Of a DNA stretch of 64,000 nucleotides, positions 1 to 64,000 are shown piece by piece. A program made the translations under genes and the position numbers. The DNA is taken from contig JAYZAL010000101.1 in assembly GCA_036339735.1 (NCBI GenBank), positions 8,537 to 72,536 on the forward strand, written 5' to 3'. This DNA comes from Candidatus Poribacteria bacterium (GTDB taxonomy: Bacteria > Poribacteria > WGA-4E > UBA9662). Each line of letters begins with the position of its first letter. Within the stretch, counting starts at the first letter, position 1. The notes below the pieces were generated by a model, which saw nothing but the letters and a program-made list of their open reading frames with translations, made no database searches and was not told the DNA's origin.

Positions 1-117
1 GCAGATGCTAATCTAGATAGACAAACACATCAAACAAGTCGTCGCGAATCCCATTAGTTCTGAGATATAATAGATCAGCTATTAATGAACTCACAGCCGA
101 GGAAAGGAATTTCTATT

Positions 118-1008
118 ATGCAAATTGTAACCCAAGCTGAATTATCCAATAAAATGCCATCCTATCAAGGTAAGGTGCGGGATTTGTATGATTTAGGCGA
201 TCAATTATTAATCATTTCTACAGACCGGATTTCCGCTTACGATTTTGTTTTACCCAGTGGTATACCCCACAAAGGTCATGCCTTGAACAGTATGTCCGAG
301 TTCTGGTTTAAGGAAACCGAGTCAATTGTCAACAACCATCTCATTTCTGCGGACGTAAATGAATACCCTGGCTTATCTGATTCTGACCGTTCACTATTAG
401 ATGGCCGATCAATGCTGGTACGAAAGGCCAATCGAATCGATATTGAATGCGTGGTTCGAGGTTATATTGCTGGTTCTGCTTGGAATGAATACCAGAAAGA
501 TGGAACAGTTTGTGGTTCCAAACTACCCACGGGTTTAAAACAGTCAGATCGACTGCCCGAACTGATTTTCACACCGGCAACAAAAGCTGACCACGGGGAA
601 CACGATGAAAATATTTCCATACAGCAAATGACGGACGTCGTCGGCAAAGATCTAACAGACAGATTAATGGAGACTAGCTTTGCTTTATTTAGATTTGCCA
701 GTCAACATGCTGAAAGCGTGGGGCTAATTCTATGTGACACTAAATTCGAATTTGGTTTGGTTGGCGAAGAATTGGTTTTGATTGACGAAGTTTTTACACC
801 AGACTCTTCTAGGTTTTGGCCAAAAGACGATTACCAACCAGGCCGATCGCAAAGTAGCTTCGACAAGCAATATGTGCGAGATTACCTAGTAGAAATTGGA
901 TGGAACAAACAACCACCAGCACCGCAACTGTCATCTGAGGTGATTGAACAGACCAGCAGAAAATATTTAGAAGCTCATCGCCTGATTACCGGACGCTCCT
1001 TGGTTTAA
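118..1008 (+). CDS. purC: SAICAR synthase
   Basis: GKVRDLY, TDRISAYD, ECVVRGY, DTKFEFG and DEVFTPDSSRFW motifs. ATG at 118 follows an AAAGGA SD (ORF track starts at 85). Confidence 0.97.
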   Translation: MQIVTQAELSNKMPSYQGKVRDLYDLGDQLLIISTDRISAYDFVLPSGIPHKGHALNSMSEFWFKETESIVNNHLISADVNEYPGLSDSDRSLLDGRSMLVRKANRIDIECVVRGYIAGSAWNEYQKDGTVCGSKLPTGLKQSDRLPELIFTPATKADHGEHDENISIQQMTDVVGKDLTDRLMETSFALFRFASQHAESVGLILCDTKFEFGLVGEELVLIDEVFTPDSSRFWPKDDYQPGRSQSSFDKQYVRDYLVEIGWNKQPPAPQLSSEVIEQTSRKYLEAHRLITGRSLV

Positions 1009-1015
1009 TGCTGAC

Positions 1016-1741
1016 CTAGACCTTTTTTCGCCAAACGGCTTCAAAATTATCCCTAGGTTGAAACCCAAGCAGTCGTTTGGCTTTTTCGTTGGAAACCCAG
1101 TCGTGTGGGAGGTCGGCCACGATAAAAAAGCATTCACACCTTGAAGGCATGGCCTCAAGATCTACAGCTAAGGCACGACGAAACGATTCACCACAGTCAC
1201 GCCAACTGACAGTAAAAGGATGTAAGTCAGTACCTTGTCTCTGATCATCATGTTCAAGAAAAGTCAAAAATAACAAAGTTAGGACATGTAGTGGATAGTT
1301 AGCTGTGAAAACACGACAGATTTCTTGGCCTAGAGATTTAGTCAGTGCATAAAGATTTGTGCCAGGGTGAGGTGGAATGTCAGGGGTGATACCAAAATCG
1401 AAGTCTTCGTAGGTTTCGCCAGCCAAAGTAAAGTGTGGTCCTGTATTAATGATTCGATCAATACCTTGCTCAGCTGCCACCTGCATAGTATTGTAGGTGC
1501 CACGAGTACTAACATCGAAGGCTAGTTTCCGATCGTGCCTCAAAACTGACAAATTGATAATTGCATCCATGCCTTCAGCTGCTTTTCTGACTTGCTCGAT
1601 GTCGGCCACATCGACGACTCGGGTTTCATGTGGCGATTCGATTGGCGTGGTGTCTGTAATACGAAGGGTGTGTTCATTCTCAATCGCTTTGACCACATGT
1701 GGTCCCATGTATCCATTACCACCTAACAAAAGCACTTTCAT
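1016..1741 (-). CDS. NAD-dependent epimerase/dehydratase (extended SDR)
   Basis: N-terminal LLGGNGYMG Rossmann loop and YALTK catalytic YxxxK. Confidence 0.88.
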   Translation of the reverse strand: MKVLLLGGNGYMGPHVVKAIENEHTLRITDTTPIESPHETRVVDVADIEQVRKAAEGMDAIINLSVLRHDRKLAFDVSTRGTYNTMQVAAEQGIDRIINTGPHFTLAGETYEDFDFGITPDIPPHPGTNLYALTKSLGQEICRVFTANYPLHVLTLLFLTFLEHDDQRQGTDLHPFTVSWRDCGESFRRALAVDLEAMPSRCECFFIVADLPHDWVSNEKAKRLLGFQPRDNFEAVWRKKV

Positions 1742-1743
1742 TT

Positions 1744-2322
1744 TTAATCTCCCAGATGAATAATTTTCCAGTACTTGTCGTCAATAGCATCAGACACCGC
1801 AGTGGAAATCTCTTCTGTACTAACCTCACCTAGCCGCAAAATGGTGATTTTTATTAATCGCTCACGAGCAAACTCCTTGCAGATACACTCGCCCAGATAT
1901 GAGGCCAACAGGTCAGGAGCAGTACTTGGCTGCGGACGCCAGCGAGGGCCAATAGCCACATTTGGCCCAAGTCTGTCAAATAGCCTCAGTGTGCTAAGGA
2001 AGATAAAGTTACTGACACCAGCTTCGGCTGAAGCAGTCAATAGATTGTAAGTACATCGTGTTGAAAAATCTAGGAGTTGATTGGCCGAATCACTGATATC
2101 GTTCAGTGTTAGGCCGTTGGCTGAAGGCGGTCTTGCCAAATGTACAACCGAATCAACATGCTGAACCGGTAGTTGCGATTCATGGTCAAGGTTAGAACGA
2201 ATGAAATCAAAATCCGTTTGGACATCGACTATATCCGTCAACCGAATTTCGTGGTTGGCTGACAAACTCGCAGCTAACCTTCGGGCTAATTTAGTACTGG
2301 CAGATGTGATTAATAATTGCAT
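1744..2322 (-). CDS. Short degenerate SDR-like protein
   Basis: SDR-like scaffold (IRLTD, VVHLA, TYNLLTASAEAGV, ITILRLG) without a Gly-rich loop or YxxxK. Confidence 0.7.
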   Translation of the reverse strand: MQLLITSASTKLARRLAASLSANHEIRLTDIVDVQTDFDFIRSNLDHESQLPVQHVDSVVHLARPPSANGLTLNDISDSANQLLDFSTRCTYNLLTASAEAGVSNFIFLSTLRLFDRLGPNVAIGPRWRPQPSTAPDLLASYLGECICKEFARERLIKITILRLGEVSTEEISTAVSDAIDDKYWKIIHLGD

Positions 2323-2344
2323 TTGAATAACGTTGGCGTATAAG

Positions 2345-3340
2345 TTAAACAGGGAAATCTAGCTTCTGGTCAAAAAATACCCGACTAACCGAACGGTGCT
2401 TATGGATACGAAAGATTGCTTCAGCTAATAATGGGGCGATACTGAGGACCTTGACCCTACCGTTAATTTGTTTCTCAGCCGGAACAGGGATAGTGTTGGT
2501 CGTAACAATTTCTTGGATAGAAGGTCGGTCTAATAATTGACAAGCTTGGCCAGTTAGTACCGGGTGTGTAATAGCAATATGTACTGGGTTAGTGCCTGCC
2601 ACCACAAGTGCATCAGCGTGTTTATAAATGCTACCACCAGCAATCAAATCGTCAATCAAGATAGGGGTCTTACCTGATACATCGCCAACAATCTGGTTGA
2701 CTTCAACCGACCGACCGCCAATTCCGCTTCTTTGCTTATGCATGATAGCTAAAGGAGTATGGAGGATTCCAGCATACTTTTCTGCTAATTTGGCTCGGCC
2801 AACGTCTGTAGAAACGACGACCCCATCCTTGATTTTCTGCTCCTTTAGATAGGTGGAAAGGATTCCTAGTGCCGTTAGATGATCAAATGGGATATTAGAA
2901 AACCCCTGGATTTGCGTGGCGTGTAAATCGACTGAGATAATACGATCTGCACCAGCTGTAGTGAGTAGGTCAACCACCAATTTGGCCGTTATTGGCTCTC
3001 GCCCAGTAGATTTATGATCTTGCCTTGCGTAACCAAAATACGGGATCACTGCTGTGACTTGCCGAGCTGAAGCTCGACGTAATGCATCCAGCATAACTAG
3101 TAATTCCATCAAATTGTCATTGACAGGCTCACAGGTTGGCTGAATCACATAGACATCCGTCCCACGTACACTTTCCTCAATTTGAACATGGGTTTCACTG
3201 TCGGGAAAAGTTCGTATTTCAACTTGGCCTAGGCTAATACCTAAACAGTCAGAAATTTCTTTCCCTAATTCGGGGTTAGACCGGCATGTAAATAAGCGAA
3301 AATCGCTACCAACAGACTCCCCATCTCGAATTGACATCAT
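2345..3340 (-). CDS. prs: Ribose-phosphate pyrophosphokinase
   Basis: FPDSETHVQIEESVRG, NLMELL, PYFGYARQD and DLHATQIQGF. Confidence 0.95.
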   Translation of the reverse strand: MMSIRDGESVGSDFRLFTCRSNPELGKEISDCLGISLGQVEIRTFPDSETHVQIEESVRGTDVYVIQPTCEPVNDNLMELLVMLDALRRASARQVTAVIPYFGYARQDHKSTGREPITAKLVVDLLTTAGADRIISVDLHATQIQGFSNIPFDHLTALGILSTYLKEQKIKDGVVVSTDVGRAKLAEKYAGILHTPLAIMHKQRSGIGGRSVEVNQIVGDVSGKTPILIDDLIAGGSIYKHADALVVAGTNPVHIAITHPVLTGQACQLLDRPSIQEIVTTNTIPVPAEKQINGRVKVLSIAPLLAEAIFRIHKHRSVSRVFFDQKLDFPV

Positions 3341-3398
3341 TCTTACTCCTTACAAGATACCATGAGACCAATCTAGAATTAGTCTGTCTGTAGTTAGC

Positions 3399-6300
3399 TT
3401 AGGAACAACCGCTAGTTTCGCCACAATTTAGACACCGGTAACATGTACCGTTACGAACCATAATAGTACCACAACTGTGACAACTAGGCGCATCGGTCTG
3501 CATCTGGGCAATCTTCACTTCTTGCTCAATGCGTTCTTGCTTACTGCTTCCCAGTTCACCTGGTAATGGCCATTGATCTTGTTGGGGGAAATCGAGTTGT
3601 TCGACCTCATTACTAACTTCTACATTGTTAGTGATAAACTTTTGCTCCAGCCACCGAAAAACATAATCAATTACTGACTTAGCAATTGGAATATCCTTGT
3701 TATTGGTAAAACCGGCCGGTTCAAAACGAGAATGAGAGAATTTCTTTACCAGTGATTCTAGTGGGACACCATACTGCAAAGACATAGAGGTCATAGTAGC
3801 AATAGTATCCACCAATCCAGAAATAGCTGACCCTTCTTTAGACATGGTCAAGAAAACTTCGCCTGGTAGCCCATCTTCAAACATACCAACCGTCAAATAT
3901 CCTTCATGCCCAGCAATGCTAAACTTATGCGTGATCGACTGGCGCTCATCTGGCAAACGACGACGGCTGGGAGTCATCTCTTCTACTGCAGCCAACTCAA
4001 CTTCATCCTGTTCAGAGTCATTGGAGGTGTTCAATGGCTGGGACAGCTTTGATCCATCACGATAAATGGCCATTGCCTTCAGGCCCAACCGCCACGATTC
4101 GGTGTATAACCTTTCAATCTCTGCAACTGTAGATTCGTTAGGTAGGTTAATCGTTTTGGAAATAGCACCGGAAATAAAAGGCTGAGCCGCAGACATCATT
4201 TTAACATGTCCCAAGGGAGCGATAAAACGATTGCCATATTTTCCACATCGGTTGGCACAATCAAAGATCGGCAGGTGTTCTTCACGTAAGTATGGAGCAC
4301 CCTCTAGAGTCATCATCCCACAGATCACTTTGTTAGCTGATTCGATCTGATCGTTGGTAAAACCTAGATGATTTAATAAAGAGAATGTCGGTTGCTCACA
4401 CAAGTCTACTGCCCATCCTTTTCTTTTGGCTAAATCATCTCCAACTATGTGAAGGTTGATCGCATTAGATAACTCAAAAACAGAGGGCAAGACAGCTTCA
4501 ATTTTGCTGATTTCTTCGTCGGTCAACCCTTTTTCTTTCAAACTGATAGCATTGATTTCTGGGGCATTAAGCAAAGTGGCTGTGCCCTGGGCATAAGCTA
4601 CGATAGCTTCAATATTGGGCTGACTATATCCAAGAGCAGCTAGAGCCTCCGGTACAGAGTTATTGATGATTTTGAAATAACCACCCCCTGCCAGTTTTTT
4701 GAATTTAACCAGAGCGAAGTCAGGTTCTATCCCAGTAGTATCACAATCCATTAGTAGTCCAATTGTACCAGTGGGGGCCAAAACCGTGGCTTGAGCGTTT
4801 CGATAACCATGAACTTCCCCCGCTTCAACCACTTCATTCCATATTTGTTGTGCGGTATTGATCAAATCAGGTGGACAAAGATCGGGGTCAATTTGGTAAG
4901 TAGCAGCTCGGTGCTTATTCATCACCCTCAGCATAGGTTGACGATTCTTCTCATATCCAGAAAATGGACCTTTCACAGACGACATCTCCGCGGATGTCAG
5001 ATACGCTTCTCCGCATAAAATCGCGGTCAAGGCATTGCACCAGGCGATAGCAGTTTGGCTGTCGTAGGGCAATCCTTTAACCATCAATAGCGTACCCAAG
5101 TTTGCATAACCCAAACCTAATGGACGATAGTCGTGGCTATTCTGAGCAATGGATTTGGTCGGATAAGACGACAAATCAACTAATATCTCTTGGGCTACAA
5201 AGAAGATGCGACAGGCATGCCTGAATTTTTCAATTTCAAAGTCGCCTTCGGAATCCAAAAATTTCAGCAAGTTTATAGATGCTAAATTACATGCACTATC
5301 GTTTAAAAACATGTACTCAGAGCAAGGATTGCTACTGTAAATTCGGTCCGTACTAGAACAAGTATGCCAATCATTGATGGTTGTATCGAACTGCACACCA
5401 GGGTCTGCGCACTGCCAAGCAGCTTCAGCTACTTTCTGCATTAACTCTGAAGCTAAAAATTCCTCGTGGGGTTCTCCTGTTGTTCGCAGGCGAGTACACC
5501 ATTTTTCGTCGTTTAGATAGGCCTGCATGAATTCATTTGTTAAGCGAACAGAGTTGTTTGAATTTTGGCCCGAAACAGTCTTATAAGCCTCACCATTGAA
5601 ATCAGAAGAATAACCAGCGGCAATTAGCGCAGCGACTTTCTTTTCTTCTTTGGCTTTCCATTCAATGAAATCAACAATTTCAGGGTGATCCATATCTAGG
5701 CACACCATCTTTGCCGCACGTCGGGTTGTGCCTCCCGATTTAGTTGCTCCAGCAGCTCGATCGTAGACTTCTAAAAATGACATCAAACCACTACTAGTTC
5801 CACCACCCGAAAGTTTTTCTTGTCTGCCTCTGACTTTTGAAAAATTGCTACCAGTTCCTGATCCATACTTAAAGACCCGAGCTTCATTTTTGACTAAATC
5901 AAAAATCGACATCAGATCGTCATCAACTGATTGGATAAAGCATGCGCTACATTGTGGGTTCTCATAGTTGTTATCTGTCTGTACGATTTCTTGTTGGTCT
6001 CGATTCCAGTACCAATTCCCTTGCCCACCTTCAATCCCATATTGATGGTGAAGCCCGCAATTAAACCAAACTGGCGAGTTGAAAGCACCACGTTGAGTTA
6101 CTAGCATATAGGTCAATTCAGCCTCAAATCTGTCTGCATCTTCTACTGACGCAAAATATCCACCAAACTTTTCTCCAGCGTGTCGGATAGTATTGGCAAC
6201 TCGGTGTACGAGTTGTCGAATGCTGTCTTCGTGTCCTTTTTCTGGTACGCCGGCTTTACGCAAGTATTTGGAGGCTGCAATATCTAAAGCTAGTTGAGAC

Positions 6301-6527
6301 CATTCCTTCGGAACTTCAGCTCGGTCGAGATGAAAAATGACCTCTCCTTTTTCATCGTATATAGATGAACTGCGATATGTCCACTCGACCTGATCAAACG
6401 GGTGGGTGCCATTTTCAGTAAATACACGAATAAACTCAAGACCTAATGATGGGTCATTTTCACCAAGCCTTTTGCTAATTGTTTCATGGCTAGGTGCGGC
6501 TGGAATTGAGTGAGTTGAATTCGTCAT
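3399..6527 (-). CDS. nrdJ: Class II (B12-dependent) ribonucleotide reductase with C-terminal TSCPD and Zn-ribbon region
   Basis: NSPVWFN, PQCSACFI, NPCSEY, ACNLAS, APTGTI, QPFISGAISKTIN and C-terminal CxxC...CxxCG.TSGCS. Confidence 0.96.
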   Translation of the reverse strand: MTNSTHSIPAAPSHETISKRLGENDPSLGLEFIRVFTENGTHPFDQVEWTYRSSSIYDEKGEVIFHLDRAEVPKEWSQLALDIAASKYLRKAGVPEKGHEDSIRQLVHRVANTIRHAGEKFGGYFASVEDADRFEAELTYMLVTQRGAFNSPVWFNCGLHHQYGIEGGQGNWYWNRDQQEIVQTDNNYENPQCSACFIQSVDDDLMSIFDLVKNEARVFKYGSGTGSNFSKVRGRQEKLSGGGTSSGLMSFLEVYDRAAGATKSGGTTRRAAKMVCLDMDHPEIVDFIEWKAKEEKKVAALIAAGYSSDFNGEAYKTVSGQNSNNSVRLTNEFMQAYLNDEKWCTRLRTTGEPHEEFLASELMQKVAEAAWQCADPGVQFDTTINDWHTCSSTDRIYSSNPCSEYMFLNDSACNLASINLLKFLDSEGDFEIEKFRHACRIFFVAQEILVDLSSYPTKSIAQNSHDYRPLGLGYANLGTLLMVKGLPYDSQTAIAWCNALTAILCGEAYLTSAEMSSVKGPFSGYEKNRQPMLRVMNKHRAATYQIDPDLCPPDLINTAQQIWNEVVEAGEVHGYRNAQATVLAPTGTIGLLMDCDTTGIEPDFALVKFKKLAGGGYFKIINNSVPEALAALGYSQPNIEAIVAYAQGTATLLNAPEINAISLKEKGLTDEEISKIEAVLPSVFELSNAINLHIVGDDLAKRKGWAVDLCEQPTFSLLNHLGFTNDQIESANKVICGMMTLEGAPYLREEHLPIFDCANRCGKYGNRFIAPLGHVKMMSAAQPFISGAISKTINLPNESTVAEIERLYTESWRLGLKAMAIYRDGSKLSQPLNTSNDSEQDEVELAAVEEMTPSRRRLPDERQSITHKFSIAGHEGYLTVGMFEDGLPGEVFLTMSKEGSAISGLVDTIATMTSMSLQYGVPLESLVKKFSHSRFEPAGFTNNKDIPIAKSVIDYVFRWLEQKFITNNVEVSNEVEQLDFPQQDQWPLPGELGSSKQERIEQEVKIAQMQTDAPSCHSCGTIMVRNGTCYRCLNCGETSGCS

Positions 6528-6546
6528 AACGGTTCCTCGAGATTAT

Positions 6547-7371
6547 TTAATTTGCTTGGTTTTGATTTGTTTGCTTCGCTAGATTCTTTTGCTGATTTTT
6601 GACATAGACCAACCGCTTCCCATTGACTAGTGATGACTTGATTTTGCCCTGTGAGATATGTCGGCGAATTGTACGTTCTGACATGCCAAAAATGGACACC
6701 GCACCCTTCACATCAACCCATCCACCCTGTTTTTCGTCATTTTTAGGCGGTCTAATGTCATTGGCATAGACCAATCTCACACGATTCTCCAACCTAGAAC
6801 GAACTTTTCGCTGTGAAATATAACGTCTCAATGTACGCTCTGGCAGGCCAAAAGTGGCAACAGCTTCTTTAACTGAAAGCCAAGATGGGGTATCTTCAGA
6901 AGGACGATCAGCAAACTCACTAGCTGATGAAATCTGAAGGACTTCTTTTTGAAAATCATGGATGTCTTTGAACTCACGATAGACAGATGCGAAGCGAATG
7001 TAGGCAACATCATCCAAATTTTTCAGCAGGTTCATGACAACCTCACCAATAGTATGACTTTCCACCTCATTCTTACGCAGGGCAATCAATCGCTGCAATA
7101 CTTCGCCAACCAGATTGTCAATTTTGTCTTGCTCAATAGGTCGTTTTTCACAGGCTTTGCTCAGGCTTAGCAGCAACTTATGTCGGTCGAAAGATTCCTT
7201 CTGCCCATCCTTCTTGACTACGAATAAATCCAGCGTTTCTGATCTTTCGTATGTGGTAAAACGCTTACTGCACCCCAAACATTGTCGCCTTCGCCGGGTT
7301 GCATTCCCCCTATCGGTCGTACGCTTGTCAATTACCTTACTCTCTTTACTTTTGCAATAAGGACACTGCAC
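6547..7371 (-). CDS. nrdR: Transcriptional repressor NrdR with a C-terminal extension of two HTH repeats
   Basis: CPYC...RRRRQCxxC.KRFTTYE Zn ribbon, ATP cone (VVKKDG) and VAYIRFASVYREF, followed by ~125 extra residues. GTG start. Confidence 0.95.
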   Translation of the reverse strand: MQCPYCKSKESKVIDKRTTDRGNATRRRRQCLGCSKRFTTYERSETLDLFVVKKDGQKESFDRHKLLLSLSKACEKRPIEQDKIDNLVGEVLQRLIALRKNEVESHTIGEVVMNLLKNLDDVAYIRFASVYREFKDIHDFQKEVLQISSASEFADRPSEDTPSWLSVKEAVATFGLPERTLRRYISQRKVRSRLENRVRLVYANDIRPPKNDEKQGGWVDVKGAVSIFGMSERTIRRHISQGKIKSSLVNGKRLVYVKNQQKNLAKQTNQNQAN

Positions 7372-7416
7372 TGGTTACTCTTCCTGTGAAAAAACATTTT
7401 AGCGGCCAAGCCGACA

Positions 7417-7464
7417 TCTCAACATATTGTAGGGGTGGCAAGTGAATGGCCCAACATGGAGAGC
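7417..7464. promoter_or_regulatory. Tandem NrdR boxes
   Basis: tctCaAcATaTtGtag (7417-7432) matches every core position of acaCwAtATaTwGtg. A weaker copy gccCaAcATggaGagc starts 32 bp away (7449). Confidence 0.75.
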
Positions 7465-7476
7465 CTGCATGACCCT

Positions 7477-7505
7477 ATAATAAACCAATTGGTTGCACTT
7501 GTCAA
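7477..7505 (-). promoter_or_regulatory. sigma70-type promoter of the nrdR-nrdJ operon
   Basis: TTGACA-17 bp-TATTAT on the minus strand. Confidence 0.7.
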
Positions 7506-7553
7506 CCAACATGCGCAACAACAATTCACTAGTATATGGGGCATCAATCCCAC

Positions 7554-7582
7554 TTGACGACTGGATTTTCGGCTGATATCCT
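7554..7582 (+). promoter_or_regulatory. sigma70-type promoter of the S8 protease gene
   Basis: TTGACG-17 bp-TATCCT with TGn extension. Confidence 0.55.
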
Positions 7583-7590
7583 AACGAAAT

Positions 7591-10500
7591 ATGCGAATTT
7601 TTTTTATCATTTTTTTTTATTTTTTTGTTGGTATAAGTTGGAGTACCAATAAATCGCCTTCTAATCAATCTGTTTCGGCCGAAAGTACGAGCCAAACTAG
7701 TTCTCAGTTGATTGTTCGTTTATCTTCTCCTGCTGTGTTTCAGAAAGTCAAGCATCAACTTAGAGTTGACCATATTAAGCCTCTATTGCCCCAAATAAAA
7801 ACTAAGTTCCTTGCTGATCATCTCGGACTATCCCGTCTTTATCTACTCGAATTTTCCCAAAAGATAGATCTAACCCAAAAGTACTGGCAATGTAAGGGGC
7901 ATCCTCAGGTCGAGGCAGTCGCTTACAATTATATTCGGTTCACACAATCGATCGAACCTAATGATACTAGTTACAAAGACCAGTGGAATTTGGAGAAAAT
8001 TGCCATGAGAGAAGCATGGGAAATTGACCGTGGCAATTCTGATGTCATTATTGCAGTAATTGATACTGGTGTAGACTACACACATGAGGATTTAAAAAAA
8101 CAGATGTGGCGAAACAATCGAGAGATCGATGGTAACCAGATTGACGACGATAGCAACGGATATATTGACGATATGCTAGGTTGGGATTTCACCCAAAATG
8201 ATAATAAGCCTATGGATGAAACCGGACATGGCACTCATGTGGCTGGCATTATTGGTGCTGAAGTGGATAATCGAATTGGTATTGCCGGTGTAGCTTGGAA
8301 ATCTAGAATCATGGCTATTCGGGTAGGATCTTCTTCCTATTACGGTGGTGTGGGCATGCGCGATAGTAACTCTGCCGCTGGCATCATTTATGCCGCTGAT
8401 AATGGAGCAAAAGTGATTAACATGAGTTGGGGAAGCGATCGATTATCTTTTGTCATTCGTGATGCTTTAGCTTATGCTAGGGCTAGCGGAGTATTACTAG
8501 TGGCTGCTGCCGGTAATGATATGAAATCTGATGTTATTTACCCTGCCGGTTATCAGTCAGTTTTAGCAGTTGCCTCAGGCAACCAACAAAATGAGCGATT
8601 TTATCAGTCTAACTTCGGTTCCAGGGTTAATATCGTAGCTCCTGGTAATGATATTTTGAGTACCCATATACGAGACAATTATCGGCTACTATCCGGAACC
8701 TCAATGGCAGCACCACATGTAGCAGGTGTTGCTGCTTTAATGCTATCAAAGAGGCCGAATTTGACAGCCGAAGAGATTAGACAAATTTTGGTTTCATCAG
8801 CACAACCAATGCCTAAAAGTCCTGAATTTTCGGGAGCCGGTTACCTTTTGGCACCTGCGGCTCTACGGATGAGTATTAGTTTACAATCAAAAATTACATC
8901 ACCCATTACCGGTACTGGCAGTGATAAACAGATTGAAGTCAGAGGTTCTGCTGGTGGCTTTGGATTTCAAAAATGGCAATTACGGTACGGTCAATCGACG
9001 ACACCAAACGATTGGACGATAATCAAGGAAGACTATTTACCGACTGGGAAAGATCAAATTCTAGCTGTATGGCAAACTACTTTTTTGCCTGAAGGTAGTT
9101 ATACTCTTCAATTGGTTGTCAAAAATGTAGACAGTATACAGATCACAGATAATGTTGTTGTTCAAGTCGACCACTCACCACCAATTTTACAAAATTTGAC
9201 CCTTCAACACTGGTTAGCCGGCGATCGTTATGTACCGGTTGTATTTTGGTCTACCTTTGACATGACTATTAATGAACTCCATTGGAAGCCAATAGCTTCG
9301 AGCAATTGGCAGGATCGAGACGCTGAGGCTGCAGTTAGCCGAGAGCATATCTTTTGGTTACCTGATCTACCTGCTGGTGGTTACAAACTTTCTGCTAAAT
9401 CAACCAATCTGGTTGGTTTGACAACCGAACAACTGTTCAGTACTCAGATCAAAGACAGTCGAATTCCAACTTTTCAACTAGATCAATACACACTTGGCTT
9501 ACCACCACTTCATTTGGCTAACTCTAGTTCACCGATTGACTTCGATGGAGACGGACAAGTTGAGTTGGTTGGCTTGCCTTTAAGTGGGACGTTGACTAAA
9601 GGTGTCCAAATTTATGAGCGAAACAAGCGAGGTCTTTTCCCATTAAGACACACTATTCCAACCCGTTTTTGGCCAGCCTTTGTAGGCGATTTGAATCAAG
9701 ATCGCCAAATAGAAATTGTTGGCTACGATGATGATCAGGTGTTTGTTATGACTGGCGACCAAACATATCCTGATCAGAAGGTTTGGACTTCTGATATCAT
9801 TGAATTCGCTCAGGTATTTGACCTTGATCAGAATGGTCGTCCGGAAATTGTGGGGCCAAACAACTACAGCGGTCAGGTAATCGGATTTGAAAGTGGAGGC
9901 AATAATACTTTTGATCTAATCTTTGAAATCAACAACCCTAGCCAAGGTACCAACGTGATAAAACAGATTGCCGCCGGAGATCTTAACGGGGATGGGAAAA
10001 ATGAACTTGTGTTCGGCGACAGCGAGGGTGAGATCTTCGTCTATACAGATATGAACGGTCCAAACCATCGTTTGGTTTGGGAACATAATTTACCGATCCA
10101 AGATATTCGGGTGATAGTGGTTGGAGACATGACTGGAGACAAAATTGACGATTTCATTGTTGGAGGACAAACCTACCAGCCTGAACTACCGTCGATTGCT
10201 CGCCAATGGAAATTTTACGCTTTTACCTATCGATCACACAATAAGGGCTTTAGTCAAATCTGGTCTCAATCATTTGTTCCTTATACCGAACAACTTGCTA
10301 GTTTGAAGATTATTGATCTAAACCAAGACTCTGCAAATGAGTTGGTAGTTGCTATTTCGCCGCACGTATACATATACGACCAAAATTTCGAGCCGATTTG
10401 GACAAAACTTATTCATGAAACACCAAACATCTTAGCAACTAATTTTTCCGAAGATGGCCGGAAGGGAATTTATGTCAATCAGTCTCGACAGGCAGTAGCT

Positions 10501-11379
10501 TGGTTTTGGCCGAAAACTACTGATACCAACGTTTGGGGATTAACGGCCAAGACTTCGGATCCAACGCAACAACGAAAGCCGACAGTCGTTCAACTTAACT
10601 GGCAGTCTTCAGCTCAGAGATTTACTATCTATCGAGCAAAGGGAAAAGAGAGAGACTGGAAAGAGATCGGTACAAGTCAAACTAAGACCTTTAAGGATTT
10701 TGATTTTCAGACAGAATCAATCTATCGTTATACAGTATCCGTCAGCAATAGTGATCTTAGAAGTAATGAAGTTGAAGTTGTAATCAGAAGTCAATCTCAG
10801 TTAAAGACAGTTCAACCATTAGGTCAACATCAAATCTCTGTCCTGTTTGCTGATCGTTTGGACCTAAACTTATGGGAAGATCTCATTGGTCGTTCAATTT
10901 TCGATCCGACAAATTATCATTTGTCTCCAGCTAATGACTTGAAAATCAAACAGCAGCCAACTTCAGTTGTGTTAGACCAATCTGATCGACGGTTGTTATT
11001 AACCTTCTCACGCTTGGATTGGGAAGAGAATTATAGACTAGATTTATCGACTGGTGAGTATGCGGAATTTACTACGCCGCCAGATATCGGTCAACCGACT
11101 AACCTGCAACACTTAGTAGCATACCCCAATCCGGTTCGACCTAACGAAATGCATAAAGGTGCCGTTACATTCGCTAACCTACCTTCTGACAGTCAAATTC
11201 ACATCTATGACTTGTCCGGCACTCTAATCCAAACATTATCAATAGAACCTGAAGATCTGGGAGAAAAGCAATGGTACCTTCAAAATAATAGAGGTTTCGC
11301 CATTGCTAGTGGCCTTTACCTGTATTCAGTTCAATATAAGGATCAGAAAAAAGTTGGCAAAATTGCAGTAGTTAAATAA
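7591..11379 (+). CDS. Secreted S8 subtilase with FG-GAP-like repeats, Fn3-like domain and C-terminal FlgD-Ig/T9SS-CTD-like domain
   Basis: Signal peptide. Catalytic motifs VIDTG, HGTHVAG, AAGN and GTSMAAPHVAG. DFDGDG and DLNGDG repeats. C-terminal AYPNP...IYDLSG...ASGLYLY...GKIAVVK. Confidence 0.92.
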   Translation: MRIFFIIFFYFFVGISWSTNKSPSNQSVSAESTSQTSSQLIVRLSSPAVFQKVKHQLRVDHIKPLLPQIKTKFLADHLGLSRLYLLEFSQKIDLTQKYWQCKGHPQVEAVAYNYIRFTQSIEPNDTSYKDQWNLEKIAMREAWEIDRGNSDVIIAVIDTGVDYTHEDLKKQMWRNNREIDGNQIDDDSNGYIDDMLGWDFTQNDNKPMDETGHGTHVAGIIGAEVDNRIGIAGVAWKSRIMAIRVGSSSYYGGVGMRDSNSAAGIIYAADNGAKVINMSWGSDRLSFVIRDALAYARASGVLLVAAAGNDMKSDVIYPAGYQSVLAVASGNQQNERFYQSNFGSRVNIVAPGNDILSTHIRDNYRLLSGTSMAAPHVAGVAALMLSKRPNLTAEEIRQILVSSAQPMPKSPEFSGAGYLLAPAALRMSISLQSKITSPITGTGSDKQIEVRGSAGGFGFQKWQLRYGQSTTPNDWTIIKEDYLPTGKDQILAVWQTTFLPEGSYTLQLVVKNVDSIQITDNVVVQVDHSPPILQNLTLQHWLAGDRYVPVVFWSTFDMTINELHWKPIASSNWQDRDAEAAVSREHIFWLPDLPAGGYKLSAKSTNLVGLTTEQLFSTQIKDSRIPTFQLDQYTLGLPPLHLANSSSPIDFDGDGQVELVGLPLSGTLTKGVQIYERNKRGLFPLRHTIPTRFWPAFVGDLNQDRQIEIVGYDDDQVFVMTGDQTYPDQKVWTSDIIEFAQVFDLDQNGRPEIVGPNNYSGQVIGFESGGNNTFDLIFEINNPSQGTNVIKQIAAGDLNGDGKNELVFGDSEGEIFVYTDMNGPNHRLVWEHNLPIQDIRVIVVGDMTGDKIDDFIVGGQTYQPELPSIARQWKFYAFTYRSHNKGFSQIWSQSFVPYTEQLASLKIIDLNQDSANELVVAISPHVYIYDQNFEPIWTKLIHETPNILATNFSEDGRKGIYVNQSRQAVAWFWPKTTDTNVWGLTAKTSDPTQQRKPTVVQLNWQSSAQRFTIYRAKGKERDWKEIGTSQTKTFKDFDFQTESIYRYTVSVSNSDLRSNEVEVVIRSQSQLKTVQPLGQHQISVLFADRLDLNLWEDLIGRSIFDPTNYHLSPANDLKIKQQPTSVVLDQSDRRLLLTFSRLDWEENYRLDLSTGEYAEFTTPPDIGQPTNLQHLVAYPNPVRPNEMHKGAVTFANLPSDSQIHIYDLSGTLIQTLSIEPEDLGEKQWYLQNNRGFAIASGLYLYSVQYKDQKKVGKIAVVK

Positions 11380-11428
11380 ATTACCGTTATAAGTTGGCAA
11401 AAAAAAACAACACAAAAGAATCAAAACG

Positions 11429-11457
11429 TTGACATGTGCTGTGTTCTGTACTAAAGT
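11429..11457 (+). promoter_or_regulatory. sigma70-type promoter
   Basis: TTGACA-17 bp-TAAAGT upstream of an ACGGAGG SD. Confidence 0.55.
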
Positions 11458-11518
11458 GAGACTAACTATTTATTCAGGTTAGCAACTATTCGCGATCAGT
11501 ACGGAGGAGATATAGTAA

Positions 11519-12334
11519 ATGGTTATGTTCAGAATACCAAAAGTAAAATCTTCGGTAATTAGCCATCTTGGCCTAATTACTTTATGTTGTCTATTAACGA
11601 GTTCAGGTTTTGCTAAGATCGATTTGGAAAAACACCTAGTCGGTTTGTGGAAATTCGACGAAGGCAAGGGTGGAACAGCCAAAGACGATTCTGGTAATGG
11701 TTTGGAAGGAAAGCTAGAGGGTAAGTGCAAGTGGGTCAAGGGTAAGTTCGGTCAAGCCATTGAATTTGATGGCAAAAGTGGTTACGTAGCGATTAAAGAA
11801 CATGCCAATCCAACAAAGGCTATTACCGTTGCTGCATTGGTCAAAAGTGCAGAAAAAGCATGGAATAACCATGGAACGATAATGTCCAAAAGGGACGCTT
11901 TTATCATTCACAACAACCAAGGTGGCACTGGTGTATCTTTCCCAATTTGTAATGGTGGTTGTTGGAATAAGCCAGGTGCCTGGCGAGACGGGGAAGTCTT
12001 TCCCAAAGAAATCACTGACTGGCACCTATATGCTGGTACATTTGATAGTAAAACTGGTGAATGGCGGATCGTAATTGATGGAAAAATCGAGAGTAAGCTC
12101 AAACTTGACAAAAATGAAATCGCTGCGGAAGAAGCTAAACAGCTTTGGATTGGTCGTGATCAATGCTGTGGCACTCGATTTGGAACTATTACCGTTGATG
12201 AGGCCATGGTCTTCGACGTGGCGTTGGGCGAAGAGGAATTGACCGAAATTTACACAAATGGAATTGATGGTGCTCTAGCAGTTAATAATCGAGGTAAATT
12301 GACCGTTAGCTGGGGTAAAGTTAAGGCTCAATAA
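11519..12334 (+). CDS. Secreted LamG/concanavalin-like domain protein with short C-terminal WG tail
   Basis: Signal peptide, LVGLWKFDEGKG..AKDDSGNG, GKFGQAIEFDG and WHLYAGTFD. Ends AVNNRGKLTVSWGKVKAQ. Confidence 0.88.
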   Translation: MVMFRIPKVKSSVISHLGLITLCCLLTSSGFAKIDLEKHLVGLWKFDEGKGGTAKDDSGNGLEGKLEGKCKWVKGKFGQAIEFDGKSGYVAIKEHANPTKAITVAALVKSAEKAWNNHGTIMSKRDAFIIHNNQGGTGVSFPICNGGCWNKPGAWRDGEVFPKEITDWHLYAGTFDSKTGEWRIVIDGKIESKLKLDKNEIAAEEAKQLWIGRDQCCGTRFGTITVDEAMVFDVALGEEELTEIYTNGIDGALAVNNRGKLTVSWGKVKAQ

Positions 12335-12348
12335 TCACATAGGTAATT

Positions 12349-12397
12349 TTAGATGATTGCCCCTTCAGATGTTTTCAAAGGCAGTCATCTAAGTTTT
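12349..12397 (+). terminator. Intrinsic terminator
   Basis: ttagatgattgcc...ggcagtcatctaa stem followed by gtttt, just after the stop codon. Confidence 0.7.
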
Positions 12398-12420
12398 GAC
12401 AGGGAAAAAATGAGTCAAAC

Positions 12421-12484
12421 TTGACTTCACGGTTGAGCTAGTGTTATTCTTTTGACCGACAAGAGAATGTGAGACTCAGTATCA
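12421..12484 (+). promoter_or_regulatory. Promoter plus Fur-like 7-1-7 operator upstream of tonB
   Basis: TTGACT-18-TATTCT with TGn extension. TGAGACT-C-AGTATCA at 12470-12484. Confidence 0.5.
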
Positions 12485-12563
12485 ACAAAGTCATGGTCAA
12501 ATGAAGCATCCGCTTTTCTATTTGTTCTTTTCATTATTCCTCGTTCCCTTTTAGTTTAATCCT

Positions 12564-13367
12564 TTGATACCATCGGCCAACATGGGACGTCGGTTACCAC
12601 TCCCCTTCTTAATTTCCCTTATCCTGCATGCTCTATTGGCTTTGCTGGGCGCTTTTTACATGGTGCAACGCCACATCATCGAAAGAGATATGGTTGCCGT
12701 GGATATCACCCGTGTAGTTGAATCTCCACCCAAGCGCCGGTTATCGAAAAGAGCGATTAAGCCAGTTCGTTATCAACCCAAAATAGCGACTGTGGCGATC
12801 AAACAAAATCGAGTTCCCCAACGGATACAAACTGCTATTGAGCTGCCAGCCACAAGTTATACAACCGGCGTTGTTGCGGCTACAGAAACTCCTTCATTGC
12901 TTGCGAGTAAGGACATTTACACAATTAGCAAGCCACTGAGCATTGAGTACAAGCCAGTACCACTGAAAATGCAACCACCACAAGTGAGTCCGAAGCGAGT
13001 AAGCTCGACAATGGCATCGACGATACAACTTTCAACAGCCCCGCCTAACCTTGATATTGATCCAACTGATTTTTTAGTTGCAGATCTCAGGGATGTAACC
13101 CAGAGACCCATGGTAATCAACCCTGTTGAACCTACTTATCCGGATTTAGCCCGGCGTGCTCAACGAGAAGGAGTTGTATTGTTAGAAGCTACGATTGGTA
13201 TTGAAGGAAAAGCTACTGATATCCTCGTCGTTACCAGTTTGGGATTCGGTTGTGATCAGGCAGCAGTTCAAGCGCTCAGATCAACGCGCTTTCGTCCGGC
13301 CAGACAAGGCAAGACTAAGGTCAGTGTGCGAGTACAACTTCCGTATCGGTTTCAGCTCCAAAACTAG
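12564..13367 (+). CDS. tonB: TonB family energy transducer
   Basis: TM helix with SxxxH (ISLILHALL), Pro-rich linker and TonB_C (PTYPDLARRAQREGVV...G..CDQAAVQAL...FRPA). ATG at 12582 is an alternative start. Confidence 0.88.
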   Translation: MIPSANMGRRLPLPFLISLILHALLALLGAFYMVQRHIIERDMVAVDITRVVESPPKRRLSKRAIKPVRYQPKIATVAIKQNRVPQRIQTAIELPATSYTTGVVAATETPSLLASKDIYTISKPLSIEYKPVPLKMQPPQVSPKRVSSTMASTIQLSTAPPNLDIDPTDFLVADLRDVTQRPMVINPVEPTYPDLARRAQREGVVLLEATIGIEGKATDILVVTSLGFGCDQAAVQALRSTRFRPARQGKTKVSVRVQLPYRFQLQN

Positions 13368-13461
13368 ACATTCTTAATTCAGTATCTTTTGTAACAACTG
13401 GCGCCTCCTATTTACAACTTTCTGCTTTATACATTTTATCAAACCTCTTTTATTTGCTTCT

Positions 13462-14247
13462 GTGTTACCTTTTGAAAAGGCTCAGCCAGTTTACGTTGGC
13501 GCCAGAGCAATAGGTATTGGAAATGCCTTTACTGCAATTGCGGATGATGCCACTGCTTGTTTTTGGAATCCTGCCGGCCTAATTCAGTCTCAAGGTGTCA
13601 GAATATTTGGTATGAACAAGTTTTTTGACCGCTCCGAGTATGGATTTGATCCCAAAGGAATTTCTTATTCATACCGACAGAACGGTTTTGCCTGGGGAAA
13701 TAAGATTGCTCTCGGGACAAGAAGTCAAGATCCAGATTATTCCTACTATGCTGTCGCTCGGCAAATTGGCTCTTACTTATCATTCGGAGGTAGTCTTAAA
13801 TTCCAACGCCGACACCCCAGTCGATATTATCAAGTTTTTGGTTATAATCCATCCTTTGATTTAGCTGTCTTAGCGAAACTCAGTCCGAATTGGAAAATTG
13901 GCCTGCTGTGGCAAAACGAAGATCTTAGGTTGGGAATGGACCGACAGACGATAGGCTTAGCTTACCAAATAACACTAAAAAGGCCTAACTCTGACCTGAT
14001 TGTTAGCCTTGATTTGGAACAAGACCATTCTGCTAATGGAAAGTCGAACACAAAGACCAGAATGGGTTTTGAGTTTCCAGTTTCTCGCTTTCTACAACTA
14101 AGAGGTGGAAATTCAGATGGAAGTTGGACAGCAGGTATTGGTTTGAAGTGTCAATTTGGTCCGACTGTCGCTCGGATTGATTATGCTTGGATCGGCGACA
14201 CAAGAACATACCGGTCTCATTTCATTTCTTCAGAAATTGCTTTTTAA
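13462..14247 (+). CDS. PorV/UPF0164-like outer-membrane beta-barrel
   Basis: GARAIGIGNAFTAIADDATACFWNPAGL signature, amphipathic strands and C-terminal Phe. The true start is probably further upstream. Confidence 0.75.
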   Translation: MLPFEKAQPVYVGARAIGIGNAFTAIADDATACFWNPAGLIQSQGVRIFGMNKFFDRSEYGFDPKGISYSYRQNGFAWGNKIALGTRSQDPDYSYYAVARQIGSYLSFGGSLKFQRRHPSRYYQVFGYNPSFDLAVLAKLSPNWKIGLLWQNEDLRLGMDRQTIGLAYQITLKRPNSDLIVSLDLEQDHSANGKSNTKTRMGFEFPVSRFLQLRGGNSDGSWTAGIGLKCQFGPTVARIDYAWIGDTRTYRSHFISSEIAF

Positions 14248-14362
14248 TAAATAGTCAGAGCGTAATACCCTCATACTTCTTCTAGTGGCGGGTTTCAAAT
14301 ACTGGAATCATAAATTGAGTTGTAGGAAATTAGATTATCCAGCCGGAAAAAGATCAGATTGG

Positions 14363-15100
14363 TTACCTCTGCTTCAAATGTGCCCAGCAAACTGCCATTT
14401 TGTTTTTGTACTCCACAGACAAGTTAACTTCATTGGGCCAATCAAATAGCCTCAGATTATCAATTTGATAATGACGCTCCAAGTCAGAAATAAAACCTAT
14501 AGTACCTTTAGGGTGAAGACTCTTATCGTCCGTCCAGCTCATAATTTTACGTGAAACTACCTCATCTTTGCGTTTAAGAAATAGCTCGAACTTAAAACCC
14601 CGGCCGGTCAGTGATAGAGTGTACCACTCCTTAGATCTGATAGCGATGGGGAGTTTAGTGCGTAATTCTCTCAGTTCTTTCCAGGTTTCTTGGGCTTCTC
14701 CTTGACGAACATACCAACGAGCATAGTTCTTGGTCCCCATTCCATCTTCCGGTGTAACATAGAGTTGGTAGAACTCGAAATCGGCACTAGCTCGAAATAG
14801 TATCCCAATCCAGCTTCCATTACCAAATTCATCTTGTAAAGGTCTAAAATCAAATTGTAAACCAAAATCTTCGGCTTCAGCTTTAGCATAGCCAAAATAA
14901 CTCCAACCCACACCAGTGGGCAAAATTTCCAGTACTCCATTTTTAGTCTTCCAATCAATCTTCCGAGCCTTTGCACCATGTGTCCACTTTTTCTTATCCA
15001 ACTTTCCATCAAAATCGTCAAATAATAATAGTTTAGACTCACCACTACTAGGAACCAGAGAAATCAAAACACAGAAAACAACACAACACCAATTAAACAT
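14363..15100 (-). CDS. Secreted DUF1080/concanavalin-like protein with short C-terminal W tail
   Basis: Signal peptide from ATG 15100, LFDDFDG, WIGILFRA and KGTIGF...IDNLRL. Ends SVEYKNKMAVCWAHLKQR. Confidence 0.7.
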   Translation of the reverse strand: MFNWCCVVFCVLISLVPSSGESKLLLFDDFDGKLDKKKWTHGAKARKIDWKTKNGVLEILPTGVGWSYFGYAKAEAEDFGLQFDFRPLQDEFGNGSWIGILFRASADFEFYQLYVTPEDGMGTKNYARWYVRQGEAQETWKELRELRTKLPIAIRSKEWYTLSLTGRGFKFELFLKRKDEVVSRKIMSWTDDKSLHPKGTIGFISDLERHYQIDNLRLFDWPNEVNLSVEYKNKMAVCWAHLKQR

Positions 15101-15146
15101 TTTTCCCCATTTACATTCAAAAAGCCTAGTTTGCAAAATAACATTA

Positions 15147-16841
15147 TTATTCCTGACGATCAAGGTATTTCTCTATTTGGTCAGGGAAGTAGTTAATAAG
15201 ACTATCAGTGATTAGAGGCGCGACAGAACCCAATCCACAAGCACTAGTTGCTTTCATAGTTTGGCCAATTTCTTTTACCTCCGTTAACCACACCTCTTTG
15301 CTTTGAATAGGCAGATCCATTGCCAAGCGTTCAGTTAACCGTTGTGTACCAATTCGACAAGGAAAACATTTTCCACAAGATTCTTCAGCGAAAAACCCCA
15401 TCGCATTCTCAGCTACTTCAACCATGTTACGACTATCGTCGAAGACAATCACTCCGCCTGAGCCCAAAATGGATCCTTTTGCCGCTACTGATTGATTATC
15501 CAATTTCACGTCTAAATCTTTCTTGGCTAAAAATCCACCTGACACGCCGGCCATTGTAACTGCCTGAACGGCACGCCCAGAAGTTGCTCCACCAGCCCAA
15601 TCATATAGCAAGGTGGACAGAGGTAAACCTATGGGAATCTCATAGTTGCCAGGACGCTGAATATCACCGGATAAGCTGATTATTTTTGTGCCGGCATGCC
15701 CATTTAGTCCCAGTCCACGATACCAATCTGCACCGTTTCGCAAAATCTGCGGAACAGAGGCCAGAGTTTCGACATTATTTACAGCCGTCGGTAAATCTTG
15801 AAACCCATTCGTGACAGGGTAAGGAGGGCGGTTACGAGGAAATGGCCGTTTTCCTTCTAGACTATTAAGTAAGGCGGTTTCTTCACCACAAATATAGGAT
15901 CCAGCCCCTCTTCTTATGTCGATTTGAAAATCAAAATCAGAACCAAGAATACTATCCCCCAGAAAACCAGACACTTGAGATTCCTCAATGGCTTGAGACA
16001 GAATATTAAGCGTTTCTGGATATTCATAGCGTAAATAAATAAAACCTTGGTTTGCACCAGTTGCGTATGCGGCAATCAACATCCCTTCAATTACCGCATG
16101 CGGGTCATAATCCATGATTGCCCGATCTTTGAAGCAGCCGGGTTCGCCTTCATCAGCATTACAGACTATTGTCTTTGGTCCTCTTTTTTCTTCCGCTACA
16201 GTCTTCCATTTCAAACCTGTAGGAAAACTCGCCCCACCTCGACCAGCCAGTTGGCTATCTTCCAATATATGTATCACATCTGCTGGTCGCATTAGATCTA
16301 ACATACTAATAAATCCATCATAACCACCTGTTTGACGATAGCCCAAAATTTCCGATCGGTTTGGTTGACGGATTTGAGAAAAAACACATTCTTCTACTTG
16401 GCCTGGGTTTGGTGGTGGTAGGGGGGATGGGCGAACTTTTAAATTATTAGCAGTAGTACCGATCAAAACCTCAGCACCTTTCAATACTGGGATGAAGTCA
16501 TCACAACGTCCAGCACATGGCATTTGGGTGGCGTTTTGATCAGATAATTCAGCCAATAATCGCCTACTACCTTGCAAACGGCAAACCGGGCCATCACAGA
16601 CTCGTGGCGCCAATTGGCCTGGAGGAGATTGTGATAAATGATGATAGAAACTAACAGTACCAAATAACTCTGCTAGGGGAATTTTCAAAGCTAGAGAAAT
16701 AGCACGCATCGATGACTCAGAAACAAACCCATCACGATCGTGGAAGGCATGGAGAATAGGTAGTAGTGGTGCTGGTTGATTATGCCACTTCTGGATCAAT
16801 TCTTGGTCAGTTAGAGTCTGTTTAGACTGATTATGGGGCAC
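15147..16841 (-). CDS. Fused NuoE-NuoF-like NAD(H) diaphorase (2Fe-2S, FMN, 4Fe-4S)
   Basis: CDGPVC...CAGRC, GRGGASFPTGLKW, NADEGEPG, YICGEETAL and SCGKCFPCRIG...ACGLG. Confidence 0.9.
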   Translation of the reverse strand: MPHNQSKQTLTDQELIQKWHNQPAPLLPILHAFHDRDGFVSESSMRAISLALKIPLAELFGTVSFYHHLSQSPPGQLAPRVCDGPVCRLQGSRRLLAELSDQNATQMPCAGRCDDFIPVLKGAEVLIGTTANNLKVRPSPLPPPNPGQVEECVFSQIRQPNRSEILGYRQTGGYDGFISMLDLMRPADVIHILEDSQLAGRGGASFPTGLKWKTVAEEKRGPKTIVCNADEGEPGCFKDRAIMDYDPHAVIEGMLIAAYATGANQGFIYLRYEYPETLNILSQAIEESQVSGFLGDSILGSDFDFQIDIRRGAGSYICGEETALLNSLEGKRPFPRNRPPYPVTNGFQDLPTAVNNVETLASVPQILRNGADWYRGLGLNGHAGTKIISLSGDIQRPGNYEIPIGLPLSTLLYDWAGGATSGRAVQAVTMAGVSGGFLAKKDLDVKLDNQSVAAKGSILGSGGVIVFDDSRNMVEVAENAMGFFAEESCGKCFPCRIGTQRLTERLAMDLPIQSKEVWLTEVKEIGQTMKATSACGLGSVAPLITDSLINYFPDQIEKYLDRQE

Positions 16842-16863
16842 TTTATTTCGATATTAAGTTTGT

Positions 16864-17757
16864 TTAAGAGCGACCTTTGAAAGTTAACTCGGCTACACCT
16901 GACTTGTCCAAGTCTCCTTTACCAATATTGATCATTTTATCAAATTGCGCTTTGGTTGCTTTAGCAAGTGGTAGATTGAGTTCCACTTGATTGGCCAAAT
17001 CGAGAGCTATCCCAGAATCTTTAGATGCATGAGATGCGGAGAAATAGCACTCATGATCTCGAATTTGCATGTCTTCTCCATCGGTTTCTAACACTCGTGA
17101 GTTAGCACCTGTTTGAGAAAAAACCTCTTGCAACATTCCCAGATCTAAACCTAAAGCTTCACCTAAACCCAGACCTTCAGCTAATCCAGCAGTATTGATA
17201 TTCATAACCATATTGACTAAGGCTTTTACTTGGGCAGCTTGACCCGCGGTACCAATATATCGAAGAGAGATACTCATTGCATCTAGAATTGGTTCTGCTC
17301 GATGAAATGTTGATTTTCGGCCTCCACACATCAAATAAAGTGTACCTTGCCGTGCCTGAGTAATACTACTGGCCATACAGCCTTCCAAGCTTTCAGCTCC
17401 ATTAAGCTCGGCCCGACGTTCAACTTCAACATGCATACTAGGTGAGATTGTAGCGCAATTGATAAAGACCGTCCCTGCCGCTCCTTTAAGTAAGCTATCT
17501 TCGGTGGTTTCGGAGAAAATCTGTTCCATAGATGTATCATCAGTTACAACAGTAATGATGTAGTCAGCTAGTTTTGTCACATCAGCCAGCATATTACAGG
17601 CCGTAGCCTCGATTTCGTCAGCCAATGAATTTGCTAATTGTGAGACTGAATCGTAAACTGCAACAACTGAAAACCCTTCATCCTTGAGGTGGCGAGCGAT
17701 ATTACTACCCATTCGTCCAACACCAACAACCCCAATAGAATAATCCGCATTTGACAT
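16864..17757 (-). CDS. 3-hydroxyisobutyrate dehydrogenase-family beta-hydroxyacid dehydrogenase
   Basis: GVGRMGSNIA, GTLYLMCGG, catalytic KALVN and KDSGIA. Confidence 0.88.
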   Translation of the reverse strand: MSNADYSIGVVGVGRMGSNIARHLKDEGFSVVAVYDSVSQLANSLADEIEATACNMLADVTKLADYIITVVTDDTSMEQIFSETTEDSLLKGAAGTVFINCATISPSMHVEVERRAELNGAESLEGCMASSITQARQGTLYLMCGGRKSTFHRAEPILDAMSISLRYIGTAGQAAQVKALVNMVMNINTAGLAEGLGLGEALGLDLGMLQEVFSQTGANSRVLETDGEDMQIRDHECYFSASHASKDSGIALDLANQVELNLPLAKATKAQFDKMINIGKGDLDKSGVAELTFKGRS

Positions 17758-17841
17758 CTTATTTTCCCTTTTGACTATCTGCTCAAAGCTCTGTTTTTGA
17801 GACCAGTAACCTGTTGATCTCGATGTATATTTGGCTAATCT

Positions 17842-17881
17842 ATTCTACATGACACACAAAACTTTGTAAAGAAAATCACTA
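17842..17881 (-). promoter_or_regulatory. sigma70-type promoter with overlapping Rex-like operator
   Basis: TTTACA-17-TAGAAT on the minus strand. TTGTAAA-gaaa-ATCACTA (17864-17881) versus the TTGTGAA-N4-TTCACAA consensus. Confidence 0.45.
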
Positions 17882-18154
17882 GTGACTTACTTAACTTGAT
17901 CAAGGTCAGAGCCCGAGGCACGAGAAAGCAAATCAAATATATTTACCGTCAATACATGGCACATTTTTGTCGTAATTACGCTTGGGTCATCACAAAAAAT
18001 CACGACAAGCCTCATATGAATAGGAGTATAAGACGGATTCTCCTAATTTTTCTTGTGGGAGCTGTATTACTTGGTGGTCAGATGGAACAAGAGGGACATT
18101 TAGTAAAATCGGTAGGAATCAATAAGTCAGCCATTATTTGCGATGTTTGGAGTA

Positions 18155-19381
18155 TTAAATTATCCCTAACTTTTGTAGGTTATGAATTTCTGCTTTAGGT
18201 ATTCCCAGCAAATTGGCCAAAACTTCTTCTGTATGTTGGCCTAGCATCGGTGCGGGTTCATCGACTTGGCCAGGCGTCTGAGACAACTTGACAGGGATTC
18301 CAGGTATTTGTACTTTCCCTGCAAATTGGGTTGACAAATCAACGATCATTTCCCGTGCTCGGATTTGAGGATCCTCAACCACCTTATCAATGGTATTAAC
18401 TGGTCCACAAGGAACGCCGATCTTAGCTAGTTCCTCCACCCATCTTTCAGTATTCTTTTGGCTCAAAACTTTATTCATAATCGGTCGTAATTCTGAGTGA
18501 TTGTTGGTACGCGAAGCATTATTTTCAAATCTTGGGTCATCAACTAAATCAGACCGATCAACATGTTGACAAAATTTCTGCCACAATTGATCATTACCAA
18601 TTGCGATGACGACATAACCATCTTTGGACTCAAATACCTCGAAAGGCGTAATGGCTGGATGTCTTCGCCCAAGTGGTTTTGGAACTTCTCCGCTAGAGAA
18701 ATAACGAACTAGGGCATTTTCTAGGATGGATACTTGACAATCAAGCATCCCGACGTCAACTAACTGTCCTTCTCCTGTCTTCTGGCGATGATGGAGCGCG
18801 GACAAAACGCCTATGGTTGTAAATAGGGCTGACGTGATATCACCAATCGAGGTGCCAACCCGAACCGGTGGTTTGTCAGGCTCTCCAGTAATACTTAGAA
18901 TGCCCCCCATTGCTTGGATTATCATGTCGTAAGCACCACGATTGGCATAAGGACCCGTCTGGCCAAAACCAGAACAAGCAGCATATATTAGCCCTGGATA
19001 CTTTTCTCTTAATTGGTCATAACCGAGACCGAGTTTACTCATAGTACCTGCGCGAAAATTTTCGACTAACACATCACATTTTGCCAGCAAATTATGAAAA
19101 ATCTGTTGGCCCTGATCTGTTTTCAGGTTAAGAGTAATACTCTTTTTACCTCGATTGACACTCATAAAGTATAAACTAAAGTCATTCTGAAAAGGACCAA
19201 AGCCTCGAGCTTCGTCCCCAACCTCCGGTTGCTCAACTTTAATTATTTCTGCCCCTAAGTCTCCTAAAATCATGGTGGCATAAGGACCAGCTAACACTCG
19301 GGTTAAATCAAGTACCCTCAGATCGTCAAAAGGGCCGGGCTTGGTAGGAAATCCAACTGTTTGCGTACGGTTTTGATCCAT
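18155..19381 (-). CDS. Class III CoA-transferase (CaiB/BaiF)
   Basis: VLDLTRVLAGP, GAEIIKVE, NRGKKSITL, DVLVENFR and AYDMIIQA. Confidence 0.94.
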   Translation of the reverse strand: MDQNRTQTVGFPTKPGPFDDLRVLDLTRVLAGPYATMILGDLGAEIIKVEQPEVGDEARGFGPFQNDFSLYFMSVNRGKKSITLNLKTDQGQQIFHNLLAKCDVLVENFRAGTMSKLGLGYDQLREKYPGLIYAACSGFGQTGPYANRGAYDMIIQAMGGILSITGEPDKPPVRVGTSIGDITSALFTTIGVLSALHHRQKTGEGQLVDVGMLDCQVSILENALVRYFSSGEVPKPLGRRHPAITPFEVFESKDGYVVIAIGNDQLWQKFCQHVDRSDLVDDPRFENNASRTNNHSELRPIMNKVLSQKNTERWVEELAKIGVPCGPVNTIDKVVEDPQIRAREMIVDLSTQFAGKVQIPGIPVKLSQTPGQVDEPAPMLGQHTEEVLANLLGIPKAEIHNLQKLGII

Positions 19382-19388
19382 ATATCAA

Positions 19389-19664
19389 CTATTTTTTAGC
19401 CTGATTTTTGATACAAGCTTCGATTTTGTTAGCATCCACTCTGTAACTGAACAATACTTCATTAGCTTGATCAGCTGAAGTTACCAATTCACCCACAGGT
19501 ATTAGGTGTCGGTACTTCGCAAACAGATCATCGTTTTGGGTAATATCGGTTTCTATAAGTTGGTGCGGGATCTTGCGAGCTAAGCCTTTCAGATCATTCT
19601 TAGCTTTAGTACAAAGTGGACAGTTAGGTTTAGTGTAAAAAAGAATTTTCGGTTTAAGCGACAT
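19389..19664 (-). CDS. Glutaredoxin-like protein (DUF836 type)
   Basis: YTKPNCPLC, DIT..DDL..KY..LIPV. Confidence 0.8.
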   Translation of the reverse strand: MSLKPKILFYTKPNCPLCTKAKNDLKGLARKIPHQLIETDITQNDDLFAKYRHLIPVGELVTSADQANEVLFSYRVDANKIEACIKNQAKK

Positions 19665-20472
19665 CTAGTATGTTTTCTGGCATGTTTTCCAAGCGTGACA
19701 TCCAGTAGGCGTGGTCAAATTTGTCATCACCTATCAAGAAACGCCAGAATTTGATACGGTTGACTTGCTCTAGCCGGACCTCGTTACCATACCAACGATG
19801 ATGGCGACCAATGATCCCATGGACAGCCGAATCGTCGAGATCGTCAGTATTCCACAGCCTCAGTTGACGTACAGTGGGATTGAGGCGCAGTTTGAACATG
19901 TATCGGGTTTCTTCAGTGTGATTAGGTTGAGCACAATGCCATATGCCATGGTGAACAACGATAACCGTCCCTGCTTTGCAAATAGTTGGGACTTGACCAA
20001 CAAAGTTCTGATAACGAGCTACATCAGTTTCACTAATCAAACGAAAATGACTACCTGGTAAAATCGCAGTTCCACCCATCTCACGGGGCGTGTCGTGACA
20101 AAAATAATAGAACTGGATATCGAAGTGCATACGCATATCGATAATTGCATCGGCATGCCAAATCTGTCCGCTACGGTTTTGAGCATTGACAATATGTGTT
20201 GCTTGATGATCGTAGAGTGGATCTGGACCAACTAGACTATGAATAATTCCTTGGATTTCAGGTTGATTGAAAATCTGTCGGATAGCAGATTTATCAGACC
20301 AAACTTGACTGAATCTTACCCCAGCTTGGCCGGTTTCGACTTTTCGATCCTGCATTTCTTGATGAGCGGCCTGATTTAGTTCATTCGAGACTAATTCATC
20401 GAACCGCAGGTAGCCATCCGTTACGAAATTCGCCATTTGTTTTGAATTGAGCAGATGTTTTTTATCAATCAT
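19654..20472 (-). CDS. Phytanoyl-CoA dioxygenase (PhyH) family protein
   Basis: FVTDGYL, WHAD, GGTAILPGSH and IWHCA..N...RYMFK. Confidence 0.88.
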   Translation of the reverse strand: MIDKKHLLNSKQMANFVTDGYLRFDELVSNELNQAAHQEMQDRKVETGQAGVRFSQVWSDKSAIRQIFNQPEIQGIIHSLVGPDPLYDHQATHIVNAQNRSGQIWHADAIIDMRMHFDIQFYYFCHDTPREMGGTAILPGSHFRLISETDVARYQNFVGQVPTICKAGTVIVVHHGIWHCAQPNHTEETRYMFKLRLNPTVRQLRLWNTDDLDDSAVHGIIGRHHRWYGNEVRLEQVNRIKFWRFLIGDDKFDHAYWMSRLENMPENILDVA

Positions 20473-20746
20473 CGATTGTCTCCAATTGTTCTAAAATATA
20501 CTCAAACTTTAAGTAAGAAGTATTATATTCCATACCGGGAAATGCGGGAAACTGTTGTGGGAATTGAATCACCCGCCAGCCATCCTTCATTGCATCTAAT
20601 ACGCTGCCGTATGGTGGCTGGTCACTGTCAGCAGTGGTATGTATCTCCTTGCCTGTCCCATCGTAGATTGACCAAGCACCCACAGGACTGCTGAGGTCAG
20701 GTGTTTGTAACCATAAGACAAGTAGTTTTTGTCTCAGTTTTGACAT
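20465..20746 (-). CDS. Small hypothetical protein coupled to the PhyH gene
   Basis: 93-aa ORF overlapping the next start by 8 nt, with PPY.SVLDAMKDGWRVIQFP. Confidence 0.75.
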   Translation of the reverse strand: MSKLRQKLLVLWLQTPDLSSPVGAWSIYDGTGKEIHTTADSDQPPYGSVLDAMKDGWRVIQFPQQFPAFPGMEYNTSYLKFEYILEQLETIDD

Positions 20747-20759
20747 ATTTTATTACTCA

Positions 20760-21683
20760 TTATTCGTCTGTTTGATCAGATGATGATCGGTCGAACCATC
20801 CTTCGAATTTAACGGACTTTGATTGTTGCCAACTAGTCAAGTAAAGTTGCGCTGTAAACTGGACTGCAGCTCGTGTTCGATCATTGACAAATTTGGCGAC
20901 TGGTTTTGAAACCTTCCATTCTTCTCGTTCTTGACCTTTTTTAGGTAATTCTTTCTCTATTTCATAGACTGTATCAACCATTCTGTGAGAACTATTAAAA
21001 TGATCTAAAACAGCGTCCATCAAGTCACCTTCAAAAGCGTTAATCTCTTGATCTTTTGTCAAATCAAGGGCTCGCAACTCCATGTACTCAATAATAGAAT
21101 CAATTTTTTCATGTATACCACTATGTGGGGATTTTCCGTCAGATTTGGCGCGTCCGTCAAAGTGAATCGTCGTATGCAATGGTTGGGATTGATCTTGAGC
21201 ATAATGGGCAAGAAAACCTGCATACAACAGACATTTTTGCTGTATGAAAGTATTATTTGGCCAACGCCGATACTCAGCCAACGCAATTGTAAGTCGTTGA
21301 GCCCACTCGCCTATACTATAGGGTACAAAACCGACTTGCTCTGGTTTGACTCCCACTTCCTGACATAATGCAATGAACTCATATCGACTTTTGGGAAGTT
21401 GTTTACCTTCAAGAAACTCCAAATCCAAATAATGCTCACTATGTTCGGCTTTCCTTAGGTACTTGGCAGCTCGGTTCTTGGCCAAATCAGGATCATAGAC
21501 ATAATGAGCAATAGCATCTTCACCTTGTCGAAAGAACTCTGGCATTTCTGCAGGTAATGATCTAACTGCAGCTCTAACTAGGACAGAATGACCGCCCGGC
21601 CACCAAGACCAAGCTGAACTTGAGACTAACATTAGGCAAACTAACACAATTTGTCCAAGTAACTTAGTAAGATTTTTCATCAA
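20760..21683 (-). CDS. Secreted S1/P1 nuclease / Zn-phospholipase C fold protein
   Basis: Signal peptide then W-W-P-G-G-H. Zn ligands in HYLD, HYAQDQSQPLH and GIHEKID. Confidence 0.82.
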   Translation of the reverse strand: MMKNLTKLLGQIVLVCLMLVSSSAWSWWPGGHSVLVRAAVRSLPAEMPEFFRQGEDAIAHYVYDPDLAKNRAAKYLRKAEHSEHYLDLEFLEGKQLPKSRYEFIALCQEVGVKPEQVGFVPYSIGEWAQRLTIALAEYRRWPNNTFIQQKCLLYAGFLAHYAQDQSQPLHTTIHFDGRAKSDGKSPHSGIHEKIDSIIEYMELRALDLTKDQEINAFEGDLMDAVLDHFNSSHRMVDTVYEIEKELPKKGQEREEWKVSKPVAKFVNDRTRAAVQFTAQLYLTSWQQSKSVKFEGWFDRSSSDQTDE

Positions 21684-21723
21684 ATTTACACTCCTTGAAT
21701 TTCCAATGATGTTTTTCCAAACA

Positions 21724-22512
21724 TCATTTTTTTTCAGCTACAAATACCATTACTTCACTATTGTGGTAGTCATATACTGAATCCTCTTGGTATCCACCCC
21801 GTAGTTCGAGGAGGTTAAAACCAGCTAACTCCAGTAGGAGTTCCATCTCGGGTCGAAAGACATAACGTGATGATACCAAATGTGATTCTCTATCGATAGA
21901 TCCATCGGTACCAATTTTGTCATAAATAAACTCTACTGTTTGTAATTGATTAACCAGATCAAGTTTGATACGATCATTTCGAACATAGGTTTTTCCCGTC
22001 AGCTCATCTTGGTAAACTCCACGATAGATAGGGAGTTCTTTCCGGTGATAATCATATTGCGATAAATCTCGATGGCGTGGAGTAAAGATATCAATAATGA
22101 TACGACCATCATCCGATAACATCTGACACATGTTTTTTAGAGTAGATAATTGGTCATCTCGCGATATAAGGTGTAAAAAGGTATTATAGGCGATGAAAAT
22201 CAATTTAAACTGAGTGTCCCCAACAATATCACTCCTCATATCACCATCGACGAATCGAATCTGGCCAACCATTTGATCTTGTAATTGTGCTAAATGTTGG
22301 CGAGCGATACTCATCATCCCAACTGAGCTGTCCATACCCCAAACATCAAACCCTCGCTTTGCCAACCGAAAAATTACCCGCCCGGTCCCACTACCTAGTT
22401 CGAGAATTGGTCCACCTACATCCTCAGCATGGCGAACGTACATAGGAATATCATCTGATTTAGTTCCCATATCTAAGTCGTAGACTGATGCTAATCGATC
22501 AAAGTCGTTCAA
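21724..22512 (-). CDS. Class I SAM-dependent methyltransferase
   Basis: ILELGSGTGR, GMDSS..M and GDMR. Confidence 0.9.
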   Translation of the reverse strand: MNDFDRLASVYDLDMGTKSDDIPMYVRHAEDVGGPILELGSGTGRVIFRLAKRGFDVWGMDSSVGMMSIARQHLAQLQDQMVGQIRFVDGDMRSDIVGDTQFKLIFIAYNTFLHLISRDDQLSTLKNMCQMLSDDGRIIIDIFTPRHRDLSQYDYHRKELPIYRGVYQDELTGKTYVRNDRIKLDLVNQLQTVEFIYDKIGTDGSIDRESHLVSSRYVFRPEMELLLELAGFNLLELRGGYQEDSVYDYHNSEVMVFVAEKK

Positions 22513-24077
22513 TGGTTTACTCCTGCTAACTCAAAATTACAACGCAATTGAAATGCCAACTGATGTTGACGTATAGTCGTTTCTTCCAGTTCTTCTTTAT
22601 CTTGGCTGACAATTATAAATTGATAAGAACCACATATCTGCCAACACTGTTTTTGCCAACGACGCGAAGTCTTGCTTAATATAGGCTCATAGAAGAAATC
22701 AAAACTCAGATGATTTTGTTTCTTCACTGGGCCAGAGGGAAAACGAATACTGTGATGTTCATTTTCTCCTTCAAATTGATCTCCAATATCGGCTACACCT
22801 TGACGTTCTAGTTGATAGCGGAGACAAACTAACCAATCTTGATTAACCCAATAATTTGTTTTGATCACTGCTAAATCTGCGTCGTTACCAATCCGGTGGC
22901 CTATCACTGAACCAAAGTGAGTAAATGAGTTAGTCTCTACTAGGTGAGTATAGGTCCAGCGGTTAACTCGTGTGTACGTTAGGCTGAACACTAATTGCTT
23001 ATTTCTCAATAGATTTCCCAACTCTGTACCAATCACGATTGCTAAGTCATTAGGATCATCCCGACTAGTGTAAGAAAAATCGTCCACCAGAAATTCAGCC
23101 CACAACCGCCATCCATGAAGAGGCCGAAAGGAAAAATCGAATAGAAACATAACGTTGTCATTACTGTCAGATCGATTGTTATTTTCGGAATTATACTGAC
23201 TGGCATAGTAAGGCAAAATTGGGTTTGTATAATACCATTCCAAGCTCCTTTGTTCACCACTGTACAAAACCAGCTCAGAGATTGCCACTTGTATAGTGCG
23301 GGAAACTTGCCAATCCAGCCGGTGCCCAGCCAAATATCGATTAGCTAGATACCTCCTAGGTCGTGTCGCCCACATGGGGTCTAATTTTGCAGTGAATGCT
23401 GTTCCCATAACAGGTCCAATTTGGCCTTGTAGTGAGATAAGATCGAAATTAGGCGAATTATCGGAAATTCCAATTGCGCTTCTCGTGCCAGCCCCCCAAA
23501 AAATAGCATCTCGGCCTACTTTAATCCGAAATCGACTAGCAATCGGAAATACGATGAACACACGCCTGAAGTCGCCAATGTAACCTCCGTACCAGGGGTT
23601 AACCCGTTGTCCTGCCGTCTTACCTTGTTTGGGGTATTTGTTGGTGGAATTTGCTACTTCAAATTCTTGATGAAAAATTAAACCATTAGCATGAAAATAC
23701 CGTGCTGCTAACAACAAGGCAGGAGCAACGCGATGAGCATTTTTATCTTTTCTTAACTGAATTGAACCCCTTACCTTGAATCGACCACCATGCTGTTTAG
23801 CCAAAATTGCACGCTCTAAGCTAAACTCATCGAGCAATTTGCTATACAATGCTTTGTTCAAACGACTTGATGGTTTGAACAAAGCATTGTCTAGACGTTT
23901 CGCTACTTCGAACCGACTTTTGGGACGTGTATGCCAATACGCTGACTCAAGGATACCATCGGTGTACAACTTTTCGAGGCTATGACCAACCCAACTGTCG
24001 AATTGGAATGAGGTCGATGGTGCGGAAAACGCCCCAATGCTGACTAGCACCAAGATACTCAGCATAACCAACTTCAT
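22509..24077 (-). CDS. Wzi-family outer-membrane capsule assembly protein
   Basis: Signal peptide, GRD..FWG.G...IGISDNS, YL.GHRL, SE.VLY, D.NDN and WAEFLVDD. Confidence 0.75.
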   Translation of the reverse strand: MKLVMLSILVLVSIGAFSAPSTSFQFDSWVGHSLEKLYTDGILESAYWHTRPKSRFEVAKRLDNALFKPSSRLNKALYSKLLDEFSLERAILAKQHGGRFKVRGSIQLRKDKNAHRVAPALLLAARYFHANGLIFHQEFEVANSTNKYPKQGKTAGQRVNPWYGGYIGDFRRVFIVFPIASRFRIKVGRDAIFWGAGTRSAIGISDNSPNFDLISLQGQIGPVMGTAFTAKLDPMWATRPRRYLANRYLAGHRLDWQVSRTIQVAISELVLYSGEQRSLEWYYTNPILPYYASQYNSENNNRSDSNDNVMFLFDFSFRPLHGWRLWAEFLVDDFSYTSRDDPNDLAIVIGTELGNLLRNKQLVFSLTYTRVNRWTYTHLVETNSFTHFGSVIGHRIGNDADLAVIKTNYWVNQDWLVCLRYQLERQGVADIGDQFEGENEHHSIRFPSGPVKKQNHLSFDFFYEPILSKTSRRWQKQCWQICGSYQFIIVSQDKEELEETTIRQHQLAFQLRCNFELAGVNH

Positions 24078-24127
24078 GAAGCGATCCTAGCTGATTTACT
24101 CAACAATGTCAAGGTTTAGCGTCTATC

Positions 24128-25099
24128 TCACAAGGCTTGGCTAGACTTTGACCTGTAATCGAGGAGTGCAGCTAGCAAAGACTGAACACTATCAAAGCGA
24201 TCCTCGACCTTTTTTTGTAAAGCTCGGCAGCAGATATGTTCTAATTCAGGAGGGATTAATCGATTTGGTGCCACTTGGCTAGGTTTAGGTAATGGATTTT
24301 CCAGAAGGGATTGCCGAATTTGCTTGACGGTTTCACCATGTAGTAGTTGCTTTTGCGTCAAAATTTCGAACAATACATTACCTAGGCAGAATACATCGAC
24401 CCGACCATCGACAAATTTATCTCCTCGCATTAGTTCAGGAGCAGTATAAAGTGGTGTTCCGTAACGACGTCCCACAGGAGTTATCATAGTATTAATCAAG
24501 TGGTCTGTGTCTGAGGAAGTACTGGTGTCGTTCTCACCCCAGACTTTGGCTAATCCCCAGTCAATTACATAAGTTTCACCAAATTCACCTGTTAGAATAT
24601 TTGCTGGCTTTAGGTCCCGATGAACGACTCCTCTCTGATGTGCGTGAGCAACGGTTTGACAGACCTGAATAAGAATATCAATCAATACTGATAAAGGAAA
24701 TAGTTGTTTAGTGTGCTCGTCTTCATGACCCAAAGATAGAATGACACTTCTCAGATCACGACCATTTATGTGTTTCATAGTAAAAAAGAGTGAGCCATTA
24801 CGATCTCGTCCCAGCTCGTAAACAGGTAATGTGCCGGGGTGAGCAATATTAGCTGTTACTCGAGCTTCACGCAAAAAACGATGTGTCTCAATTGGGCTGT
24901 TTTTGAGGTGACTATGTAAGGTTTTGTAGACGACTTTTCGACGTAAGTTTTCGTCGAAACATGTATACAGTTTAGCGGTACCTCCTTCCGCCATTAGCCT
25001 GAAATCGCTGTATTTTAGCGAACCGCTTTTCCAATGCAAAGACAAGGTTTTATCAGTTTCGGACAAGAGAAAAAAGCCATCAGATAAATGTGTTTCCAT
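24128..25099 (-). CDS. Hanks-type Ser/Thr protein kinase, kinase domain only
   Basis: RFLREARVTA, HRDLKPANIL, IDWGLAK, GTPLYTAPE and DVFCLG. Confidence 0.93.
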   Translation of the reverse strand: METHLSDGFFLLSETDKTLSLHWKSGSLKYSDFRLMAEGGTAKLYTCFDENLRRKVVYKTLHSHLKNSPIETHRFLREARVTANIAHPGTLPVYELGRDRNGSLFFTMKHINGRDLRSVILSLGHEDEHTKQLFPLSVLIDILIQVCQTVAHAHQRGVVHRDLKPANILTGEFGETYVIDWGLAKVWGENDTSTSSDTDHLINTMITPVGRRYGTPLYTAPELMRGDKFVDGRVDVFCLGNVLFEILTQKQLLHGETVKQIRQSLLENPLPKPSQVAPNRLIPPELEHICCRALQKKVEDRFDSVQSLLAALLDYRSKSSQAL

Positions 25100-25161
25100 A
25101 TAGACAATTTTGTGCCCTATAGCATTACCTATTTTCGGAGAAGCTAGTAGAGTTCGGACAC

Positions 25162-26109
25162 CTATTTTTTTAGGTAATACGGTTGAAAGTTAAAAATATC
25201 ATCGGTGTTTGTATTGACGGTAATGTCAACACCTGAAACAAAGGGCGAGCCAAACACCTCTATCCGTCTAAAGTGATTATAGGCTTGATTTTTCCGATCC
25301 CTAAACGGTTTGTCGATACGGTATAGATGTGTATCGCCATGTATACAAATTACTGGATAACGATAGGACGCCAAGAATTGATGTAAAAGATCTAGAAAGC
25401 CTTCAAAACCTTCACCATTTCCATACTCGTATTCTCCAGAATCCTCAAAGTTAGGGTTGGCATGAATAATTAATATTACACCAGCAAACTTTTGTCTCTC
25501 AGCCAAGTTAAAGCTTTATTTCAAAAATGAAAGGGTTGCTGTATTTCTTTCACGGAATTCTTTCATAGCAACCACAGATTGTGGCCAGTAATTGTTGTTA
25601 CTACCGACAATGTGCGCCACTACAAATAAGACACTACTTTTGGTAAAACGATAATTTTCAATATATTTTTGAAATCTTGGGTTTTGAGATTGCTGTTCAA
25701 CATTCAATTCATTCAGTCGCAAGGTTCGGCTGTCATGGTAGAACATTAGTCTCAATTTTTTCAATCGTTCTACAGGGTCTTGGCCGGTACGATGGCAGTC
25801 AGTCCAATCGTTGTCCCCTGGAGTGTAGACAACTGGTTTGGGGTAGTCTCGAAATATTTGGCATATCTGATCGAAGGACTGGTCTGAACACTCAGCATAA
25901 CTAGCTTTGAAGTCTCCCACATGAACCAAAAAGGAAAAATCTTCTGATTCTGATTGCTGGAGTAGTTGACGGTATTTGTCGAATTGCTCCGCCGAATAGG
26001 GTAAATCACCTGTAGCTAAAAAGCGAAAGCTTTCACCACAAACCTTGAGCTTGATATTAATAAGTAAGACCATCAGAACGAGCATCGGTAAATGGGTTCT
26101 ATTTTTCAT
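25162..26109 (-). pseudogene. Secreted calcineurin-like metallophosphoesterase interrupted by an in-frame TAA
   Basis: ORFs 25516-26109 (GDLPY, VHVGD, TPGDNDW) and 25162-25506 (IIHANP, IHGDTH) share a frame and read ...SFLK*SFNLAERQ... Confidence 0.8.
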
Positions 26110-26197
26110 TATTTTTTATACTACGGTATGGAAGAGGTATATGCTAACTTGGCTGAAGTCGGACCTGAATATTTAGACGTCAAGAATAAGGCTAGCA

Positions 26198-26226
26198 TTG
26201 ACAAGTCCAGTGGTGTGTGGTAGCTT
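26198..26226 (+). promoter_or_regulatory. sigma70-type promoter
   Basis: TTGACA-17-TAGCTT with TGn extension. Confidence 0.5.
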
Positions 26227-26755
26227 CTGTGACGATTTGTTGCTAACAATATTATTGTGGAAATTTAAGGGATAGGATTCCTACAAAATTAAAGCTGTTT
26301 TCAACTGTTACGGTCCTATTCTAACTAATGCAAGAATGGTCAGGCAATACTTACGGCTTGACTAGTAGTTTCGTTTCAAAATGTACAACAGTAAAACCTG
26401 GCAATCTATTGAAAATTGAAATTATTTTTAAATCAGAAACCTACCTGCCAAACACGCAATTATTTATTATAGAAAGTTAGTATGCAATCGGCATATAAGA
26501 CATACACGGTGATTGTGTGGTCGTGTGTTTTTAAATTAAACGAATATCAGATAGAAGGACCGTGAGCTGTAGATTAGCAAGTTAATCATGGATCTTAGTA
26601 ACAAAGCTAAGTTTGAATTCCAGGAAAGAAAATGAAGTGTTTTCCCGGTGTCGGGAAGGCTCAGAGCTGTCCGAGTGAATGTGTTTGATTGGAAGAATCG
26701 AGTTAATTGGCTCGATCATATTCAGAATATAGTCAGGCTTTAAGGAGAAAGAGTA

Positions 26756-27883
26756 ATGGCACTCAAAGTTGGTATTGTTGGTCTTAGTGGAATTGGTAAT
26801 AACCACGCTAACTGCTACGACCAAAATGAATTATCGGATCTTGTTGCAGTTTGTGACATGGTTAAGGAACGAGCAGACGCGACTGCTGAACGATTAGGAG
26901 TCAAAGCCTACTACGATCAAAAGGCTATGCTGGAAAATGAAGAGCTAGATATTATCGACGTTAGTACTGGTGGGAATGAGAATGGTAGTTGGCACTTTGA
27001 ACCTACCATGATGGCATTGGAACACGGCAAGCATGTTTTAGTGGAAAAGCCGATTTCTAATGATATCAGTGAAGCTCGGCAGATGGTCGCAAAAGCAGAC
27101 GAAAAAGGGGTTTATCTAGCTTGTAATCTAAATCACTATTTTACTCCACCAGCTGAGCAAGCTATGGAATACATGAATGATGGACACGTAGGGGAAGTGG
27201 TATACTGTCTTCACAAAATGGGGTTCGCCGGTGGAGAGAAAAGCTATAGCCCGCAAAATTCTCCCCGAGTTAAGGGGTTTCCTTATTTTCATGTTAAAGC
27301 TTTTCTGGCTCATCCCTTCAGTGTAATGCGCCATTTTTGTGGTGACATTACTCATGTTCAAGCATTCATGAGCCAACCAAGTTTTCGCAAAAAGGCCGGA
27401 GATTTAATGGTGTCGATCAACAGTATTCATGTCAAATTTCAGAGTGGTGCTATCGGCTATCTATTAAGTCAGCGTGGTGATACCACATTCGGTTTAGGTG
27501 GCTGGTGGAGTGTGGAAGTAGGAGGAACACGGGGCACGTTTTGTATTGAAAACTGTATAGAAAAAGTCACATTTTGGCCTTCGCCAGGAACGGAGGATGC
27601 AGCTGTTCCAGAAAAGCTCGACCTCGGAGCATCTTCTGGCTCTATCGTACACGAATCAGGACAATCTGATTTTGGTGCAACATTCCCACTCCGGATTTCT
27701 GCTTTCTTAGAGGATGTAGCTAATCAAGTCCCACTCAATCAGATTCGAGCTTCGGGCCGGGATGCACTAGCAACACTTGAATATACTTGGGCGGCTATAG
27801 AGTCCTACGAGCAAGGTGGGATTTTGGTTCGCCCACACCCTCTACCGACCCTCAAGAGTAATCCAATTACACAGAATGCTTAG
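26756..27883 (+). CDS. Gfo/Idh/MocA oxidoreductase
   Basis: KVGIVGLSGIG, VAVCD and GKHVLVEKP. AAGGAG SD. Confidence 0.92.
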   Translation: MALKVGIVGLSGIGNNHANCYDQNELSDLVAVCDMVKERADATAERLGVKAYYDQKAMLENEELDIIDVSTGGNENGSWHFEPTMMALEHGKHVLVEKPISNDISEARQMVAKADEKGVYLACNLNHYFTPPAEQAMEYMNDGHVGEVVYCLHKMGFAGGEKSYSPQNSPRVKGFPYFHVKAFLAHPFSVMRHFCGDITHVQAFMSQPSFRKKAGDLMVSINSIHVKFQSGAIGYLLSQRGDTTFGLGGWWSVEVGGTRGTFCIENCIEKVTFWPSPGTEDAAVPEKLDLGASSGSIVHESGQSDFGATFPLRISAFLEDVANQVPLNQIRASGRDALATLEYTWAAIESYEQGGILVRPHPLPTLKSNPITQNA

Positions 27884-27931
27884 TAGTTATTCTACTTAAA
27901 ATTTAAAACTAAACAAAAAAGGAGTCATTTA

Positions 27932-28780
27932 GTGAAACTGGGAGCAAATTCCGTTTTGTTCGGTGGTTACGATATGGAAACTGCCTTCAAACACATTGCC
28001 ATGGCTGGTTACGATGGAATCGAGTTGTCGGCCATTAATGGTATGAGCGAGCATTTGGTTCTTGATCATTGGCAAGATTTAGCTGATGATATCAAAGAGT
28101 TGGCAAAAACCTATCAGCTTGAGCTGCTGGCTATGGAGCAACCATCGCGAGATGCTAACCAAATGGAAAAAGCCTTCCAAGCTGCAGCCGAAATCGGTAT
28201 TCCGATCATTAATTGCGGCCCCGGTGGAAAGAGCGATGACGAAAGTGCTTGGCCAGAAGTAATCGACTCGTTGGGCAACTTGTCAGACATGGCCGAGCGA
28301 TATGGTGTAACTTTGTGTGTTAAAGCTCACGTTGGTGCAAGTATTTACAATACTCCAACGACCATTAGAGCAATGGAAGCGATTTCATCGCCGGCTTTCG
28401 GTATTGATATGGATCCGTCTCATATTCATCGGGCAGGCGAAAATCCAGTTGAGGCTATAGCCGCTGTCGTTGAAAGAGTTAAGCATGTCCATATTCGCGA
28501 CTGTCAGGGGGATTATCAGACTAGTCCTGACGAAAGTCAAGATTTTGATAGAGTAGTAAGTGGTCCTAGAGGACCGGGACAACCTGAAATGCAGGCCAAT
28601 GGAAGAGGTAACATTGATTTAGTTGGTTATATCGCCGTTCTGCATGCAAATGGTTACACGGGGCCGCTAAATCTCGAAGTAATAGGAGCAAAAGAATATT
28701 CAATAGAACAGTGCTGCACTATTGCAGCTGAATCCCGTGGACATATGCAAGCCAGTTTACAAGCTTGTGGTGCCAGATGA
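27932..28780 (+). CDS. Sugar phosphate isomerase/epimerase (AP endonuclease 2 TIM barrel)
   Basis: GYDGIEL, DMDPSH, HVHIRD and GY.GPLNLE. Confidence 0.88.
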   Translation: MKLGANSVLFGGYDMETAFKHIAMAGYDGIELSAINGMSEHLVLDHWQDLADDIKELAKTYQLELLAMEQPSRDANQMEKAFQAAAEIGIPIINCGPGGKSDDESAWPEVIDSLGNLSDMAERYGVTLCVKAHVGASIYNTPTTIRAMEAISSPAFGIDMDPSHIHRAGENPVEAIAAVVERVKHVHIRDCQGDYQTSPDESQDFDRVVSGPRGPGQPEMQANGRGNIDLVGYIAVLHANGYTGPLNLEVIGAKEYSIEQCCTIAAESRGHMQASLQACGAR

Positions 28781-28825
28781 TAATTTCATGTTTTATTCAA
28801 CGCATATATATAAGGATTAATTTAC

Positions 28826-29563
28826 ATGTCAAATATTGGTTACGACGATACGCCCTTTCTACCCGAACCTTATTCCCAATGGCGAGTTCACGATGGCCAA
28901 CGACCTCAACCTACTATCGTGACACCGGGCGCCACGAGTGCTGATGCACCATCTGATGCGGTAATTTTGTTTGATGGTACAGACTTATCTGGTTGGCAAA
29001 CAACCAGTGGTGGCCAACCAGAATGGATCGTAGAAAATGGGTATATGCAAGTCACTCCTCGCACTGGTGATATTGTCACCAAAGCTCAATTTGGCGACTG
29101 TCAACTACATCTCGAATGGGCTTCACCTGCTGAAGTCAAAGGGGAAAGTCAAGGTCGAGGGAATAGTGGTATTTTTCTAATGGGGCTGTATGAAGTCCAA
29201 GTCCTAGATGGTTATGATAACCAAACCTACGCCGACGGGATTACTGGTGCTATCTACGCACAATTCCCACCTCGTGTTAACGCCTGTCGCCCACCAGGAG
29301 AATGGCAAACCTATGACATCGTTTTTGAGGCTCCCAAATACCAAGGTGACGATCTTGTCAGTCCAGCCTACTTGACAGTATTTCTGAATGGAATTCTGCT
29401 CCACAACCGCCAGCCTGCGCATGGCCCAACTGGCCACCGAAACTTGTCATCCTATGACAGTGTCCATGGTCCAACTGGACCACTTAAACTACAAGATCAT
29501 GGTGATCTGGTCAAATTTAGAAATATCTGGATGCGTCAGGTTAATTCATATGACCAAGCTTAA
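28826..29563 (+). CDS. DUF1080 (3-keto-glycoside hydrolase/hydratase family) protein
   Basis: LFDGTDLSGW, FGDCQLHLEW, GNSGIF, YEVQVLD and LQDHG..VKFRNIW. Confidence 0.92.
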   Translation: MSNIGYDDTPFLPEPYSQWRVHDGQRPQPTIVTPGATSADAPSDAVILFDGTDLSGWQTTSGGQPEWIVENGYMQVTPRTGDIVTKAQFGDCQLHLEWASPAEVKGESQGRGNSGIFLMGLYEVQVLDGYDNQTYADGITGAIYAQFPPRVNACRPPGEWQTYDIVFEAPKYQGDDLVSPAYLTVFLNGILLHNRQPAHGPTGHRNLSSYDSVHGPTGPLKLQDHGDLVKFRNIWMRQVNSYDQA

Positions 29564-29587
29564 TTCTATTTGAATTCTTGAATATAG

Positions 29588-29620
29588 AAGGGGTATCAAA
29601 AATGTTTTGGTGCCCCTTTT
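29588..29620 (+). terminator. Intrinsic terminator
   Basis: aaggggtatcaaaa/ttttggtgcccctt hairpin with T tail after the operon. Confidence 0.8.
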
Positions 29621-30189
29621 AGTGTCTTGTAACTGCCAATACAGTAAAATCAGTTGGATCAGTTCTAAAAGCTGACCCTTGGTCAAATTCAGGGGGGCAT
29701 GGAATCAAGGCAATCGTTAGCCTGCCTTTGAAAATTAAACATTTGGCATGCGTTCCAATTTGGTCAATTAATCATCAGTCAGTAGCAATCAAGTAGAGAA
29801 ATAATGCGCCAAAGTTAAGTGTATCGGTTAAACTATCGATTATCGTCTTCGTTTTTTTCTCAAAAGAAGTGCCTGAAAAATGTGATGTAAATGGTTTAGC
29901 TTGAGTGGCAATACGAGAACAAAGCCAGATTTTTAAGCAACATAACATACGATCAATTTTTTGTATTTAGACGAAAATTGGACTTTAAATGTTATCAAGC
30001 CAGATATTTGCTGACCGTGGTATCTTAATTTAAAAAGATGATTGTCTAATCCAGTATGAAACGTTTAGAAAAATCTGCTTTGGAAAAATAAAATTCCAAA
30101 CAAGAATATTAAGCCAATGTATGGCTCATAAATGAAACAATTAGTTTAACTAGTTTGAAGACACTCCCACTTCACTATTCAAGATAGTA

Positions 30190-31131
30190 ATGTCGCACTA
30201 CCATCATAAACCAGTTTTATGCGACGAAATAATAAAGTACTTAAAACCCACTCAAGGAGGAATCTACCTAGACGGAACTTTAGGTGCGGGTGGACATAGT
30301 GAAGCAATTTTATCCTACCCAGACACAAACGTTATTGGTTTGGATTTAGACCCCACAGCTCTAGATATCTCAGGTAAACGCCTGTCTGTTTTTGGCTCTC
30401 GGTTTCAGGCTATTAATGGAAATTTTGCCCATTGGTTATCTGAGCTGATACCAGACGAACTACAGAAGGAAGGCCTCGATGGAATTTTAGTCGATCTAGG
30501 GGTCTCCTCCATGCAAATTGACCAACCGAAGAGGGGGTTTAGCTTTCAAAAAGACGGGCCTTTGGATATGCGCATGAACCCAAATCAAGAACTTTCTGCG
30601 AGAGAAGTGGTCAACTGTTCATCGCAAGGAGAAATTGCTGAGATTTTATGGAAATTTGGGGAAGAAAGACTGTCAAAACGGATTGCGTACAGGATTGTTC
30701 AGCAACGAAGTAAAGGGGCCATTTGCCGAACGGAGGAACTCGCGAAGTTAGTATTGGACGTATACACTAAGTCGAAAATCCGTCGTCAGAAAATCCATCC
30801 TGCTACTAGGACTTTTCAAGCCTTACGTATCTTTGTCAATGGTGAGTTAGAAAACCTCCAGCAATTGCTATCCATAGGCCACAAGAGATTGAAAATAGGC
30901 GGTTATTTATGCATTATTTCTTTTCATTCTCTAGAAGATCGTCTTGTCAAGCACACTTTTCGAAAATTAGCCAGTTCTTGTATTTGTCCTACTAAAATTC
31001 CGGTTTGTCGTTGCGAGAAACGACCTGAAATTGAGATTTTGACTAGACGACCTGCTATGGCAAGCAAAGAGGAAATAGAAGTCAACCCTCGTTCGCGGAG
31101 TGCTAAACTTAGGGTCGCTCTCCGCATTTGA
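30190..31131 (+). CDS. rsmH: 16S rRNA m4C1402 methyltransferase
   Basis: HKPVL, DGTLGAGGHS, DLGVSSMQID, HPATRTFQALRI, SFHSLEDR and NPRSRSAKLR. Confidence 0.97.
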   Translation: MSHYHHKPVLCDEIIKYLKPTQGGIYLDGTLGAGGHSEAILSYPDTNVIGLDLDPTALDISGKRLSVFGSRFQAINGNFAHWLSELIPDELQKEGLDGILVDLGVSSMQIDQPKRGFSFQKDGPLDMRMNPNQELSAREVVNCSSQGEIAEILWKFGEERLSKRIAYRIVQQRSKGAICRTEELAKLVLDVYTKSKIRRQKIHPATRTFQALRIFVNGELENLQQLLSIGHKRLKIGGYLCIISFHSLEDRLVKHTFRKLASSCICPTKIPVCRCEKRPEIEILTRRPAMASKEEIEVNPRSRSAKLRVALRI

Positions 31132-31228
31132 ACTCAGTGGCATTAAGTTATCTTTTCGATAAAAATTGAATCTAGTAGTTGATAGCATTCGTTACTTGGC
31201 TTTGAATGATCTGTATAATTCCGGTGCA

Positions 31229-31543
31229 ATGTATCGTCATCAGGCTAACCCAACAAAAACGTCAAAAGTACCCTACTTGATACTGGTTCTTTTCGTCGGT
31301 GTTTTATTATTGAGTGCATGGTTTTCAACGGGCCATCGTCGTATTTTTCAAGACCTAACCTCTAAGCAAGAACAAGAGAAATTAGAGAACGAGATCAGTG
31401 AATTGAAAATTTGCATAGCTGAACTGACATCGGTGGAGCATGTTCATAAATTAGCAAAACAGATGAAAATGGTTCAATCTAGTAAACTATCGATTGTCCC
31501 TCATACTGAAGAAAATTCGTATTCGTTTGTAAAAAAGAATTAG
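31229..31543 (+). CDS. ftsL: FtsL-like cell division protein
   Basis: Single TM, coiled coil and LTS.E.V.KLA..MKM. Lies between rsmH and ftsI. Confidence 0.7.
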   Translation: MYRHQANPTKTSKVPYLILVLFVGVLLLSAWFSTGHRRIFQDLTSKQEQEKLENEISELKICIAELTSVEHVHKLAKQMKMVQSSKLSIVPHTEENSYSFVKKN

Positions 31544-33322
31544 ATGGAAAATAAAACTAGCACTTGGAACTGTCTTGGTAATAGGGCTTGGCTAGCAGCG
31601 ATTTTGATTCAATTGTGTTTGTTCAGCTTACTCATACGAGTTGTTTACATTGAATCCGTCTACGGTGATCAACTAAGGGAACGAGCAAGTATTGCACAAC
31701 CCGAAAAAGACGAAGTGGAGATCAAACGAGGTAAAATAGTTGATCGAAATGGTGAAATACTCGCAATTAATAGGAACCTTATTTCGGTTTGGGCAGATCC
31801 CAGCTTTCTAAAAATTTCACCTCACAAAGCCGCTCGGCAGTTAGCTCCGATCGTTGGTAAGTCAGAACTAACGTTGATAGAACAATTGAGCGAAAAAAAT
31901 AAGAAATTTGTCTGGCTCCAGCGAAATATTCCATATAGTCAGCTAAAATCCATTCGTTCAATGACCCAGAAGATTCAGGGGGTCAATTTTCAACTCAATA
32001 GTAAACGGGTCTATCCAAATGGTAGGCTGGCATGCCATGTAGTCGGTATAACTAGCTTCGATGGTCATGGAATAGACGGTATAGAGCGCCAGTATGATTC
32101 TTATCTCCTTCCGGCTAGCCAATCCGATACACATATTAAAGATAGGGCCGAGTCAATTGATAATTCTGATGTTGGTATATCCCCTATTGATTTGGACTAT
32201 CCACTCAGTTCTAAACCACTTATTCAAGGGCATACAGTTGAATTGACAATTGACAGATATCTCCAACACTTGACGGAACAAGTGTTAGCCGATGGCTGCC
32301 AAAAATGGAAAGCCAAATCAGGAACAGCTATAATTATGAAGCCTAAGACTGGAGAAATTCTAGCCATGGCAAACTATCCTAGTTATGACCTAAATCAGTA
32401 TGCAGACAGTCCTGAAGCGTACAAGCGAAATATCGCAATGTGGATGCAATATGAACCGGGATCTGTATTTAAGATTGTGACTGCGTGTGGTGTGATAAAT
32501 GAGAAGATTGCTTCAGCTGAAACCACAGAGTATTGTGAAATGGGGGCTTATCAATTACCAAATGGACATGTCATAAAGGACGTCCGACCGAATGGTTGGC
32601 TGAGCTTGAGCGAAATTATCCAAAAATCCAGCAACATCGGGATTACTAAGACTGCTGAAAAGTTAGGACATGATTCAATTTCGTCGTATGTCGAAGCTTT
32701 TGGATTTGGAAGGAAAACGGGAATTGATTTGCCATTTGAACGTAAGGGATCGCTAAGAGGTCTTCGTGTATGGGACGAGTACGCTAAAGCAACAGTACCA
32801 TTTGGACAAGGTATATCCGTCACACCACTCCAGATGTTGAATAGCATCAATACCATCGCTACTAAAGGGGTTCTCATAAAACCAAACATCGTGGGTGGGA
32901 TTCTAACAGATGGGTTTGTTGTTGGGGAAGTTAAGCGGTTTCACCCTTGCCCAATTCGACGGGTGATGTCACCAGAGACGGCCAGTAAATTAACTAAGAT
33001 TTTAGTAAAGGTAACCGAACAGGGAAGTGGAAAAAACGCTCAAGTGGATGGATATCAAGTAGCGGGTAAAACTGGAACATCACAGAAGGCGGTAGCGAAC
33101 CAAGGCTATGTTAAGGGTAAGGTTGTTGTCAGTTTCGCAGGTTTCCTACCCGCCGATGATCCCCTTATTTCAGTTATAGTAGTAATTGATGAACCTCTCG
33201 GTGCACCTCTGAGTACAGAAGTTGCAGCCCCAATGTTTCAAGAAATTGCTGGTCAATCGATGAACTACATGTCCCAAAAGTATAATCTCACGAAAGAAGT
33301 CGAATTAGCGGTACATCGATAG
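31544..33322 (+). CDS. ftsI: Class B PBP (FtsI/SpoVD family)
   Basis: RGKIVDRNG, EPGSVFK (SxxK), KSSN and GKTGT. Confidence 0.92.
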   Translation: MENKTSTWNCLGNRAWLAAILIQLCLFSLLIRVVYIESVYGDQLRERASIAQPEKDEVEIKRGKIVDRNGEILAINRNLISVWADPSFLKISPHKAARQLAPIVGKSELTLIEQLSEKNKKFVWLQRNIPYSQLKSIRSMTQKIQGVNFQLNSKRVYPNGRLACHVVGITSFDGHGIDGIERQYDSYLLPASQSDTHIKDRAESIDNSDVGISPIDLDYPLSSKPLIQGHTVELTIDRYLQHLTEQVLADGCQKWKAKSGTAIIMKPKTGEILAMANYPSYDLNQYADSPEAYKRNIAMWMQYEPGSVFKIVTACGVINEKIASAETTEYCEMGAYQLPNGHVIKDVRPNGWLSLSEIIQKSSNIGITKTAEKLGHDSISSYVEAFGFGRKTGIDLPFERKGSLRGLRVWDEYAKATVPFGQGISVTPLQMLNSINTIATKGVLIKPNIVGGILTDGFVVGEVKRFHPCPIRRVMSPETASKLTKILVKVTEQGSGKNAQVDGYQVAGKTGTSQKAVANQGYVKGKVVVSFAGFLPADDPLISVIVVIDEPLGAPLSTEVAAPMFQEIAGQSMNYMSQKYNLTKEVELAVHR

Positions 33323-33337
33323 AGTGTCTTCAAACTA

Positions 33338-34831
33338 GTGAATTTAGACAAACTACTAGATGGCTTAGAAATCCAATCAACAGTTGGTCGATTGGATCGA
33401 TCAGTAGGTTCTGTTGTCACCGACCATCGGAAAATCCAACCTGGATCGGTTTGGGTCTGTTATAGGGGAGTTTTAATTGATGCACATCGATTCATGGCTC
33501 AAGCTGTAGATAAACGACCAATAGCCATCATCGCAGAAAAGTCAATACCCGTCCGAACACCAACGAATATAGCTTATGTTCAAGTTGATAATAGTAGATC
33601 AGCATTAGCTCGAATAGCGGCCAATTGGAACGACCGGCCCGCCGAGAACTTGGATTTAATTGGTATTACAGGAACTAATGGGAAGACTTCAACTGCGCAT
33701 TTCATTGCCAGTATTTTTCGTTTAGCTCATCTTGAATCAGCGCTTCTAGGTACAATTGGTTATTACTTAGGAAAAACAGCACTACCCGCACAATCAACCA
33801 CACCCGACCCTCTGACTTTACACGGTCTTTTCGCTCAAATCTACCAAAACCAAATTCGCCACGTTATTATGGAAGCGTCTTCTCAAGGCTTAGACCAGAG
33901 AAGGTTAGATCACCTCAAATTCCAAGTTGCAGTCTTTACTAATCTAACTCAAGATCACCTAGATTATCATAGATCCATGAAGGACTACCTAGCGGCAAAG
34001 TTACGTCTTTTTAGGCAAACTGTACCAACAGGCCTAGCTGTTATCAACTGTGATTTGTCGTCAGATATTACTGACTCGATTTCTGCTGTAGTTCAGGAGA
34101 AATCTTTGTCCAACGTTATAACCTACGGCCTAAATGGCCAACCCAATGTGACTGCCACTAATATCAGTCAGAGCACAGCCGGTTTGAGCTTTCGATTGCT
34201 TATCTCGTCTGGCTCAGAGAAGAAATCCACTTCTATTCATCTCAAACTCTTTGGCCAGTACAATATTTACAATGCACTTGCTGCCGTATCAGTGGCTCAA
34301 CATTATCAGGTTGACTTAAACACAATCAAAAAGGGATTAGAATCAACAGTAATTCCAGGTCGGTGTGAAGCTATTAACTTGGGCCAACCCTTCACAGTTA
34401 TTGTCGATTATGCGCATACTCCCGATGGGCTGAAGAATCTGCTTCAAGGGATCAGAATGAAGGCAAGTCATCGTCTAATTGTTGTTTTCGGCTGTGGAGG
34501 AGATAGAGATTCGGACAAGCGATCTTTGATGGGGAAGGTTGCGAGTGAAATTGCTGACTACACAATTTTGACTTCTGACAATCCTCGTTCAGAGCAGCCT
34601 ATGCTCATTATCGAACAAATTTTGGGTGCGGTTAGAGGTCAATCGGATTTTGAGTACGATGTTATATTAGACAGAAAAAGGGCAATCCAACGTGCGGTGG
34701 AAATTGCTAAGATCGGTGATTTTGTGGTGATTGCTGGTAAAGGGCATGAAGGCTACCAAGAAATTGGAGGTGTGCTTTACCCTTTCGACGATCGTCAGGT
34801 AGCGACTGAGTGTATAACAAATATACTTTGA
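33338..34831 (+). CDS. murE: UDP-MurNAc-tripeptide synthetase, mDAP type
   Basis: GITGTNGKTS, TNLTQDHLDYH, DYAHTPDG, DNPR and AGKGHE. Confidence 0.96.
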   Translation: MNLDKLLDGLEIQSTVGRLDRSVGSVVTDHRKIQPGSVWVCYRGVLIDAHRFMAQAVDKRPIAIIAEKSIPVRTPTNIAYVQVDNSRSALARIAANWNDRPAENLDLIGITGTNGKTSTAHFIASIFRLAHLESALLGTIGYYLGKTALPAQSTTPDPLTLHGLFAQIYQNQIRHVIMEASSQGLDQRRLDHLKFQVAVFTNLTQDHLDYHRSMKDYLAAKLRLFRQTVPTGLAVINCDLSSDITDSISAVVQEKSLSNVITYGLNGQPNVTATNISQSTAGLSFRLLISSGSEKKSTSIHLKLFGQYNIYNALAAVSVAQHYQVDLNTIKKGLESTVIPGRCEAINLGQPFTVIVDYAHTPDGLKNLLQGIRMKASHRLIVVFGCGGDRDSDKRSLMGKVASEIADYTILTSDNPRSEQPMLIIEQILGAVRGQSDFEYDVILDRKRAIQRAVEIAKIGDFVVIAGKGHEGYQEIGGVLYPFDDRQVATECITNIL

Positions 34832-34853
34832 GGTATATTTCATCTTTTGCCTT

Positions 34854-36824
34854 TCAAAATATGATTTCATAGTCAACATCGATGACCTGTTCGCCATTCT
34901 TAGCCGAATCCTCTACACTTTTGGCATTAGCTGTGTTAGCTGTTCCATAGATGCTATTGTAATTATTACCTTTAAAATTGGCAGATTGCTGATTTAATTT
35001 GTATTTTTCATAGAAATCTGTAGACAGTTTTTGCCAGATTTGTAGTAGAGAATCCATTTGTGTGTCGATTCTTTCTATATTCAATTTTTCATCCGGTCTT
35101 AATCTCTGTTCTATAGTTTGCTGTAGGACAGTTTTGGTAAATTCGATCTCACTTTTGACCAAAGGGTCTATCTTTTCACCCTGAACAGAAAGTTCTTTTT
35201 CAGTTTCATAAATAAGATTTTCAGCTTTGTAACGAATTGTGGCCTCTTCTCTTCTGAGTTCGTCGTTTATAGAATTAGTTGCGGTTTTTCGCGCCATCCG
35301 CTGGACTTCTTGGTATAACAACCCTGAGGTATTTGTAATAGAAATTTGCCTTTGGTTATTGGTTGCCAAATCTCGAGCTGATACGCTTAAAATACCATTG
35401 ACATCAATCTCAAAACTAACGTCAATCTGGGTTTCATTCCTAGGAACTGGTGGTAGTCCACCCAAGCGAAAGCGGCCGATTGTTTTGTTAAGAGCAGCCT
35501 CTTGACTTTCCCCTTGTAGTACATGAATATCAACTGAACTTTGATTGTCTTCCGCGGTGGTAAAAGTTTTAGATTGTTGCGCGGGTATAGTAGTATTTCG
35601 GTTAATCAATCGAGTAAAAGCGCCACCCGAAATTTCGATCCCTAATGACAATGGTGTCACATCTAGAAGCAGGATTTCTTTAACTCGCGGATCACCTGAT
35701 AAAACAGCTCCTTGCACGGATGCACCAATTGCTACCACTTCGTCCGGGTTAACTCCTCTTCGCGCTTCCTTTCCAAAAATTTGTTTTACCAGCTCCTGTA
35801 CTTTTGGCATTCGAGTCTGTCCTCCAACTAAAATTACTTCGTCGACTTCATTTGCCTTAAGACCAGCATCTTCTAAGGCTTGATAGCAAGGAGGTATTAG
35901 CCGTTCAATTAGGTTGGCAGTTAGTTTTTCCAGCTTAGACCGAGAGAGACTGACGTTGAGATGTTTAGCACCATTTTTGCTTGCTGCAATGAAAGGGAGA
36001 TTAATCTCTGCTGTCAAGCTACTGGATAGCTCACATTTGGCTTTCTCTGCAGCTTCTCTCAACCTTTGGGTTGCTATGGGATCGTCGTATAAACTTGCTC
36101 CACAGTTAATCTCAAATTCTTCTGTCAGCGATTCAATGATAGCTTGGTCGAAGTCATCCCCCCCCAAATGAGGGTCGCCATTCGTACTCAACACTTCTAC
36201 CAGGCCTTTACCAACCTCTAGTATTGATATGTCGAAAGTACCACCACCCAGATCATAGACAGCAATTGTAGTGGGATCTGCTTGGTCTAGGCCATACGCT
36301 AAAGCGGCAGCAGTTGGCTCATTGATGATTCGTAGAACATTCATCCCCGCTATGGTACCAGCATCTTTTGTCGCTTGGCGCTGGGCGTCATTAAAATACG
36401 CTGGTACGGTAATAACAGCTCCCGCAACCGGTTCTCCTATATATCGTTCAGCTGTCTTTTTTATTTTTTGTAGGATTTGAGCTGATATTTCTTGTGGTGA
36501 GTATAACTCCTTCCCGAGGCTAACCCAAGCATCTCCATTATGATTACAAAAGAGCTGATAGGAGACTTTCTTATTTTTCCGAATAACTTCATCGTATTGC
36601 TGACCCATAAGGCGCTTAATGGAAAAAATCGTGTTCACGGGATTAGTAATGGCCTGCCTTTTAGCAACTTGGCCAATCAGCCTCTCATAGGTCTTAGTTA
36701 TTGCAAAGACGGAGGGTGTCGTTCTTCCTCCCTCTGAATTCTCAATGATCTTTGGCTTATTCTCTTCCATAATTGCAACACAAGAGTTCGTCGTACCAAG
36801 GTCTATACCAATGACTTTGCTCAT
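34854..36824 (-). CDS. dnaK: DnaK/Hsp70 chaperone, probably a secondary paralog
   Basis: GIDLGTTNS, TVPAYFND, EPTAAALAYG, DLGGGTFD and LLLDVTPLSLG. Confidence 0.95.
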   Translation of the reverse strand: MSKVIGIDLGTTNSCVAIMEENKPKIIENSEGGRTTPSVFAITKTYERLIGQVAKRQAITNPVNTIFSIKRLMGQQYDEVIRKNKKVSYQLFCNHNGDAWVSLGKELYSPQEISAQILQKIKKTAERYIGEPVAGAVITVPAYFNDAQRQATKDAGTIAGMNVLRIINEPTAAALAYGLDQADPTTIAVYDLGGGTFDISILEVGKGLVEVLSTNGDPHLGGDDFDQAIIESLTEEFEINCGASLYDDPIATQRLREAAEKAKCELSSSLTAEINLPFIAASKNGAKHLNVSLSRSKLEKLTANLIERLIPPCYQALEDAGLKANEVDEVILVGGQTRMPKVQELVKQIFGKEARRGVNPDEVVAIGASVQGAVLSGDPRVKEILLLDVTPLSLGIEISGGAFTRLINRNTTIPAQQSKTFTTAEDNQSSVDIHVLQGESQEAALNKTIGRFRLGGLPPVPRNETQIDVSFEIDVNGILSVSARDLATNNQRQISITNTSGLLYQEVQRMARKTATNSINDELRREEATIRYKAENLIYETEKELSVQGEKIDPLVKSEIEFTKTVLQQTIEQRLRPDEKLNIERIDTQMDSLLQIWQKLSTDFYEKYKLNQQSANFKGNNYNSIYGTANTANAKSVEDSAKNGEQVIDVDYEIIF

Positions 36825-36828
36825 ATTC

Positions 36829-37287
36829 CTATCTCCGAAACTTGATAATCCTAGTCCATTTAAAAAACAAAGACTGGGATCTATTCATGTTTACTCGTCT
36901 GGATTGGAACAGCGAGCTCGTGCTTGAAGCAATGGCTTTATTAACGAATTGGACAAATTGAGGAAGGTGAAGCGGCTTAGGTATAAAGGTGTAAGCACCT
37001 GCCTCCATTGCTTCGAGACGTACATCCAAACCGCGATTAGCACTCATAATGATGCTTGGTAGGTCTGAGTCAATAGTACGAATTCTTCTGGTCAGGTCCG
37101 CACCTGTAATATCCGGTAGTTCTAAGTCTGTAATCAGTAGAGATAACTGGTTCGTTTCAAACTGTACCCATGCTTCGTGCCCGTTTGTAGATGAAAGGGT
37201 GTCATACCCAGCCCGATTTAAAACTTCACAAACAACTGCTAGGGTTTCTTTGTTGTCATCTACGACCAAAATAGGATTTTTAATCAT
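36829..37287 (-). CDS. Stand-alone response regulator receiver with basic C-terminal tail
   Basis: ILVVDD, ITDLELPDITG, IMSA and FIPKP. Confidence 0.88.
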   Translation of the reverse strand: MIKNPILVVDDNKETLAVVCEVLNRAGYDTLSSTNGHEAWVQFETNQLSLLITDLELPDITGADLTRRIRTIDSDLPSIIMSANRGLDVRLEAMEAGAYTFIPKPLHLPQFVQFVNKAIASSTSSLFQSRRVNMNRSQSLFFKWTRIIKFRR

Positions 37288-37382
37288 TTAACTTAACTAT
37301 ATTATTTCTAATAGTTGGTTCATGCTAGCCAACGGACTTTCTACTCTAACTTAGAAATATGAAAATGTTACTTCTGACGGTT

Positions 37383-37398
37383 AGCAATTGCTATGCCA
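37383..37398 (-). promoter_or_regulatory. sigma54 -24/-12 promoter
   Basis: TGGCATAGCAATTGCT on the minus strand with exact GG-N10-GC spacing, ~95 bp before the receiver start. Confidence 0.75.
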
Positions 37399-37679
37399 GA
37401 TTCAATTTGTTGCAATCGCTGATAGCTAGATAGTATTTTATGCCTAATGATGATTATAGAACACCGAGTCAGATATTTTTGCGATGCCAATTGGGCAAAA
37501 GTAGAAATATTCGTTAGGGAAAGTTAGTATACTTAATTCTAACCAATTTTCTAGCCTTTTCTGCCTCATTAGCTGTATAAAGGTATTCGTAGAAATCGAT
37601 TGAAAGGACGGTATTTCAATGGCGCTGCGGTAGCAATTGACGGCTTTGCACACTTCCAAATGCCGACCGCCAATCATAC

Positions 37680-38120
37680 ATGAGACTTAATAATTTTTCA
37701 ACCCCAAAAATTGAATACTTGGATCATACAGCTGATTTAGGTGTCCGAGTTTATAGCGAAAACTTACAAAACCTTTTTGAGAGTACAGCTGAGGTGATGC
37801 TGTCCGCGATTGCAGAACCCTCCACCGTCGAAGAAGCTATGTTAATAGAGATCGTTGTTAAGGCAATAGGTTTGCCTGACTTGATGAGAAAATGGCTAGA
37901 TGAGATTAACTTCCGGCATGAAGTAGATGGGTTTCTTTTCCGTCGTGCCGAGGTCAGGGAAATTTCTGCGTATAGTGTACGATCCGTAGTTTTTGGTGAA
38001 CCATATGATAGGAGTAAGCATACCAGATTAACCGAGATAAAGAGCGTAACTTTTCATCAATTGAGAGTAGAACAATTGATGGACAAAAGTTGGGTTGCTC
38101 AAGTCGTTTTCGATATTTGA
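37680..38120 (+). CDS. Archease
   Basis: YLDHTAD, EIKSVTFH and C-terminal VVFDI. Confidence 0.9.
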   Translation: MRLNNFSTPKIEYLDHTADLGVRVYSENLQNLFESTAEVMLSAIAEPSTVEEAMLIEIVVKAIGLPDLMRKWLDEINFRHEVDGFLFRRAEVREISAYSVRSVVFGEPYDRSKHTRLTEIKSVTFHQLRVEQLMDKSWVAQVVFDI

Positions 38121-38128
38121 TTTACTCG

Positions 38129-39247
38129 ATGGCTCAGCGAGTAGGTGTTTTTTTTAATAGGCTAGCGGAATGGTTGGCACTTTTGGGTTCTTTTTTAGTG
38201 CAAAAGTTGTTGTATCGATCTCAATTACCAAAAAAATTTGCACCAAAGAAAATTCTGGTGATAAAACTAGACCACTTTGGTGATTTGCTCATTTCGACTG
38301 CTGTCTTCAATAATTTACACGTCAATTTTCCAGCCGCCACAATTGATGTACTTATTGGGCATTGGGGGAGAACGGTTTTGGAAAATCACCCCTATATTCA
38401 CCAATTGTTTTTCTATAATTCTCCCCTCTTTTCCAGGCAGACCAAAGCCTCAAGTTTTTGGTCTGCAATTAGAATCATGTTTCGGCTGTGGCGAAAGTAT
38501 GATCTGGTTGTTGAGTTAAGAGGTGATTCTCTGACTGTTGTTATGGCACTTTTGAAAAGTACTCCTTATCGTATCGATCGAGCCTGTTATCAGATTGAAC
38601 AAAAAATGAATGGGACTTCGTCCGACGACCGGCATGAAATTGATCGAAACTTGGACTTACTCAAACAGCAAAAGCTCCAAATTTTCTCACGGATGCCAAG
38701 CTTCTACCCGTCGTTAGTTGACCAAGATTGGGCTGATATTTACTATGCTAATCTACCAAGTAATCGGCCGCTAGTAGTTATTCATCCTGGCTCCCCAGTT
38801 GAGCTTAAGCGATGGCCTGCGGAGAGCTTTGCTGAGTTGTCCGAATGGTTGATTGAATTCTACCAAGCCACAGTTGTTTGGGTTGGAGACATTTCTGAAA
38901 ACAAGTTAATAGAGAGCATTCAAAAATCTACGTCTCAAAAGACTATTAGTTTGTTAGGCCAGACAAATTTTGGTCAACTCGGAGCACTGTTGAAGAATAC
39001 CAAACTTTTTATTGGGAATGATAGTGCACCTATGCATTTAGCTGCAATGATGGGCACAAGTGTTGTAGCACTCTATGGTCCAAGTGATCCCAAAAGATTC
39101 GGCCCTCTTGGAATTGATAGCCACATTATTCGAAAAAAAAGTGATTGTCCACCGTGTATGTCGACTTATTGTAAATTGGATGGGCTTGGTTGTATGAGAA
39201 ATATTTCGTTAGCCGACGTTCAAAAAGCTGTTGCTCTATTGTTGTGA
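38129..39247 (+). CDS. GT9 ADP-heptose:LPS heptosyltransferase family
   Basis: ILVIKLDHFGD, IHPGS...KRWP and GNDSAPMHLAA. Confidence 0.9.
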   Translation: MAQRVGVFFNRLAEWLALLGSFLVQKLLYRSQLPKKFAPKKILVIKLDHFGDLLISTAVFNNLHVNFPAATIDVLIGHWGRTVLENHPYIHQLFFYNSPLFSRQTKASSFWSAIRIMFRLWRKYDLVVELRGDSLTVVMALLKSTPYRIDRACYQIEQKMNGTSSDDRHEIDRNLDLLKQQKLQIFSRMPSFYPSLVDQDWADIYYANLPSNRPLVVIHPGSPVELKRWPAESFAELSEWLIEFYQATVVWVGDISENKLIESIQKSTSQKTISLLGQTNFGQLGALLKNTKLFIGNDSAPMHLAAMMGTSVVALYGPSDPKRFGPLGIDSHIIRKKSDCPPCMSTYCKLDGLGCMRNISLADVQKAVALLL

Positions 39248-39331
39248 TTGTGATAAGCTTAGAAGCTAGATTGGAATTACTAGGTTAACTTCAATAACAA
39301 TCAACTTTGGAAATTGAAGAGGTTTTACAGT

Positions 39332-40168
39332 ATGCATAAAGTGATTAGATTAGCGGCCATTTGTTGTTCGTTGTTGGTAGCCGTTTTTATAATGGGGTGT
39401 GGGGAGGATTCTACTTCACCAACAAAAGTCAAAAAAGAGAATAGCGATGCAATCAGCCTTGCTGTCAGCCACATCGAAACCCTAAATGGAGAAAGTTTTG
39501 GCGCTAGCATGGCTCAAGAATTAGAAGGGCAAGGCGTCAAACTGTCAGAAACTTCGACAGTTTGGTCTCGAGTTACTGATGAAGAATGGTTGATTACAGA
39601 TACAGAAAACGAATTGGCTTATGTTGTGAAGAACAGTGGCGGAGACAAGCTAGAAGTTAACAAAACTAGTTTCATAGATTATCAAGGTGAAGCTGACACA
39701 ATTGTCAAGTTCTGGGAAGAATACCGAAATCTCTACAATAAGAGAGAAATTACAAAGCTACTTACGCTTTGGAACAAGAAAGGGTCTGACCACATTTACA
39801 TTAACATTTCAGAAAATGAGCCATTAAGTGGGGACGGTGCCGAGGGGGTAAGAAACGTTTTGCTGAAATTATCTAAGGGGCATCACTCAACCAAGAGCGA
39901 CAATTGGAAAGGAAGCCCTATGAACGAAGTTTATATCAAGAAACGTGGGTCTACTTTGGTTGCTTCGGCGACTGGTCCAAACGCTTTCAGAAACCCTGGG
40001 CAGACTTGGGCCTATTTTGTTAAAAATGATATAGGAAAATGGAAAGTCAGTAAAGTTGAGTCGATTGAACAGCGCAACATGGGTAAACATGACCGAATTT
40101 TAATCCACGAAAAAGACGCTGAAGACAAAATTGGCTACTTCGATGACAAGAAAACACGGGTCAAATAA
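39332..40168 (+). CDS. Hypothetical lipoprotein
   Basis: Lipobox FIMG-C after a hydrophobic stretch, long clean ORF. Confidence 0.7.
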   Translation: MHKVIRLAAICCSLLVAVFIMGCGEDSTSPTKVKKENSDAISLAVSHIETLNGESFGASMAQELEGQGVKLSETSTVWSRVTDEEWLITDTENELAYVVKNSGGDKLEVNKTSFIDYQGEADTIVKFWEEYRNLYNKREITKLLTLWNKKGSDHIYINISENEPLSGDGAEGVRNVLLKLSKGHHSTKSDNWKGSPMNEVYIKKRGSTLVASATGPNAFRNPGQTWAYFVKNDIGKWKVSKVESIEQRNMGKHDRILIHEKDAEDKIGYFDDKKTRVK

Positions 40169-40267
40169 ACAATCATGATGCTGGTGCACCTTATGGTGCG
40201 CCAAGAGGTGTGAGTGTCCGTTTTGGGGCACATTGGCGCCAGGTTTGGGGCTAGGAGCTGGGTTTTC

Positions 40268-40283
40268 TGGCATTTATATTGCT
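40268..40283 (+). promoter_or_regulatory. sigma54 -24/-12 promoter
   Basis: TGGCATTTATATTGCT with GG-N10-GC spacing. Upstream palindromes at ~40182-40203 and 40214-40231. Confidence 0.75.
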
Positions 40284-40418
40284 TTACATACGCTTCGGGT
40301 GAGTTAATCTACAGTCGAAATAAGGTTTTCGCCATACTCATCCGCTCGCTGTTTTATTTGAAGGATTACTAAACCTGTTTATTTATTGCTTACCACAAGA
40401 AAAAGGAGAGAAAGCTCA

Positions 40419-41906
40419 ATGAGTGTAAAAAGAGGCGGTAGCGCCTTTTTGATTTCGGTTATATTGCACGTTGGTGCTGCCCTAATCTTGGGAGTGTATC
40501 TCGTAACACAAACCGAAGCCTTTAAGGATTTGATTGGGGCTGAGGTAGTCGAGGTAAAAGAACCACCAAAGCCGAAAGTCAGAAAACCTATCATCAAACC
40601 TGTCATCAAACCTTCAATTCCCACTGAGAATACGGTCGTAGTTGAGCAAGTCCAAGTGCAGCCTCGTGTAACGACAGCTGCCGTTGTTCGGCCAACCTCT
40701 ATTCAAACAGAAACGGTGCTCGAGTTTGCGAATAAACCAATCAAGGTCAATGCACCAATCAACCCTAACGTACCACGTGTAGTGACAAATTCACCAGTAC
40801 CTCAAGTCGTTACACATGCAAACCTTCCACCTTCCGATGCTCCTGGTGCTCTGGCGTTTTCGGGTCCTGTGGCTTCAGCACCTGCCGGTCTACCGGGTGG
40901 AATAGCTCGTGGTATTGGTGGTGCTGTCCAAGTCAAAGCTGGTGTATTTGCTCGACCTGCTGGTTTAGCAATGGTGAAAGAAGTTGGTGTTCAGCGTGAT
41001 GCCCTGGGGGACGTAGTTAAGGATATTAGTTTGGGTGATGTAGAAGTACCACCTCTAGAGAGAGGTGAACCAGGTGGCCGTGTAATCGGCCGTGGCCGTG
41101 ACATTCGTGGCGTGCTAAGATTCACTCGAATTCGTCATAGTTTGTCTGACTGGTGGGCTGACGCTTCCTCACTTAACGCACTGACAAAATGGCTTAATGA
41201 ACGGACGAAGATCAAGGCTGACATGAACGTGGAAGGTGGCGCAGTAAAATTAACGGATGCGAACTTGATGAAATGCCCAATCGTTTGTATGACAGGGCAC
41301 GATCCCGCGTTGACGCGCTCCCGAAATCTAATGGGGCGTCAGTATGGTGGAGGAAAGCTCGACAGCCGTTTTTCTGATACGGAAGCCGCCAATTTACGTA
41401 AGTACTTAGTGGAACGTGGTGGTGTTCTCACGTTTGACGATTGTGGCGTTAATGCACCCGCGCAGGCAATGATTCGACTGTTTTTAGCCCAGATGCGTTA
41501 CGTAATGCCAGAGTTTCAGATCGAACGTATTCCTAATGACCATGATATCTACAACAACTTCTACGAAATGGGTGGTCCACCTGTAGGGTTTGATATCTTC
41601 TGGTGGGGAACGCGTCCACCAAAGCGAAACTATCTGGAAGGCATCTCAGTCGGTGATAAGCTTTCTGTTCTTATTTTCCGACGGGATTATATGTGCGCAA
41701 TGGAGTCAGTTAGTCTTCCCACTAGGTCAGTTCACTATTCGCCTGGTGTTTATCGGTTCATGACTAATGTTGTCGTCTACTCCTTAACCACAGGAAAAAT
41801 TTCAGACCACAGCGGCTATGTACCTGAGGATCGATTGGCAGCTGAGGCCCTGCCTACTCAAGCGCCTCAGGCAGCTAAAATCACAGCAACAGGCCAAGAC
41901 CAGTAG
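40419..41906 (+). CDS. Membrane-anchored protein: TonB-like TM and Pro-rich linker plus C-terminal DUF4159-like domain
   Basis: ISVILHVG TM and PPKPKVRKP linker. C-terminal MTGH...E..NLRKYL..GG.L.FDDC...IP.DH.IY..FY...N.V.Y.L. AGGAG SD. Confidence 0.8.
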   Translation: MSVKRGGSAFLISVILHVGAALILGVYLVTQTEAFKDLIGAEVVEVKEPPKPKVRKPIIKPVIKPSIPTENTVVVEQVQVQPRVTTAAVVRPTSIQTETVLEFANKPIKVNAPINPNVPRVVTNSPVPQVVTHANLPPSDAPGALAFSGPVASAPAGLPGGIARGIGGAVQVKAGVFARPAGLAMVKEVGVQRDALGDVVKDISLGDVEVPPLERGEPGGRVIGRGRDIRGVLRFTRIRHSLSDWWADASSLNALTKWLNERTKIKADMNVEGGAVKLTDANLMKCPIVCMTGHDPALTRSRNLMGRQYGGGKLDSRFSDTEAANLRKYLVERGGVLTFDDCGVNAPAQAMIRLFLAQMRYVMPEFQIERIPNDHDIYNNFYEMGGPPVGFDIFWWGTRPPKRNYLEGISVGDKLSVLIFRRDYMCAMESVSLPTRSVHYSPGVYRFMTNVVVYSLTTGKISDHSGYVPEDRLAAEALPTQAPQAAKITATGQDQ

Positions 41907-41913
41907 TTTTACT

Positions 41914-41958
41914 GCAAAAAAATGCACCGATGGTTTCCCATCGGTGCATTTTTTTTGC
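41914..41958. terminator. Strong, probably bidirectional intrinsic terminator
   Basis: gcaaaaaaatgcaccgatgg-tttc-ccatcggtgcattttttttgc. Confidence 0.9.
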
Positions 41959-42097
41959 CTGCATAATATCCCTATTATGCAGTTTTAACTTGGGTTTTCA
42001 TTGCTTCCTCTCTTACTATGTACTGGAATTGTTCATCCGTTACCCTTCCGCTTGACACCTAATTTTTTGCTATGCTAGACTAAAATCTCAATCCGGT

Positions 42098-42913
42098 TTG
42101 TCAACATCACAAATGATCTTAGCCATTGACGTTGGTAATACAACTATCGAAATTGGGGTAATCAAAGACCATAAAATTTGTATCAGTTGGCGTCTACAAA
42201 CTGATCAAGGTCGATTGGCTGATGAATATGGGGTGCAAATTTGTCAGTTGTTACGTAACCAAAGCATTTCCGTATCTGACTTTGAAGGTGCAATTATTAG
42301 CTCTGTCGTGCCTTCTGTGGGGCGTGAATTGTCAAAAATGTGTCAGCGTTTTTTTTATCATTGCCCACTTGAGGTTTCAGAGAGGTTGGATCTTGGTATC
42401 CGTTTGTTGGTAGAACAACCAGAAGAAATTGGCGCCGATCGATTAGCAACTGCGGTAGGTGCTTATCATACATACAAAAAGCCACTGATTGTAGTTGACT
42501 TTGGAACAGCCACAACATACGACGCAATATCGCCAAATGGAGATTATTTGGGGGGGGCTATTACCCCTGGTATTGGTATAACCATGAATTCATTATTTGA
42601 TCATGCCGCGTTGCTCAGGCGAGTAGATCTAACTGTACCAAAATCTATCATTGGCACTAATACTAGCGAATGTATCAAATCTGGATTCTATTTTGGTTTT
42701 CGGTACCAGATGCAAGGTATCATTGATCAAATGAAATCAGAATTGATTCAAAAGTGTCGTATTGGCAATAAATTAGAGGTTCAGGTAGTAGCAACAGGAG
42801 GATTTGTTGATCTTATCGCTGAAGGTTCCAAAAGTGTTGATCATATTAATCCCAATTTACTCTTGGAAGGACTCAGTATAATTTATCATCGGCACCAAGC
42901 TGTTATTAGTTAA
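42098..42913 (+). CDS. coaX: Type III pantothenate kinase
   Basis: AIDVGNT, SSVVP, IGADR, VVDFGTATT and GGAITPG. ATG at 42113 is an alternative start. Confidence 0.95.
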   Translation: MSTSQMILAIDVGNTTIEIGVIKDHKICISWRLQTDQGRLADEYGVQICQLLRNQSISVSDFEGAIISSVVPSVGRELSKMCQRFFYHCPLEVSERLDLGIRLLVEQPEEIGADRLATAVGAYHTYKKPLIVVDFGTATTYDAISPNGDYLGGAITPGIGITMNSLFDHAALLRRVDLTVPKSIIGTNTSECIKSGFYFGFRYQMQGIIDQMKSELIQKCRIGNKLEVQVVATGGFVDLIAEGSKSVDHINPNLLLEGLSIIYHRHQAVIS

Positions 42914-43200
42914 GCGATAGTGAAACTTTCCTTTTTCAATATTCATTCAAAGAATATTACTGGTCTTTATTTATTCAGCGGCCGCGACCATTATTAACGG
43001 TTATATTGACAAATGCACCATCGTAGAAAACGAAAAAAGATCAATAAAACGGAAAGGAATCAACCTTTGAGGGTTAAAGTTAATTAATTAAAATCAAAAA
43101 TATTGTAACAGTTTGATACTAAGTATTTATTTTTAGAGACTTAAAAAGTGATATGGTCATCAAGACAACAGACATTTTTCGGGCAGGAAAATATAAATAG

Positions 43201-43845
43201 ATGAAAACTTGTGCGATTTTCGACCTGGACGGAACCATAATTGATAGATCCTCTGAACTATGGTTTTTTTTCTACCTACTAAAAAGAGGGAAATTACCGA
43301 TTGGTAGCGTAGCAAGCTGGGGGCTCGATTGGATTAGTTTGCTCGACATTCAAAAAGGGAAAGCTAATAAAACTTACCTACGCGGTGCATCTGCTAACAA
43401 CTTATCAAACGACGCTGGTAAATTTTTCAGTCAACACTTAGTAAATAGAATCTCACCTCGCGCTGATGAGTTAATCAAACAACATAAATCTGAAGGCCGA
43501 CTTGTTGTTATTTTATCGGGCTCGCTTACAATGCTCGTGCGCCAGTTTGCTCAGCACTTTGAGCTCGACACTTTGTTTGGAAATGATCTAGAGGTAGTTA
43601 ATGGTTTACTTACAGGCGCGCTAGCAGGTGTTCACCCTTACGGACGAGAAAAAGCAAATCTTGTTGAAACTTTATCGATCCAGCACCAGTTAGATTTATC
43701 CAATTCATATGCCTACGGTAACCATCACACCGATGCATACAAACTAAGTTTATTCGGACATCCGACCGCTGTAAACCCCACACAAAAACTACGACAGATT
43801 GCTCAACAAAGAGGCTGGACAATCGAGATGTTTCATGGGAATTAG
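43201..43845 (+). CDS. HAD-IB (SerB-like) hydrolase
   Basis: FDLDGT, ILSGS, SYAYGN...D and AVNP. Confidence 0.88.
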   Translation: MKTCAIFDLDGTIIDRSSELWFFFYLLKRGKLPIGSVASWGLDWISLLDIQKGKANKTYLRGASANNLSNDAGKFFSQHLVNRISPRADELIKQHKSEGRLVVILSGSLTMLVRQFAQHFELDTLFGNDLEVVNGLLTGALAGVHPYGREKANLVETLSIQHQLDLSNSYAYGNHHTDAYKLSLFGHPTAVNPTQKLRQIAQQRGWTIEMFHGN

Positions 43846-44557
43846 ATTAGAAAAATTTTTGGCTCATTATGGGGTAGCCTCCCGTCGCTTAGCAAAACAG
43901 CTTGTTATAGAAGGTCGAGTAAATATCAATGGAAAGCCTGTTTTTATTCCCGGTCGCCATATCAACCCAAATAGAGATAATGTTACATTCGATGGGCAAC
44001 CTATCATAAACCAACCTGAATACTTATATTTAATGCTGCATAAACCAGCAGGTTATCTCACAACAGTAACTGACAATAATGGGCGGAAAACAGTTATGGA
44101 CTTGGTAAGGGCTGTTCACGAACGTATTTATCCAGTGGGCCGATTGGACAAAGAGACTGAGGGCTTATTACTGTTTACGAATGACGGTAACTTTTCACAT
44201 CGTATCCTACATCCCAGTTATAAACTAAACAAGACCTATCATGCTTGGGTCGAAGGTCAACTCAGTCGAGAAAACATCCAAAAGCTAAGAGCTGGTATTT
44301 GGCTTAAAACTGGGCTAACTGCTGCTGCAATCGTAGAAGAAATAAGAAAACGTGGCAAATTGACTCAGTACCGAATCGTAATTCAAGAGGGTAAGAAACG
44401 CCAAATTCGGAAAATGTTTGAAGCTGTGGGAGCTAGAGTCGATTATTTAAAACGAACTCGGATTGGATGTTTAAGCTTAGGAAAATTACCAAAAGGCCGA
44501 TTTCGGCACCTTCAAATAGGTGAAATTCAAAACCTAACGAATGAGAACATGAAATGA
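43835..44557 (+). CDS. rluB: RsuA/RluB-family rRNA pseudouridine synthase
   Basis: S4 domain (RLEKFLA..GVASRR), PVGRLD and EGKKRQIRKM. Confidence 0.88.
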   Translation: MGIRLEKFLAHYGVASRRLAKQLVIEGRVNINGKPVFIPGRHINPNRDNVTFDGQPIINQPEYLYLMLHKPAGYLTTVTDNNGRKTVMDLVRAVHERIYPVGRLDKETEGLLLFTNDGNFSHRILHPSYKLNKTYHAWVEGQLSRENIQKLRAGIWLKTGLTAAAIVEEIRKRGKLTQYRIVIQEGKKRQIRKMFEAVGARVDYLKRTRIGCLSLGKLPKGRFRHLQIGEIQNLTNENMK

Positions 44558-45270
44558 GCTCTAATCGTCAAGATTTCCGAAAAAGAGAATCTCCGGAGAT
44601 GTTTGATCGAATAGCACCAACTTACGACTTAGTCAATCGTTTGCTTTCTTTTGGGTTGGATATTGCTTGGCGGCAAAAAGTCGGTTATCTACTTCCAAAA
44701 GCTGATAACTTAAAGTTGCTTGACTTGGCAACGGGTACTGCCGATTTAATCATCGGGCTTTGTGAAACTTGTCCCCAAATTTCTTCAGCATTAGGCATTG
44801 ACTTGTCTAAAAACATGCTTGAGGTCGGACAAAAAAAGGTCGATAACCGAGGATGGGAATCAAAAATCCGACTTGAAGTAGGTGATGCCATGTGCTTAGA
44901 ATGTGATGATAACTTGTTTGAAGCGGTTACTATGTCGTTTGGTATTCGTAATGTCCCAGATGTTGCAAAAACCTTGAAAGAAGTCTATAGAGTTCTGAAA
45001 CCTTCCGGTAAAGCCCTAATACTAGAGTTTTCTATACCTTCGAATATCTTTATTCGTTGGGGGCATTTGTTCTATCTAAGACATGTTTTGCCACTAGTCG
45101 GAGCGTTATTTTCTGGTGATTATCAAGCTTATCGTTATCTCAACACGACCATCGAACACTTCCCCTATGGAGACGACTTCACCAAATTGATGACTGAGGC
45201 AGGTTTTTCATTTGTCAATATACACTCACTGACTTTTGGTGTTGCTACTTTGTACGAAGGAGTACGTTAA
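44554..45270 (+). CDS. menG: Demethylmenaquinone methyltransferase (MenG/UbiE)
   Basis: MFDRIAPTYD..NRLLSFG, LDLATGTAD, FGIRNV and YRYL. Confidence 0.92.
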   Translation: MSSNRQDFRKRESPEMFDRIAPTYDLVNRLLSFGLDIAWRQKVGYLLPKADNLKLLDLATGTADLIIGLCETCPQISSALGIDLSKNMLEVGQKKVDNRGWESKIRLEVGDAMCLECDDNLFEAVTMSFGIRNVPDVAKTLKEVYRVLKPSGKALILEFSIPSNIFIRWGHLFYLRHVLPLVGALFSGDYQAYRYLNTTIEHFPYGDDFTKLMTEAGFSFVNIHSLTFGVATLYEGVR

Positions 45271-45283
45271 TCGGTTATAGAGA

Positions 45284-45868
45284 ATGAAGAACAAGTTGCG
45301 TCAATCTATTTTTGCTTCATTTGCTTCAGTAGCATCGATATTTTTTATTAGCTGTGATACAACTTTCAATAACTCAGTTCCCAAGCCCATCCAGATAGAA
45401 CAGAAATGGGGTTATATTAGCTCCAAAGGCCAGTTGGTCGTTCCACTTCAATATGATGAAGCTTGTCCTTTTTCAGAAGGTCTTGCCAAAGTGACAGTTG
45501 GTGACAAATCAGGTTATATTAATCAATCAGGAGAATTAGTAGTACCACTTCAATATGATGAAGCCTTGAGCTTTCTACAAGGATGTGCCCCTGTACGGCT
45601 AGACCAGAAATGGGGTTATATCAATCAAGAAGGGAAACGTATCATTGATTTCCAATTCCATGAAGCGTGGGGATTTTCCGAGAATTTAGCCTGTGTTAGA
45701 GTGGAAGATAAATACGGATACATTAACCGAAAGGGTGAATTTATCATCCCACTACAATTTGACACAGCTCGAGATTTTACTGATGGCTACGCTGTTGCTG
45801 AACGGAATGGCCAATTATGGGTTATTAATACTATGGGCCAAGTTTTAGAATTACATCAAAAAAAATAA
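45284..45868 (+). CDS. WG-repeat lipoprotein
   Basis: Lipobox FIS-C and 34-aa repeats KWGYI...G..V.P.QYD.A..FSEGLA. Confidence 0.88.
   Translation: MKNKLRQSIFASFASVASIFFISCDTTFNNSVPKPIQIEQKWGYISSKGQLVVPLQYDEACPFSEGLAKVTVGDKSGYINQSGELVVPLQYDEALSFLQGCAPVRLDQKWGYINQEGKRIIDFQFHEAWGFSENLACVRVEDKYGYINRKGEFIIPLQFDTARDFTDGYAVAERNGQLWVINTMGQVLELHQKK
45401..45621 (+). repeat. Intragenic 102-bp periodic repeat (WG units)
   Basis: ccacttcaatatgatgaagc at 45443 and 45545, and cagaaatggggttatat at 45401 and 45605. Confidence 0.85.
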
Positions 45869-45904
45869 ACTAAAAAAACACCAATTTTTCCCAAGGAGTA
45901 AAAA

Positions 45905-46597
45905 TTGCTAATTGATATTCGTAGTTTGTGCAAAGTTTATCGGATGGGAGATGTTGAAGTTCATGCTTTGCGCGGTGTGTCCTTCACCGCAGAAAAGGGC
46001 GAACTGATTGCCATCATGGGACCATCTGGGTCTGGGAAATCAACCTTGATGGATATTTTGGGGTGTCTTTCAAAACCATCTGATGGGGAATACTATCTGG
46101 AAGGAGAGGAAGTAGGGAAACTTTCTGACAACCGTTTAGCCGAAATTCGAAACAGGAAGATAGGTTTCGTATTTCAATCTTTCAATCTTTTACCTCGTAC
46201 AACAGCTCTACACAATGTAGAATTACCACTAATTTACGGTGGTATCCGGCGTAAAGAACGGAGAATTCGATCGCAGGAAGCATTAGATGCGGTCGGTTTG
46301 GGTGATCGTGTCCATCATAAATCCAATGAGCTATCTGGTGGCCAAATCCAACGTATCGCTATTGCCCGTGCATTAGTGAATCACCCTTCGATGATTTTTG
46401 CTGATGAACCAACGGGTAACCTAGATACTACTACCAGCAAAGATATTATGGCAATTTTCCAGCGACTCAATGATGAAGGTAACACAATTATCATGGTGAC
46501 ACATGAGCCAGAAATTGCTGAATATGCTCAACGGGTAATTCATATTCGAGATGGCTTAATCGAAAGAGATGAGTGGAATAGGCCCAAAGCCGTATAG
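45905..46597 (+). CDS. MacB/LolD-like ABC ATPase
   Basis: [31 protein letters not shown] and VTHE. Confidence 0.93.
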
Positions 46598-46641
46598 TAT
46601 TAGACCGATTTTATCAATTCAGATCAGATGAGGAACTTTGT

Positions 46642-47607
46642 GTGAAAACTGTAGTTGTTAGGACACCTTCACGCTTACATCTATCGTTAATTGATTTAAA
46701 CGGTAGTCGGAATCGGATTGACGGGAGTATTGGACTGGCAATTCGGAAGCCATACTTTGAATTTTTGGTGCAACCTTCAGAAAAAATTGAAATTGAATCG
46801 TTAAACTACCTAGATCGATCAAGATCCGTGGTTCAAAAACTAATAGATAAATATGAAATTCCGGGGTTGAGAGTTGAAATCACAGAAGAAATACCCCAAC
46901 ACTCTGGGTTTGGCTCAGGAACTCAACTCGCGCTTGGTATCGCAGCCGCCGCCGACCAAATTTATCAATTAGGTCAATCAGTTCGCGATTTAGCAGAAGC
47001 TGTTGGACGAGGTGGCACATCCGGAATTGGCGTGATAGCATTTGAAAAAGGTGGGTTTATACTCGATGGTGGTCATAAGTATCCACAGCAGAAAGATTCG
47101 CTACTACCATCAGCCGCAGTTGATGGTGTTACCCCTCCTCCGTTATTGCTACAAACAGAATTTCCGGACTGGAAGTTTCTGATCGTATTGCCTAATTGTA
47201 AACATATTTCCGGCGATTTAGAAGTCAATCTTTTCCAAACATTATGCCCACAGCCAAAATTTGTTGCCGAGCGTCTCTCACACCTTATTCTCATGCAACT
47301 ACTACCGGCAGTTATTGAATCTGATCAGATCACTTTCAGTCGGGCACTCAATGAAATTCAGCAATTCGGCTGGAAACAAGTCGAAATTGAGGCACAGGGG
47401 GGCGATTTGAAAGAAACTCTTGACTTTCTTTGGCAGAACGGAGCTATTGGTGCTGGTGTCAGTAGCTGGGGGCCTGCAATTATAGCGTTTAGTGATGATA
47501 TCAATGATCTTCATCAACGCACACAGGATTTCCTCAATAGTACTCCTTTTGGTGGAACGTGCTTCATAACTAGTGCTAATAACAGCGGAGCTGTGATTGA
47601 ATGGTAG
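46642..47607 (+). CDS. mptG: Beta-ribofuranosylaminobenzene 5'-phosphate synthase (GHMP family)
   Basis: PSRLHLSLIDLNG..RIDG.IG, H.GFGSGTQLAL, GRGGTSGIG..AF..GGFILDGGH and SSWGP. Confidence 0.85.
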   Translation: MKTVVVRTPSRLHLSLIDLNGSRNRIDGSIGLAIRKPYFEFLVQPSEKIEIESLNYLDRSRSVVQKLIDKYEIPGLRVEITEEIPQHSGFGSGTQLALGIAAAADQIYQLGQSVRDLAEAVGRGGTSGIGVIAFEKGGFILDGGHKYPQQKDSLLPSAAVDGVTPPPLLLQTEFPDWKFLIVLPNCKHISGDLEVNLFQTLCPQPKFVAERLSHLILMQLLPAVIESDQITFSRALNEIQQFGWKQVEIEAQGGDLKETLDFLWQNGAIGAGVSSWGPAIIAFSDDINDLHQRTQDFLNSTPFGGTCFITSANNSGAVIEW

Positions 47608-48494
47608 GGAATGTGTATTGGAAGTTGTTGCAGGTATTCAAACGACAATATCAGATTCTGAATTTAGCATCAAAACTGTTTCCAGTTGCCTTCACTGTTC
47701 TAATTAATGGTTGTGATTTTGATGAATTAGAAACTGCTCAAACATCAATGGAGCTGATTCTACCGACGGAGGCAGAAGGACGTAACGATATTAAGCGAAT
47801 CCGTATATTTGTTGAGGGGGAGCAACGAGATGTGCCAGTTCAGGAACTCAAACTCATTTCTGATTCCGGGGGAGAAGAATTTCAGGATATAGATATTTTT
47901 ATCCCTTTGGATGCCAAATATATTCGTGTTGAAGCGCTAGGGGATTTAGGTGGTTTGTTGTTCGTCGGTGAATCGACGGTTGAGATAGAAAACGAAGGAA
48001 TTTCCAGAATTCGTATAGAGCTTGACCCAACAACACCAGTTCTAAAGTTTAATAACGTACCTGAATTTGTCGACGTAGGTCAAGACTTTCAAATTGAGAT
48101 AGAACTAAAACATGCTAAATCCTTATTCGCATTGACTTTTGAGATTTCTTATCCCAACGTTTTTATCGAACCCTATGAGATTGATTTGGGTGATTTTTGG
48201 GAAAATACTGAAAATGAAAATTCTGTTTTGCTAGTATCAGACTATAACCTAACGTCAAAAACTCCTGGTCGACTAAGTCTTGGTTTAACCAGAACAACGC
48301 CATCGAATGATAAAATAGAATCAGGAAAAGTTGCGATTATCTCGTTCCATACAAAACAAACTGGGATTGCAAAAATTCGAGTATTAAACAACCCAAGATT
48401 GGCTGTCCAGAAGTCAAATGGCAAATCGATTGAAAATTTTGATGATTTAACCAGCTACTTATACAAAGCTCAAGCTGAACTAGAAATTCGATGA
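47601..48494 (+). CDS. Putative lipoprotein with C-terminal cohesin-like domain
   Basis: Lipobox-like LING-C, then VGQDFQIEI...LFALTFEISY...GDF...SGKVA.ISF....G.A.I. Confidence 0.6.
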   Translation: MVGNVYWKLLQVFKRQYQILNLASKLFPVAFTVLINGCDFDELETAQTSMELILPTEAEGRNDIKRIRIFVEGEQRDVPVQELKLISDSGGEEFQDIDIFIPLDAKYIRVEALGDLGGLLFVGESTVEIENEGISRIRIELDPTTPVLKFNNVPEFVDVGQDFQIEIELKHAKSLFALTFEISYPNVFIEPYEIDLGDFWENTENENSVLLVSDYNLTSKTPGRLSLGLTRTTPSNDKIESGKVAIISFHTKQTGIAKIRVLNNPRLAVQKSNGKSIENFDDLTSYLYKAQAELEIR

Positions 48495-49891
48495 CAAAAC
48501 ACAAAAAACGCAATTATTGGGTGCTGGTTTTTTCTGTATGTTTGATTACAATGTGGAGTGTAGGTTGTACTTTTAACCCTTTGAATCAAAAATTTCCTTG
48601 GTGGATTTCCCCAACCCATTATGCTAGAGAAGCCATGGATATGGGGGATGCCGACTTGGCGATTCGAACCTTAACACCTTATGTTAATTTAGAGTCTAAC
48701 AGTGAATACAGGTTGGCTAGTAAAACTTTAGGGCTCGCATATTACCAAAATTTGGATTATGCTTCAGCGATTCTCCATTTCCAGAAAGCAGAAACTATAA
48801 CAATATCAGACCTTAGATCCGCGATTCCCTACGTAATCGCATCTGTAAAAATTGGAAACTATAGAAAAGCTATTTCGGTTCTACGACAAATTTTCCAGCA
48901 ACACCAATCAATATCAAATCCAAAACAACAGAATAATCAATCTAGATCAGTATTATTTAAAAAACTCAGGCAGAGCTATGCCTCGATTATTCGTAGCTAC
49001 TATCAACAACAAGTCGTGAGACTCGAAAATCACAAGATTGATAAACCAATACCCGCGAGCATTAATTGGCAAAATACGGTTGCTATACTACCTATTATCG
49101 AATTGGAACTTAAGCCCCCCCGATTTCCAATCAAGGTCTTCCAGTATTTATTAGCAGAATTACTAGGTAATGAGTCAGTAGAGGTAGTTCCTATTCCCGT
49201 TCTGGAGCAAATTTTGGAAGTAGAAAATTCAGCTAAAAAATGGAGCTTTGACATTCAGACTAGCGTCAAATTGGCAAGACAATTTGGTTTTTCCACAGTC
49301 ATTGTTACTGAAGTTCGGAGTCCTCTTGCCTCCCAGCCTTCAGCTAATGAAGAATTCTTACTATCTTTCACAGTTCTGAACCTAGAGAAAGGTCAAGTGT
49401 ACGAATCACCGATTTTAATTGGAAGTGGTTCGGAGATAGGAGAGAAGTTAGTAAAAATCAGGACAGAAATCTTACGAGTAGTTAGAATTCACGAACGGAC
49501 TCAACCAGTCTCTGATGTTTTGTCAATTAACTTTGAAAAGCCATTTTATACGGCCTGGGCTAACTATTATCTGGATTTCAAAATGAATCCAATGCAGCAG
49601 AATCCACCAATTTCGTTGTCTCTTATCCAACAAAGAGTTACAGAAGTTCCTTATCCAATGGCTTTGTTACCACTCAGTGTTGCACAGGAAGTTTCTTTTG
49701 TTGAGGAAATAAAAATTGAGGAGTTGCAAAATTTTCTAGATTACTATGATAATAAACAAGTAGTTACGAATTTGTTAGAATTTCAGATGCGTACCATTAT
49801 CAATCAGCGTCTGGTTACGCCTTATGTACGGGGGAATGGACACCAGCGCTTTCCAGGCACTGATGTTCCCATATCCCTAACGGTACGATAG
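48491..49891 (+). CDS. TPR-containing putative lipoprotein with CsgG/TolB_N-like alpha/beta region
   Basis: SVG-C lipobox, LGLAYYQ..DY..AI.HFQKA and TVAILP...KLARQFG...VI. Confidence 0.55.
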   Translation: MTKHKKRNYWVLVFSVCLITMWSVGCTFNPLNQKFPWWISPTHYAREAMDMGDADLAIRTLTPYVNLESNSEYRLASKTLGLAYYQNLDYASAILHFQKAETITISDLRSAIPYVIASVKIGNYRKAISVLRQIFQQHQSISNPKQQNNQSRSVLFKKLRQSYASIIRSYYQQQVVRLENHKIDKPIPASINWQNTVAILPIIELELKPPRFPIKVFQYLLAELLGNESVEVVPIPVLEQILEVENSAKKWSFDIQTSVKLARQFGFSTVIVTEVRSPLASQPSANEEFLLSFTVLNLEKGQVYESPILIGSGSEIGEKLVKIRTEILRVVRIHERTQPVSDVLSINFEKPFYTAWANYYLDFKMNPMQQNPPISLSLIQQRVTEVPYPMALLPLSVAQEVSFVEEIKIEELQNFLDYYDNKQVVTNLLEFQMRTIINQRLVTPYVRGNGHQRFPGTDVPISLTVR

Positions 49892-49902
49892 TGGACATAT
49901 AG

Positions 49903-51225
49903 ATGAGGTTCCCTAGGGCTGGGAAGGATCACTTCTATCCCGTAACATGTGGAGATGTGAATAGTCATATATCGTTGAGCTATCTATGCTTTTTATTACT
50001 GTTTTTTTTTCAGCCGAAGCTGGCAGTCTTGGAGCAAATGGGCATAACTCAATTTGAGCGACTAAAGACTGAGTTTAGTTATAAACAATGGCATCTAAAA
50101 AAAAGAAATCAAATTTCAACAGACCAGTTACGCCAAATATCTTGGCCTTGGGTATGGCGCTCTCGCTTTCAATTAGGTAATTCTGAACTAAAGATGACTA
50201 TGGTCACAAGATTTGCAACCATGCAAAGACAAAAAGAAGAGTATGAAAAAAAGATTGTCGCCACAGACCCAAGAGAACTATTGTTAAAGAAACAAAGCTT
50301 ATTTGGTATGACCGACACTCAAATAGTTTTCGATTATCACTTGCAACGAAGAGCTCGCTTTTTAACCGATTGGTTTATTGGATTGGGCTTTTCATTACCA
50401 ACGGGTAAAAATCAGTTACGGCCAATTGATGTGGAGTTAGCTAACCAATTTTATTCAGAAGTACTCGATTTCCAGATTAGTCGATTAGGTGAAGGTTTTA
50501 ACAGGGGTATTTCTCTATTCACTACTCACCGTTTTTCAACATTGTGTGTGGCTGTGGGTGGTAATTATTTGGTAAAAGGTAAGTACTCAGTTTTACCAAA
50601 CCAAGTTTATAAACCAGGTAATGAAAGTCATTTACAGGCGGTGACCTTGTGGAAAGGTCAGATTTTTTCTTGGCGCAACGATCTGGGTTTTCGGCATTAC
50701 TCACATGATAGCTTTGGTGAACAAACATGGTTTCGGCAAGGGGGAGAATTTTTGGCCGACACAAGCGTAACACTTAATTTTCTCAGGGGTCAACTCTTCA
50801 TAGGACAACACTTAATCAACCGACTCAGAAACAGTCAAATAGATGGGGGCAGGTTTGGCTTGCAAATTCGGAATACCAACAGTAATTTTCGTCAATCAAG
50901 ACTGGGTGGCAGGTATCATATATCACCGTTGATGCAGATTGAGCTACGCTACGAAAGGTTGTTCATGTTACCGAACGAAAACAAAATCGGACGAGCAAGC
51001 GTACGACACACGTCTTTTTCAGTTGCAGCCCAGTTTCGAGATTATCTTTGGGCTAATGCTGGGTGTAGTATAGGGCAAGGTGAGATGCAAGCACTGAAAT
51101 TCAATCCAAACGTAACAATTATCCCACCAGCTACTAATAGTGCCCCAGAAGGCCAGATCCGCCTAAATGGCTTGAGTTTTTGGCTAGGAATACGCCAAAA
51201 TTTTGATCTGCGTGAAATAAATTAA
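49903..51225 (+). CDS. Putative outer-membrane beta-barrel
   Basis: Alternating aromatic/hydrophobic strands, including GLGFSLPTGK and Y.PG.E. Confidence 0.55.
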   Translation: MRFPRAGKDHFYPVTCGDVNSHISLSYLCFLLLFFFQPKLAVLEQMGITQFERLKTEFSYKQWHLKKRNQISTDQLRQISWPWVWRSRFQLGNSELKMTMVTRFATMQRQKEEYEKKIVATDPRELLLKKQSLFGMTDTQIVFDYHLQRRARFLTDWFIGLGFSLPTGKNQLRPIDVELANQFYSEVLDFQISRLGEGFNRGISLFTTHRFSTLCVAVGGNYLVKGKYSVLPNQVYKPGNESHLQAVTLWKGQIFSWRNDLGFRHYSHDSFGEQTWFRQGGEFLADTSVTLNFLRGQLFIGQHLINRLRNSQIDGGRFGLQIRNTNSNFRQSRLGGRYHISPLMQIELRYERLFMLPNENKIGRASVRHTSFSVAAQFRDYLWANAGCSIGQGEMQALKFNPNVTIIPPATNSAPEGQIRLNGLSFWLGIRQNFDLREIN

Positions 51226-51226
51226 T

Positions 51227-52132
51227 ATGCTAAATATTACTGGCAAAACAAGAATCATTGGCGTCATCGGTTATCCCGTGTCTCATAGTCGTTCTCCACA
51301 AATGCACAATGCTGCTATTGCGGATTTAGGTTTGAATTTTGTCTACCTTCCTTTTAATATCAAGCCCCAAGATCTAGAAGATGCAATTAAGGGATTTAAA
51401 GCACAACAATTAGTGGGTGTGAACGTGACCATTCCACACAAACAAGTTGTTATGCCCATGGTAGATCAACTTTCCACACAAGCTGATCTCATCGGGGCTG
51501 TTAATACTCTGATTTTCGAAGAGGACCAAATTTACGGTCACAATACAGATGCGGAGGGTTTCATTCAGGCAATGGAAGAAACTCTTAGTCTATCTCAGAT
51601 TGAACTACCCCGCCACGCTATCAAAGTCGTTGTTTTAGGAGCTGGTGGTGCTGCACGAGCAATTATCGTCGCACTAGCCTTGAATGGCGCAACCGAAATT
51701 ATCGTCGCTAATCGTACGAAAGCTAGAGCTGAGCAGTTAATTAGAGACTTAGGTTGCAAGTTTTCAGGGCTCGGGCGAGTGAACCAAGTCCAGCTGAAAT
51801 TTGCTGAGATTAATTCTGAAGAGCTGGCGAATCACATTTGTACCAGTCATCTCTTGGTTAATACTACATCAGTTGGTATGATTACAAATACTGAAATTGA
51901 CCTATTTAACCTCGATGCCTTGTCTGCTCGAACAGTGGTTTATGACATAGTATATACACCACCTGTTACAGCCTTGATGAAGGCGGCTCAGATTAGAGGT
52001 TGTCCCACTATTGGTGGTATAGGTATGTTGGTTCACCAAGGGGCAATTGCTTTCCAGAAGTGGACGAATGTCGTACCAAGTGTCAGTATTATGAGGCAGG
52101 CTTTACTTCGGTCTTTGGGTGATAGTACGTAA
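51227..52132 (+). CDS. aroE: Shikimate dehydrogenase
   Basis: HSRSP.MHN, NVTIPHK, GAVNT, NTD, GAGGAA and MLVHQG. Confidence 0.96.
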   Translation: MLNITGKTRIIGVIGYPVSHSRSPQMHNAAIADLGLNFVYLPFNIKPQDLEDAIKGFKAQQLVGVNVTIPHKQVVMPMVDQLSTQADLIGAVNTLIFEEDQIYGHNTDAEGFIQAMEETLSLSQIELPRHAIKVVVLGAGGAARAIIVALALNGATEIIVANRTKARAEQLIRDLGCKFSGLGRVNQVQLKFAEINSEELANHICTSHLLVNTTSVGMITNTEIDLFNLDALSARTVVYDIVYTPPVTALMKAAQIRGCPTIGGIGMLVHQGAIAFQKWTNVVPSVSIMRQALLRSLGDST

Positions 52133-52212
52133 ATTTTTCACGAAATTTTATAGGTGAGCGGCTACGTATAAATTTATACAAACCTAAATCACATAAACAA
52201 AATTAATAAAGT

Positions 52213-52518
52213 ATGACAAATCAAGATTTATCAACAAAAGAAACGAAGACTGAAGCTACAGCTATTGAAGTTGATATTTTCAATGTTCGTTACACTGTGA
52301 AACCACCAAACAACCTAACAGTTGACGACATTAAGGAGTTAGCAAACTACATTGATGGCTTGATGCGCCGATTAGGAAATGACCATGGAACTAATGATCC
52401 ATTGAGTCGAGCTATCTTAGTCGCACTAAACTTGGCAGCTGAAATGAGAGGTACAAAAGTTGATTCGGAAGATACAATTAACGATCTAATTTCTAAACTT
52501 GATCAAGTTCTTAGTTAA
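52213..52518 (+). CDS. zapA: Cell division protein ZapA
   Basis: V.IFN..Y.V...ELANYID..M...AILVALNLA.E. Confidence 0.85.
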   Translation: MTNQDLSTKETKTEATAIEVDIFNVRYTVKPPNNLTVDDIKELANYIDGLMRRLGNDHGTNDPLSRAILVALNLAAEMRGTKVDSEDTINDLISKLDQVLS

Positions 52519-52545
52519 TCGAATCGAAAAAATATTTGATAAATT

Positions 52546-53583
52546 TTGAATCATCGTAATTCCAATGATTTTTCAAGCCTGAGTCGACAAGAAGAGATCG
52601 ATTCGTTTTGCCAAAAATTTACTCTTGTTCAAGCAGAAATTCAAAAGCGTATTATAGGTCAAGATACAATCATCGAGAATGTACTGATCGGCTTTTTTGC
52701 CGATGGTCATGTATTACTAGAAGGCGTACCAGGCTTAGGAAAAACGAAATTAGTTCAAACCCTGAGTGAAGCCTTGGGCTTGAAGCATAAGCGGATACAA
52801 TTCACACCTGATATGATGCCTTCAGACATCACGGGAATCAGGTTATTAGTCGATGATTCTCAAAGTGAAGCAAGTCATCAAACCCAAAGCCGGTTTGAAT
52901 TCGAACCTGGGCCAATTTTCTCGCAAATAGTCCTAGCAGACGAAATTAATCGAGCTACTCCACGTACGCAATCAGCCTTGTTGGAAGCAATGCAGGAGCG
53001 AACGGTAAGTGTTTCAAATACCAGCTACCAACTACAAAGACCTTTTTGTGTAGTAGCGACACAAAATCCATTAGAAATGGATGGAACCTACAGGCTACCA
53101 GAAGCTCAATTAGATCGTTTTTTTTTCAAACTTGTATTCAATCTTCCAACAGCTGACCACCTGCTACAAATTATGCACCAAACGACAACTACAGAAACCG
53201 ATCGACTCCAGCAAAAGCTGTCTTCTGAACAAATTTTATGGATGCAAAAATTAGTTCTTGAAGTTCAAATACCCGATTCAGTTGCTAAATACATTGTTCA
53301 ACTTGTTCGAGCGACACATCCTAATCATCCCGGTAGTCATGATTATGCTAATCAGTATGTTAAATTGGGAGCGGGGGTCCGGGGTATGCAAGCTATTACG
53401 TTAGCAGCTAAAGTAAAAGCATTACTTGATGCACGTTTAAATATTGATTTTGAAGATTTAGACCAAGTTGTTTTTCCTGCGCTCCGGCACCGAATCTTGC
53501 TTAATTTTGACGCTCAAGCTCAGGGGATAACTACCGACAGCATTATCCAAGAAATTTTAGTTAAAAAGAAAATAGAAATATGA
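52546..53583 (+). CDS. MoxR-family AAA+ ATPase
   Basis: HVLLEGVPGLGKT, RIQFTPD.MPSD, ADEINRA, ATQNPLE and LPEAQLDRF. Confidence 0.95.
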   Translation: MNHRNSNDFSSLSRQEEIDSFCQKFTLVQAEIQKRIIGQDTIIENVLIGFFADGHVLLEGVPGLGKTKLVQTLSEALGLKHKRIQFTPDMMPSDITGIRLLVDDSQSEASHQTQSRFEFEPGPIFSQIVLADEINRATPRTQSALLEAMQERTVSVSNTSYQLQRPFCVVATQNPLEMDGTYRLPEAQLDRFFFKLVFNLPTADHLLQIMHQTTTTETDRLQQKLSSEQILWMQKLVLEVQIPDSVAKYIVQLVRATHPNHPGSHDYANQYVKLGAGVRGMQAITLAAKVKALLDARLNIDFEDLDQVVFPALRHRILLNFDAQAQGITTDSIIQEILVKKKIEI

Positions 53584-54734
53584 CACCAATTGATTTTCAG
53601 ATTCAAAGTTTAGGTGAATTTCGTCAAGTTGAAATCATCAAGGAGAAGATAGTCAACTTGCCCCAGTCGGACTTAGAAGTTGGCCTACCACCAATTTTGG
53701 AAAGCAACAATTATCATGATATCTTTTCGGCGCTCGGATTGGCAGTTTTTCAAAACTTGCCACCAGGCAGTGATCTTCAACGTCAACTTCCGATTGCGCA
53801 TGAATTCTTTTGCGGTGATTTTGTATTCCTAGAGTTTTTAGTTGCTAATTTTAAGTCCAACCAAAAAACGAAAATCCAACTACGGGATCCTCAACCTGGT
53901 CCTACAGACCGGATTGAAAAATTATTTCAGCAACTGCGAGGGTCAATGTACTACGGCGATACAGAAGCTGCTGATGATGCTGTAACTAAATTATGTAGAA
54001 CCACTTCAATATTCCAGATTTTTGAGTATATTTTTGAGCTAGGGATTCAAGATATGTCACTCGGAGCTAAAAAAGCTATAACGTCTGTTCAGTATTGGCA
54101 ATTATCATCAATTCTTAGGCATAACTGTACTTCTTTATTGTTACGCTCTTTGGTTCGTTATTTTTGTCAAAGTCTGAACCGTACACCACAGGCCGATCGA
54201 CACGACATTACTTCTTGGATCGAGAGCGAAAGTTTAGCTAACCAAAAAGGAGATAGTTGGATTTATCATTTACCTAGCCGACCGCCAGATGTTCGAAACT
54301 TAATGCAAACTATAAGGGACGGGACCTCTCTGGTTGCGCTAGCTAGGGCCGATGAAGCATTACGTCAAGGTTACCACCCGATTTGGATCTGGTCCGCTAT
54401 TTTTCAGCTAGCGATATATGAGTGTCAGTTATCAGGTTTCGAACACCCCAAAGACAATACCCTTTTAGGGGTTGCAAGTCTATTTAAAATAAGTCAACTC
54501 GTTCACAATCCATCCTTACGTCTAAAAGCTATGTTTCAAGCTGTGGCGATGGTCGCAAGTCGTAAAGGAACACACAATAAGAAACTTATATATTCAAATG
54601 AGAATATCACTGAATTCTATAATGAACTACATCAAAAAGCTAATGGTGCTTCTTCAACCGACTGCTTGCAATTTTACGAACTGATATCTGGATTGAACAA
54701 TTGGTTTAAGTACCAAAGTCTATTCGCAATATGA
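53580..54734 (+). CDS. Hypothetical, largely helical protein coupled to MoxR
   Basis: 384-aa ORF with ATGA overlap and no recognised motif. Confidence 0.65.
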   Translation: MTPIDFQIQSLGEFRQVEIIKEKIVNLPQSDLEVGLPPILESNNYHDIFSALGLAVFQNLPPGSDLQRQLPIAHEFFCGDFVFLEFLVANFKSNQKTKIQLRDPQPGPTDRIEKLFQQLRGSMYYGDTEAADDAVTKLCRTTSIFQIFEYIFELGIQDMSLGAKKAITSVQYWQLSSILRHNCTSLLLRSLVRYFCQSLNRTPQADRHDITSWIESESLANQKGDSWIYHLPSRPPDVRNLMQTIRDGTSLVALARADEALRQGYHPIWIWSAIFQLAIYECQLSGFEHPKDNTLLGVASLFKISQLVHNPSLRLKAMFQAVAMVASRKGTHNKKLIYSNENITEFYNELHQKANGASSTDCLQFYELISGLNNWFKYQSLFAI

Positions 54735-54755
54735 GATGTCAAACATGTAGATGTT

Positions 54756-55649
54756 GTGGGGTATAATCTAATGCTAGATACTTGGGTGCCACAAGAATTT
54801 CACTTGGACGATCGTCAGGATATGGAAAGTCTGGTTGGCCAACGTGCCGACCTACTTGATTCATTAGCCAAAGCCAAAATACCTGCAATTGTTTTTCGAT
54901 CTGTTTACGACCCATCTGATTGTGTGTCGTTAATCCAAAGATTTACCGATATAGGCCTGATACGTGCCTCTAGGCATCTAGACCAAAGCCAACACTGGAT
55001 AAATAAAAATATTAACGATGACATGCGTACGCGCATCGATATTGGTACAAGTTTGGGCAATCTAGGTTCTGACAAAGATTTCTTCTTTCGACATGCGAGA
55101 GCCACTCAGTTCCTGTTTAAATTTTTGTTTCAGGGATATATCAATCCTATTCAGCAAGTTTATGATAGCTTGTCAACTTTAGCAAAAGGTAAAACTGTAA
55201 CCACAGCTTATGAAGCTGATGGACAACAATATGGCCCGGCTATTTTTCGTGCTCATTACGAAAGTCATGCATACAAACCACATATCGATAGTGTCAAGCT
55301 GCGGGAGAAACGGATAAATTACAATGTTTATAGATTTGATCATCAATTGGCGGGTGTATTGTGTTTTCAGAATTCTGATCAAAACAATACCGGAGTTCAA
55401 TCACTTTTGTATCGCTGCCTATGGTCCCCAGAAGTTCAGGTGATAATTGAAAACAATACTTTTCACCAGTATGCCCAAGAGGAAAAAATTCAAACTTACC
55501 AGGTAAATCTTCAACCGGGTGATCTTTACTTTTTTAACACTCATTGTGTCCATGAAGTTCCCGCAATAGAGGGAAACAAGCCTCGAATCGTGTTGGCTGT
55601 ATTTATCGGATATTCTCAATCAGAAAAGGAGGTTTTTGTTTGGTCGTAA
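54756..55649 (+). CDS. 2OG-Fe(II) oxygenase superfamily protein
   Basis: PHID (HxD), PGDLYFFN...VHEV and distal R (RIVL). Confidence 0.75.
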   Translation: MGYNLMLDTWVPQEFHLDDRQDMESLVGQRADLLDSLAKAKIPAIVFRSVYDPSDCVSLIQRFTDIGLIRASRHLDQSQHWINKNINDDMRTRIDIGTSLGNLGSDKDFFFRHARATQFLFKFLFQGYINPIQQVYDSLSTLAKGKTVTTAYEADGQQYGPAIFRAHYESHAYKPHIDSVKLREKRINYNVYRFDHQLAGVLCFQNSDQNNTGVQSLLYRCLWSPEVQVIIENNTFHQYAQEEKIQTYQVNLQPGDLYFFNTHCVHEVPAIEGNKPRIVLAVFIGYSQSEKEVFVWS

Positions 55650-55673
55650 TTCAGAACGGCTAGAAACACACAA

Positions 55674-56423
55674 ATGCTATTTCGACGTAGTTATCTTCTT
55701 TTTCTTGCTCTAATTCAGATTTTTTTGTTGTTGCCAAGTTGCCATGACTCTAAAAAGACAAGCCCAGATAGAAAACGTAAAATCAAGCAGATTCAAACCC
55801 AAGTCAAGAGACTTGATTCGGTACAGCCTGACGAAGTAAACAATGCCATTCAAGAACTTCGGCAAATTGGTGCTTCTGCTGTGCCTATTCTTGTTGAAGC
55901 TCTAGAGCACGATTCAGTTCAATTGCGTAGTAATTCAGCGAGAGCGCTACCAGTATTAGGAGCTAGCTCGTATCAAGCCATTCCGGCATTGATTCAAGCT
56001 TTATCTGATAAACAAGCTAGTGTTCGACAGCAAGCGGCTTTTTCGCTAGGCCTGATTGGTGCCCTAACCAATATTCAATCGTCAAACACAAATGATACTT
56101 TGGTAAAGCGGATGCTACCAGCTTTGGTTAGCACTCTAGATGATGAAAGTATTGCGGTCCGTTCAAATGCTGCTAGTGCACTAGGCATGCTGGGGGAGAT
56201 TGCAGTTGACGCCGTACCGGTTCTCGTTGAAGCCTTAGACTCACCTGACTCAAACTTCCGCGCCGATATTGTAGCCGCTTTGGGGCTAATTGGTGAACCA
56301 AAGAACATGGTTATTTCCAAATTGACTGAATCTTTGAACGACGAAAGTCCAGATGTACGTCAGTGTGCGAACTTCCATTTAGAAAGACTTAGCACCATTA
56401 ATTCAATTGCAGTCCCACCCTAA
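55674..56423 (+). CDS. HEAT-repeat lipoprotein
   Basis: LPS-C lipobox and repeated A.P.L..AL.D....VR..AA.ALG.IG. Confidence 0.88.
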   Translation: MLFRRSYLLFLALIQIFLLLPSCHDSKKTSPDRKRKIKQIQTQVKRLDSVQPDEVNNAIQELRQIGASAVPILVEALEHDSVQLRSNSARALPVLGASSYQAIPALIQALSDKQASVRQQAAFSLGLIGALTNIQSSNTNDTLVKRMLPALVSTLDDESIAVRSNAASALGMLGEIAVDAVPVLVEALDSPDSNFRADIVAALGLIGEPKNMVISKLTESLNDESPDVRQCANFHLERLSTINSIAVPP

Positions 56424-56427
56424 TTTT

Positions 56428-57852
56428 TTATAGGATGGTCGCTTGTACGGTATTTTGAGTATTTGGCTGAGCAGAGAAAACGCGGTCTCCAGCAATAATC
56501 ACAATGTAGTCGCCTTTATTAGCTAATTCTGATTGGAGAACCGCTGATTTTACTACAGTAACTAATTCTTCTAAAGTCTGGAAGTCTTTGGTGGTAATAT
56601 CGATAGTTCCCCAGTATAACAGACACTTGCGAAGGGTTTCCTGGTTGGAGCTGGCTACTACGATTGGCGCACGCGGCCGCCTTTTCGATACATTCCAAAC
56701 AGTCTTACCTGAGTCAGTGCAGCAAATAATAAGTGCAGCACCAATTTCCAACGCGATCTGGCAAGCCGCATTACCTACTGCATCAGGTAAATCTTCGTTT
56801 ATAACCAGCGGCTTAGAGCGGAAGTTTGCCTCATAATCTAAGCAATCTTCTGTTGATTTTGCCACCTTTGTCATCATATTAACAGATTCGATGGGATAAC
56901 GACCAATTGCTGTTTCGGCTGATAACATTACTGACGATGTCCCATCGTGAATAGCATTCGCAATATCGGTAACTTCCGCTCGAGTTGGCGTTGGATTATG
57001 TATCATCGATTCTAGCATCTGAGTTGCCGTAATGATGGGCTTACCATAAGAATTAGCTATCTGTATTATTTCTTTCTGAAGATTTGGTACATCTTGTAGG
57101 GGTACTTCTAACCCGAGGTCTCCACGAGCAATCATCACACCATCTGCAGACTGAATAATACCACCCAAGTCCGATAACGCCTCACGCTTTTCCAACTTTG
57201 CAATAATCGGCTTTTCATGTCCTAAATTTTTTAATTGCAGACGAAGGTTTTTGACATCAGATGTATCGCGGATGAAGGATTGTGCCACCCAATCAATTCC
57301 CAAATCCACTCCAAATTTTAGATCGATCACATCCTTCTCTGTCGGGATACCCATATTAAGTCGTAAGCCTGGAATAGTAATTCCTTTACGAGATCGAAGT
57401 TCACCACCTGCTGTAACTTGACATAGTATGTCTGTATCTGCGACCTTTTCCACGAGCAGTTGTATCTCTCCATCGGCTAAGAAGATTTTTTCCTCAACAC
57501 GAATAGAATTTATCATCTCGGGCGTATTAAAAGAAACCTGCCTCTCGTTTCCAATAATTGATCGAGTAGTCAAAGTAAAGGCGCTCCCTTCTTCTAAAGT
57601 GACCATTCCATCATTAAAGTTACCAACTCGAATTTTTGGCCCTGATAAATCTTGTAAAATAGGAATTCGCTTACCTGTATCTTTTTCTGTTTGTTTTATG
57701 TTTTGAATTACTTCAGTCTTTTCTTTATGTGTGCCATGTGAAAAGGAAACACGAGCAATGTCCATACCAGCTTCTACCATTTTGGTGATTGTTTTGACAG
57801 ATTCGCTAGCTGGGCCAATGGTACAAACAATTTTGGTTTTTTTAATATTCAT
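56428..57852 (-). CDS. pyk: Pyruvate kinase
   Basis: TKIVCTIGPAS, DLSGPKIR, IARGDLG, ATQMLESM and PTRAEVTD. Confidence 0.97.
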   Translation of the reverse strand: MNIKKTKIVCTIGPASESVKTITKMVEAGMDIARVSFSHGTHKEKTEVIQNIKQTEKDTGKRIPILQDLSGPKIRVGNFNDGMVTLEEGSAFTLTTRSIIGNERQVSFNTPEMINSIRVEEKIFLADGEIQLLVEKVADTDILCQVTAGGELRSRKGITIPGLRLNMGIPTEKDVIDLKFGVDLGIDWVAQSFIRDTSDVKNLRLQLKNLGHEKPIIAKLEKREALSDLGGIIQSADGVMIARGDLGLEVPLQDVPNLQKEIIQIANSYGKPIITATQMLESMIHNPTPTRAEVTDIANAIHDGTSSVMLSAETAIGRYPIESVNMMTKVAKSTEDCLDYEANFRSKPLVINEDLPDAVGNAACQIALEIGAALIICCTDSGKTVWNVSKRRPRAPIVVASSNQETLRKCLLYWGTIDITTKDFQTLEELVTVVKSAVLQSELANKGDYIVIIAGDRVFSAQPNTQNTVQATIL

Positions 57853-58016
57853 TTGGTAGAGAAAAATCCTATGAAATAGTAATTTGTTTTGAACGTATTA
57901 TAGCTGAATTTACTGAAAATAGTTTGTGATTACTAGATCAATTCTGTGTAGATTTAGTATTGATGTCCCAATCAATTTTTGATACACTGTCTCATCTCTA
58001 GAACTCTTTAGAAGTT

Positions 58017-58709
58017 GTGAACAAGAATATGGATTTGGAGAATCTTAAACAACAAGCGGCGAAATCGGCTGTTGATTTTGTTCAGTCTGGTATGGTCATT
58101 GGTTTAGGGAGTGGTTCTACGGTTTATCACGCTCTTCTTGAAATCGGTAAACGTGTACAGGATGGCATGGATATTATTGGCATTCCAACGTCTATTCAAA
58201 CAGCCCGAATAGCAGAAAGTCTGAAAATACCTTTGTCGGACTTAGATTCCCATACAAATCTTGATTTGACAATCGACGGAGCCGATGAAATTGATACTAA
58301 TCTTAATCTCATCAAAGGCTTAGGTGGAGCATTAGTAAGAGAAAAAATTACGGCTGAAGTTTCCCAACAGTTGATTATTATTGCTGATCAAAGCAAGATC
58401 GTTCCGTATCTTGGTCAGGTTTCACCACTACCAGTTGAAGTTGTAAAATTTGGATGGAAAGCCACACAGGATCGTATCAGCGAGTTTTGTACCAGAGTTG
58501 AAAGGCGGTTTGAGCAGTCAGGCGTGTATATTACAGACAATGGCAACTATATTCTGGACTGTTATTTCGACAAGATTACTCAAGCTGCGAAAACGGAAGT
58601 CGATATCAACAATCTGCCCGGAGTAGTAGAAAATGGGTTGTTTATAGATAGGGTAAAATTGGCAATTATTGGCACGAAAAATGGCATCCAGCATCAATAT
58701 AAGTCTTGA
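58017..58709 (+). CDS. rpiA: Ribose-5-phosphate isomerase A
   Basis: GLGSGST, DGADE, IKGLGGAL.REK and TDNGN. ATG at 58029 is the likely start. Confidence 0.96.
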   Translation: MNKNMDLENLKQQAAKSAVDFVQSGMVIGLGSGSTVYHALLEIGKRVQDGMDIIGIPTSIQTARIAESLKIPLSDLDSHTNLDLTIDGADEIDTNLNLIKGLGGALVREKITAEVSQQLIIIADQSKIVPYLGQVSPLPVEVVKFGWKATQDRISEFCTRVERRFEQSGVYITDNGNYILDCYFDKITQAAKTEVDINNLPGVVENGLFIDRVKLAIIGTKNGIQHQYKS

Positions 58710-59446
58710 ATGTGGAGAAATTTTGGGTTTTCACTTTTCTGCTTATAGTTATGTCCTTTACGAGTGGTACCAACTCTGGTTGGTGCGACCCAGAGCCAGA
58801 GCTTTTGCCACATGGTGTGTTTGTTGCAAGCTTAGGACTCAATACTCAGTTAGTTGATTCTTTGGTATCTACTGTAGGCCAATTGCGTGCAGGTATTTTT
58901 AGCTTTATTGAAATTAACGTGGATTCTATTCTAGCGGATGAAAGTATTACAACAAGGGTAAGATTATTAAAAGAGAACGGCAAAATTCCTCAGTTAGTGT
59001 CTGGACTTTCTAGCAGAGGAAATTATCAACTACTTTTCAGTAAGTCTTTCAACTTACCAAAGATTCAATCCTTTCAGTTGTACTTTGGTTTAGTTGACTC
59101 GCTGGACTTGGGACAAAGTAATTTGGACATAAAACAGCAAACCGATAGCCAAAGAGCCCTCCTGATTGGAAGCCAAAAATCTATTGAACCTGCATGGGTG
59201 AATGGGGAGTTCTTATTGAGATGGCAGGGTAACCTCACAAATGAAAGTGAGCTTACTTCCATTTTTACCACCCGCTTGATTATGAAAACAGGTCTTTGGT
59301 TGGATGTTCAGGTTACAAAAAGAATGAAAGATATAAATATCAGTAGCAAAATTTCGTGGAGTAATCAGCAAATACTAGCTGAGATCGAGTCGGTGAGACG
59401 ACTAGCCAAAAATATCAGCCGAATGAGGCAACAAGAGGCTAACTGA
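58706..59446 (+). CDS. Hypothetical exported, beta-rich protein
   Basis: N-terminal signal-like segment and GTGA overlap with rpiA. Confidence 0.55.
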   Translation: MNVEKFWVFTFLLIVMSFTSGTNSGWCDPEPELLPHGVFVASLGLNTQLVDSLVSTVGQLRAGIFSFIEINVDSILADESITTRVRLLKENGKIPQLVSGLSSRGNYQLLFSKSFNLPKIQSFQLYFGLVDSLDLGQSNLDIKQQTDSQRALLIGSQKSIEPAWVNGEFLLRWQGNLTNESELTSIFTTRLIMKTGLWLDVQVTKRMKDINISSKISWSNQQILAEIESVRRLAKNISRMRQQEAN

Positions 59447-59537
59447 TTTGATTGTGGAAATCCTTGAAAGCATTAGAGATAAGTATTAGTTTCAGTAAAT
59501 TTAATTTTTAGTCAGCAGATCACTAGGAGAATTTGAA

Positions 59538-60926
59538 ATGGCAAAACAGCCTAACATTTTATTGTTTGGAATTGACTCTTTACTAGCAACTCACATGAGT
59601 TGTTACGGCTATTATCGACATACGACCCCTCACATTGATCGATTTGCTGAAGGGGGAACCTTGTTTGAAAAAACCTACAGCGCCCATATTCCAACGACTA
59701 GTGCATATGCCTCAATGTTGACTGGAATGGATACCTTCGGTACACAGGTTGTGGCTTTACGCCACAAAGGCGGTCTTCGGTCAGAAGTTACGACATTGCC
59801 CGAAATTCTACGGGAACAAGGCTACGAAACTACTTGTATTGGTTTTAGTGGTAATCCCAGCAGCCGTGGTTTTGATAATTATCTAGATTACAAAGCTAGT
59901 TGGGGTAGTTGGGCCGCGGGTCGTAGTCCCAAAGCCCAAAGCCTAAACGAAGTAGCAATTCCGGAATTAGAGCGCCTCGCTGGTCAAAACCAACCTTTTT
60001 TTCTATTCTTACGGCATATGGATCCCCACTCACCTTACTTGCCCCCAGAGCCGTATGAGCGGATGTTTTACCACGGGAATGAATGCGATCCAAACAATCA
60101 GTCAATGGATCCAGTAATGAATTTTAAACCTTTTTGTGATTATTTTGCTACTTGGATGCCACCCGGTATTACTGATGCGGAATACGTAATTGCCCAATAT
60201 GATGGTGCTATTGCCTATATGGATGCATGTATTCAATCCATTTTTAACACTTTGGAGGCAATTGGTATTTTGGATGATACAATCGTCGTTTTGAATGGAG
60301 ATCATGGAGAGACTCTATATGACCACGAATGTTGGTTTGACCATCATGGACTATATGATGTTACTCTACATGTACCATTGATTGTTCGTTATCCGCAGAA
60401 AGTTCCAGCAGGTAGAAGAGTCGTCGGTTATAACCAACACAAAGATCTCGTGCCAACAATACTCGAACTGGCCGAAATTGATAGTGGTATCAGTTTCGAT
60501 GGACAGAGTCTAATACCGATGGTTAACGGCCAAATTACTTCCCACGAATCGGAAATTTATATTACCGAGTGTACTTGGATGAGAAAACATGGGTGGCGTA
60601 CGCCGGAATGGAAACTGATTCGGGCCTTGGAGCCAGACTTCCACTTTAAACCAGAGGTTGAACTTTACAACCTGATTTCGGACCCAGATGAGTACGAGAA
60701 TCAAGCTGAAAAACAACCCGAACTGGTTGAATTACTGACAAAACGAATGAATAATTGGATTTCAGATAGAGAATCAGCCACCGGTTTAGCTAATCCGATT
60801 TTTAACCAAGGCGATTGGCACGGGAAGGCCGGTATAGGACCCTTCAAAACTTCACAACAGGCCTACGATACACTTCATATCGGGGATCCCGGTCAAGCAG
60901 CCAAACTGCAAGCACGTTCGAGATAG
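59538..60926 (+). CDS. Sulfatase-fold (alkaline phosphatase superfamily) hydrolase with atypical active-site motif
   Basis: PNIL...DSL, TPHIDRFA..G, DPHSPY, GDHGE, HVPLI and ELYNL..DP.E. The motif position reads TTSAYASMLTG. Confidence 0.88.
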   Translation: MAKQPNILLFGIDSLLATHMSCYGYYRHTTPHIDRFAEGGTLFEKTYSAHIPTTSAYASMLTGMDTFGTQVVALRHKGGLRSEVTTLPEILREQGYETTCIGFSGNPSSRGFDNYLDYKASWGSWAAGRSPKAQSLNEVAIPELERLAGQNQPFFLFLRHMDPHSPYLPPEPYERMFYHGNECDPNNQSMDPVMNFKPFCDYFATWMPPGITDAEYVIAQYDGAIAYMDACIQSIFNTLEAIGILDDTIVVLNGDHGETLYDHECWFDHHGLYDVTLHVPLIVRYPQKVPAGRRVVGYNQHKDLVPTILELAEIDSGISFDGQSLIPMVNGQITSHESEIYITECTWMRKHGWRTPEWKLIRALEPDFHFKPEVELYNLISDPDEYENQAEKQPELVELLTKRMNNWISDRESATGLANPIFNQGDWHGKAGIGPFKTSQQAYDTLHIGDPGQAAKLQARSR

Positions 60927-61351
60927 TAGATCAGGTTCGGCTTCATCTAACTAAAGTTGAATAATTGCAGGTAGACAAATAGTAGAAACAACCCGTTCTG
61001 TCGTAACTATTCGATTTTTGTCTGGGGCACTACATAATGTTTATTGGATGAGGACGGAGTCTGCTAGTTCAAGGCTTGTGGTAAGATCGTTTTCTAAGGT
61101 TGTAAAGTTTGTTCAATTGGATTGATTAGTTTCACTTGTAATCGTTCTCAAATACGGAAAAGCAATTGACAGATTTTCCGTGGGAGTGAGTGTTGATCAT
61201 TTTGGCCTTGTTTTTGTCAGCTTTTATCTACCTCAGGACTACGAAATGTCCAAACAGTTAAGCAACCTAATCGGTAAGTATTATGTTTTTGGTTTCCCAA
61301 ATCAAGCAATCATAGTTTTTTATCATTGGGATATGAAAGGTTTATAAGCCG

Positions 61352-62383
61352 TTGATTATCAAAAGTAAAAGCTATGCTCGAATTGGTTTAATAGGCAACC
61401 CTTCTGATGGATACAATGGGAAGACTATCTCCTGTTCTATAAGTAATTTCTGGGCTAGTACCACTCTATGGGAAAGCCCTAATTTGCAAATCGAGCTGAA
61501 TCCAAGTTGTGATCCAACTAACTTTGAATCTCTTAGCCAGCTACACCAATTAACCGAGGAAAACGGTTATTATGGAGGTTTAAGGCTAATTCAGGCCAGT
61601 TGCAAAAAGTTTTATGAGTATTGTCAGGAGGTACATATTGAATTGCCGCGGAAGAATTTCACTTGTACCTACAATACTAATATTCCCCGTCAAATTGGGT
61701 TGGGTGGTTCCAGTGCCATTATAACTGCTATGATGAAGTCCTTGATGCAGTTTTACAATTTAGGCCATGATCAAATTGATAAACGTATACTACCAAGTCT
61801 TATTTTGAGTGTAGAGACAGAAGAACTTGGTATTAATGCGGGCTTACAAGATCGTGTCGTTCAAGTCTATGGTGGTACTGTATTCATGGACTTTTCAAAA
61901 GAAGTAATGGACAAAGTAGGAACCTATGAGTTTGGTCATTACGAATCTCTGGATTCAGCACTAGTCCCTCCATTATTTTTGGCTTATCTTTCTGCACCTT
62001 CTGATTCAGGAAAAATTCACAGTGATGTGAATTTTCGATATCAAAATAATGACCCTGAAGTCGTATCTGCCATGCGTACTTTTGCAGACTATGCAAGTTC
62101 TTTCCGTTTTGTAATGAAAAATGGGGATGTTGAACGAATCAAAGAATTAATGAACCAGAACTTTGATCTGCGTCGGCGAATTTTTGGTGATATTGTGATT
62201 GGTTCCAAAAATTTAGAGATGATAGAGATTGCCCGCCGTTATGGCTGCCCTGCTAAATTTGCTGGCTCAAGTGGTGCAGTAATCGGCATATATGAAAACT
62301 TGGCACAACTACAGCAACTTATCCAAGCTTATCAAGATAAAGATTACAAACTGATCAAGTTAGCGATTGGTGAAGATCAATAA
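61352..62383 (+). CDS. GHMP kinase, glucuronokinase-like
   Basis: YARIGLIGNPSD, GYYGG.RL, TNIPRQIGLGGSSAI, ELGI.AGLQDRV.QVYGG, SDSGKIHS and NFDLRR.IFG. Confidence 0.82.
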   Translation: MIIKSKSYARIGLIGNPSDGYNGKTISCSISNFWASTTLWESPNLQIELNPSCDPTNFESLSQLHQLTEENGYYGGLRLIQASCKKFYEYCQEVHIELPRKNFTCTYNTNIPRQIGLGGSSAIITAMMKSLMQFYNLGHDQIDKRILPSLILSVETEELGINAGLQDRVVQVYGGTVFMDFSKEVMDKVGTYEFGHYESLDSALVPPLFLAYLSAPSDSGKIHSDVNFRYQNNDPEVVSAMRTFADYASSFRFVMKNGDVERIKELMNQNFDLRRRIFGDIVIGSKNLEMIEIARRYGCPAKFAGSSGAVIGIYENLAQLQQLIQAYQDKDYKLIKLAIGEDQ

Positions 62384-63013
62384 TCTTGACCTCCAACATG
62401 AAAAACGGATTCTAAGTGACTTGCCTTTCTCCAAAATACACCCAGATATAAAAAGAGCCTATTCTGCTAAGAATGAGCGATCTTTTTGCTGTGAAAATTT
62501 TCTTTTTCTTCTCAAGTTTGATTGGAATATTCTGTGATTTTTTCTTTTTTCTACAACATTTTTTGATTTCCATTTGATACGAAAAGGTTACCCCTTTTGA
62601 TATTACGATTCTGTTCACATTAGCTTTTTGTCCGATCAAAATGAAGTAAGTACCCTAAGTGCAGATCTAACATATTTGAGAATAAGTTCACCTCTAGAAT
62701 AGTCAAAAATTTGTAAATCTGATAGAATCTAGGTGCATAGCGTAAACTACCCACCTAGATTCGAGACAAATTCGGTGACTTTCAGGCGCGACACAAAGCT
62801 AAAGTCATAGTCTACTAAGCTAATTTGGTAAACCTTCAATTATGAGGAGGCTTACCTATATTACTAGGTTGATTTGTTTGAATGTTTTAGTCGTTTTTTG
62901 ACTAAACTATTAAATCTAAGAATACGTTGAATTACTCAACGGTATAGTTACTAGTGAAAAAGTGACTTCCACTTTGCAGGCATGAACTTTATTTTTCAAT
63001 CATTTTTGTATCA

Positions 63014-64000
63014 ATGAGAAACTTTATTAATTTCCTACTTTTTTCCTTTTCCTTAACTGGTTTTTCTGAAGTACATCATTGGTGGTTACTAAACGACGGA
63101 ACACTGGTTCACTCAATTTTTCAGGGAAAACGCGTTGAAATTGATCCGAAGTTACTATTCGCAGAGAGGCGTTCCAAAATCGCTATTAACCCATCAGACG
63201 CAAGTTGCTGGGTGACTAATTCATTTCAAGGTCAAGTTACCAACTATACTGTTGATAATAAAAAGCCATTAATACTCAAAGGTTTTGCTGCACCTACTTC
63301 ATTGACTCTGTCCAATAATAAAATTTGGGTGGTTGACTCTGCTTTGAATAGAATCGTAACTGCGAGTTTGGATGGAAAGATAATAAAAACAATTCCTATC
63401 CAATCAGCAAAAAGTGTGGCGGTCTTAGGTAGTGACCAATGGGTATTAACTTGGCGTGGACTTCAGAAACTCACTGATGACGGATTATCTCCTGCTGTCT
63501 TAACTAAAGTTACTCACCTAACTACGAATAACCAGCAAATTTGGTGCCTAGATCAGAAGGGTCTGATCTATACTTTTCGGAATCGGGTAGATCTAAACAG
63601 GGCTAAATTTTCTATTCCTGATGCAGTGGATATTGCTTCTACCGATGATGGGGGGGCTTGGCTGCTAAGACATGATATGGTTATTCGGCTAACAGACAAA
63701 CTTATACCAATAGGTGAAATTACAGGTGTAAAAAAGCCCAAAAAATTGATCCGACAACCTACTGACCATTCGGTTTGGTTAATCGATACAGAGTTCGACC
63801 GGTCAGTTCGTTTACCCCGGCTTAATAACCTGTCTAATGTAAAATTGATAGCTGCAATTGGTTGGAACCAAGTTCGAAAAACTAAGCAGGTTAAAACTGT
63901 AATAGCCACTGATTTAAAATGGAATCTCTTTTCGAGAAACAATAAAAAAGAACAACGCTCTATAGTTCAGTCAACAGACAATTCAAAAGTAAAAATAAGT
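63014..64000 (+). CDS. Exported NHL/beta-propeller repeat protein, truncated by the window end
   Basis: Translated by hand: MRNFINFLLFSFSLTGFS..., IAINPSDASCWVTN, FAAPTSLTL...IWVVDSALNRI. Absent from the ORF track, consistent with having no stop before the edge. Confidence 0.7.
   Translation, partial: MRNFINFLLFSFSLTGFSEVHHWWLLNDGTLVHSIFQGKRVEIDPKLLFAERRSKIAINPSDASCWVTNSFQGQVTNYTVDNKKPLILKGFAAPTSLTLSNNKIWVVDSALNRIVTASLDGKIIKTIPIQSAKSVAVLGSDQWVLTWRGLQKLTDDGLSPAVLTKVTHLTTNNQQIWCLDQKGLIYTFRNRVDLNRAKFSIPDAVDIASTDDGGAWLLRHDMVIRLTDKLIPIGEITGVKKPKKLIRQPTDHSVWLIDTEFDRSVRLPRLNNLSNVKLIAAIGWNQVRKTKQVKTVIATDLKWNLFSRNNKKEQRSIVQSTDNSKVKIS

Follow-up and report, generated by a model that had tools for sequence, protein, structure and literature searches.

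A NrdR-type repressor with two predicted winged-helix domains in its tail, found in two genera of uncultured marine Poribacteria

A gene in the stretch of Poribacteria DNA analysed here – the window, 64,000 nucleotides in length – encodes what, as judged from its sequence, is a new domain architecture in a well-known repressor family: a complete NrdR followed, in the same reading frame, by two tandem helix–turn–helix (HTH) domains, an arrangement limited to two genera of uncultured marine Poribacteria. This architecture, which we call NrdR-2xHTH, is real, conserved and not chimeric. NrdR is a widespread repressor that is switched through nucleotide-dependent oligomerisation. By analogy with better-known proteins, the reading we favour, at a probability of about 0.6, is that the tail would strengthen binding by avidity, or bridge DNA, on or close to the operator of its own gene, in a manner coupled to the oligomeric state of the protein.

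The nrdR-2xHTH gene occupies positions 6547..7371 of the reverse strand and, according to the list of open reading frames and its translation, encodes 274 residues, with a GTG start codon at 7371 and a stop codon at 6547-6549. Relatives of the gene have ATG at the position of this GTG, the hexamer AGGAAG lies 9-16 nt 5′ of the start codon, and the full-length homologues of the protein are 73-98% identical to it. The original prediction, which singled out 6547-6882 (residues 164-274 plus the stop codon), had described a single continuous frame, and the frame is indeed open in three species-level genomes. A scan of the whole 64,000-nt window with Rfam returned nothing at gathering scores.

That the N-terminal part constitutes a complete NrdR, as had also been proposed, is borne out by several lines of evidence. 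TIGR00244, the NCBIfam equivalog for NrdR, scores 179.6 bits over residues 1-145, against a cut-off of 124.65. The zinc ribbon spans residues 1-42 (7246..7371, reverse strand; PF22811, 2.1e-18) and contains C3, C6, C31 and C34 as well as D15 and R17; it is followed by the ATP-cone at residues 50-136 (6964..7224, reverse strand; Pfam PF03477, 2.5e-21). In a 47-sequence NrdR alignment (A2), the protein keeps all 43 invariant columns, including the four Cys residues, D15 and R17, and its residues 2-148 match solved NrdR chains (9fzf, E 4e-37; also 9fvr, 9fxk, 9gex and 7p37). The protein thus combines the features that mark a member of the family – a ribbon with two CxxC motifs, the ATP-cone, the equivalog score and paired boxes about three helical turns apart before RNR genes. 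It is set apart by its size: NrdR is described in PMC9110341 as a two-domain protein of about 140-220 residues, and 274 residues with two extra folded domains fall outside this usual range.

In the structure model, the last NrdR helix reaches approximately residue 150 (nt 6922). Beyond it lies a linker of ~12 residues (151-162; 6886..6921, reverse strand), which is variable between relatives (pN 0.60) and probably disordered (pLDDT below 50 at residues 151-161). The first winged helix, of HTH_17 or MerR-like type, comprises residues 163-202 (6766..6885, reverse strand) and is delimited by the models, by pN/pS and by MerR and MerR_1 matches – both weak in Pfam – at residues 166-202. An inter-domain linker, ANDIRPPKNDEKQG (approximately residues 203-216; 6724..6765, reverse strand), conserved to the point of having the lowest pN in the C-terminal half, connects it to the second winged helix at residues 217-258 (6598..6723, reverse strand), which is again supported by pN/pS and contains the best HTH_17 stretch at 219-254. 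The protein ends in a variable polar tail (residues 259-274; 6550..6597, reverse strand; pN 0.37), in which the homologues differ in length.

The tandem repeats with a period of 54 residues that had been noticed in the sequence, at residues 163-201 and 217-255, are confirmed by a gapless alignment of residues 159-205 with 213-259, in which 24 of 47 residues are identical (E 8e-18) at an offset of 54 aa. Pfam recognises HTH_17 (PF12728) with 39.4 bits in two stretches, above its cut-off of 27; TIGR01764 ('excise') scores 19 bits, below its cut-off of 28.8. The two repeats have net charges of about +7 (residues 163-201) and +6 (residues 217-255), as counted by eye from the sequence, and both retain the basic residues that HTH_17 domains typically have in the recognition helix and the wing. 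A coiled-coil dimerisation helix or an effector domain of the MerR type is absent, as nothing but a short linker or tail comes after each winged helix.

The full-length model (mean pLDDT 77, pTM 0.40) consists of the NrdR fold and then, twice over, a strand, two helices and a hairpin. A separate model of the C-terminal part, for which 22 relatives were aligned, has pLDDT 92-94 in the two HTH domains; its pTM of 0.42, together with a pLDDT below 50 at the centre of the inter-domain linker, means that the mutual arrangement of the two HTH domains is not predicted. When Foldseek matches were re-ranked by VIA-align, the top structural match was Pukovnik Xis (4j2n; Z 6.7, rmsd 2.5 Å over 53 residues), followed by BldC (6ama, Z 6.0; 6amk, Z 5.6), a MerR-like N-domain (3qao, Z 5.6), lambda Xis (2ief, Z 5.4), Tn916 Xis (1y6u, Z 5.2) and then many MerR-family N-domains. 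Since Z values below 8 are common according to the tool, the fold assignment rests as much on Pfam and on a profile match to 4j2n (E 3.4e-4; BldC profile, E 0.025) as on structure. Each HTH domain may, with moderate confidence, be assigned to the Xis/BldC/MerR-type fold (Z 5.2-6.7), in keeping with the initial suggestion of HTH_17/Xis-like repeats behind NrdR, to which the Pfam score, the 4j2n profile and the winged-helix pattern of the models all conform. CbpM in 3ucs is a further structural match (Z 4.6); some proteins of this fold, CbpM being one, have proteins and not DNA as their ligands. A feature search of the ESM Atlas retrieved generic HTH_17 clusters only, at 0.84-0.87, below the level that the tool takes as more than a lead.

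Counting of substitutions between genomes by the Nei–Gojobori method, with a custom script, gives some insight into how the different parts evolve. Between G000 and G058, pN and pS amount to 0.122 and 0.76 in the NrdR part, 0.150 and 0.79 in the first HTH domain, and 0.158 and 0.52 in the second. Between G000 and G059, dN/dS is 0.04 for the first HTH domain and 0.10 for the second. Low pN and dN/dS in both HTH domains indicate that constraint on the winged helices equals that on NrdR itself; synonymous sites are close to saturated. The inter-domain linker (residues 202-216) changes even less, with pN 0.069 and pS 0.39 between G000 and G058 and pN 0 between G000 and G059; the corresponding values (G000 versus G058) are 0.60 and 0.76 for the linker at 150-162 and 0.37 and 0.42 for the polar tail. 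On these counts, both HTH domains are under purifying selection, with the first linker and the polar tail apparently evolving freely.

An assembly chimera, named at the outset among the findings that would refute the fusion, is ruled out by contigs that bridge the junction, by three species-level genomes and by three protein clusters. The junction near 6900 is bridged by contigs from four independent public runs, two of them DNA (X7, matching 6300-7394, and X1, matching 6838-7666) and two RNA-library (X15, matching 6300-7011, and X16, matching 6843-7144). Between them, the RNA-library contigs cover the 5′ end of nrdJ, the tail and the ATP-cone, although such contigs do not amount to proof of transcription or of one transcript. 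The stretch, or part of it, is found in 20 of the 24 runs listed, from 15 studies, and the labels of these runs, where given, are marine or seawater metagenomes. The three full-length clusters at 90% identity contain 131, 45 and 7 members – 183 sequences, on many contigs – and, among the 87 members examined, three are named, two as 'transcriptional repressor NrdR' and one as 'hypothetical protein'.

At 3399..6527 on the same (reverse) strand, 19 nt 3′ of nrdR, lies nrdJ, which encodes a class II (B12-dependent) RNR of 1042 residues (PF02867, 7.6e-131; PF08471, 7.3e-24). It is the sole PF02867 locus in G000, and this genome, 92% complete, has no match to the NRDD or R2 families. A putative operon promoter at 7477..7505 (reverse strand) consists of TTGACA (7505-7500), a 17-nt spacer and TATTAT (7482-7477), hexamers that are kept in all four fused loci of an alignment of upstream regions (A4) and in the non-fused relatives compared. 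The divergent S8 peptidase gene completes a conserved order of peptidase, nrdR and nrdJ; it is found beside non-fused nrdR as well. The linkage of nrdR and nrdJ is tight in all fused genomes with flanking sequence, and no integrase or mobile element is present among the immediate neighbours, nrdJ and the S8 peptidase gene; the gene thus lacks the setting expected of a recombination directionality factor.

Both NrdR boxes follow the -10 element of the nrdR-nrdJ promoter. Scored against a consensus that we take to be the one in the literature, box 1, GCTCTCCATGTTGGGC (7464-7449; 7449..7464, reverse strand), is a weak match at 12/19, located 32 bp 5′ of box 2, CTACAATATGTTGAGA (7432-7417; 7417..7432, reverse strand), which scores 15/19, stands at -61 from the start codon and is conserved in A4. 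The two boxes are 31-33 bp apart in 39 of 39 loci examined; the spacers between them measure 15-16 bp in the four fused loci and 17 bp in the locus L043, where the boxes are 33 bp apart. Spacers of 14-17 bp are reported in PMC12051234 to bind tightly. What the four fused loci conserve is mainly the promoter and the two boxes, and this conservation indicates that the classical NrdR autoregulatory circuit is intact. Judging from residues and sites alike, NrdR function looks intact in the fused protein, and its core is plausibly unchanged.

Apart from the boxes and two promoters – the operon's own and that of the divergent neighbour – conservation in A4 is limited to a short flank 3′ of box 1. 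Another conserved upstream block, CAGTCGTCAAG, was considered as an extra site and rejected, as it reads as the -35 element of the divergent peptidase gene (TTGACG-N17-TATCCT); its core is also present in the non-fused sister genus.

How widespread is the fusion? When the protein was used as a query against 176 genomes of the phylum, 57 matched, 56 of them with an NrdR-type match; one family, represented by 112 genomes, gave no match to this query. The fused architecture occurs in three of the 56 NrdR-bearing genomes: G000 and G059, which belong to the same genus, and G058, from a second genus of the same family. In G060, from the genus of G000, NrdR is cut at residue 139 by the end of the contig. 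Open reading frames were examined at 39 of the 56 loci, comprising the three fused genes, the cut one and 35 that end at 149-162 residues; in the remaining 17 genomes, the match is over by residue 156. The possibility, raised together with the original prediction, that relatives stop near residue 150 is thus correct for the 35 ORFs of 149-162 residues but not for G000, G059 and G058, all of which are fused. Long open frames in G037, G010, G012, G011 and G002 were discounted as upstream read-through, the NrdR ORFs there being 150-162 residues long. A third genus of the family is non-fused in both genomes examined (L036 and L037; 150 residues) and has the same flanking S8-peptidase gene; its downstream reductase differs, being 24-25% identical to nrdJ over the core and having an ATP-cone-like N-terminus. 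The spread over three genomes of two sister genera in one family suggests that the fusion was a single lineage-specific gain.

Protein collections give a similar picture. Five of the 120 relatives listed (P0002-P0006, 73-98% identical) combine HTH_17 with the NrdR domains, the other 115 having ribbon and cone only, and the same five proteins are the sole matches to query residues 150-274 among 56 candidates. A phmmer search with residues 155-274 against 1.84 billion representative proteins returned 38 matches at E <= 0.001, two of which, P0003 and the fragment P0122, come from the NrdR-2xHTH group. The NrdR ribbon and ATP-cone are absent from the 23 of these 38 matches that were scanned by Pfam; the other 14 (besides P0003) are 69-169 residues long and appear in an alignment (A3) as plain HTH proteins. 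No other fusion of NrdR to an HTH tail was found among the 1.84 billion representative proteins. HTH_17 was likewise found in none of 59 relatives of 481-2000 residues (E <= 0.001), 33 of which consist of the NrdR ribbon and cone fused to a class III reductase domain.

The nearest stand-alone relatives of the tail are short proteins that carry HTH_17 at the N-terminus, some of them continuing into a coiled-coil-like tail – for example, P0125 (146 residues, 53% identical to repeat 2), which has such a tail, and P0124 (71 residues, 49%), which does not. Repeat 2 is closer than repeat 1 to these stand-alone HTH_17 proteins. G000 itself encodes a paralogue of the HTH plus coiled-coil type (C62:7408-7890; 161 residues, 32-33% identity). 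The likely history of the tail is the capture of one stand-alone winged helix and a duplication, in either order. Tandem HTH_17 domains are also seen elsewhere: P0133 consists of an unrelated N-terminal domain and two HTH_17 domains, and other proteins contain 5-8 copies.

Comparison with known systems helps to define what is unusual here. Canonical NrdR, represented by the Escherichia coli (9fzf/9fvr) and Streptomyces coelicolor (7p37) proteins, shares with NrdR-2xHTH the ribbon, the ATP-cone, all invariant residues and autoregulation from paired boxes 31-32 bp apart before an RNR operon. The difference lies in the C-terminal extension, which here consists of two folded HTH_17 domains, whereas the other 35 complete Poribacteria NrdR ORFs end at 149-162 residues. 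Natural fusions of NrdR to NrdD likewise have the NrdR ribbon and ATP-cone as their N-terminal module, but the partner is a class III reductase rather than a DNA-binding domain. Excisionases (4j2n, 2ief and 1y6u) provide the best single-domain matches to the tail in both fold and sequence; in contrast to them, the NrdR-2xHTH gene has no integrase neighbour and sits in a conserved chromosomal setting of peptidase, nrdR and nrdJ.

Of more direct relevance to a covalent pair of winged helices are BldC and TraN. BldC of Streptomyces (6ama, 6amk) is also a minimal MerR/Xis-like winged helix with neither coiled coil nor effector domain, and it forms head-to-tail multimers on direct repeats, according to PMC5859096 – an arrangement that a covalent tandem HTH pair would mimic. 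It differs in being a free protein of 68 residues, whereas in NrdR-2xHTH two such copies and a nucleotide sensor make up one chain. TraN of pIP501 (4p0y, 4p0z, 4pm3; DNA complex, 6G1T) is the top Foldseek match for the two-domain model (E 0.02) and, as described in PMC10877727, a single chain with two excisionase/MerR-like halves, which represses as a monomer by binding a 34-bp site. It lacks a sensor domain, its identity to the tail is 11-14%, and its rmsd is about 16 Å, a poor superposition that follows from the unpredicted domain arrangement of the tail; we do not read the match as a sign of a shared domain arrangement. The analogy with BldC and TraN suggests that the covalently joined HTH domains would lie side by side on one face of the DNA, each at a site of its own.

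In the mechanism that we propose, the common ancestor of the two Poribacteria genera would have had a working NrdR to which a second nucleic-acid-binding module was added: a tandem pair of Xis/BldC/MerR-type winged helices, held by a flexible linker behind the final helix of the ATP-cone. With dATP and ATP, the protein would form a tetramer whose zinc-ribbon pairs bind the two NrdR boxes just 3′ of the operon's -10 element, and the bound tetramer would repress nrdJ – the cell's only detected RNR – along with the repressor's own gene. With ATP alone, NrdR forms higher oligomers that do not bind DNA; we assume, by analogy, that the Poribacteria protein would do so too, giving oligomers that let go of DNA. 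On a tetramer there would be eight strongly basic winged helices, on ~12-residue tethers, which could contact DNA next to the boxes, in the interval between them or elsewhere, and these contacts would provide avidity or bridging dependent on the nucleotide-controlled oligomeric state.

Several searches were directed at a DNA target for the tail. When the 260-nt promoter regions of the three fused lineages were compared, no 6-, 7- or 8-mer was found in two copies in all of them, whether one strand or both were counted; with three lineages, this comparison has little power. No conserved direct-repeat motif of the BldC-like kind was found at the promoter of the fused loci. A scan of G000 for box pairs, with a generic consensus and a threshold of 29, found 16 pairs, versus 15, 27 and 32 in three shuffles; as this is no better than the shuffles, and as the true operator (12+15) itself falls below the threshold, the scan is uninformative on further targets. 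The idea that the tail offsets weak boxes was also considered and rejected: the fused scores of 27-28 lie inside the non-fused range of 25-35, and the fused loci are all from one clade, so that the overlapping scores give no sign of compensation. These searches identified no DNA target, so that the role of the tail as a second DNA-binding module on a nucleotide-switched oligomer is what we infer rather than observe; the same holds for nucleotide sensing and for the target itself.

Two alternative roles for the tail deserve consideration. The HTH pair might have its own genomic sites, through which the dATP/ATP-controlled oligomer would regulate other genes or act as a nucleoid-associated protein; in its fullest form, this would turn NrdR into an architectural or global regulator that senses the dNTP pool and whose eight winged helices bind beyond the boxes, bridging or looping DNA or controlling further genes. 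No extra conserved site was seen at the gene's own promoter, and G000 encodes one (C62:7408-7890) of the small HTH plus coiled-coil proteins that are the closest stand-alone relatives of the tail, both of which would fit such a role, as would the binding of many or repeated sites by multimers of BldC and Xis, the closest folds, reported in PMC5859096. We nevertheless regard the wider role, in either form, as unlikely, as no candidate site or regulon was identified, the generic box-pair scan was uninformative and the gene is tightly linked to nrdJ in every fused genome with flanking sequence. Still less probable, in our estimate, is a tail devoted to protein interaction or self-association, which would alter NrdR oligomers or recruit a partner without contacting DNA. 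Protein binding is known among winged helices of this class, as in CbpM–CbpA (3ucs, Z 4.6), and TorI-type excisionases are winged helices with the same ability; moreover, the inter-domain linker, although the most conserved segment, is disordered in the model, a combination frequent in interaction motifs. However, the basic recognition-helix and wing residues are kept, the net charge is strongly positive, and beyond nrdJ and the S8 peptidase gene – the latter also present in non-fused relatives – there is no conserved neighbouring gene for a partner.

That the fusion is an artefact of assembly or gene calling, or the decaying relic of a recently captured, functionless mobile-element excisionase, seems highly improbable, even if HTH_17 is common in mobile elements and the architecture is limited to a narrow clade. 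The junction is spanned by independent contigs (X7 and X1, as well as those from RNA libraries), three species-level genomes and as many protein clusters have the frame in common, purifying selection acts on both domains with synonymous sites near saturation, and the immediate neighbours are nrdJ and a peptidase gene rather than an integrase. Added avidity or bridging near the gene's own operator is thus the reading that we retain.

The original prediction had also held that such an architecture was undescribed, and so it appears from the literature searched and from protein collections, in which the architecture was not found outside the Poribacteria clade. In the full-text literature covered, we found no mention of an HTH domain in an NrdR, with the proviso that the supplementary alignment of PMC9110341 might show long NrdRs. 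In PMC4989314, the excisionase mentioned is Euo, a separate protein. The practical reach of the finding is limited, because the architecture is confined to two uncultured marine genera, for which the public records say plain NrdR or hypothetical protein.

For the NrdR family, a natural repressor with a tethered second DNA-binding module would offer a probe of affinity, box-spacing tolerance and target range. It also presents the NrdR ribbon and cone as what may be a portable sensor module, otherwise fused, in the databases searched, mainly to class III reductase. Were the doubtful reading of NrdR-2xHTH as an architectural or global regulator to prove true, chromosome organisation or other pathways in these Poribacteria would follow the ATP/dATP ratio.

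In the fused NrdR of this Poribacteria bacterium (274 aa, window 6547..7371, minus strand), the regulator is followed by two C-terminal HTH_17 winged helices, and a protein of comparable design was recovered from the representative library. In this protein (P0133, 281 aa), two HTH_17 domains come after an N-terminal domain of about 170 aa for which Pfam gives no match at E <= 0.001. P0133 thus shares with the fused NrdR the layout of a sensor-like domain joined to tandem winged helices, although its N-terminal domain is unrelated. Within the genome itself, the tail winged helix has a sole paralogue, a 161-aa protein encoded on the plus strand at C62:7408-7890, with an HTH at its N-terminus and a long, Gln/Glu-rich, coiled-coil-like region; among the nearby ORFs listed, there are no mobile-element genes.

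The NrdR zinc ribbon and ATP-cone are also found joined to other domains. In 33 of 59 long relatives, the partner is the class III reductase domain NRDD, giving proteins of about 800-880 aa, and the source names for some of the long relatives are archaeal (Micrarchaeia, Asgard group). Other partners – FtsZ, SHMT and RibD domains – are for the most part singletons, and these joins may be gene-call fusions with adjoining genes. Another relative, P0007 (223 aa), carries an internal repeat that spans the stretch between the second CxxC and the early part of the ATP-cone, both included; this is a genuine duplication or else an artefact in the assembly of its 56.8-kb contig. Across the order, the fused protein, used as a single query rather than as a family profile, found no match in one family (f4, 112 genomes), a result that does not amount to absence of NrdR there; in two sister families, the same query matched every genome (40 in total).

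Divergent from nrdR, on the plus strand (window 7591-11379), lies a gene for a 1262-aa, predicted secreted product that reads from its sequence as S8-type peptidase-like, and this gene adjoins nrdR throughout the family, with identities of 45-92%. Its putative promoter (TTGACG-N17-TATCCT) ends only about 8 nt 5' of the annotated ATG, so the real start may lie elsewhere than annotated, or else the transcript may have almost no leader. An A-rich tract at window 7596-7630 encodes, on the coding strand, a poly-Phe/Ile signal-peptide start. Very many short unrelated contigs match there, and in two DNA runs summed contig depth reaches 575-3138, against 6-19 in the surroundings; this peak is a mapping artefact of low-complexity sequence and does not reflect copy number.

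The downstream side of nrdR differs within the family. In a sister genus whose NrdR lacks the fusion (loci L036 and L037), nrdR is followed by a different reductase, with an ATP-cone-like N-terminus and only 24-25% identity over the core to the class II reductase encoded by nrdJ in the window (3399..6527, minus strand). The RNR gene has therefore been exchanged inside the family, with nrdR and the peptidase gene keeping their place.
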